Source: an uncultured archaeon (GTDB lineage: Archaea; Iainarchaeota; Iainarchaeia; Iainarchaeales; 0-14-0-20-30-16). From it: a stretch of DNA of 32,000 bases. The stretch lies in NCBI GenBank assembly GCA_964480435.1, contig CAYZSS010000006.1:7340-39339 (forward strand), given 5' to 3'. A program made the position numbers and the translations under genes. Each line of letters opens with the position of its first letter. Positions within the stretch are counted from its first letter, which is position 1. Positions 1-32,000 of this stretch are shown here, in pieces. The notes below the pieces were generated by a model. The model was not told where the DNA came from. It ran no database searches and saw only the letters and a list, made by a program, of their open reading frames with translations.

Positions 1-580
1 TGGTTACAACTGGGGATTCAGTTGCCATAGAAATATATCTATATTCCTGTAGTTTTGTGTTGTATTTTTTTCTGCTTTTTCTTATTATGCTTCTTACGGA
101 TATTTTTTTTTCTTGTAACTGAGCTAAAAATCTTTTTGCATAATATGGCTGTCTTTCTTTAAGTTGTCCTTCTGAACCAAAAATACAATTATCTTTTCCC
201 TCTTTCACTATATCGTCAAGAATGTATTTTACTCCTTTGTTACCCTTAAATAATCTTACATTCTCTTGCAATTTTGTGGATTTATATAACTGTTGTAATT
301 CAGGCAGTATTTGTTTTATTGTATCTAATTTGTCTTTAATATAAATTTCTAAATTATTTGGATTTAATGCCTGGAAATATTTTATTTTTCCTATGACTAC
401 ATAGGATACTAATCCTTTGTGTAATAATGACTTTAAGCAATTATAAGTTGAAGTTCTATCAAGCTCGGATTCTTTTGCAATAGTACCTGCTTTGCTAGAT
501 CCTTTTCGCAATAATGCAAGGTATACTTTTGATTCTGATTTTGTTAGACCAGAGTGTTTAAGTTCATCATAATATTTCAT
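1..580 (-). CDS. TrmB-family transcriptional regulator (partial; C-terminus runs off the window edge)
   Basis: Absent from the track because there is no stop in the window. My hand translation from the ATG (complement of 578-580) stays open to position 2: MKYYDELKHSGLTKSESKVYLALLRKGSSKAGTIAKESELDRTSTYNCLKSLLHKGLVSYVV... This N-terminal winged-helix pattern matches the two other TrmB-like ORFs here. GGTGGT sits 4 nt upstream of the ATG. Confidence 0.8.
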   Translation of the reverse strand, partial: MKYYDELKHSGLTKSESKVYLALLRKGSSKAGTIAKESELDRTSTYNCLKSLLHKGLVSYVVIGKIKYFQALNPNNLEIYIKDKLDTIKQILPELQQLYKSTKLQENVRLFKGNKGVKYILDDIVKEGKDNCIFGSEGQLKERQPYYAKRFLAQLQEKKISVRSIIRKSRKKYNTKLQEYRYISMATESPVVT

Positions 581-615
581 AAATACCACCGTTTTTGTGT
601 AGTTCTTCTTATGTG

Positions 616-637
616 TGTTGTAAATATATTTACAACA
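616..637. promoter_or_regulatory. Perfect 22-bp palindrome TGTTGTAAATATATTTACAACA with a central TATA-like core, between divergent TrmB and AsnA-like genes
   Basis: Checked base by base: the reverse complement equals the sequence itself. The centre lies 46 nt upstream of the TrmB ATG (580, minus) and 62 nt upstream of the ATG at 689 (plus). The AAATATATTT core could serve as a TATA box in either direction. Confidence 0.55.
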
Positions 638-688
638 AACTGATTTATATCTGTTTAGCCTAATCTCCTAAGTTTTGGAGGTGTAAAT

Positions 689-1693
689 ATGCAAAAGCTA
701 GATTTTTTGAAAAATACTGAAAATAGATTTGAAAAGTTAAACTCAGAATTAGTAACTGCTTTAGACAGAATAAATGATTCTCTTATGTGGGGGGCGATGA
801 AATACTATAAAGACAATGGTTATACTTGGATAGAGGTCCCTACTCTTACTAAGGTGACTGGCGCTTGTGAAAACGTTAATACTTTGTATCCTGTAAATCA
901 TTTTGGAAAGGAGGCATATCTTGCACAAACGGGGCAATTATATTTGGAAACAAAAATACCTAAACACAAAAAAATATGGACTACTATTCTAAGTTCTCGT
1001 GCAGAAGAAAAAGTAGATAGCCGTCATTTAAATCAATTCTCGCTTATAGAGTTTGAACATCAGGGGGATTTTTCAACATTATTGCCTGTGATTGAAGGTA
1101 CAATTCATTCTATGATAAAAAATGCAATTTCAGAACGTAAAGCAGATTTTGAATTATTGGGCAGAGATGTGGCCGACTTAGAAAAATATCTCGCTCCGTT
1201 TAAAAGAATCTCTTATACAGATGCAATTAAATCCTTGCAAGAAAATGATTTCCAAATATATTGGGGAGATGATTTAAATCACGCTTCAGAGATGAAATTA
1301 ATAGAATTAAACAATAATCTTCCACTATTTGTTACGCACTTTCCAGAAAAAATAAAATTTTTTAATATGCGACAAAATAGAGAGGACTCCAAAGTGGTTA
1401 ATAGTGCGGATTTATTAATGCCTTATAGTGGAGAGAGTGCGGGTTCTGCTGAAAGAGAAGATAATTATGACATACTAGTTAATAGGCTAAAAAATAGTAA
1501 TATGTTTAGAGTTCTTTCAGAAAGAGGGGTAACAATTGATGCATTTAAGGAGTATTTAGATTTGATAAAAAACAATCCAATTTTACATTCTGGAGCTGGG
1601 ATTGGATTCAACAGAGTAACACAATCAATTCTAAAATTACAAGATATACGGCAAACAAATAATTATCCAATTAATGCAGAAACCTTGTACTAA
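689..1693 (+). CDS. Standalone class II aminoacyl-tRNA synthetase catalytic core, Asn/AspRS-like (archaeal AsnA-type asparagine synthetase candidate); no anticodon-binding domain
   Basis: 334 aa. AYLAQTGQLYLE resembles the AsnRS/AspRS core. SSRAEEKVDSRHLNQFSLIEFE resembles class II motif 2 (fRAE...RHL.EF...E.E). SGESAGSAERE and HSGAGIGFNRV resemble motif 3 (GxGxGxxR). There is no N-terminal OB fold. Strong SD GGAGGTG at 676-682. Confidence 0.7.
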   Translation: MQKLDFLKNTENRFEKLNSELVTALDRINDSLMWGAMKYYKDNGYTWIEVPTLTKVTGACENVNTLYPVNHFGKEAYLAQTGQLYLETKIPKHKKIWTTILSSRAEEKVDSRHLNQFSLIEFEHQGDFSTLLPVIEGTIHSMIKNAISERKADFELLGRDVADLEKYLAPFKRISYTDAIKSLQENDFQIYWGDDLNHASEMKLIELNNNLPLFVTHFPEKIKFFNMRQNREDSKVVNSADLLMPYSGESAGSAEREDNYDILVNRLKNSNMFRVLSERGVTIDAFKEYLDLIKNNPILHSGAGIGFNRVTQSILKLQDIRQTNNYPINAETLY

Positions 1694-1697
1694 AGGG

Positions 1698-1721
1698 TTT
1701 CTTTTATTTTTTTATTTTTTT
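1698..1721 (+). terminator. Oligo-T tracts after the AsnA-like gene (archaeal-type terminator)
   Basis: tttcttttatttttttattttttt lies immediately after the stop at 1693. Confidence 0.4.
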
Positions 1722-1770
1722 GCACTAAACTTTGTTTTTATTTGGCTAGAAAAAAGATATATCCATTGGT

Positions 1771-2289
1771 ATGGGAAATAAATTTATACTTCTTGCACTT
1801 ATTTGTTACATGCCTTCTTTAACTATTAAACAAGCAACAAGAGAAAACATAAAAAATCTTGATTTTATTCGCGATTGTAAACTTCCAAAACTACACGAAA
1901 AAAGATTTAAATCTCAAGATAAAGGTAAATCTAACTATTATATTTTTTATTTTGCAGGAAAACCTGTTGGGCATGTTGAGATTATTTTAAAATCAAGAAG
2001 AAAATACCATAAATATCCTCTTTTGTGCGACCTTTATGTTAAAAAAAGAGAACGAGGGAAAGGAATTGGTCATAAGATTCTAGAATTAGTAGGAAAAAAA
2101 CTAAAAAAGCAAGGATACAAATATATGGGTTTGGATGTAGAAACAAAAGAAAAAGGATTAAGAAAATTGTATGACGGCGTGGGGTTTAAATTACACAGTG
2201 GCCCACATAGACAAACCTGTATTGAAAAAGACAATAATAATAAAAAAGTTTATTTTACTATATTGCATTTAAGGAAAAAACTAATTTAA
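1771..2289 (+). CDS. GNAT-family N-acetyltransferase
   Basis: Acetyl-CoA binding motif RERGKGIGHKILELV (R/Q-x-x-G-x-G/A), then the YMGLDVE...LYDGVGFK C-terminal GNAT pattern. The true start may be the internal Met at 1810 (MPSLTIKQATRENI...). Confidence 0.75.
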   Translation: MGNKFILLALICYMPSLTIKQATRENIKNLDFIRDCKLPKLHEKRFKSQDKGKSNYYIFYFAGKPVGHVEIILKSRRKYHKYPLLCDLYVKKRERGKGIGHKILELVGKKLKKQGYKYMGLDVETKEKGLRKLYDGVGFKLHSGPHRQTCIEKDNNNKKVYFTILHLRKKLI

Positions 2290-3408
2290 TTAGTTTGTAG
2301 TATAATCCGCTAATTTGTTATCTTTTACAATTTGGAATTTTGGTTCTTTTGTAACCCCTCCAAATTCATTGAATGTTAAAAATCCTGATTCTCCTTGATA
2401 TGTGATTAAACTGTTTAGATATTCCTGAATTAATTCAGAATCTTCTGAGCCTGTTTCTTTTATTGCTTTTGCAATTAACATAACTGCATCATAAGAATTA
2501 TCTGAACTTTGGTTTGCTTCTATTCCCCATTTTTTATAAAAAGTTTCTTGGAATTTTTTACTTGGGGTAAATGGGCTTATCACAATGGTTCCTTCAAATG
2601 CCCCTATTGCATTATCTATTTTATCTTGGTCTATAAGAACAACAAAAAAAGGAACATCTAAATCAAGTTCTTTGGCTTGTTTTGCAATATAGGACATTTG
2701 TGTAAATGCAGTAATTATTAATGCATCCGGTTTAGAATCTTTTATTTTTGCAATTTCAGTAGAAAAATCTTGTTGGTCTTGGTTTGTTATAATAACTTCT
2801 GTTAATATTCCTCCAAATTCTATGGCCCCTTCTTTTCCTGCATTTGCTTGTTCGGTTTCCCAAATCTGCTTTGATCCTATTATTGCAATTCTATTGTAAT
2901 TATTATCCACAAGATATTTTGGCAAATTTTTGGAATTTATTTTATCGTTTGGCCAAAGATTAAAAGTATATCCACACTCTTTTTCTAACTCGTCTACGCC
3001 TGCTGATGGAGAAATTAAAATAATTTTATTTGTACAAGCAACGGGGGCTAAAGATCTTGCAGATGTTGACCAGTTTGGCCCGATAACAATATGTATTCCT
3101 CTTTGTTGCAAACTAGTTAGCGCTTCTATTGCTTTTTGGGGGTTGTCTGTGCCATCATCTTCAGGAACTAACTCTAACAATTTTCCATTAATTCCGCCAG
3201 CAGCATTTATTTCATCTGCTGCCATTTGTGCTCCTTTTAAAGATTGGTCTCCCTGGAAGCCCCCTGCGCCAGTAAGCATGAAAATTGTTCCAATTTTTAT
3301 TGTATCATTTGTTTCAGTTAATCCAAAAAGAGGAGTTACACTCCCAACAACAATTATTGTAATTAACCCTACTAAACAACACAAGATTATTATTATTTTT
3401 TTATTCAT
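2290..3408 (-). CDS. LivJ/LivK-type (type I periplasmic binding fold) amino-acid binding protein with N-terminal membrane anchor; no ABC permease or ATPase nearby
   Basis: N-terminal hydrophobic segment KIIIILCCLVGLITIIVVGSV. IKIGTIFMLTGAGGFQGDQSLKGAQMAADEINAAGGINGKLLELVPEDDG is the classic branched-chain amino-acid binding protein N-lobe pattern. Confidence 0.8.
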   Translation of the reverse strand: MNKKIIIILCCLVGLITIIVVGSVTPLFGLTETNDTIKIGTIFMLTGAGGFQGDQSLKGAQMAADEINAAGGINGKLLELVPEDDGTDNPQKAIEALTSLQQRGIHIVIGPNWSTSARSLAPVACTNKIILISPSAGVDELEKECGYTFNLWPNDKINSKNLPKYLVDNNYNRIAIIGSKQIWETEQANAGKEGAIEFGGILTEVIITNQDQQDFSTEIAKIKDSKPDALIITAFTQMSYIAKQAKELDLDVPFFVVLIDQDKIDNAIGAFEGTIVISPFTPSKKFQETFYKKWGIEANQSSDNSYDAVMLIAKAIKETGSEDSELIQEYLNSLITYQGESGFLTFNEFGGVTKEPKFQIVKDNKLADYTTN

Positions 3409-3455
3409 AAGGCATCCCTAAGAATCTTTGGCTGTTTTCTTCTACTTATGTGTTG

Positions 3456-3477
3456 TTGTCCCCCATAGGGGATACAA
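3456..3477. promoter_or_regulatory. GC-core imperfect palindrome TTGTCCCCCATAGGGGATACAA between the divergent binding-protein and TrmB genes
   Basis: TCCCC (3459-3463), CATA, GGGGA (3468-3472) form perfect 5-bp arms. Flanking TTGT and ACAA extend the symmetry with one indel. A GC-rich palindrome stands out in an AT-rich spacer. Confidence 0.4.
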
Positions 3478-3506
3478 ATATAATTATTTAGGTTGCTATC
3501 TTTTAC

Positions 3507-4271
3507 GTGGATACAAAAATTTTATCTGAAATTGGGTTAACTAAAGGAGAAATAAAGGTATATTTAAGCTTATTAAAATTAGGGGCAACATCTACTGGTC
3601 CATTAGCAAATGACTCTGAAGTGTCGAGATCAAAGCTATACTCAATTCTAGATAAATTAGAAAAAAAAGGTTTTGCAAACCATTTTGAAAAAAATGGAGT
3701 AAAATATTTTCAACCAATAGAACCAGAAAAAATTAAAGATTATTTAATACAAAAAGAAGATGAACTAAAAAAATTAGAAAAAAACTTTACTGCGTTTTTA
3801 CCAAAGCTAAATGAATATTATGGCAAAACAAAAATCCAACAAAAAGTAGCAATTTATCAAGGATTAAAAGGATTGAAAGTTGCACATGAGCATGTTTATC
3901 TAAAAGTGAAAAAAGGGGAGGAGTATTTGTATCTTGGTATTCCTGCAGAACAACCAGCAGAACACCATAGATACTGGCAAAAGGATCATCAGAAAAGGGC
4001 CTTACTTGGAATAAAAACAAGAATGTTATTTAACCGGGATGCAGACATAAAAACCCTGAAAAATAGAAATAATTATGGTTTAGCAGATGCAAGATATATG
4101 CCAACAGACATAATAACTCCTGCATATTTTTTAATTTACAAAGATACTGTAATGATTGGCATCGCATCATCACAGCCAATTGCAATAGAAATTATAAGTC
4201 AAGAAATTGCAGATTCTTTTAGAGCTTACTTTGAAGCCTTCTGGAAAGAATCTAAGAAGATTGGGAAATAG
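3507..4271 (+). CDS. TrmB-family transcriptional regulator
   Basis: GTG start. MDTKILSEIGLTKGEIKVYLSLLKLGATSTGPLANDSEVSRSKLYSILDKLEKKGF is a TrmB N-terminal wHTH that aligns with the two other paralogs in the window. Confidence 0.85.
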   Translation: MDTKILSEIGLTKGEIKVYLSLLKLGATSTGPLANDSEVSRSKLYSILDKLEKKGFANHFEKNGVKYFQPIEPEKIKDYLIQKEDELKKLEKNFTAFLPKLNEYYGKTKIQQKVAIYQGLKGLKVAHEHVYLKVKKGEEYLYLGIPAEQPAEHHRYWQKDHQKRALLGIKTRMLFNRDADIKTLKNRNNYGLADARYMPTDIITPAYFLIYKDTVMIGIASSQPIAIEIISQEIADSFRAYFEAFWKESKKIGK

Positions 4272-4349
4272 ATTAAGCAATAGTTTCTATTTATTCTGCC
4301 CTTTATAGTGGTTGCTTTTTTGATTTTTTCTTTCTTAGTTCGCAGAATC

Positions 4350-4409
4350 TTTCCGTTTTTTTCGGAAAGATTTAAACAAAAGTTTCCGTTTTTTTCGGAA
4401 AGGTTTAAA
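4350..4409. repeat. Two tandem copies (33-bp period) of TTTCCG-T7-CGGAAAG(A/G)TTTAAA, each a hairpin-capable palindrome followed by a TATA-like box
   Basis: Copy 1 is 4350-4376 and copy 2 is 4383-4409; 26 of 27 positions are identical. TTTCCG/CGGAAA are perfect 6-bp inverted arms around T7. The second TTTAAA (4404-4409) lies about 25-30 nt upstream of the ATG at 4434. Confidence 0.7.
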
Positions 4410-4433
4410 TGCTTTGTTGCCATATTAGTTATT

Positions 4434-5690
4434 ATGTTTGAGAATATACTAATTGAATTATATAAAAAATTTTGGTCAAGTAAAAGAATATTCATGCCGA
4501 GAAAGATCGCTTTAGATTTAGCTTCTGGAACTGAATCTTGGCTACTTACTGGCCCAAGAAGGAGTGGAAAAAGTACCTTATTATATGATATTTTTACTTT
4601 ATTGGTAAATAAAGGCAGTAATAAAACTGACTTTATCTTTGTTAATTTTGAAGATCCAACACTTACTACCTTCAAATTTGAGAACTTTGGGGAAATTTTA
4701 GCCACATATAACTCTTTATACCCTGATAAAAAGCCAATTTTGTTGTTAGATGAAATTCAACATATAACCAACTGGGAAAAATTTGTCCGAAATTTAGTTG
4801 ATAACCAATATCGTGTTTTTGTTACTGGTTCAAATTCTGGAATGCTTAGTAATAATTCAAAATCGTTGTTGGGTGGCAGATTTATACAAAAAAACATTAC
4901 TCCTTGTAGTTTTTTTGAAACTCTTTATTTTAAAGGTTATAATATAGACAAAGTAAAAATTATGTCTGAGCCAAAAATTAAAAATAATTTTAAGGGGTTT
5001 TTGGATTATGGTGGTTTTCCTGAAGTGGTTTTGAGTAATAAAAAAGAGGAAATATTAAATACTTATTTTGATCTTGCTATAAGTGATGTATTAAAAGAAA
5101 GGTCTGATTTTGAAGAATTTGAGTTGAAAACATTAATAATGAAAATAAGAGAAAATATTGGCAAAGAAGCAACTACAAACTCCTATACTTCATTTTTTAA
5201 TAGTATTAATTATAAGATAGATAAAAATAAGATTTACAAATATTTTGACGCGCTTGAGGAAAAGTATATTATTGTGCGTTTAAATCAATATCGGAAGTCA
5301 GTAAAATCACGAACCCTTGGTAAAAAAACTTATATAATAGATAATGGGTATGTTTTTTTATTTGATGTAAAACAAGATAATGGATTAAAACTCGAAAACC
5401 AAATTTTTTTAGAATTATATAAGAGAAATAAAGAAATTTATTATTATAAAAATAAATTTGAATGTGACTTTATTATAAAAGAAAAAGAAAAGGTTTCTGA
5501 AGTAATACAGGTGTCACATGAATTAAATGATGAAAACAGAAAAAGAGAAATTGGTGGTTTGCTTATGGCAATGACCGAGTTTAATCTTGGCTCTGGTCTA
5601 ATTCTTACATCTGATCAAGAACAGGTAATAAAAAAAGGGAACAAAAAAATAAAAGTAATGCCTGCTTGGAAATGGGTGCTAGAAAATTAA
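4434..5690 (+). CDS. AAA-type ATPase with C-terminal DUF4143-like nuclease-fold domain (COG1373 family)
   Basis: Walker A LLTGPRRSGKSTLL and Walker B ILLLDEIQHITNWEKF. C-terminal ECDFIIKEK...EVIQVS resembles the E.DF...E.K restriction-endonuclease-like motif. The track begins at 4308, but that extension translates the tandem repeat, so I prefer ATG 4434 (in frame, probably leaderless). Confidence 0.8.
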   Translation: MFENILIELYKKFWSSKRIFMPRKIALDLASGTESWLLTGPRRSGKSTLLYDIFTLLVNKGSNKTDFIFVNFEDPTLTTFKFENFGEILATYNSLYPDKKPILLLDEIQHITNWEKFVRNLVDNQYRVFVTGSNSGMLSNNSKSLLGGRFIQKNITPCSFFETLYFKGYNIDKVKIMSEPKIKNNFKGFLDYGGFPEVVLSNKKEEILNTYFDLAISDVLKERSDFEEFELKTLIMKIRENIGKEATTNSYTSFFNSINYKIDKNKIYKYFDALEEKYIIVRLNQYRKSVKSRTLGKKTYIIDNGYVFLFDVKQDNGLKLENQIFLELYKRNKEIYYYKNKFECDFIIKEKEKVSEVIQVSHELNDENRKREIGGLLMAMTEFNLGSGLILTSDQEQVIKKGNKKIKVMPAWKWVLEN

Positions 5691-5809
5691 TCACACCTAC
5701 TCTTCGCTTTATTTCGCGATAGAGAGATAGTATTATAAGTACTGGCTGGCCTATAATTAATATCTTTCTTTGAAGGGTAAGGGGTGAAAATACGTCTAAG
5801 TATCTGTGG

Positions 5810-8800
5810 TTGTTATTGGTGGGGGTAATTCTGCTTTTTGGAGTGGTTTTATTTTTGTCTTCAGAAAAGCAACAATCACAACAAATTTCAGCATTTAATT
5901 CAACGTTGGATAAAACTATTTTTTATGGCTCCGCAACAAATAAAGAGCAAATTTATTTTAAAAATAATTTTGCAGAACCGCTTATACTTATTTTGGCACA
6001 ACCAAAAAGTTTAGCAGAAAAAATATCACAAATAAAAATATATACAAAAAATAAATTGCAAATTTTGGATAATGACCCAGTCATTTCAATAAAACAAGAT
6101 GGAAATCTTGAAGATATTAATTTAGAAATGGTTTATACTTCTTCTACTAAAAAAACATCTTCTTTTTGTGTGCTTTTACCGCAATCGTTTTTTCAAGATT
6201 TTTCTGAAGAACAAACTCTGGCATTTACTGAGAAAATAAAAAACTATTCTTTATTAGATATTAATTATAGTCAAACTCAAATTCTTGAACAAGAGACAGC
6301 AACAAAACTAACAACTTTTTTTAATGAAAATCAAGAACTTAATTTATCAGAAACTAAAAAGACAAATTTAATTTTATTTGAAGATGGCCACGGGATTTCT
6401 GATTCTGAAAAGTTGTTATATGATTCTATAATTAATTTAAAACAAAGTAACCCTGTTGAGTATTATTTACAAGAAGGAAAACAAACACAAATTACTTCTT
6501 ATTTGCAAAATATTGCTAATAATCAAATAGAAAAAGGGCCAACTGATTTTGAAACCTTAAATAATGTTTTAAAATGGGTTTATCATTTTGCAACAATTCC
6601 TGCGAATCAATTATGTGGTTCAAATAATTGTTGTACATTTGATTCTGATTGTCCTCAGGGTTTTCCTCTTAAAGTAAGTGTTACCGCCGATGTTATTGCG
6701 CATAAAATTAATTATCAATCGTGCCATGACTATGCCTTATTATTTGTAACTTTATTGCGTGCTAAAGATATTCCTGCAAAATTTGTTCAAACAGTTGATG
6801 AAGCCTGGTTAAATTCGGCCCTTTACTTAAATAAAATTGGAAAAGATAATGGTGGGTCTTTTATTGAGGTAACTAAAAAAGGAGGATATTCTGCAAGTTA
6901 CCATATTAATGATGTTATTGCTGGTATTGAGGGGGTAGGGCAATGTAGTAATACAAATGTTGAATTAAAAATAAGCAATATTTTATTTCAAGACGAAAAA
7001 TATGCTGTTCAATTAGATTTGTTCTGTAATAATATAAAGATTGGGGATACAGTAACGCATTTTGTAAATGATTTTTTACTGGCCGATTCATTAGGCCAAT
7101 ATACAAAAAATAGTAGTATGGTAAACCATGGTATTACTGAAATTTTTATAAATAATAACTGGCAAATTATAGATCCTCAATTAATTGTTTTTAATCCTCC
7201 AACAAACCAATCAAACCCAACAGATTTTATGGTAATACCTAAAAGAACTGGAAATATAGTAAAATCATATGGGGATAATATGCAAGTAATTATGGGGGAA
7301 GACTTAGATGCTTGGGCTTTAGGGTGGCACAGTATTTCTGATATTATCTCCGCTACGAAAACAACCTATTTTAAGAAAGAAAAATCAGGGGTTTCTTCAG
7401 AAGTATTTGATAAATTTATGGACTTGCTTGACGTCCCTGCTGGCTTAATAAATGGGTCAACAAAGTCATCAACAGAACAGGATGCAAATTCAGAAGCGAT
7501 TATAACTCAAATTTCTAAAAATTCTGTGAGCAATGATAGAAACGAATTATTACAAAAGTATCCTTGGCCTGATAAAATTGAGGTGGGGTTGTCTCCTAAT
7601 AATCCAACAGTTATAATAGAAAGATGGGTTGTAAATCAGAATTTAACTGATCCTTTTGTTACTGATTCTGCACTCCCTGGAAGTATACAAATAAATGGTA
7701 AACCAGTTAATTTTAATGTCAACTCTAATATTGATATAAAAATTTTAGATGAAGAAAATGATTCAAGTGAATTTGGAACAGAACCATATAAACTAAAAAT
7801 AACTTTAAGCTATTCTGATTTTTTTAGTCAAGAACAAGATTTGCCGATAACTTTGGATAAAAATATTCAACTTGATTATGGCTTGTTTGGCAAGGGTTTG
7901 TCTCCAGTCATTGAACTGAAAATAAATTTAAATGACTCTGGAGTAATTTTATATGCAAAACCAGAATTAAATTCGTTAATAAAGGATTATGCATATAAAA
8001 AAGGATGGGATATGCTTCTTGTTCCAAAAATTGATCCAATTAAATTCTTGGATTCTGAACTTTTTGATATAAATTATGACAATAAGACCTATACTCTAAA
8101 AAATGGGAACACAATTGAGGCAAAATTCTATGATGCTGGTTATGGGTATACCGGTATTTTTGTTAAGGGAGGAAATATATCTTTTGGTATTGTTTCTGGG
8201 CTTATAAAAACTATCCCTGAATTGGGGGCGAAGTTTGAAGTTACTGGCGATTGGAAGCTAAAAGTATCAACTGTTAGGGATAAATCTGATGGGTTCTATG
8301 TAGACCCCAATCCTTTATTTAAATTAAGATCAAAGATAATTTCTCAATATGCTCAAAAACCATTTAATTATTTGTTTATAGTTGCTGATGAAAATGAAAT
8401 TCCTATGGAAGATGAATTTGGTTTGATTCCTATTAAAGATCCATTAGACACAAAGAATGAAATTCTAGATAATGCAATTTATGGTAATATCGATTCAGAC
8501 CCTTTTTTGGAGTTATCTGTTGGAAGACTGCCAAGCTCAGATTATAACTATGTATCTGAATATTTTTTACAAAATTTAAAATATGTGCCCCCTGAAAACC
8601 CCCTTTTTAGTTTTATAGGTAATTATGATACTAATGACCCAATAAAGATTTCAAAAGAACAGGTTTTGTTGTACTACCCTTTTACAGGTATGAGTCCCAA
8701 TAAAAATTATAGTGCTGACTTGCAGGGAAATAATAATTTAATATTTAAGCCAGATGTAGACAAATTTAACGAAATAACGGATAGATCAGATTACATTACT

Positions 8801-9940
8801 GTATTAACACATGGTACTCCTGAAGGGCTTTTGTATGACGGTAATGCATTATATAAATATATCCCTAAAGCAGATAAACAAATCATGATTGTAGCAACAT
8901 CCTGTTCTACATCATCAGAATTTGGAAAAAATGTTTTAATAAAAAATGTTAGAAACTATTTTGGAGGGTTACAAATTACATATAATGGAAAAAATGAGTT
9001 TAGTTTAACAACAAATCAAAAACCAAGGATAACAATTGGGGCTGCATATAGAGATTATATAAATGGAGCACTAATAGATGTTAATCGTTCATTTGAATTT
9101 ATTCTTTATGGGGATCCATCTAATTTGATTGATGCATCTAATTTAGAACAAAGTTCCAAACCTAAAACAATTTTTAGTGAAAATGAAGTTCAAATTATAA
9201 TGCCCTCATTTGATGTTAGTACCGTTTTGGCTTATTTAAGTACAGCACTTACCCCTAATGAAATGGCCGAAATGAGTAAAGGTAATTTTGAGGAGGAAAC
9301 TGTGCATTTAAATATGCCAGGGCAGGGTATAGGGTTTGGTTATGTAGGCTCAGAAGCACCATTAATTACCCCGTCAATTTTGACCTTTTTTGACTGTCCA
9401 ATAATTAAGCTAAAAGGCAATAGTAGTTCTAGCTATCCTAATAATCAAAACTCCGCAATGACCTATGAAATAATTCCTTCCTCGGTTGTTGCTACCTATA
9501 CTGATGAAAACAAAGATCCTTTTTCTGAAAAGTTAATTCTTGTGCCTACTGCTTCTGATGACACAAATAGAATCTTAGTTAATTCCAAAGATAAAGAAAT
9601 AAAAAAGATTGGTATTATGTCTTATTGTGCTGACGTGGAAACAGTTATCTCCTTAGGTATTTCTCCAGAAATGTATTACATTGGGAATGGAACAACCAAT
9701 GTGCCATTTTTATATCCACAAGGGACTGATTTTAAACAACTTGACTCATTTTTTTCAAAAATAAAAGGCTTTAAAGTTAAGGCTTCTGGTTCCAATATGG
9801 ATTTCCTGGATTTTAATTCAGATTTTATTTGGTATAATGGTGATTTTAGGGTACAATTATATTGGTCTTATGCTGATTGGTTTAAACTAATTTCTGCAGG
9901 TGCAGAAAAAAGTGGTATAGAAATTAAAATTTATTCTTAA
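5810..9940 (+). CDS. Large (1376 aa) membrane-anchored extracellular protein with a transglutaminase-like cysteine protease core and a clan-CD (peptidase C25/gingipain-like) module
   Basis: N-terminal TM segment LLVGVILLFGVVLFL. Transglutaminase core: QSCHDYALLFVTLLRAKDIPAKFV (Cys305, codon 6722-6724) and NHGITEIFINNNWQIIDPQ (His440, codon 7127-7129, Asp about 15 residues later). C25-like: NYLFIVADENEIP...DNAIYGNIDSDPFLELSVGRLP, then His1001 in VLTHGTPEG (8810-8812) and Cys1032 in IMIVATSCST (8903-8905). The TTG start is uncertain. Confidence 0.7.
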   Translation: MLLVGVILLFGVVLFLSSEKQQSQQISAFNSTLDKTIFYGSATNKEQIYFKNNFAEPLILILAQPKSLAEKISQIKIYTKNKLQILDNDPVISIKQDGNLEDINLEMVYTSSTKKTSSFCVLLPQSFFQDFSEEQTLAFTEKIKNYSLLDINYSQTQILEQETATKLTTFFNENQELNLSETKKTNLILFEDGHGISDSEKLLYDSIINLKQSNPVEYYLQEGKQTQITSYLQNIANNQIEKGPTDFETLNNVLKWVYHFATIPANQLCGSNNCCTFDSDCPQGFPLKVSVTADVIAHKINYQSCHDYALLFVTLLRAKDIPAKFVQTVDEAWLNSALYLNKIGKDNGGSFIEVTKKGGYSASYHINDVIAGIEGVGQCSNTNVELKISNILFQDEKYAVQLDLFCNNIKIGDTVTHFVNDFLLADSLGQYTKNSSMVNHGITEIFINNNWQIIDPQLIVFNPPTNQSNPTDFMVIPKRTGNIVKSYGDNMQVIMGEDLDAWALGWHSISDIISATKTTYFKKEKSGVSSEVFDKFMDLLDVPAGLINGSTKSSTEQDANSEAIITQISKNSVSNDRNELLQKYPWPDKIEVGLSPNNPTVIIERWVVNQNLTDPFVTDSALPGSIQINGKPVNFNVNSNIDIKILDEENDSSEFGTEPYKLKITLSYSDFFSQEQDLPITLDKNIQLDYGLFGKGLSPVIELKINLNDSGVILYAKPELNSLIKDYAYKKGWDMLLVPKIDPIKFLDSELFDINYDNKTYTLKNGNTIEAKFYDAGYGYTGIFVKGGNISFGIVSGLIKTIPELGAKFEVTGDWKLKVSTVRDKSDGFYVDPNPLFKLRSKIISQYAQKPFNYLFIVADENEIPMEDEFGLIPIKDPLDTKNEILDNAIYGNIDSDPFLELSVGRLPSSDYNYVSEYFLQNLKYVPPENPLFSFIGNYDTNDPIKISKEQVLLYYPFTGMSPNKNYSADLQGNNNLIFKPDVDKFNEITDRSDYITVLTHGTPEGLLYDGNALYKYIPKADKQIMIVATSCSTSSEFGKNVLIKNVRNYFGGLQITYNGKNEFSLTTNQKPRITIGAAYRDYINGALIDVNRSFEFILYGDPSNLIDASNLEQSSKPKTIFSENEVQIIMPSFDVSTVLAYLSTALTPNEMAEMSKGNFEEETVHLNMPGQGIGFGYVGSEAPLITPSILTFFDCPIIKLKGNSSSSYPNNQNSAMTYEIIPSSVVATYTDENKDPFSEKLILVPTASDDTNRILVNSKDKEIKKIGIMSYCADVETVISLGISPEMYYIGNGTTNVPFLYPQGTDFKQLDSFFSKIKGFKVKASGSNMDFLDFNSDFIWYNGDFRVQLYWSYADWFKLISAGAEKSGIEIKIYS

Positions 9941-9958
9941 TAAATACTTCTGGGCGTT

Positions 9959-9979
9959 ATATGTGTCATGGACACATAT
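9959..9979. terminator. Perfect 9-bp stem, 3-nt loop hairpin (ATATGTGTC-atg-GACACATAT) at convergent gene ends
   Basis: Lies between the stop of the 1376-aa gene (9940) and the last codons and stop of the minus-strand TrmB gene (9966), which it overlaps. Confidence 0.45.
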
Positions 9980-10706
9980 CCCACATAAATTGGAAGAACT
10001 TTCTATAACCATCTGCTAATGATTTGTTTTTCATAACAAATTGGACAGGGACATCTTCTAAATATCCTGGTTGTGCCCCAACAAAAGTTACAACATAATC
10101 TCCAAAAATATCTATTGCTGTATTTGACGAATATTCTTTTGGTAAAAATTTGTACGGCTTTCCAACTACTCCTAGAATCTCTGGTTTCTGTTTCTTAATT
10201 TCATAATCAAAAAGATGCATAAATTTTATTCCTTGTGCTTTTCTTTTTTGTTCAAATTTTGCAAGATGAATTCTTAATCTGGGATCTAGCCAAAAAGCTT
10301 TTGCTCCAATAAAATAAACTGTTTCGTTGGTTTCAAGAATATCATTCAAATAATTTTTGAATCCTTCAATTCCCTGATACAAATAAGCCTCAGAACTTTC
10401 CTCTACTTTTGCATATTTTTTTTGTAAATCTTGCATTATACTATCTAAATTAGATTCTTTTTCTTGAATTAGCTCTTGTAATCTTCTTGGATTTGTTGCA
10501 CAGTAATGTTTATTTCCGCTGATAATAACTTCTGAAACTAATCCTTTCTCAATAAGTTTGTTTAAGGTATCATAAGTATTTCTTCTGTGCACTCCTGCTC
10601 TATTAGAAATCTTTTCTACTGTTGTTTTTCCCATGGTAATTAGGGATTCATATATTCTGGACTCGTTCTGACTTAACCCTACCTGGCGGAAAATTTCTTC
10701 GTACAT
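9966..10706 (-). CDS. TrmB-family transcriptional regulator
   Basis: MYEEIFRQVGLSQNESRIYESLITMGKTTVEKISNRAGVHRRNTYDTLNKLIEKGLV is a TrmB wHTH. The C-terminal domain is collinear with the ORF at 3507-4271. Confidence 0.85.
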   Translation of the reverse strand: MYEEIFRQVGLSQNESRIYESLITMGKTTVEKISNRAGVHRRNTYDTLNKLIEKGLVSEVIISGNKHYCATNPRRLQELIQEKESNLDSIMQDLQKKYAKVEESSEAYLYQGIEGFKNYLNDILETNETVYFIGAKAFWLDPRLRIHLAKFEQKRKAQGIKFMHLFDYEIKKQKPEILGVVGKPYKFLPKEYSSNTAIDIFGDYVVTFVGAQPGYLEDVPVQFVMKNKSLADGYRKFFQFMWDMCP

Positions 10707-10802
10707 ACCTAATAATCAAACACAAATGTATTTAATTCTTGCTTATTTTGGTGGCAAACACCACTCACAAGGTATATGAAGTAATAAAATCACAAAGTAA
10801 TT

Positions 10803-10964
10803 ATGAAGAAAAAAAATAATTCGGAATTACAGACCATCTCCTTTAGAGGTAACAGAGAGCTTTGGCTCAAGTTTGTGTATATCTCAAAAATAAAGGGGGA
10901 AAAAAGGGTTTGGAACATTTTAGAAAAAGTAATAAAAAAATACTTTGAGAGTGGTGAAATATGA
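10803..10964 (+). CDS. Unannotated 53-aa small ORF, ribbon-helix-helix (CopG/Arc-like) candidate, stop overlapping the transporter start (ATGA)
   Basis: Hand translation: MKKKNNSELQTISFRGNRELWLKFVYISKIKGEKRVWNILEKVIKKYFESGEI. It shows a strand (TISFRG), helix (RELWLKFVYISKIKG), helix (VWNILEKVIKKYFE) pattern. TGA 10962-10964 overlaps ATG 10961-10963. TATATG at about 10772-10777 is placed for a leaderless start at 10803. Confidence 0.45.
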   Translation: MKKKNNSELQTISFRGNRELWLKFVYISKIKGEKRVWNILEKVIKKYFESGEI

Positions 10965-12382
10965 GTTATATTAATCAAGGATTAGGTTATGGTTTAGTAA
11001 TTGGGTTCGGACTAATAATGTTTGCTATTACCTGGACTTTTGCAAGATGGAAAGGATACAAAACAAAATTAGGGTTCCTACTTGCGGGCAGGAATCTAGG
11101 TTGGGTTTTAGGTGGTGCTACTATTGCAGCATCTTGGATTTGGGCACCTGCATTATTTGTGTCATCTCAAATGGCTTATACAAAAGGATTGGCGGGAATA
11201 TTTTGGTTTACTGTTCCAAATGTTTTGGCATTAATTTTATTTGCATTTTTCGCGCCAAAAATTAGAAAAAAATTTCCTGAAGGATATACTTTACCGCAAT
11301 ATATTAAACATAAATTAAAAAGCGAAAGCGTTCATAAAATTTATTTATTTCCATATTTTTTCTACCAGTTAATGTCTGTAACTGTGCAGTTATTTGCAGG
11401 TAGTGCTTTGCTGTATATGCTGACTGGAATAAATATAATTATTGGTATGATTTTATTGTCAGTAATTGTTTTAGCATATTCTTTGATTTCCGGATTAGAA
11501 GCGTCAGTAATTACAGATCTGGTTCAGTTAATTTTGATTTATATTCCTGGAATAATAATTATAATATCATTATTATCTAAATTTGGTTTTGGTGCTGTTC
11601 TTCCTGGGTTAGCAGGGATAGAACATACTGCTGGAATACTAGATCCTTCAGTTGCATTTTCATATGGGATAGTGACTGCAATTGGCCTAATTTCAGGTGC
11701 AATTTCTGACCAACAATATTGGCAAAGATCTTTTGCAATTAAAAAAGACCAATTAAAAAAAGCATTTATTTTTGGAGGAATATTGTTTGGATTAGTTCCA
11801 ATTGGATTATCCATTCTGGGTTTTATGGCTGCAAATCCGGCATTAGGTATAAGTTTACCTGCTGGAGTAGATGTTTCTTTAATTGGTGTCCAAACTGTTG
11901 CAACATTATTACCTACTTGGATTTTTGCATTGTTTGTATTACTTCTATTAGGTGGGTTGTGCTCAACATTTGATTCAGGATTATCTGCAACTAGTTCATT
12001 ATTTACTATCGATGTTTTGAAATCAAACGACGAAAAAAAGAATTTAAAATATTCAAGATTATCAATGATTGGAATTACTGTGCTAGGGCTATTAGTTGCA
12101 CTGGCAGCAAATTATATTCCTGAATTTGGATTGCAACAATTATGGTGGATATTTAACACTGTTGCTGCTTGTGTTGTTGTTCCAACTGTATTAAGTTTAT
12201 ATTGGGAAAAACTATCTGCAAAAGGGGTATTTTGGGGCGTAATAGTTTCATTTTTTGTTGGTATCCCCATATTTATTTATGGGTCTGTTATTGATAATGC
12301 ATATTGGATTGTTGGTGCATCTCTGGGAATAATATTAGTTAGCACTTTGTTCTGTGTTTTATTTTCTATTACAAAGAAATAA
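10961..12382 (+). CDS. Sodium:solute symporter family (SSS) transporter, substrate unknown
   Basis: 473 aa and highly hydrophobic with many predicted TM segments. GRNLGWVLGGATIAASWIWAPALFVSSQMAY is typical of the SSS N-terminal region. GTGGTG sits 4 nt upstream of the ATG. Confidence 0.75.
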   Translation: MSYINQGLGYGLVIGFGLIMFAITWTFARWKGYKTKLGFLLAGRNLGWVLGGATIAASWIWAPALFVSSQMAYTKGLAGIFWFTVPNVLALILFAFFAPKIRKKFPEGYTLPQYIKHKLKSESVHKIYLFPYFFYQLMSVTVQLFAGSALLYMLTGINIIIGMILLSVIVLAYSLISGLEASVITDLVQLILIYIPGIIIIISLLSKFGFGAVLPGLAGIEHTAGILDPSVAFSYGIVTAIGLISGAISDQQYWQRSFAIKKDQLKKAFIFGGILFGLVPIGLSILGFMAANPALGISLPAGVDVSLIGVQTVATLLPTWIFALFVLLLLGGLCSTFDSGLSATSSLFTIDVLKSNDEKKNLKYSRLSMIGITVLGLLVALAANYIPEFGLQQLWWIFNTVAACVVVPTVLSLYWEKLSAKGVFWGVIVSFFVGIPIFIYGSVIDNAYWIVGASLGIILVSTLFCVLFSITKK

Positions 12383-12387
12383 AACCC

Positions 12388-12412
12388 TTTTCTTTCTTTT
12401 TTCTTTTTTTTG
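12388..12412 (+). terminator. Oligo-T tracts after the transporter gene
   Basis: tttctttcttttttcttttttttgg follows the stop at 12382. Confidence 0.4.
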
Positions 12413-12419
12413 GTTATAT

Positions 12420-14051
12420 TTATTTTATTGAATTATAAATCATCTTGTGTGTTCCGATAAGTTCTTGTCCTACATTGTAATTGGGTAAGTTTTTTTGTAA
12501 AATTATTTTTAATGTCTCTGCTCTTTTTGTGTGTTTTATTTTGTAATTTAAACTTGAGGTGCCAGGGTCAGTTTTTTTGCCACAATAATAATTAGAAATT
12601 TTGCTTTTTTTTGTAAGCATAAATTTACTTATTTGGAAACTAAAAATGTTATTCTTATTTTGTAATACAAGTTGTATAGTTTTTTTAAAATCAACATTTG
12701 TTTCTCCTGGAAAATCAGTCATTAAATAGATGTGATTAGCAATACCTGCTTTTGTGGTGCTACTAAGGATTTTTTTGACATCTGAAATTTTATATCCCTT
12801 GTTCATTAAATCAATTATCTTTTGAGACCCACTTTCTAAGCCAAAAGACAAAAATTGACAGCCTGCTTTGTTTAATAAGTTACAAAAGTCTTTATCTTTA
12901 AAATCTTTTTCTAGTCTGCAAGCCGTTTCCCAATTTACCTTTTTATTTATAAGTTTGTCTGCTAGCTGTTTGAGGTAAGAAGGATGTATTGCTTCATCTA
13001 CAAATCTAAAATAATTTACTCCATATTCTTTTTTAAAATAGCATAATTCTTCAATGGTTTTTTTAATTCCTTTAATACGGTATAATTTATTATAACCCTC
13101 ACAAATATCGCAAAAGGTACATTTATTCCAATAACAGTTTCTTGAAAAAATAGTAGGTAACACTTTTTCTGGAGATAAATATAAGTTTAGGGGGTAGCCA
13201 TCAAAGTTAGGAGTTGGAAGGTCTTTAAGTAAAATTTGTTTATCAACTGAACCATTTCTGGTTATTTTTTTATCGTGCCAAAGCAAACCAGGTACTTCTT
13301 CTAAACTGCTATTATTTTTTATGGTGTTTATTAGTTTTTGCAGAGGGATTTCGCCTTCTTTCTCAATGTAAAAATCAACATATTTGAAATAGAGTTCGTT
13401 TTTTAAAATGTCTTTAGCTAAACGTGTAATTGTTGTGCCGCCAAATACAATTTTTATGTTTTTGTGCTTTTCTTTTATTTTTTTTGCTAAATCAAAGGCG
13501 GGAACAAGCTGGTCAATTAATACTATTGAAAAACCAACTAATGTGGGCTTTGTTTTTAGTATTTGTTTTATGATACTTTCATTAAATTTGGAAAAAATAC
13601 TTTCTTCGTTTAGATTTTTTAACATTTTTTTTGGATTATTTGTCCCGTATTTTGGTTTATATTGTGTTAAAGATAATGTTTCGCCAGGAAATGCGCTTGA
13701 AATAAGGTGTAATGCATATTTTATCATTCTTGCATGTTTTGTGTAGTTTTGTAAATCAAGTAAAACGGCTCTATTACGTATTTGTTTTTTGCTATTTTCT
13801 ATATTATCAACAAGATAATCTGACATTATTAGCGCGAGTTTCTGGGCTTTGTTTCGCTTTTTCATTTTTTTTAGTCTGTGTTTGCACAATTGTAAATATT
13901 TTTTTGTTAATAGCTGATCATACGCCATTACATTAGCATCGATTATTTCTACTGTTATTCCTTCCCCTTCAAGATATCCTTTTAAAAGCGGTATTGCTAA
14001 GTGTGGATGAATGGGATTAATTTGTGGAGGGAAAATAAGTAATGTTTTCAT
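12420..14051 (-). CDS. B12-binding-domain radical SAM enzyme (class B-like), substrate unknown
   Basis: The N-terminal Rossmann-like region (LVGFSIVLIDQLVPAFDLAKKIKEKHKNIKIVFGGTTIT) resembles a cobalamin-binding domain. The cluster motif SRNCYWNKCTFCD has C-x4-C-x2-C spacing, followed by a radical SAM core (FRFVDEA, FLSFGLESGS). Confidence 0.75.
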   Translation of the reverse strand: MKTLLIFPPQINPIHPHLAIPLLKGYLEGEGITVEIIDANVMAYDQLLTKKYLQLCKHRLKKMKKRNKAQKLALIMSDYLVDNIENSKKQIRNRAVLLDLQNYTKHARMIKYALHLISSAFPGETLSLTQYKPKYGTNNPKKMLKNLNEESIFSKFNESIIKQILKTKPTLVGFSIVLIDQLVPAFDLAKKIKEKHKNIKIVFGGTTITRLAKDILKNELYFKYVDFYIEKEGEIPLQKLINTIKNNSSLEEVPGLLWHDKKITRNGSVDKQILLKDLPTPNFDGYPLNLYLSPEKVLPTIFSRNCYWNKCTFCDICEGYNKLYRIKGIKKTIEELCYFKKEYGVNYFRFVDEAIHPSYLKQLADKLINKKVNWETACRLEKDFKDKDFCNLLNKAGCQFLSFGLESGSQKIIDLMNKGYKISDVKKILSSTTKAGIANHIYLMTDFPGETNVDFKKTIQLVLQNKNNIFSFQISKFMLTKKSKISNYYCGKKTDPGTSSLNYKIKHTKRAETLKIILQKNLPNYNVGQELIGTHKMIYNSIK

Positions 14052-14298
14052 AATCTCGCCTAATAAAATAAAAAAACTAGAAGTGGCATTCGGTTTTGTT
14101 ATAGTCAGAAAGAATTAAATCCGCTATTTGCCTATATTTTTCTAGTTTACAACTATTAAAGCCTGCGAATAGGTCTTTTATGCTTTTCACATTTGAGTTC
14201 ATATGTATATTTGATCTGACCTATAATAAAAACTCTTTCACAAAACTGTTTTTAATAATGACAAAATATATATTGCTTTTGTAACTATTAGTAAATAT

Positions 14299-15246
14299 AT
14301 GCTTACAAAGACGGATAAAAATATTTTATATGAATTAGATAAAAATGCCAGACTGTCTGGGACCCAAATTGCTAATAAATTAAAATATTCTCCTGAAGCA
14401 GTAAATTATAATATTAGAAAACTAGAGAATCAAGGAGTTATTACAGATTATATTGCTGTAACAGATTTTTCTAAATTAGGCTTGACTCATTATAAATTTA
14501 ATCTTAAGTTTAACCATTTGAACGAAAATATTAGAAAAGAGGTTGTTGATTTTTTAAAAAAAGAAAAATCAGTAAAATGGATTGCTGATTGTGAGGGTGA
14601 TTTTGACCTGATGTTTTCAGTGCGGAGTAAAACTTTAAAAGAATTTGAAAAGCTGAAAACAAGTTTGTTTTTTGAATTTGACAAATACTTAAATAAAAAA
14701 ACAATAGTAACTGTTTCAGAAGCAACAATGTACACTCGTGGGTATATAACAAATAAAGATAAAAAAGAGTTTGTGTTATATTCGGGATCAGATGAAATTG
14801 TAGTTTCGGATGAAGAAAGGCTTATATTGGATTCTTTAGCAGTTGGTTGTCGGGCATCTATTTATGAATTAAGTAAAAAACTAGGTATTACTCCTCGGGT
14901 AATTAGGTATGCTATAAAAAAACTAGAAAACAAAAAAATAATTTCGGGCTATAAGTTGGCAATAAATTATTCAAAAATGAATTACCTCTTTTTTAAATTA
15001 TTCATAAACTTACAATCTGCATCAGATTCAAGGATTTTTGCTTTTAAACAATATTGTGAACAACACCCTAATTTTACTTATTGGGTAAGGGTTATTGGGT
15101 CTTGGGATATGGAACATGAAATTGAAGTGCCTAGTGTACAAGAATTTAATAAGCTTCTTGGCGAGATAAGACGCAACTTTTCAGATATTATTCAAACAAT
15201 GAATTCTGTTATGATTACTCATGAATACAAATTAATTCATGCTTAA
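14299..15246 (+). CDS. Fused tandem Lrp/AsnC-type regulator (two HTH plus RAM-like units in one chain)
   Basis: Unit 1: DKNILYELDKNARLSGTQIANKLKYSPEAVNYNIRKLENQGVITDY. Unit 2: ERLILDSLAVGCRASIYELSKKLGITPRVIRYAIKKLENKKIISGY. Each is followed by about 90 aa of beta-alpha-beta RAM-like sequence. Confidence 0.75.
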   Translation: MLTKTDKNILYELDKNARLSGTQIANKLKYSPEAVNYNIRKLENQGVITDYIAVTDFSKLGLTHYKFNLKFNHLNENIRKEVVDFLKKEKSVKWIADCEGDFDLMFSVRSKTLKEFEKLKTSLFFEFDKYLNKKTIVTVSEATMYTRGYITNKDKKEFVLYSGSDEIVVSDEERLILDSLAVGCRASIYELSKKLGITPRVIRYAIKKLENKKIISGYKLAINYSKMNYLFFKLFINLQSASDSRIFAFKQYCEQHPNFTYWVRVIGSWDMEHEIEVPSVQEFNKLLGEIRRNFSDIIQTMNSVMITHEYKLIHA

Positions 15247-15347
15247 TATTTGAAAAGAAATAAGTCTGGCAAGAAATCTGTTTAGAAATTAGAACTGCTA
15301 ATTTTTATGCTTTTACATCTTATTTATATTAGAAAAATATATTTTGT

Positions 15348-16166
15348 GTGATAATTATGGTGATGCGAAAACCAATTCATAAAGAAATACAAGAACCCAA
15401 AAAAGAAGGAAGAGGGGCTGTGGTATTAAGTATTTTAGAAAAAGATTTAGTATCTTATCGTAATTCTGCTGCTCATTCTTTTGTTTCACAACCCCGGATA
15501 ATGCGTAGAAGAGAATGGGTAAAAACAATAATAAACCGTGGTGCGTTTTTGTCTATTGATAATTTAGAAAAATCAACAGAATATTTTAGGGCCAATATTC
15601 AGGAATTAGAAAGAAGATTTAGTGTAATTCCTGCAGTAATAGAAGGTGCAGAAATTAGTTATGGTGAAAAAGTGCTTTTTGAAATAACTGGTAGATTAAG
15701 AAGGTTAGAAGCAATTAGACTAAAAAGTGATGAACGTGTTATTTTAAATTTATTAAAAGAAGAAGTGGAAAGATTAAATTACGCAAATGCCCTTGCTTTA
15801 GAATGGGGCTCTTTTTTTGAAAGAAATAGAAATATTTCTCCTGGGGAAATAGATGGGCTGGTTGCAAGAATAATTGAGGCAGGAATAACAGGGGACTTTT
15901 CTGGTCCAAATAAGTTTCAGGCAATGGCTTTCACTCCTGATGTGTTGATTGATGCTAAAAAAGCTATTATGCTTGAAGAACAAACAAAAGAAGGTATACG
16001 TTATAGGTTAAATCCTGAATTTGCTTTAAGGTTAGTGGCTGCAGCAAAAGCAAAGTTACTTGCTGGGTATTTGTCTGGGTTTAAATCTTTAAAGACATCC
16101 GAACTTGATTCTGAGGTAAAACCTGTTCTTGAGAAAGTAGAATCTATTTTAAGTAGAGTAAAATAA
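15348..16166 (+). CDS. Hypothetical protein, predominantly alpha-helical, no motif recognised
   Basis: Long ORF of 272 aa. The start is ambiguous (GTG 15348, ATG 15357 or ATG 15363). TATA-like TTTATATT at 15323-15330 suggests a leaderless or short-leader transcript. Confidence 0.6.
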   Translation: MIIMVMRKPIHKEIQEPKKEGRGAVVLSILEKDLVSYRNSAAHSFVSQPRIMRRREWVKTIINRGAFLSIDNLEKSTEYFRANIQELERRFSVIPAVIEGAEISYGEKVLFEITGRLRRLEAIRLKSDERVILNLLKEEVERLNYANALALEWGSFFERNRNISPGEIDGLVARIIEAGITGDFSGPNKFQAMAFTPDVLIDAKKAIMLEEQTKEGIRYRLNPEFALRLVAAAKAKLLAGYLSGFKSLKTSELDSEVKPVLEKVESILSRVK

Positions 16167-16434
16167 GTTTTTTATAAAGAGTATATTTTTTGTTTTTTTC
16201 AAAACTTTCTAACAGTGGGTAATTGTGTTTCTTGGTAAGGCATTACAGTTATTATTTCTAAGATATTAAATAAAAATACACAATATAATAAAAAAGGTAT
16301 AATTGATAACTTTGTCTATCGGGAAAACGGAAAAAACTAAAATGATTGTTATGTTGATTAATTTAAGAGGAATTATTGTTTTATCTGGGTATTAATTTAA
16401 ATATAATAAAGTTCAAATTAATATGTGATTTATT

Positions 16435-16629
16435 ATGGTTAGAGAATTTAAGAAGTTTAAATTGCCTGGAAAAGACGGTGCAACAACAAGAGACAGAAAC
16501 ACAAAGCCCTTAGAAAAAGTAAGGACCCCAATTAAACCTGTTAGTACTTATTCTGCCCGTGGCAGAATAGGGTCTGTTGTTGCCTCTTTATTATTAGCAT
16601 TTGCAGCGGGGGGGCAAAGGCGGATGTAA
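16435..16629 (+). CDS. Small basic protein (64 aa) with C-terminal hydrophobic signal-anchor-like segment; possibly the N-terminal part of the next ORF
   Basis: MVREFKKFKLPGKDGATTRDRNTKPLEKVRTPIKPVSTYSARGR, then IGSVVASLLLAFAAGG, then QRRM-stop. The stop overlaps the next start (ATGTAATG). A G7 run lies at 16608-16614. Confidence 0.5.
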   Translation: MVREFKKFKLPGKDGATTRDRNTKPLEKVRTPIKPVSTYSARGRIGSVVASLLLAFAAGGQRRM

Positions 16630-17303
16630 TGCCTGGCTCTCCATCAAATGTTGCGAGAACAAAAACTACAGCGGTATCCACATATAACGAAGCAGGCAAA
16701 GATTATTTTTTGCATAATCTTGGAATATCTAGAGAAGTAGCGGAGTCAGTAGGGTTGCGATTAGAATACACATATATTGTAGTTGGTGGTAAAAAAATAC
16801 TGACGCCCACTTTTATCTTTGCAGGGGGTAAGGCGATTTCTTTTGGTGCAGGAATTGGTTTAAGTGATCTTAAACTTAAGGAGGGTACTTTTTTAAGGCC
16901 GGTTGCTAGGGCAGGTGTATCTTTTACTTTGCCTAAAACTGGGACTGGTGTAGAAGTAAAAGCACTTAACATTGCCCGCGATATGCAAAGTTTTTTTGGG
17001 ACACTAGAAGTAAACCAAGAATTAGTAAAAGACTGGCTATCTGCATCAGCAGAATATATAAATATGGGTCTTAAAAAAAATGACGTACAATTTGGTTTAA
17101 AACTGTCGCTTCAAGAAATTGTTAGGCACCCATTAACAATACAATTTATAAAAAGTTTGAAAAACGCCCATACCAATTATGAATTTTATGTGTCTACCCC
17201 TGTAATGATTGGGGGGAATAACGCATATTTATCTATTGGGGTTTATGGTGCAAAAAAAGAGCATGTGGGTACATTATTTTTTACAATTCCATTTGGTAAA
17301 TAG
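16629..17303 (+). CDS. Beta-strand-rich protein of unknown function (224 aa)
   Basis: Repeated amphipathic strand-like segments: LRLEYTYIVVGG, AGVSFTLP, GVEVKALNIA, VQFGLKLSL, YEFYVSTPVMIGG, AYLSIGVYGA, GTLFFTIPFGK. It has no N-terminal signal of its own. Confidence 0.6.
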   Translation: MPGSPSNVARTKTTAVSTYNEAGKDYFLHNLGISREVAESVGLRLEYTYIVVGGKKILTPTFIFAGGKAISFGAGIGLSDLKLKEGTFLRPVARAGVSFTLPKTGTGVEVKALNIARDMQSFFGTLEVNQELVKDWLSASAEYINMGLKKNDVQFGLKLSLQEIVRHPLTIQFIKSLKNAHTNYEFYVSTPVMIGGNNAYLSIGVYGAKKEHVGTLFFTIPFGK

Positions 17304-17330
17304 TTTTTTATAAAAAAAGAAAAGGAAAAA

Positions 17331-18440
17331 TTAGTTTATTTTTACTAATTTTTCGCCATCTACTTTGTATATTCCGAAGCTTGCTCTATCTAATATTCCA
17401 TCAGCATCAAATTTATGGTCTCCCAAAATTCCTTTATAACTCATGGAATATAATTCTGATTTTACTTTTTCTGGGTCAAAAGAATCTATACTTTCTATTG
17501 CAGTTTTTAGCATAAATAATGAATCATATGCCCAGCCGTAACAAAGCGAATCTATTGCCATTCCCTCTGTTTTTTTAGTTACTGTTTTTATTAATTCTTC
17601 ATCAGAAATTTTTGCTTCTGCTTTTATTGTATATGCTCCGTTTGTAGCTGACCCTAATGATTTTATTGTTTCGGGAGTTAACATCTGTGGAATATATAGT
17701 GGTATTTTTATTCCAAGTTGTTGGGCATCTTTTAATGTGTTCTCGGTTGGCCCAGGAAATTGTGCGGCATATATTAATTCTGGCTTTGAATCTGCAGCTT
17801 TTTGTAAAACTGTTTTAAAGCTAATCTCATCTTTTGCAGTTCCTTCTACAGATACAATAGTACCTCCTAATTTTTCAAAGCTTGAAATAAATCCTGTTTT
17901 TTCTCCTTCTCCCCAATCGTTGAGAGTATATATTATTGCAACTTTTCTAACACCTAAGGTACCGTAAATATATTCTGCCGATACTTTTGTTTCTAACTCA
18001 TCTAATGGGAATAATACAAATGAATAATCTCCGGCAGTTCTTACTTTTGGTGCTGATGCACAATATGATATATGTATTGTTTCTGTGCTTTCTGCGATGG
18101 CTGCTCCAGATAATACTTCAGGGGAACACAAACCACCGATAATATAATCTACATCATCTACTTGTATTAGTTTGTTGTATGCTTCACTTCCACCTGATGA
18201 ACTGCACTTTCCATCTTCGTAGATTATTTCAAAAGGTACTCCGTTTATTTTGTAGCCCATTTTTTCTGCAGCTTCTTCAACAGCTATTTTTGATGGTACT
18301 CCAAAAACGGCCATGTCTCCAGATAGAGGCCCTACAAAACCAATCTTTATTTTTGGTTCATTTTTTTCTAATCCCAGGAAAACCCCTAGAATAACAGCAA
18401 TTACTAATATTGCTCCTACAAACAAATAACTTTTTTTCAC
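17331..18440 (-). CDS. LivJ/LivK-type amino-acid binding protein with N-terminal membrane anchor; no ABC partner nearby
   Basis: GTG start with GGAGGGG SD. Anchor SYLFVGAILVIAVILGVFLGL. IKIGFVGPLSGDMAVFGVPSKIAVEEAAEKMGYKINGVPFEIIYEDGKC is the binding-protein N-lobe pattern. Paralogous to the ORF at 2290-3408. Confidence 0.8.
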   Translation of the reverse strand: MKKSYLFVGAILVIAVILGVFLGLEKNEPKIKIGFVGPLSGDMAVFGVPSKIAVEEAAEKMGYKINGVPFEIIYEDGKCSSSGGSEAYNKLIQVDDVDYIIGGLCSPEVLSGAAIAESTETIHISYCASAPKVRTAGDYSFVLFPLDELETKVSAEYIYGTLGVRKVAIIYTLNDWGEGEKTGFISSFEKLGGTIVSVEGTAKDEISFKTVLQKAADSKPELIYAAQFPGPTENTLKDAQQLGIKIPLYIPQMLTPETIKSLGSATNGAYTIKAEAKISDEELIKTVTKKTEGMAIDSLCYGWAYDSLFMLKTAIESIDSFDPEKVKSELYSMSYKGILGDHKFDADGILDRASFGIYKVDGEKLVKIN

Positions 18441-18558
18441 AGCGTCCCCTCCTTTTGGTTGCTATTTATTACTGGTTTTCTATATTTTTATGCCTTTCTT
18501 GAAATATTTTTTCTAATTCGAAACAAAAGTATATATTATTTTCTGTTTTGTAATACTT

Positions 18559-19527
18559 ATGGAGAATATTAATAACATTGACAGAAAAATTTTATTTGAG
18601 CTTGATTTTAATTCCGCTGCTCCTTTGTCTTTGATTGCAAAAAGGTTAAAAATATCTAGGCAAAGTCTTTCACATCGAATATTTGTTTTACAAAATAAAG
18701 GTGTTTTGGGATCTTCTATAGGGATTTTTGATAGTGCTGTGGTTGGCTTTTTCTGGTATAGAATTATTTTTAAATTAATAAATGCTGATAAAAAACAAAA
18801 AACAGACTTTTTTTCTTATTTGAAAACAAACAAAAATACTCTTTGGGTTGGAGAATTAGGTGGGGATGCTGATTGTATTGCTAACTTTGCTGCAAAAAAT
18901 ACTTCTGAATTTAATTTAATTTATGAAGATCTGATTTTTAAATTTGGAAAAATAATAAAAGAATTAGTAGTTTTACCTTATGTTGATGTTTATGATTTAA
19001 ATAGAGCTTATTTTTGTCCAACAGTTTCTGGAAGGCAAGAATTTTATCATTCAATGAAATTAAATGAAAATTTAATATTAGATAAAATTAATAAAGATAT
19101 AATTAAAGAATATTGTAAGGGGAAAATATCTTCAAATGTAAAAGTAGGATATTCTTTAAATGTATCAGATAATACAATTAGAAATAGAGTAAAGGAAATG
19201 AAAAAAAATAATTTTTTATTAGGTTTTAGGCAATTTGTAAACCCTAGTAGATATGGGTATGTAGTTAATTTTTTGTTTTTAGAATTAAACAATTGTGATG
19301 AAATTTCAGAAAAAAAATTATACGATTATGCCCGGAATAATAAAAATGTAATTTACATAACAAAACATATTGGGAAATGGCGTATCGGTTTGGAAATAGA
19401 AACCACTTCAACATATGAGTTTTATAGTATTTTTTCCGAAATAAAATCAGTTTTTAAAGACATTATTACGGATTTTGATCATTTTTTGCTAATCAAAGAT
19501 CATAAAATAAGGTATTTCCCTGAATAA
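18559..19527 (+). CDS. Fused tandem Lrp/AsnC-type regulator, paralog of the ORF at 14299-15246
   Basis: Unit 1: DRKILFELDFNSAAPLSLIAKRLKISRQSLSHRIFVLQNKGVL. Unit 2: LILDKINKDIIKEYCKGK...VGYSLNVSDNTIRNRVKEMKKNNFLLGF. Length and architecture match the first paralog. Confidence 0.7.
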   Translation: MENINNIDRKILFELDFNSAAPLSLIAKRLKISRQSLSHRIFVLQNKGVLGSSIGIFDSAVVGFFWYRIIFKLINADKKQKTDFFSYLKTNKNTLWVGELGGDADCIANFAAKNTSEFNLIYEDLIFKFGKIIKELVVLPYVDVYDLNRAYFCPTVSGRQEFYHSMKLNENLILDKINKDIIKEYCKGKISSNVKVGYSLNVSDNTIRNRVKEMKKNNFLLGFRQFVNPSRYGYVVNFLFLELNNCDEISEKKLYDYARNNKNVIYITKHIGKWRIGLEIETTSTYEFYSIFSEIKSVFKDIITDFDHFLLIKDHKIRYFPE

Positions 19528-19623
19528 ATATAACTTGTGAATCTGGTAATTTTGCTCTAATCCCTAGTGTTATCTGCTACATAAACCTCTTTTTTTATAA
19601 TTATATATCTACTATGTAATAGT

Positions 19624-21162
19624 ATGCAGACCGACATTTCTACTTCATTGGATTTGAATGCTATAATCGGCGAAGTTATCCAGTATACACAAGCAAAAGG
19701 GGTAATTGTAGATAAAGAGGCAGCAATTTTCTTGTCAAAGCAAGAGAATTATGAAGAAATAATTCAAATTGCAATAAAACAGAAAGAATCTTTCTTAGAT
19801 CTTAAAAAAGTAGAAGCAATTATTCTTAAATCTTCTTCTGACTTAAACATAACTTATGATAATAAAACAAACATTTCTAACCTTGAAGTAGTTGTAGAAA
19901 ATAGGGCAAAAAGAAAAGAAGCAAAAGAATATGATGCAAAAATAAAAATAATAAAAGATGCGGATGTTACAAATAACGCTACTGGTCAAGGAAAAGTAAG
20001 TGATTTTGTTGATTATCAAAAAGAAAGGTATGCAATTTTATCTAATTTTATAAAAAAACATTCTGGATTTTCTCCAGTAGCATCAAGTGGAATAAAATAT
20101 AGCTCTAAAGGAGTTGAAATAGATGTTATTGGCATGTTTTATGAAAAACGAGAAACTAAAAGTGGAAACTTATTAGCTGTTTTTGACGATTCAGCGGGAT
20201 TTTTTAATGTTATTTTTGATAAAAATAAACCCATATATGCGCAAGCCAGAAGATTATTAGATGATGATGTTATTGGAATAAAAGGAGTAAAAATAGATGA
20301 TAGGTTAATTTATGCGTCAGAAATAATATTTCCTGATATGCCTGTAGCAGTACCTAAAAAAATCGATTTAGATTTAGATATTGCATTTACTTCTGATATA
20401 CATTTAGGTAGTAAAATGTTTTTTGAAAAACAATTTAGTAATTTTATTGATTGGTTAAGTAATGGTGAAGATAGTAGTAAAATAAAATATCTTGCTATTG
20501 CTGGGGACGTTGTTGATGGGATAGGGGTATATCCTCAACAGGATGAAGAATTAGCAATGAAAGATATTTACAAACAGTATGAAGTATTGTCAAGTTATAT
20601 TGAAAAAATTCCGGACTATATAGAGGTATTTATTATTTCTGGGAATCACGATGCAGTAAGAAGGGCTGACCCACAACCAGCAATACCAAAAGAATATGTG
20701 AAAAAATTGTATTCTTTAAAAAATGTACATGTGCTTGGAAGCCCATCTGTTGCAGAAGTAGAGGGTTTAAATCTGTTAATGTACCATGGTAATTCTATGA
20801 ATGATATTCAACCAAAATTAGGGCTTTCTTTTTCTGAACCAATTCCAGCAATGGAAGCATATCTTTTGCGAAGAGATTTAGCACCTATATATGGTGGAAA
20901 AAATCCAATATCTCCGGATGTAGGTGGTTTTTTACAAATAAAAGAAGAGCCAGACATTTTTGTTACTGGTCATTTACATTCAAATGGTTACGGTACATAC
21001 AAAAGAACAACTTTAATAAACCCTGGGACTTGGCAGGACCAAACAAGTTTTCAAAAACAACAAGGCCATATGCCAACACCTGGGCGAGTTCCTTTGCTTA
21101 ATTTTAAGTCTGGAAAAATTATAGAAAAAGTTTTCATTAGTGAAAACAAACAGCAGGTGTAA
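19624..21162 (+). CDS. polB: DNA polymerase D (archaeal Pol II) small subunit DP1
   Basis: Calcineurin-like phosphoesterase motifs DIAFTSDIHLGS, IAGDVVDG, ISGNHD and GHLH, with an OB-like middle region. It sits directly upstream of DP2, with the stop 2 nt before the DP2 ATG. Confidence 0.9.
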   Translation: MQTDISTSLDLNAIIGEVIQYTQAKGVIVDKEAAIFLSKQENYEEIIQIAIKQKESFLDLKKVEAIILKSSSDLNITYDNKTNISNLEVVVENRAKRKEAKEYDAKIKIIKDADVTNNATGQGKVSDFVDYQKERYAILSNFIKKHSGFSPVASSGIKYSSKGVEIDVIGMFYEKRETKSGNLLAVFDDSAGFFNVIFDKNKPIYAQARRLLDDDVIGIKGVKIDDRLIYASEIIFPDMPVAVPKKIDLDLDIAFTSDIHLGSKMFFEKQFSNFIDWLSNGEDSSKIKYLAIAGDVVDGIGVYPQQDEELAMKDIYKQYEVLSSYIEKIPDYIEVFIISGNHDAVRRADPQPAIPKEYVKKLYSLKNVHVLGSPSVAEVEGLNLLMYHGNSMNDIQPKLGLSFSEPIPAMEAYLLRRDLAPIYGGKNPISPDVGGFLQIKEEPDIFVTGHLHSNGYGTYKRTTLINPGTWQDQTSFQKQQGHMPTPGRVPLLNFKSGKIIEKVFISENKQQV

Positions 21163-21164
21163 AT

Positions 21165-24100
21165 ATGCCAAAATTACCGCCATGCGATGAACTTACAAAA
21201 AAATATTTTGAAGAGCTGTTAAAAGGTGTAGATAGTCTCTATGCTTTTGCAAATGATGCAAGAAAACTAGGTTATGATATTAAAGAAGAAGTAGAAATAA
21301 AAAGAGCAACAAACTTAGCAGAAAGAACAGAAGCAATTATGGAAATACCAGGAATTGCAAAAAGATTTGAGGAAGTAATGGCAGAAAAAAAAGATAGATT
21401 TCAAACAATAATACAAATTTTTGATGAAATATTAGCAGGAAAAATTGGGAATTATCCAACAGATGAAAAAAGATTAGAATCTGCAATAAGAACAGCACTA
21501 ACTCTTTATACTGAGGGTGTTGTTGTTGCTCCTTTGGAAGGGATCCCTGCAATAAAAATTAGTTCAAATTCTGATTCTACAAAATATGTTGATATTTACT
21601 ATGCGGGGCCAATAAGAGCGGCAGGTGGAACAGCAACTGTTTTGCCACTTGTTTTTGGTTATTATGGTGCAAAAAAACTTGGGCTCGATAGATATAAACC
21701 AACGGAATCAGAAATAGAAAGATGTGTAGAAGAATTTAGAATAATTGGTAGAAAATATTCAAGACAAATTAAAGTAAGCGAAGATGATTTAAGACATATT
21801 GTAAGAGAATGTCCTATTTGTATAAATGGGGAAGCAACAGATCCTGAAGAAGTAGATGTATACAGAGATTTGGAAAGAGTAACAACAAATAGACTTAGAG
21901 GTGGAATGTTTTTAGTATTAACAGAGGGTGTAGTTCTTAAAGCGGCGAAGTTAAAAAAAATAGCTAAGGGTTTTGGATTTGAATGGAATTGGCTTGATAA
22001 ATTTATTAAAGTTAAGGAAGTTGGAAGCAATACAGAAATTTTGCCAAATTATAAATATTTAGAGGGTGCGGCTGCAGGAAGGCCTGTGTTTTCATATCCT
22101 TCTAAATTTGGTGGATTTAGGGTGAGATATGGTAGAACTAGAACAACTGGCTTAATGGCAAAAGCTATGCACCCGTTAACTATGGAAGTTTTGGGAGGAT
22201 ACATTGCAGTAGGAACTCAATTGAAAGTAGAAAGGCCTGGAAAAGCAACAGAAATTGGACCCTGCGATACTATTGAAAGTCCATATGTGAAATTAGCAAA
22301 TAAATCAATAGTAAAAGTAGAATCAAAAAGTTGGTACGAATTAAATAAAGACAATATTGAAAAAATTTTATTTGTTGGGGATATTCTTATTCCTTATGCT
22401 GATTTTAGAAAAACAGCACACCCGCTAATGCCTCCTGGATATTGTGAAGAATGGTGGGTTCTAGAATTAGAAAAAGAATTAGAGAAAAGAAATTTAGATA
22501 AAAAAGAATTTGAAAGTTATCTTAAAAATCCAAATGTTGTTTCAGAATCAGATGCAGTAAAATTATCTGAATATTTGGGGATTCCTTTACATCCAAAGTA
22601 TCTGTATTTTTACATAACTTTGACAGAGGAAGATGTTGCTTTTATAAGGGCTGCTTTGCAAGGGGCTGAAAAAAAATATGGGGACGAAAATAACTTTGAA
22701 GTGATAATGGATTATACTGAAAAGTTAGATTTTTTATTTACAAAAATAATAATGCCTATGACAGTAAAAAATGAAAAAATAATAATTAAACATGGGCTTT
22801 CATTGTTTAAAACTTTTGGTATTTTTGATATTGAAAAAGAAGCACCAATTGGCTTAGATATTTTAGAATTATTAAGTTATCTTGCAGGATTTCCAATAAA
22901 AGATAAGGCTGGATCATTTATTGGTGCTAGAATGGGTAGACCAGAGTCTGCTACAGAAAGAAAAATGACTGGTAGCCCGCAAGTATTATTCCCTATTGGA
23001 AAAATGGGGGGTGCAACAAGAAATATAAACAAGGCAGTGGATTTTAAATCACAAGAAAGTAATGGGTTATTTGGATTAAATAAATTAATGAAAGTAGATA
23101 TTGCTTTTTATAAATGCCCAAACTGTAAAAAAGAATTGGTGCATCCTTTTTGCTGGGATTGTAAAGTAAGAACTGAAAGAGTTTATTCCTGTAGTTTATG
23201 TGACAAAACTTATGAAAAGCGTCAGGAAAAATGTAGCTGTGGAGGAAAAATCCGTGCATCGAAATATGTGGATTTATCGCTTACAAAAATTTTTGGAGAG
23301 GCTGTAAAAAGATTAGGAGTTGAAGCCCCGGCAATGATAAAAGGTGTAGAAGGTTTAGTTTCTTATGATAAAATTGCTGAACCAATAGAAAAAGGAATTC
23401 TAAGAGCAAAAAATGGAGTTTATGTTTTTAAAGATGGTGTTTGTAGAGTAGATTTACTTGATTTTAATTTAAGCCATTTTAGACCAAAAGAACTTAATTT
23501 GTCTGTGGAAAATGCAAGAAAATTAGGGTACACAAAAGATATGTATGATAAAGAGTTAGTTGATGAAAACCAAACTGTAAGAATGTTTCCACAAGATGTC
23601 GTATTGAATTCTTATGTAGGGGATTATTTGGTGAAAGTAGCTGCTTTTATTGATGAACTATTAGAAAAGTTTTACAAGAAAGAAAAATTTTATAATGCAA
23701 AAAAAAGAGAAGATTTAATTGGGCAATATATTTTAGGATTGGCTCCTCACATTGTTGCCGGAATTGTAGGAAGAATTATTGGATATAGTGATGCGAGAGT
23801 AATGTTTGCACACCCCTATTTTAATACCGCAAAAAGAAGAAATACAGATGGTGACCAAGATTCAGCAATGCTTCTTTTAGATGTTTGTTTAAACTTTTCA
23901 AAAGAGTATTTGCCATCCACCAGGGGTGGAAAACAAGATACTCCTTTAGTTGCAACTGTTATTTTAGATCCGCAAGAAATAGATGATGAAGCATATGAAA
24001 TGGAAACAGTTGATAAATATACTTTGGAGTTTTACGAATCTGCAATGAAAAAAGCGGAGCCAAGTTTGAAATTTTTAGATATTGTTGGAAAATTTATTGG

Positions 24101-24587
24101 CACTGATAAACAATTTGATGAAATGAAATTTACGCATGATACAAAATTATTTGACGAAGGACCAAAACAGTCAACATATACTTTAATAAAAGATATGAAA
24201 GAGAAAATTTCGCACCAATTAGATTTACAATATAAAATAAACGCTGTTGACCATATGGCAGCATTAGAATTAGTTTTGTCAACACATTTTTTACCTGATA
24301 TAATTGGAAATGCAAGAAAATATGCGAGACAAGGATTTAGATGTACTAAGTGTAATAAAAAATTTAGAAGAATTCCTTTATCTGGTATTTGTTCTTGTGG
24401 AGGAAATATAAATTTAACAATTGCACAGGGTTCAGTAAGAAAATATCTGGGCTTAGCTACTGATATTTCAAAGAGATATAAATTAACTGATTATTTGGAC
24501 CAAAGAATAAAATTAATTTACAAAGAGGTGGATTCTTTGTTTGATAATGAAAAAATAAGGCAAAAATCTTTGGGTGACTTTTTTTAG
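21165..24587 (+). CDS. polC: DNA polymerase D large subunit DP2
   Basis: 1140 aa. Conserved GARMGRPE. Zn-finger clusters CPNCKKELVHPFCWDCK, CSLCDK...CSCGG and CTKCNKKFRRIPLSGICSCGG. Catalytic region NTDGDQDS. No intein-sized insertion. Confidence 0.92.
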   Translation: MPKLPPCDELTKKYFEELLKGVDSLYAFANDARKLGYDIKEEVEIKRATNLAERTEAIMEIPGIAKRFEEVMAEKKDRFQTIIQIFDEILAGKIGNYPTDEKRLESAIRTALTLYTEGVVVAPLEGIPAIKISSNSDSTKYVDIYYAGPIRAAGGTATVLPLVFGYYGAKKLGLDRYKPTESEIERCVEEFRIIGRKYSRQIKVSEDDLRHIVRECPICINGEATDPEEVDVYRDLERVTTNRLRGGMFLVLTEGVVLKAAKLKKIAKGFGFEWNWLDKFIKVKEVGSNTEILPNYKYLEGAAAGRPVFSYPSKFGGFRVRYGRTRTTGLMAKAMHPLTMEVLGGYIAVGTQLKVERPGKATEIGPCDTIESPYVKLANKSIVKVESKSWYELNKDNIEKILFVGDILIPYADFRKTAHPLMPPGYCEEWWVLELEKELEKRNLDKKEFESYLKNPNVVSESDAVKLSEYLGIPLHPKYLYFYITLTEEDVAFIRAALQGAEKKYGDENNFEVIMDYTEKLDFLFTKIIMPMTVKNEKIIIKHGLSLFKTFGIFDIEKEAPIGLDILELLSYLAGFPIKDKAGSFIGARMGRPESATERKMTGSPQVLFPIGKMGGATRNINKAVDFKSQESNGLFGLNKLMKVDIAFYKCPNCKKELVHPFCWDCKVRTERVYSCSLCDKTYEKRQEKCSCGGKIRASKYVDLSLTKIFGEAVKRLGVEAPAMIKGVEGLVSYDKIAEPIEKGILRAKNGVYVFKDGVCRVDLLDFNLSHFRPKELNLSVENARKLGYTKDMYDKELVDENQTVRMFPQDVVLNSYVGDYLVKVAAFIDELLEKFYKKEKFYNAKKREDLIGQYILGLAPHIVAGIVGRIIGYSDARVMFAHPYFNTAKRRNTDGDQDSAMLLLDVCLNFSKEYLPSTRGGKQDTPLVATVILDPQEIDDEAYEMETVDKYTLEFYESAMKKAEPSLKFLDIVGKFIGTDKQFDEMKFTHDTKLFDEGPKQSTYTLIKDMKEKISHQLDLQYKINAVDHMAALELVLSTHFLPDIIGNARKYARQGFRCTKCNKKFRRIPLSGICSCGGNINLTIAQGSVRKYLGLATDISKRYKLTDYLDQRIKLIYKEVDSLFDNEKIRQKSLGDFF

Positions 24588-24596
24588 AGTGATTTA

Positions 24597-25250
24597 ATGG
24601 ACTTTGATAATCTGTTTTCTATTCTTGAAAAAGAAACAAAAAAATTTAATGTTCCAGTGGTAGACTTAATAAAAACACAAACAAAAAATAATTATAAAAT
24701 TCTTGTGTCTACAATTTTGTCGGCAAGAACAAAAGATGAAATTACTGCAGAAGCTAGTAGTGGATTATTTAAAAAAGCAGAAAACTTTTTAGAATTAAAT
24801 AAACTAGGATTACAAGAAATAGAAAAACTAATTTATCCTGTTGGGTTTTATAAAACAAAAGCAAAACATTTAAAGCAAGTGGGACAAATTATTCTGGAAA
24901 AATATAAAGGGAAAATACCATCAGAAATTGAATCCTTACTTTCTCTTCCGGGTGTTGGAAGAAAAACTGCGAATCTTTATCTTTCTGTTGCACTAAACAA
25001 AGACGCTATCTGTGTTGATACTCATGTTCACAGAATTTTTAATAGGTTGGGGTTAATAAAAACAAAAAAACCATCTGAAACTGAGAAAGAATTGATGAAA
25101 TTGGTTCCAAAAAAATATTGGAAAAAAATAAATTTTTATTTTGTTGCTTGGGGTCAAAATACTTGTAAACCAATTAATCCTAAATGTAACTTTTGTAAGA
25201 TAAGTAAGTTTTGTAAAAGAGTTGGTGTAAATGTTAATAAACAAAATTAA
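24597..25250 (+). CDS. nth: Endonuclease III (HhH-GPD DNA glycosylase/AP lyase with 4Fe-4S cluster)
   Basis: ILSARTKDE. HhH LPGVGRKTANLYL. VDTHVHRIFNRLGL. C-terminal CKPINPKCNFCKISKFC (C-x6-C-x2-C-x5-C). Confidence 0.9.
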   Translation: MDFDNLFSILEKETKKFNVPVVDLIKTQTKNNYKILVSTILSARTKDEITAEASSGLFKKAENFLELNKLGLQEIEKLIYPVGFYKTKAKHLKQVGQIILEKYKGKIPSEIESLLSLPGVGRKTANLYLSVALNKDAICVDTHVHRIFNRLGLIKTKKPSETEKELMKLVPKKYWKKINFYFVAWGQNTCKPINPKCNFCKISKFCKRVGVNVNKQN

Positions 25251-25878
25251 TTCTTTGAAAAAATCAGAAATAAAAAAACAAGTTGACAAAAGAATAAACG
25301 AATTTGAAATAAACAGAACTGTTGATGAAATATTTTCTGAATTGTGCTTCTGTCTTTTGACAGCAAACTTTAATGCAGAAAGAAGCATAAAGATTCAAAA
25401 TGAAATTGGGGTGAACGGGTTCCTGAATTTGCCTGAGAAAAAACTTGTAGAAAAATTAAAAGAATTAGGACATAGATTTTACAATAAAAGAGCAGAGTAT
25501 ATTGTGGAAGCAAGAAAGCAAATAGGAAAAATATTTGCGGTGATTAAACAAGAAAAAGAAAAAAAGACAAATAAAAAAACAGAAAGCCTTGAAATAAGAA
25601 CTTGGTTAATTGGCAACATAAAAGGTTTAGGATTAAAAGAAGCAAGTCATTTTCTAAGGAATATTGGGTTTAAAGATTTTGCAATTATAGATTTTCATAT
25701 TGTAGACCTGCTAGTAAAAGAGGGGCTAATAGGAAAACAGAAACGAGGTGCTCTTACTCAAAAGAAATATCTTGATATTGAACAAATCTTATTTGGTATA
25801 AGCAAAAAAGTAAATCTTAATTTGGCAGAGCTAGATTTATATCTGTGGTATTTAGAAACAGGGAAAATACTTAAATGA
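25231..25878 (+). CDS. ogg: Archaeal N-glycosylase/DNA lyase (Ogg2-type 8-oxoguanine glycosylase)
   Basis: FSELCFCLLTANFNAERS and IKGLGLKEASHFLRNIGFKDFAIIDFHIVDLL match the Ogg2 family pattern. It overlaps the end of nth by 20 nt. Confidence 0.8.
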   Translation: MLINKINSLKKSEIKKQVDKRINEFEINRTVDEIFSELCFCLLTANFNAERSIKIQNEIGVNGFLNLPEKKLVEKLKELGHRFYNKRAEYIVEARKQIGKIFAVIKQEKEKKTNKKTESLEIRTWLIGNIKGLGLKEASHFLRNIGFKDFAIIDFHIVDLLVKEGLIGKQKRGALTQKKYLDIEQILFGISKKVNLNLAELDLYLWYLETGKILK

Positions 25879-26988
25879 TTAATTTTTTTCCAAGTTTTTT
25901 ATTATTTCAGAATACATTCCTGTTGGAATAGATTTTCCTATTTTTGGGGGGCAACCGCAATTAAAAGTGCCTACTCTGTTGTAATTCTCACAATTTTTCC
26001 AAATGCTTCCAAATACAGTGACATCATCACCAGGGCATCTTAATACAGTTCCGGTAAGTGTGACATACATCCCACACGCAATTTGGTTGCAAGGCATAAC
26101 TCCTGCATAAGAGGAAACGCCCTCTTTTTGTATTTGTTCTAATGTTTGTATTCCCTTTTCAATATTCCAATTGTAAATTTTTGTATATAACTCTACAAGT
26201 TTCTTTTTGCAGGGGGTTATTTTATCCCATTGATATTTTTCAGCACATCTTCCTGAAATCATTGTGGGGGTAATAATTGCGCATAGATTTCTAATTCTTG
26301 CCCATTTATACATTTCAAATAAATTATCGTAATTTTGTTTTGTTATTGGGTTCATTGCTAAACATAATTTAGTTGGATTAGTTTTGTTAAATCCAGCATC
26401 AACCAATAGTGTTAATGCTTTATTTCTTTTTAGAGTGTAGCCTTTAACATTCCCAACCATTTTGTCTTGAATTTCTGTATCGAAAGAATTAAATCCAAGA
26501 AGTATGGTTACATTTAGTTTTTTTAATTCTTTTGCTAGTTGTTTTCCCGTTGTGATTCCATAAAGAGAATTCCATTTTTTTGCAAGTGTATCGTCGCCTA
26601 TTACTGTTCCTTTAGTAAATATTACTGGAATTATTTTTTCAGAATGTAAAAATCTTAAAAATTCTATAAATCGTTTATCTTCAAAAGGTTCTCCTGCTCC
26701 TAAGAATTTAACTGATTTTAGACCGAGTTTTTTTGCGTCTTTAATTAGTTTAATAATATCGTCATAACCCATTTGTTTTTGTTTTCCTGTGTTAACTTTA
26801 TTATTTCTTCTAAAGCAGTGTGGACAATTTAAACTACAATAATTTCCAAAATCAATATCTAAAGTTAGTATCTTTCCTTTATTTTGTTTTATCACTTTCT
26901 CAGAGAACGCCCAGCCATTTGCTGTGTTAACGAGATTTTTAGGAAATTTGTTTTTGAAAATAACTGGGATCTTTGGAATTACTTGCAT
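25879..26988 (-). CDS. Radical SAM enzyme with C-terminal Cys-rich SPASM/twitch-like extension, substrate unknown
   Basis: NYCSLNCPHCF (C-x3-C-x2-C) and a GAGEPF glycine-rich SAM motif. The C-terminal CGMYVTLTGTVLRC fits C-x9-15-G-x4-C, followed by CENYNRVGTFNCGC. Confidence 0.8.
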   Translation of the reverse strand: MQVIPKIPVIFKNKFPKNLVNTANGWAFSEKVIKQNKGKILTLDIDFGNYCSLNCPHCFRRNNKVNTGKQKQMGYDDIIKLIKDAKKLGLKSVKFLGAGEPFEDKRFIEFLRFLHSEKIIPVIFTKGTVIGDDTLAKKWNSLYGITTGKQLAKELKKLNVTILLGFNSFDTEIQDKMVGNVKGYTLKRNKALTLLVDAGFNKTNPTKLCLAMNPITKQNYDNLFEMYKWARIRNLCAIITPTMISGRCAEKYQWDKITPCKKKLVELYTKIYNWNIEKGIQTLEQIQKEGVSSYAGVMPCNQIACGMYVTLTGTVLRCPGDDVTVFGSIWKNCENYNRVGTFNCGCPPKIGKSIPTGMYSEIIKNLEKN

Positions 26989-27115
26989 AATATATAATTT
27001 TTATAACCTTTTAAATATCTTTTGTTTAAGTTTTCTTAAAAATAATTAGAACCCAAAAAGGGTTTAGGGAAATAATCCCCTATTGTTTGTTGTGTTATAT
27101 TTATTTCTTCCAAGA

Positions 27116-27176
27116 AAGCTTTTTGCTGAAAAAGCAAAAAGTTTCAGGGCTGAAAAAATTTCCAATGTGGAAATTT
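27116..27176 (-). terminator. Two consecutive stem-loops with T-runs on the minus strand, directly after the 54-aa small ORF
   Basis: AAATTTCCA-atg-TGGAAATTT (27156-27176) is a perfect 9-bp stem overlapping the stop, followed on the minus strand by TTTTTT. CTTTTTGC-N7-GCAAAAAG (27119-27141) extends to about 11 bp with one G-T pair and is followed by TTTCTT. Confidence 0.55.
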
Positions 27177-27339
27177 ATTTCTTCTTTAACATTGGTAATC
27201 CAGTTCTTTGATTTTCTACTACTTTGTATCCTACTGGTAATTCAATTCCTAACTTAGGATCTTTTGAAAAGTAGAATAACCTTCCTTTTTGATGTAAATA
27301 ATATGTTAATCCTTTACTATTTTTATGACTATATCCCAT
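27175..27339 (-). CDS. Unannotated 54-aa small protein with strong Shine-Dalgarno
   Basis: Codon-by-codon hand translation: MGYSHKNSKGLTYYLHQKGRLFYFSKDPKLGIELPVGYKVVENQRTGLPMLKKK. GGAGG (complement of 27348-27352) lies 8 nt upstream of the ATG. Terminator-like hairpins follow. It falls below the track length cut-off. Confidence 0.6.
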   Translation of the reverse strand: MGYSHKNSKGLTYYLHQKGRLFYFSKDPKLGIELPVGYKVVENQRTGLPMLKKK

Positions 27340-27437
27340 TGAGAATTCCTCCGTAATTGTTTACGTATAAAATACTTCGTATTCCTTAATAAACTTATCG
27401 CTTTTTTATTCATAATTATGAAGAAACGGTGGTAACT

Positions 27438-28823
27438 TTGAAGGTATATAACTCTCTCAGCAAAAAAGAAACCCCGCTCAGATTGGGAAAAGAGGTAAAA
27501 ATGTATACCTGTGGGCCCACTGTTTACAATTATGCGCACATAGGCAATATAAGAACCTTTATTTTTGGTGATTTAGTTTACAAATATCTGAAATATAAAG
27601 GTTATAAAATTAAATATGTAAGGAATTACACTGATATTGACGATAAAACTATAAAAGGAAGCATAGAAAAAAATCAAAGTTTGGAAGAATATACTAATTT
27701 TTACATAAAAGAATTTGAAAAAGATTGTGCACTTATTAGACTAAGTGACCCTGATGTGAAACCAAGGCCTACAAAAATCATAAAAGACATTGTAGATTTT
27801 ATTAATGACCTTATACAATCAGAATATGCTTACAAAGCAGAGGATGGCTCTACCTATTTTAATATTTCTAAATGTAAAAATTATGGGCAACTTAATAATA
27901 TTAAATATAAAGAACTAAAGAAAGGGGCAAGCAATAGGTTAAATTTAGATGAATACGAAAAAGAGAGCGCCTCGGATTTTGTATTATGGAAAGCCTGGAA
28001 ACCAGAAGATGGCCCTGTTTTTTGGAACACTTCTTTGGGAAAAGGAAGACCTGGCTGGCATATAGAATGTTCAGTTATGTGTTATAAGTATTTAGGAAAA
28101 ACAGCAGACATCCATATCGGTGGGGAGGATTTGAAATTTCCGCACCATGAAAATGAAATTGCCCAGAGCGAGTCACATAATGGGGTGAAATATGTTAATT
28201 ACTGGCTGCATCCAAATCTGCTTACTGTGAATGGCAAAAAAATGGGCAAAAGCTTTGGTAATGTTTATACTATTCGGGAAATAATGGAGAAAGTTAACTC
28301 TCCGCTATCAATAAAATTGTATTATTATCTTTCAAATTATAGGTCAACAATGGATTTTAATTTTAATGAGCTTTTGGACTCTGACCAAAAACTACTAAAT
28401 ATGAATAAAACAATAAAACGCCTACAAGGTTATTACAGTAAAGCTAAGCAGGGTGTGGAATATAAAAAAACAATAAAAAATTGTTTGAAAAAAATAGAAA
28501 CTGCAATGGATAATAACTTTAATACAAGAGAAGCAATGACCAATCTATTTGAAATGTTTAATAACATTAATAGAAATATGTCTGAAGGAACACTGTCAAT
28601 AAGTAATGCTAAATTTACTTTGCAAATTTTAAAGTCAATTGATAATATCTTTGGATTCTTTGAATTTGGAGATAAAACAAGTGATAGAATAACAAAGCTA
28701 GTAATTAAGAGACAAACATATAGGCTAAACAAAGATTATGTTAAAGCGGATGAAATGCGTGATAAGCTTAAAGGCTATTTTGTTGAAGACTATAGCAAGG
28801 GTGCATTTTCTGTATATAAATAG
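27438..28823 (+). CDS. cysS: Cysteinyl-tRNA synthetase
   Basis: [20 protein letters not shown] (HIGH motif), WHIECS and KMGKSFGN (KMSKS motif). The track starts at GTG 27429. I prefer TTG 27438, because GGTGGTAACT precedes it exactly as the same 10-mer precedes the cdc48 ATG, and it gives the N-terminus [11 protein letters not shown]. Confidence 0.9.
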
Positions 28824-28912
28824 CCCTTCTACATAACGTTTATAAATAGTTTGTATTACAGTGTTAGTATACAAAAACCTTTTTTTAAATTTTTATTTTT
28901 GGGGTGGTAACT

Positions 28913-31210
<2,298 letters not shown>

Positions 31211-31217
31211 TCTTGCA

Positions 31218-31239
31218 TTTCTTTTTTTTCTATTTTTTT
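31218..31239 (+). terminator. Oligo-T tracts after cdc48
   Basis: tttcttttttttctattttttt follows shortly after the stop at 31210. Confidence 0.4.
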
Positions 31240-31324
31240 GTAAAATTACCTAGTTTTTAGTAACTTATTTAAGATAATCTTACCTCTTATATATTCTATT
31301 AGTGAATATTATTTGGTGGATAAG

Positions 31325-32000
31325 ATGAAAAAAGGTTATTTGTTTTTAGGTTTGTTATTAGTTTTGATTCTTTGTTTTGGGCTTTATTTTGGTTATTCAA
31401 CAGATGGGTATTTTTCTATACCACTAAAAAAAACTACTGTAATTTCTAATGTAAATAAAATAGTTTTGGATAATAATATAGAAATTAAAGCAATTGATAA
31501 AAATCAGGACTCTAGCCCAGCACCATCAAATATTACTTTAGTTGATGAGGACACAATAAATCCAAAATTTTTGTGTACTATTTTGGGGCAAAAAGATAGT
31601 TCTGATGGTTCCTTTTACTGTAAAGATTATGATTCATTCGCAATAGGTTATTATTCAAATTCTGAGCCAACTTTTTATTACTATAAAAATACAAAAATGA
31701 CTATTAATCCCGGTTGTAATGTTGTTTATGATGAATGTAAGGATTCAAGATTTTTGTGGAATAGCTTTTGTAGAGTAATTAATGCACAATTAAACCGATA
31801 TAAAAGTGAAGATCCAGAAACAACATATAGTTATTATCCTGAAAGAGAATTAATTGACTGTAAATCTTATGGGGAGAATTATACTTGTCATCTTGGCAAA
31901 TGTCTTTCAAATTGTGGTAACACTGTTTTAAATTCCGGGGAAGAATGTGATGATGGAAATAATAATGAAAATGATAACTGCTCTAATGACTGTAAATTGC
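31325..32000 (+). CDS. Secreted or membrane-anchored cysteine-rich protein (partial, continues past the window) entering a CxxxGEECDDGN-type cysteine-rich repeat
   Basis: Hand-translated: MKKGYLFLGLLLVLILCFGLYFG... with GGTGGA SD. Many Cys residues. The window ends in CGNTVLNSGEECDDGNNNENDNCSNDCKL, which matches the Myxococcus-type cysteine-rich repeat pattern (CGDG...GEeCDDGN...DGCs.dC). Confidence 0.65.
   Translation, partial: MKKGYLFLGLLLVLILCFGLYFGYSTDGYFSIPLKKTTVISNVNKIVLDNNIEIKAIDKNQDSSPAPSNITLVDEDTINPKFLCTILGQKDSSDGSFYCKDYDSFAIGYYSNSEPTFYYYKNTKMTINPGCNVVYDECKDSRFLWNSFCRVINAQLNRYKSEDPETTYSYYPERELIDCKSYGENYTCHLGKCLSNCGNTVLNSGEECDDGNNNENDNCSNDCKL

Follow-up and report, generated by a model that had tools for sequence, protein, structure and literature searches.

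Two adjacent open reading frames that meet at a run of seven guanines may encode two proteins, a single protein whose synthesis is controlled at the run, or the two halves of a gene that has been broken there. This question is raised by a locus in a 32,000-nucleotide stretch of DNA (the window), whose host is a 30% GC DPANN archaeon related to Ca. Iainarchaeum. A first, sequence-only reading had left the choice between a phase-variable or programmed -1 frameshift controlling one surface protein, a sequencing or assembly indel in an ordinary gene, and a genuine coupled pair. Here, the locus is followed up by homology searches, structure prediction and comparison of assemblies.

Results

Organization of the two frames

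The features of the locus are collected in Table 1. The description given by the sequence-only reading was confirmed from the sequence for both ORFs, for the overlap of the ORF1 stop with the ORF2 start (ATGTAATG, 16624-16631), for the single G7 and for the -1 frame, which is open from 16545, a -1 shift leading to ...AFAAGG-AKADV-MPGSPSN.... In frame 0 the tract is read as GC-G GGG GGG. The first 44 residues of ORF1 hold 13 K/R vs 4 D/E and are followed by IGSVVASLLLAFAAGG, the sole hydrophobic segment (KD up to 2.13), and then by QRRM and the stop. ORF2 had been said to lack a targeting signal, and indeed no hydrophobic segment of its own was found at its N-terminus.

Table 1. Features of the locus and their positions in the window.
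Feature	Position	Strand	Remark
TATA-like box TTTAAATA	16396..16403	+	32-39 nt upstream of ORF1 ATG; putative promoter element
ORF1	16435-16629	+	64 aa; read from sequence
5' part of the ancestral gene, frame 0	16435..16614	+	basic n-region of 44 aa, then h-region IGSVVASLLLAFAAGG
G7 tract	16608..16614	+	frame most likely changed by 1 nt here; G8 or G6-N-G expected of an intact allele
AKADV in ORF2 frame, 5' of ORF2 ATG	16614..16628	+	matches the conserved A-x-A↓D-[TV]; SPase-I-like site
Out-of-frame ORF1 tail, QRRM-stop	16615..16629	+	by-product of the frameshift; equivalent in no homolog
Imperfect Shine-Dalgarno-like AGGCGGA	16618..16624	+	4 nt upstream of ORF2 ATG; compared with the SD of internal genes
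ORF2	16629-17303	+	224 aa; -1 frame relative to ORF1
ORF2 as rest of the mature domain	16629..17303	+	mature domain of 227 aa from Asp; predicted antiparallel beta-meander or beta-barrel
T6 run directly 3' of the TAG stop	17304..17309	+	putative oligo-T termination signal of archaeal type

A promoter-like box is present before ORF1 only. An A/T box stands at the same distance from the ATG before other first cistrons of the window, and internal genes carry a GGAGGTG/GGTG Shine-Dalgarno sequence (SD) instead. The box in front of ORF1 may therefore mark the promoter of a leaderless or near-leaderless mRNA. At the other end of the locus, oligo-T after a stop codon is a transcription termination signal of archaeal type. 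The AGGCGGA element is a partial match only to the local GGAGGTG consensus; with the TAATG overlap present, it could permit some reinitiation and hence a signal-less ORF2 product.

It had also been claimed that a peptide motif common to the two ORFs (RTPIKPVSTYSARGR and RTKTTAVSTYNEAGK) reflects selection on the protein. The two peptides are identical at 7/15 residues, BLASTP gave no alignment at E ≤ 100, and 37/400 shuffles of ORF1 reached an identity of at least 7/15 against ORF2. The similarity is thus at chance level, and the idea was dropped.

Homologs and ancestry

An exhaustive protein search returned five distant homologs, each a single ORF in which a hydrophobic segment is followed by an invariant A-x-A↓D-[TV] motif (the arrow marks the predicted cleavage site) and a beta-rich domain. 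With the fused model as query, exhaustive phmmer found P0003, P0004 and P0005 (E 4e-15 to 4e-10) in alignments that cross the junction (query residues 33-288, 47-287 and 51-289, respectively), and a search with a profile of the trimmed mature domain gained P0007 and nothing else. The tblastn alignments of homologs in the ORF2 frame start at 16614 or 16599, that is, ahead of the ORF2 ATG. In every homolog the motif A-[KRH]-A-D-[TV] comes after the hydrophobic segment, and the family alignment shows no variation at A63 and D64 of the fused model, P0007 having ARADT. The junction DNA of P0003, P0004 and P0005 belongs to single ORFs and holds no homopolymer; P0007 likewise reads in one frame across ARADTMPG. 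The family member of L009 has an in-frame TAA. Most members lie on archaeal-looking contigs, and the contig of P0004 carries sigma-70 genes.

The family is very small, with six members among about 15 billion proteins. A word-index search with the fused model returned the window's own ORF2 only, and a profile made from the full alignment returned only this ORF2 and the already known P0005. The fused protein had no match in genome contigs and metagenome contigs, a 2-sequence alignment search for related loci found none, and no close orthologue was obtained. Neither a fused form nor one of another length was present among the ~15 billion proteins covered by the word-index and exhaustive searches: no fused allele exists in the searched sequences.

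Because AKADV is encoded 5' of the ORF2 ATG and in the frame of ORF2, the comparison with these homologs shows an ancestral state of one gene, of which ORF1 and ORF2 are the halves. The start Met of ORF2 is common to P0005 and P0007 (ADTMPG), and as judged from these two proteins the ORF2 ATG is an ancestral internal Met; the TAA of ORF1 comes from out-of-frame reading of the ancestral codons GTA ATG (Val-Met). Comparing homologous loci as fused or split had been suggested as a check, and with all five distant homologs fused, it supports the option of a single gene whose two parts meet at the G tract.

Export signal and mature domain

The fused model has the layout of a signal peptide, ...SARGR-IGSVVASLLLAFAAGG-AKA↓DV, with a positive n-region, an h-region and AxA at -3/-1. 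A-x-A-D is invariant in 5/5 family members. The n-region is atypically long, with 44 aa here and >100 aa in P0005 and P0007. The hydrophobic segment is therefore probably the h-region of an export signal, as had been proposed from the sequence; the cleavage once placed at AFA-A would rather fall at AKA↓D, past the junction, which gives DVMPGSPSNVAR as the predicted mature N-terminus. A pilin-type (class III) signal was rejected, as inspection found no consistent [KR]-G/A cleavage motif before the h-region across the family.

The structure prediction and profile searches that had been recommended gave a moderate, barrel-like model and no known family. For the trimmed mature domain with a 5-sequence alignment, AF2 returned 13 strands at pLDDT 64 and pTM 0.60, the C-terminal 45 residues having a pLDDT below 50; on the full fused protein the pLDDT was 35.6. 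Hydropathy alternates in most predicted strands. The Foldseek top 50 in the PDB are nearly all TM barrels, and the top ones all are, with weak scores (best E 3e-3, TM 0.46; TM ≤0.52 overall). Searches of Pfam, NCBIfam and PDB profiles assigned the protein to no family, and in PHROGs one member was matched, at E 0.045 only. For the mature domain we predict, with moderate confidence, an OMP-like beta-barrel, and the earlier description of the downstream part as beta-rich is supported for what would be an exported domain.

The G tract in the population

As had been noted, the G7 is the only G/C run of at least 7 in the 32 kb window. Dinucleotide-preserving shuffles gave a mean of 1.11 G7/C7 runs, with at least one run in 62/100, and the window has 6 runs of G6 or longer vs 5.3 expected. 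A run of this kind is nothing special in itself, and its one meaningful property is its place at the frame junction. GGG-GGG is used in 0/32 Gly-Gly pairs of other ORFs in this genome of 30.5% GC.

The same G7 occurs in five assemblies besides the window, three from ENA (L010, ERZ27248937; L014, ERZ27248961; L012, ERZ27248895) and two from Logan (L005, SRR8437247; L011, SRR8437217), which represent at least two other assemblers and at least 2 distinct runs, with read sets possibly shared. It is uniform over at least three haplotypes at the level of consensus sequences, in which a G8 subpopulation in the minority would not show. The exact 64-aa product of ORF1 is on record in NCBI, JGI, Logan and ENA and forms a singleton 90% cluster. 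The assembly itself is not prone to indel errors, because 93 long homopolymers within 20 intact ORFs of the window cause no disruption and the Pfam domains of neighbouring genes are complete. The G7 is thus real and not an assembly error.

A variable island

The locus lies in a region that differs within the population. A deletion haplotype of 2,776 bp, seen in L005, L012, L014 and JGI contigs, has lost ORF2 from codon 29 together with a periplasmic binding protein (PBP) gene and most of an Lrp-like gene. The region is missing from the syntenic interval of Ca. Ainarchaeum sp. STB_43, and this interval holds other genes in the nearest genome (L007, 74% PolD DP1 identity). The upstream neighbour gene shows a G4/G5 frameshift polymorphism, with G4 in the window at 15414-15417 and G5 in all other assemblies; over 9.76 kb this is the sole difference between L010 and the window, and it switches the frame of the neighbour. 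Because of the haplotype without ORF2, the absence in STB_43, the frameshift of the neighbour and the in-frame TAA in L009, the gene looks dispensable and the region decayed.

Discussion

Taken together, our results show that the locus descends from a single gene and that its G7 is genuine. The most probable reading, held with moderate confidence, is that this gene encoded an exported, probably beta-barrel protein and that the one-base frameshift at the G7 split it, most likely inactivating and not regulating it. The ancestral pre-protein would have had ~289 aa, with a long basic n-region, a 16-residue h-region, the A-K-A↓D site and a mature domain of ~227 aa, predicted as an antiparallel beta-barrel of 12-14 strands with OMP-like topology. 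In the simplest origin, one G would have been lost by slipped-strand mispairing during replication; in place of the present G7, an in-frame allele would carry G8 or G6-N-G. Translation from the promoter-proximal ATG would then stop 4 codons past the tract and yield a 64-aa basic peptide with a hydrophobic C-terminal segment, the beta-domain being cut off from its export signal. At most, small amounts of a signal-less cytoplasmic beta-domain might be made by reinitiation at the ancestral internal Met. We infer both the slippage origin and the loss of function. Since the G7 allele is fixed in all sampled consensuses, in a variable island of which part of the population has lost ORF2, the gene is most likely non-functional, either a young pseudogene or an 'OFF' allele without evidence of switching. 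Some observations stand against this reading. ORF2 is still an uninterrupted frame of 224 codons in AT-rich DNA, and therefore the lesion would be very young or the frame still used. Moreover, a 5' G8/G7 tract in an exported-protein gene at 30% GC is how contingency loci are classically laid out, G-tract indels do segregate in this population, as in the neighbour gene, and AGGCGGA with the TAATG overlap would let ORF2 be translated by coupling.

Reversible phase variation, in which the tract would toggle by replication slippage between G8 (ON, exported barrel) and G7 (OFF), with OFF currently favoured in all samples, is one rival, and we regard it as unlikely. In its favour, the tract separates the export signal from the mature domain within the 5' coding part, and G8 would restore the frame of an otherwise intact ORF2; the genome is AT-rich, with the Gly-Gly usage reported above; and the adjacent gene changes frame between assemblies by a G4/G5 switch. 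It has been proposed in general that 5' homopolymeric tracts serve as inactivation switches, with 18 archaeal genomes included in the statistics (PMC2831843). Nevertheless, the tract is G7 in the window and the five other assemblies, over at least three haplotypes, and its ORF1 product is found in JGI as well; no length variation was seen at consensus level; about 15 billion proteins contain zero fused products; the homologs have no repeat at the junction; and part of the population has lost the gene irreversibly. One G7 per 32 kb equals the chance expectation, the tract being neither longer nor over-represented with respect to composition. In addition, G7 is at the low end of the lengths known as hypermutable from Campylobacter and Neisseria loci. 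Recoding, by which full-length protein would be made from the G7 through programmed -1 frameshifting or through insertion of a G by RNA-polymerase slippage, the split being regulatory, is very unlikely in our view. Its letter pattern, pointed out by the sequence-only reading, does hold: G GGG GGG formally fits X XXY YYZ, both tRNAs would re-pair perfectly after a -1 slip, and ORF2 is intact. There is also an archaeal precedent for -1 PRF in a gene split at a homopolymer-containing heptamer; in intact orthologues of that gene the tract is changed by one base (PMC1616953, PMC8211752). Programmed frameshifting itself is not supported here, as functional sites follow the rule that Y is A or U and Z is not G, and G GGG GGG breaks both parts (PMC8211752). 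No stimulatory structure was predicted downstream, where pseudoknot-free MFE folding gave a 5-bp hairpin only (MFE z = -0.43 for 16608-16700 and +0.91 for 16619-16700, 5 nt past the run), and no Rfam family was found in the window. The site is not conserved either, P0003, P0004, P0005 and P0007 having plain single frames at the junction. As for the polymerase, slippage during transcription is mainly known from A/T runs of at least 9.

That the locus is a functional two-gene module, with a tail-anchored basic peptide of 64 aa and a separate protein of 224 aa coupled through TAATG, is highly improbable. The stop/start overlap, AGGCGGA 4 nt before the ORF2 ATG and the calling of both ORFs by gene callers in four sources are what one would expect of such a pair, the genuine coupled pair of the sequence-only reading. 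Against it, 5/5 homologs are fused, and the codons of the conserved AKADV precede the ORF2 ATG in the frame of ORF2. The ATG is an ancestral internal Met, and the TAA arises when GTA-ATG is read in the wrong frame. Every homolog carries an export signal, which ORF2 by itself does not have, and the similarity of the supposed common motif is not significant. A sequencing or assembly indel, with a true G8 and an ordinary intact gene, is barely credible. Indel errors are most frequent in homopolymers, and the MAG of the window is alone in its G4 at 15414-15417, the others having G5. However, the same G7 was obtained in five further assemblies with at least two other assemblers, its product is also in JGI, no G8 form appeared anywhere in our searches, and intact ORFs contain 93 other long homopolymers, so that this option of the sequence-only reading is rejected.

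Read as a disrupted gene, the locus is ordinary: a homopolymer indel splits a gene, and annotation should show a single disrupted gene at 16435-17303 in place of two hypothetical proteins. It is nevertheless part of an island in which two adjacent genes each depend on a G run for their frame, and for one of the two a polymorphism between assemblies of this population is demonstrable. The family to which the disrupted gene belongs is very rare and unannotated, and combines a conserved AxA↓D export signal with a predicted OMP-like barrel. If the barrel fold is true, it bears on the making of the envelope, or the contact with hosts, in DPANN cells. A bolder proposal, which we hold to be quite unlikely, is that the G tracts belong to a small set of contingency switches, G7/G8 gating export of the barrel and G4/G5 gating the adjacent gene, and that the barrels, with their signal peptides, form an undescribed cross-domain family of TM type. 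If the switching were true, no phase-variable surface protein would have been documented in Archaea before this one; if the OMP-like barrel family were true, it would imply an outer membrane, or a pore in host membranes, in these archaea.

Comparison with known systems

Bacterial OMP barrels (the intimin/invasin beta-domain 4e1s/4e1t, KdgM 4fqe, OmpG) resemble the predicted protein in their AxA signal peptide, a mature domain of ~225 aa and long antiparallel hairpin strands with hydrophobic/polar alternation, and the best fold matches are all TM barrels. In contrast, the two share no sequence family, the fold matches are weak (E of at least 3e-3, TM ≤ 0.52, at pLDDT 64), and most family members are on archaeal-looking contigs. 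Neither an outer membrane nor BAM machinery is known for the archaea that such contigs suggest. In AT-rich bacteria such as Campylobacter jejuni, Helicobacter and Neisseria, poly-G/C contingency loci usually have G8-G13 tracts that are heterogeneous in length within a population. Our locus is similar in its AT-rich genome, in a G tract that sets the frame of a surface-related gene and in a neighbour gene that also has a G-tract frame polymorphism, and differs in a tract of G7 that is uniform across consensus sequences.

The fucA1 gene of Sulfolobus solfataricus also consists of a 0-frame and a -1-frame ORF that overlap at a heptamer containing a homopolymer, with intact homologues elsewhere; this heptamer, A AAA AAT, lies between rare codons and is accompanied by a putative stem-loop, and the full-length product has been demonstrated (PMC1616953; PMC8211752). 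Here, in contrast, the rule-breaking G GGG GGG comes with no predicted structure, and the protein would be exported whereas that of fucA1 is a cytoplasmic enzyme. The poly(A) tract of inlA in Listeria monocytogenes differs in being a bacterial poly(A), whereas ours is a poly(G) in a DPANN archaeon, and in its reversion, measured at a rate ~1000-fold above that of point mutations (Orsi et al. 2010, PMC2831843), while ours is uniform in consensus sequences. The likeness to inlA lies in a 5' homopolymer in the gene of an exported or surface protein, where a change of +/-1 leaves a short N-terminal peptide and where truncated alleles have become fixed in natural lineages (PMC2831843).

Results

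Re-reading the locus from the sequence gave the ORF coordinates, unique G7, overlap of the ORF1 stop with the ORF2 start (ATGTAATG) and open −1 frame that the sequence-only reading had described (see table). From 16545 on, no stop interrupts the −1 frame, so that either slippage by −1 or the addition of one G gives ...LLLAFAAGG-AKADV-MPGSPSN..., a fused model of 289 aa. Residues 1-44 of ORF1 are strongly basic (13 K/R vs 4 D/E) and are followed by IGSVVASLLLAFAAGG, the sole hydrophobic stretch of the locus, then by QRRM-stop. Both ORFs are somewhat GC-richer (42% and 37%) than their neighbours (25-34%). One G7/C7 tract is what chance predicts at this composition (mean 1.11 per 32 kb; at least one in 62 of 100 shuffles); what counts is solely where the run lies. 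A related motif common to both ORFs had been taken as a sign of selection; this did not hold, as the 7 identities in 15 residues were matched by 37 of 400 shuffles and BLASTP detected no similarity between ORF1 and ORF2.

Features of the split locus and of related loci (window coordinates unless a contig is named)
Feature	Position	Strand	Description
ORF1	16435-16629	+	64 aa
ORF2	16629-17303	+	224 aa, −1 frame relative to ORF1
G7 run	16608-16614	+	sole G or C run of at least 7 in the window
AKADV codons	16614-16628	+	ORF2 frame, upstream of the ORF2 ATG
Neighbouring ORF	15348-16166		269/272 aa
G4/G5 run	15414-15417		within the neighbouring ORF
Lrp/AsnC-like regulators	14299-15246, 18559-19527		double HTH
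Periplasmic binding protein (PBP) gene	17331-18440		
Direct repeat GATTATTTTTTGC	16701-16713		deletion end
Direct repeat GATCATTTTTTGC	19477-19489		deletion end
A>C	20237		
Symporter to PolD DP1	12420-19527		window interval
Symporter to PolD DP1, L007	6870-10000		STB_43 interval
Large ORF	5810-9940		1,376 aa, TTG start
DNA-glycosylase genes	24597-25250, 25231-25878		HhH-GPD/EndoIII-like, Ogg-HhH; 20-nt overlap
Regions of the P0004-bearing contigs L003 and L004	1-1161, 1046-1780		
TAA in P0007, L009	1231-1233		in frame
DP2 interruption, L006	4319-5754		about 1.4 kb

A word-index search with the fused model returned the window's own ORF2 only, and exhaustive phmmer against 1.84 billion representatives yielded three homologues, all of them distant: P0003 (271 aa, E 4e-15), P0004 (306 aa, E 5e-14) and P0005 (366 aa, E 4e-10); a later profile search added P0007. 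Each is one ORF, and every alignment continues past the junction, spanning residues 33-288, 47-287 and 51-289 of the query. In all of them a hydrophobic segment precedes A-[KRH]-A-D-[TV] (IARADT, TAHADT, VRADT, ARADT), whose window counterpart is AKADV; in the fused model, A63 and D64 fall in invariant columns, and tblastn matches of the homologues to the window reach 16614 or 16599 in the ORF2 frame. Since all homologues are single ORFs and AKADV lies upstream of the ORF2 ATG in the ORF2 frame, the ancestral state is one gene, as the proposal of a single gene joined at the G tract had implied. The frame change falls downstream of the h-region and ahead of AKADV, a stretch with no homopolymer other than the G tract. 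The evidence does not support an evolved two-gene module: the Met codon with which ORF2 opens was internal in the ancestral gene (ADTMPG in P0005 and P0007), and the ORF1 TAA is GTA-ATG read out of frame.

The same locus, retrieved by exact-sequence look-up, carries G7 in Logan (L005, SRR8437247; L011, SRR8437217) and ENA assemblies (L010/L013, ERZ27248937; L014, ERZ27248961; L012, ERZ27248895), some of which may share read sets, with at least two runs distinct. The exact ORF1 product is on record from NCBI, JGI/IMG, Logan and ENA; its 90% cluster is a singleton, with no other-length variant called. No fused product was found by word index in 5.8 billion 90% clusters, nor by phmmer in 1.84 billion 50% representatives (about 15 billion proteins). 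The window is not indel-prone: 93 long homopolymers lie within 20 intact ORFs, among which are complete Pfam matches to PolD DP1, DP2, CysRS, CDC48 and both PBPs. The sequencing or assembly indel considered earlier is thus very unlikely.

Elsewhere in the window, the 1,376-aa ORF encodes a large uncharacterised protein with no Pfam match at E<=1e-5. The overlapping DNA-glycosylase genes are not a split gene, because both domains are complete. In a relative (L006, CAZMCX010000013), the PolD DP2 match is broken between residues 893 and 893 of the window protein by what looks like an intein or insertion, absent from the window DP2.

Over 9.76 kb, the only difference between the window and L010 is a G4/G5 run in the neighbouring gene. 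The window's G4 leaves this ORF intact from a promoter-proximal start, a form found in NCBI only, whereas G5, present in five other assemblies (L005, L010, L011, L014, L015) and in JGI, breaks it up into a leaderless ORF of 36 aa and a body of 248 aa (Logan, ENA, JGI). Because this difference toggles the upstream gene, G-run indels do segregate in the population. Either the frame polymorphism at this G tract, next to the split gene, is real, or the MAG is in error here.

Three haplotypes are visible among the assemblies: the window (G4, G7, full-length ORF2), L010 with L016 (G5, G7, full length), and L005, L012, L014 and JGI contigs (G7 with a 2,776-bp deletion; G5 is seen in L005 and L014, and L012 begins downstream of that run). 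The deletion, bounded by direct repeats GAT(T/C)ATTTTTTGC, takes out the PBP gene, most of the downstream Lrp-like gene and everything in ORF2 past codon 28; the first 28 codons of ORF2 and the final 12 of the Lrp-like gene then form a chimeric 40-aa ORF, P0006. The A>C change also occurs in L005 and L014 (L012 stops short of it), and the L011 contig stops precisely where the haplotypes branch (16713). Being irreversible, the deletion shows that the gene is dispensable. Judged by PolD DP1 (74% identity), the organism lies close to Ca. Ainarchaeum sp. STB_43 (DPANN), whose sodium:solute symporter is 89% identical. The symporter-PolD distance is 3.1 kb in STB_43 vs 7.2 kb in the window, and the STB_43 interval holds unrelated genes, so the locus sits in a variable island. 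That interval includes a 434-aa secreted protein; the window's holds two Lrp/AsnC-like regulators.

Pfam, NCBIfam, PHROGs and PDB sequences contained no relatives. The fused N-terminus shows Sec-signal anatomy, with an extended n-region and an AxA|D site. AlphaFold2 gave pLDDT 36 for the full fused protein; the mature domain, modelled with a five-sequence alignment, reached pLDDT 64 and pTM 0.60 and showed 13 long strands, antiparallel and arranged as hairpins, in agreement with the beta-rich character first proposed for ORF2. Hydropathy alternates in most predicted strands, family-wide. Nearly all Foldseek matches in PDB were transmembrane beta-barrels (invasin and intimin beta-domains, KdgM, OmpG, PorV, FadL, porins), all weak (best E 3e-3, TM 0.46), and BFVD gave the same picture. 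With moderate confidence, the mature domain may be an OMP-like beta-barrel, a lead rather than a result. The family may span both domains of life, since members occur on contigs that look archaeal (L001, with a CCA-adding enzyme domain; L002, with RadA) and bacterial (L003 and L004, bearing P0004 at 49% GC, with sigma-70 region 2 and 4 genes on both sides). P0007, 50% identical to P0005, contains an in-frame TAA in L009 (Logan DRR438494), with same-frame homology for about 80 codons on, to ...LFLAIPFK-stop; the TAA may reflect a nonsense mutation, an error or readthrough. With the window's gene, two of the family's six members are disrupted.

Discussion

Our results show the two ORFs to be a single gene, whose exported product is probably a beta-barrel; a real 1-nt frameshift at the G tract has split it. 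The likeliest reading, and in our view a fairly probable one, is that slippage at this tract generated a loss-of-function allele, which then became fixed in the sampled population within a decaying variable island. That every haplotype shares the G7 favours a fixed lesion over rapid switching. Reversible phase variation is supported by the segregating G-run indels next door; given the shared G7 and the irreversible deletion in part of the population, we regard it as unlikely.

Programmed −1 frameshifting, which the slippery appearance of the tract had suggested, is unsupported. According to a review of archaeal recoding (PMC8211752), a functional slippery site follows X XXY YYZ, with Y = A/U, Z not G and a structure 5-9 nt downstream; G GGG GGG violates both sequence requirements, the downstream RNA is no more stably folded than shuffled sequence (z = -0.43 with the run, +0.91 from 5 nt past it), no Rfam family occurs in the window, and no homopolymer stands at the corresponding position of the three homologue genes scanned (P0003, P0004, P0005). 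Recoding is therefore improbable, although low-level slippage may still take place. A functional coupled pair, to which the single-ORF homologues and the AKADV codons before the ORF2 ATG are opposed, is more improbable still, and an artefact, against which the G7 of every other assembly retrieved and the intact ORFs of the window both speak, is hardly credible.

The frameshift itself is of modest interest; the neighbouring G4/G5 polymorphism and the unannotated family with its predicted barrel fold deserve more attention. Homopolymer frameshift alleles of surface-protein genes are of a known kind, to which we liken the split gene (PMC2831843), and for recoding the archaeal comparator is Sulfolobus fucA1 (PMC1616953).
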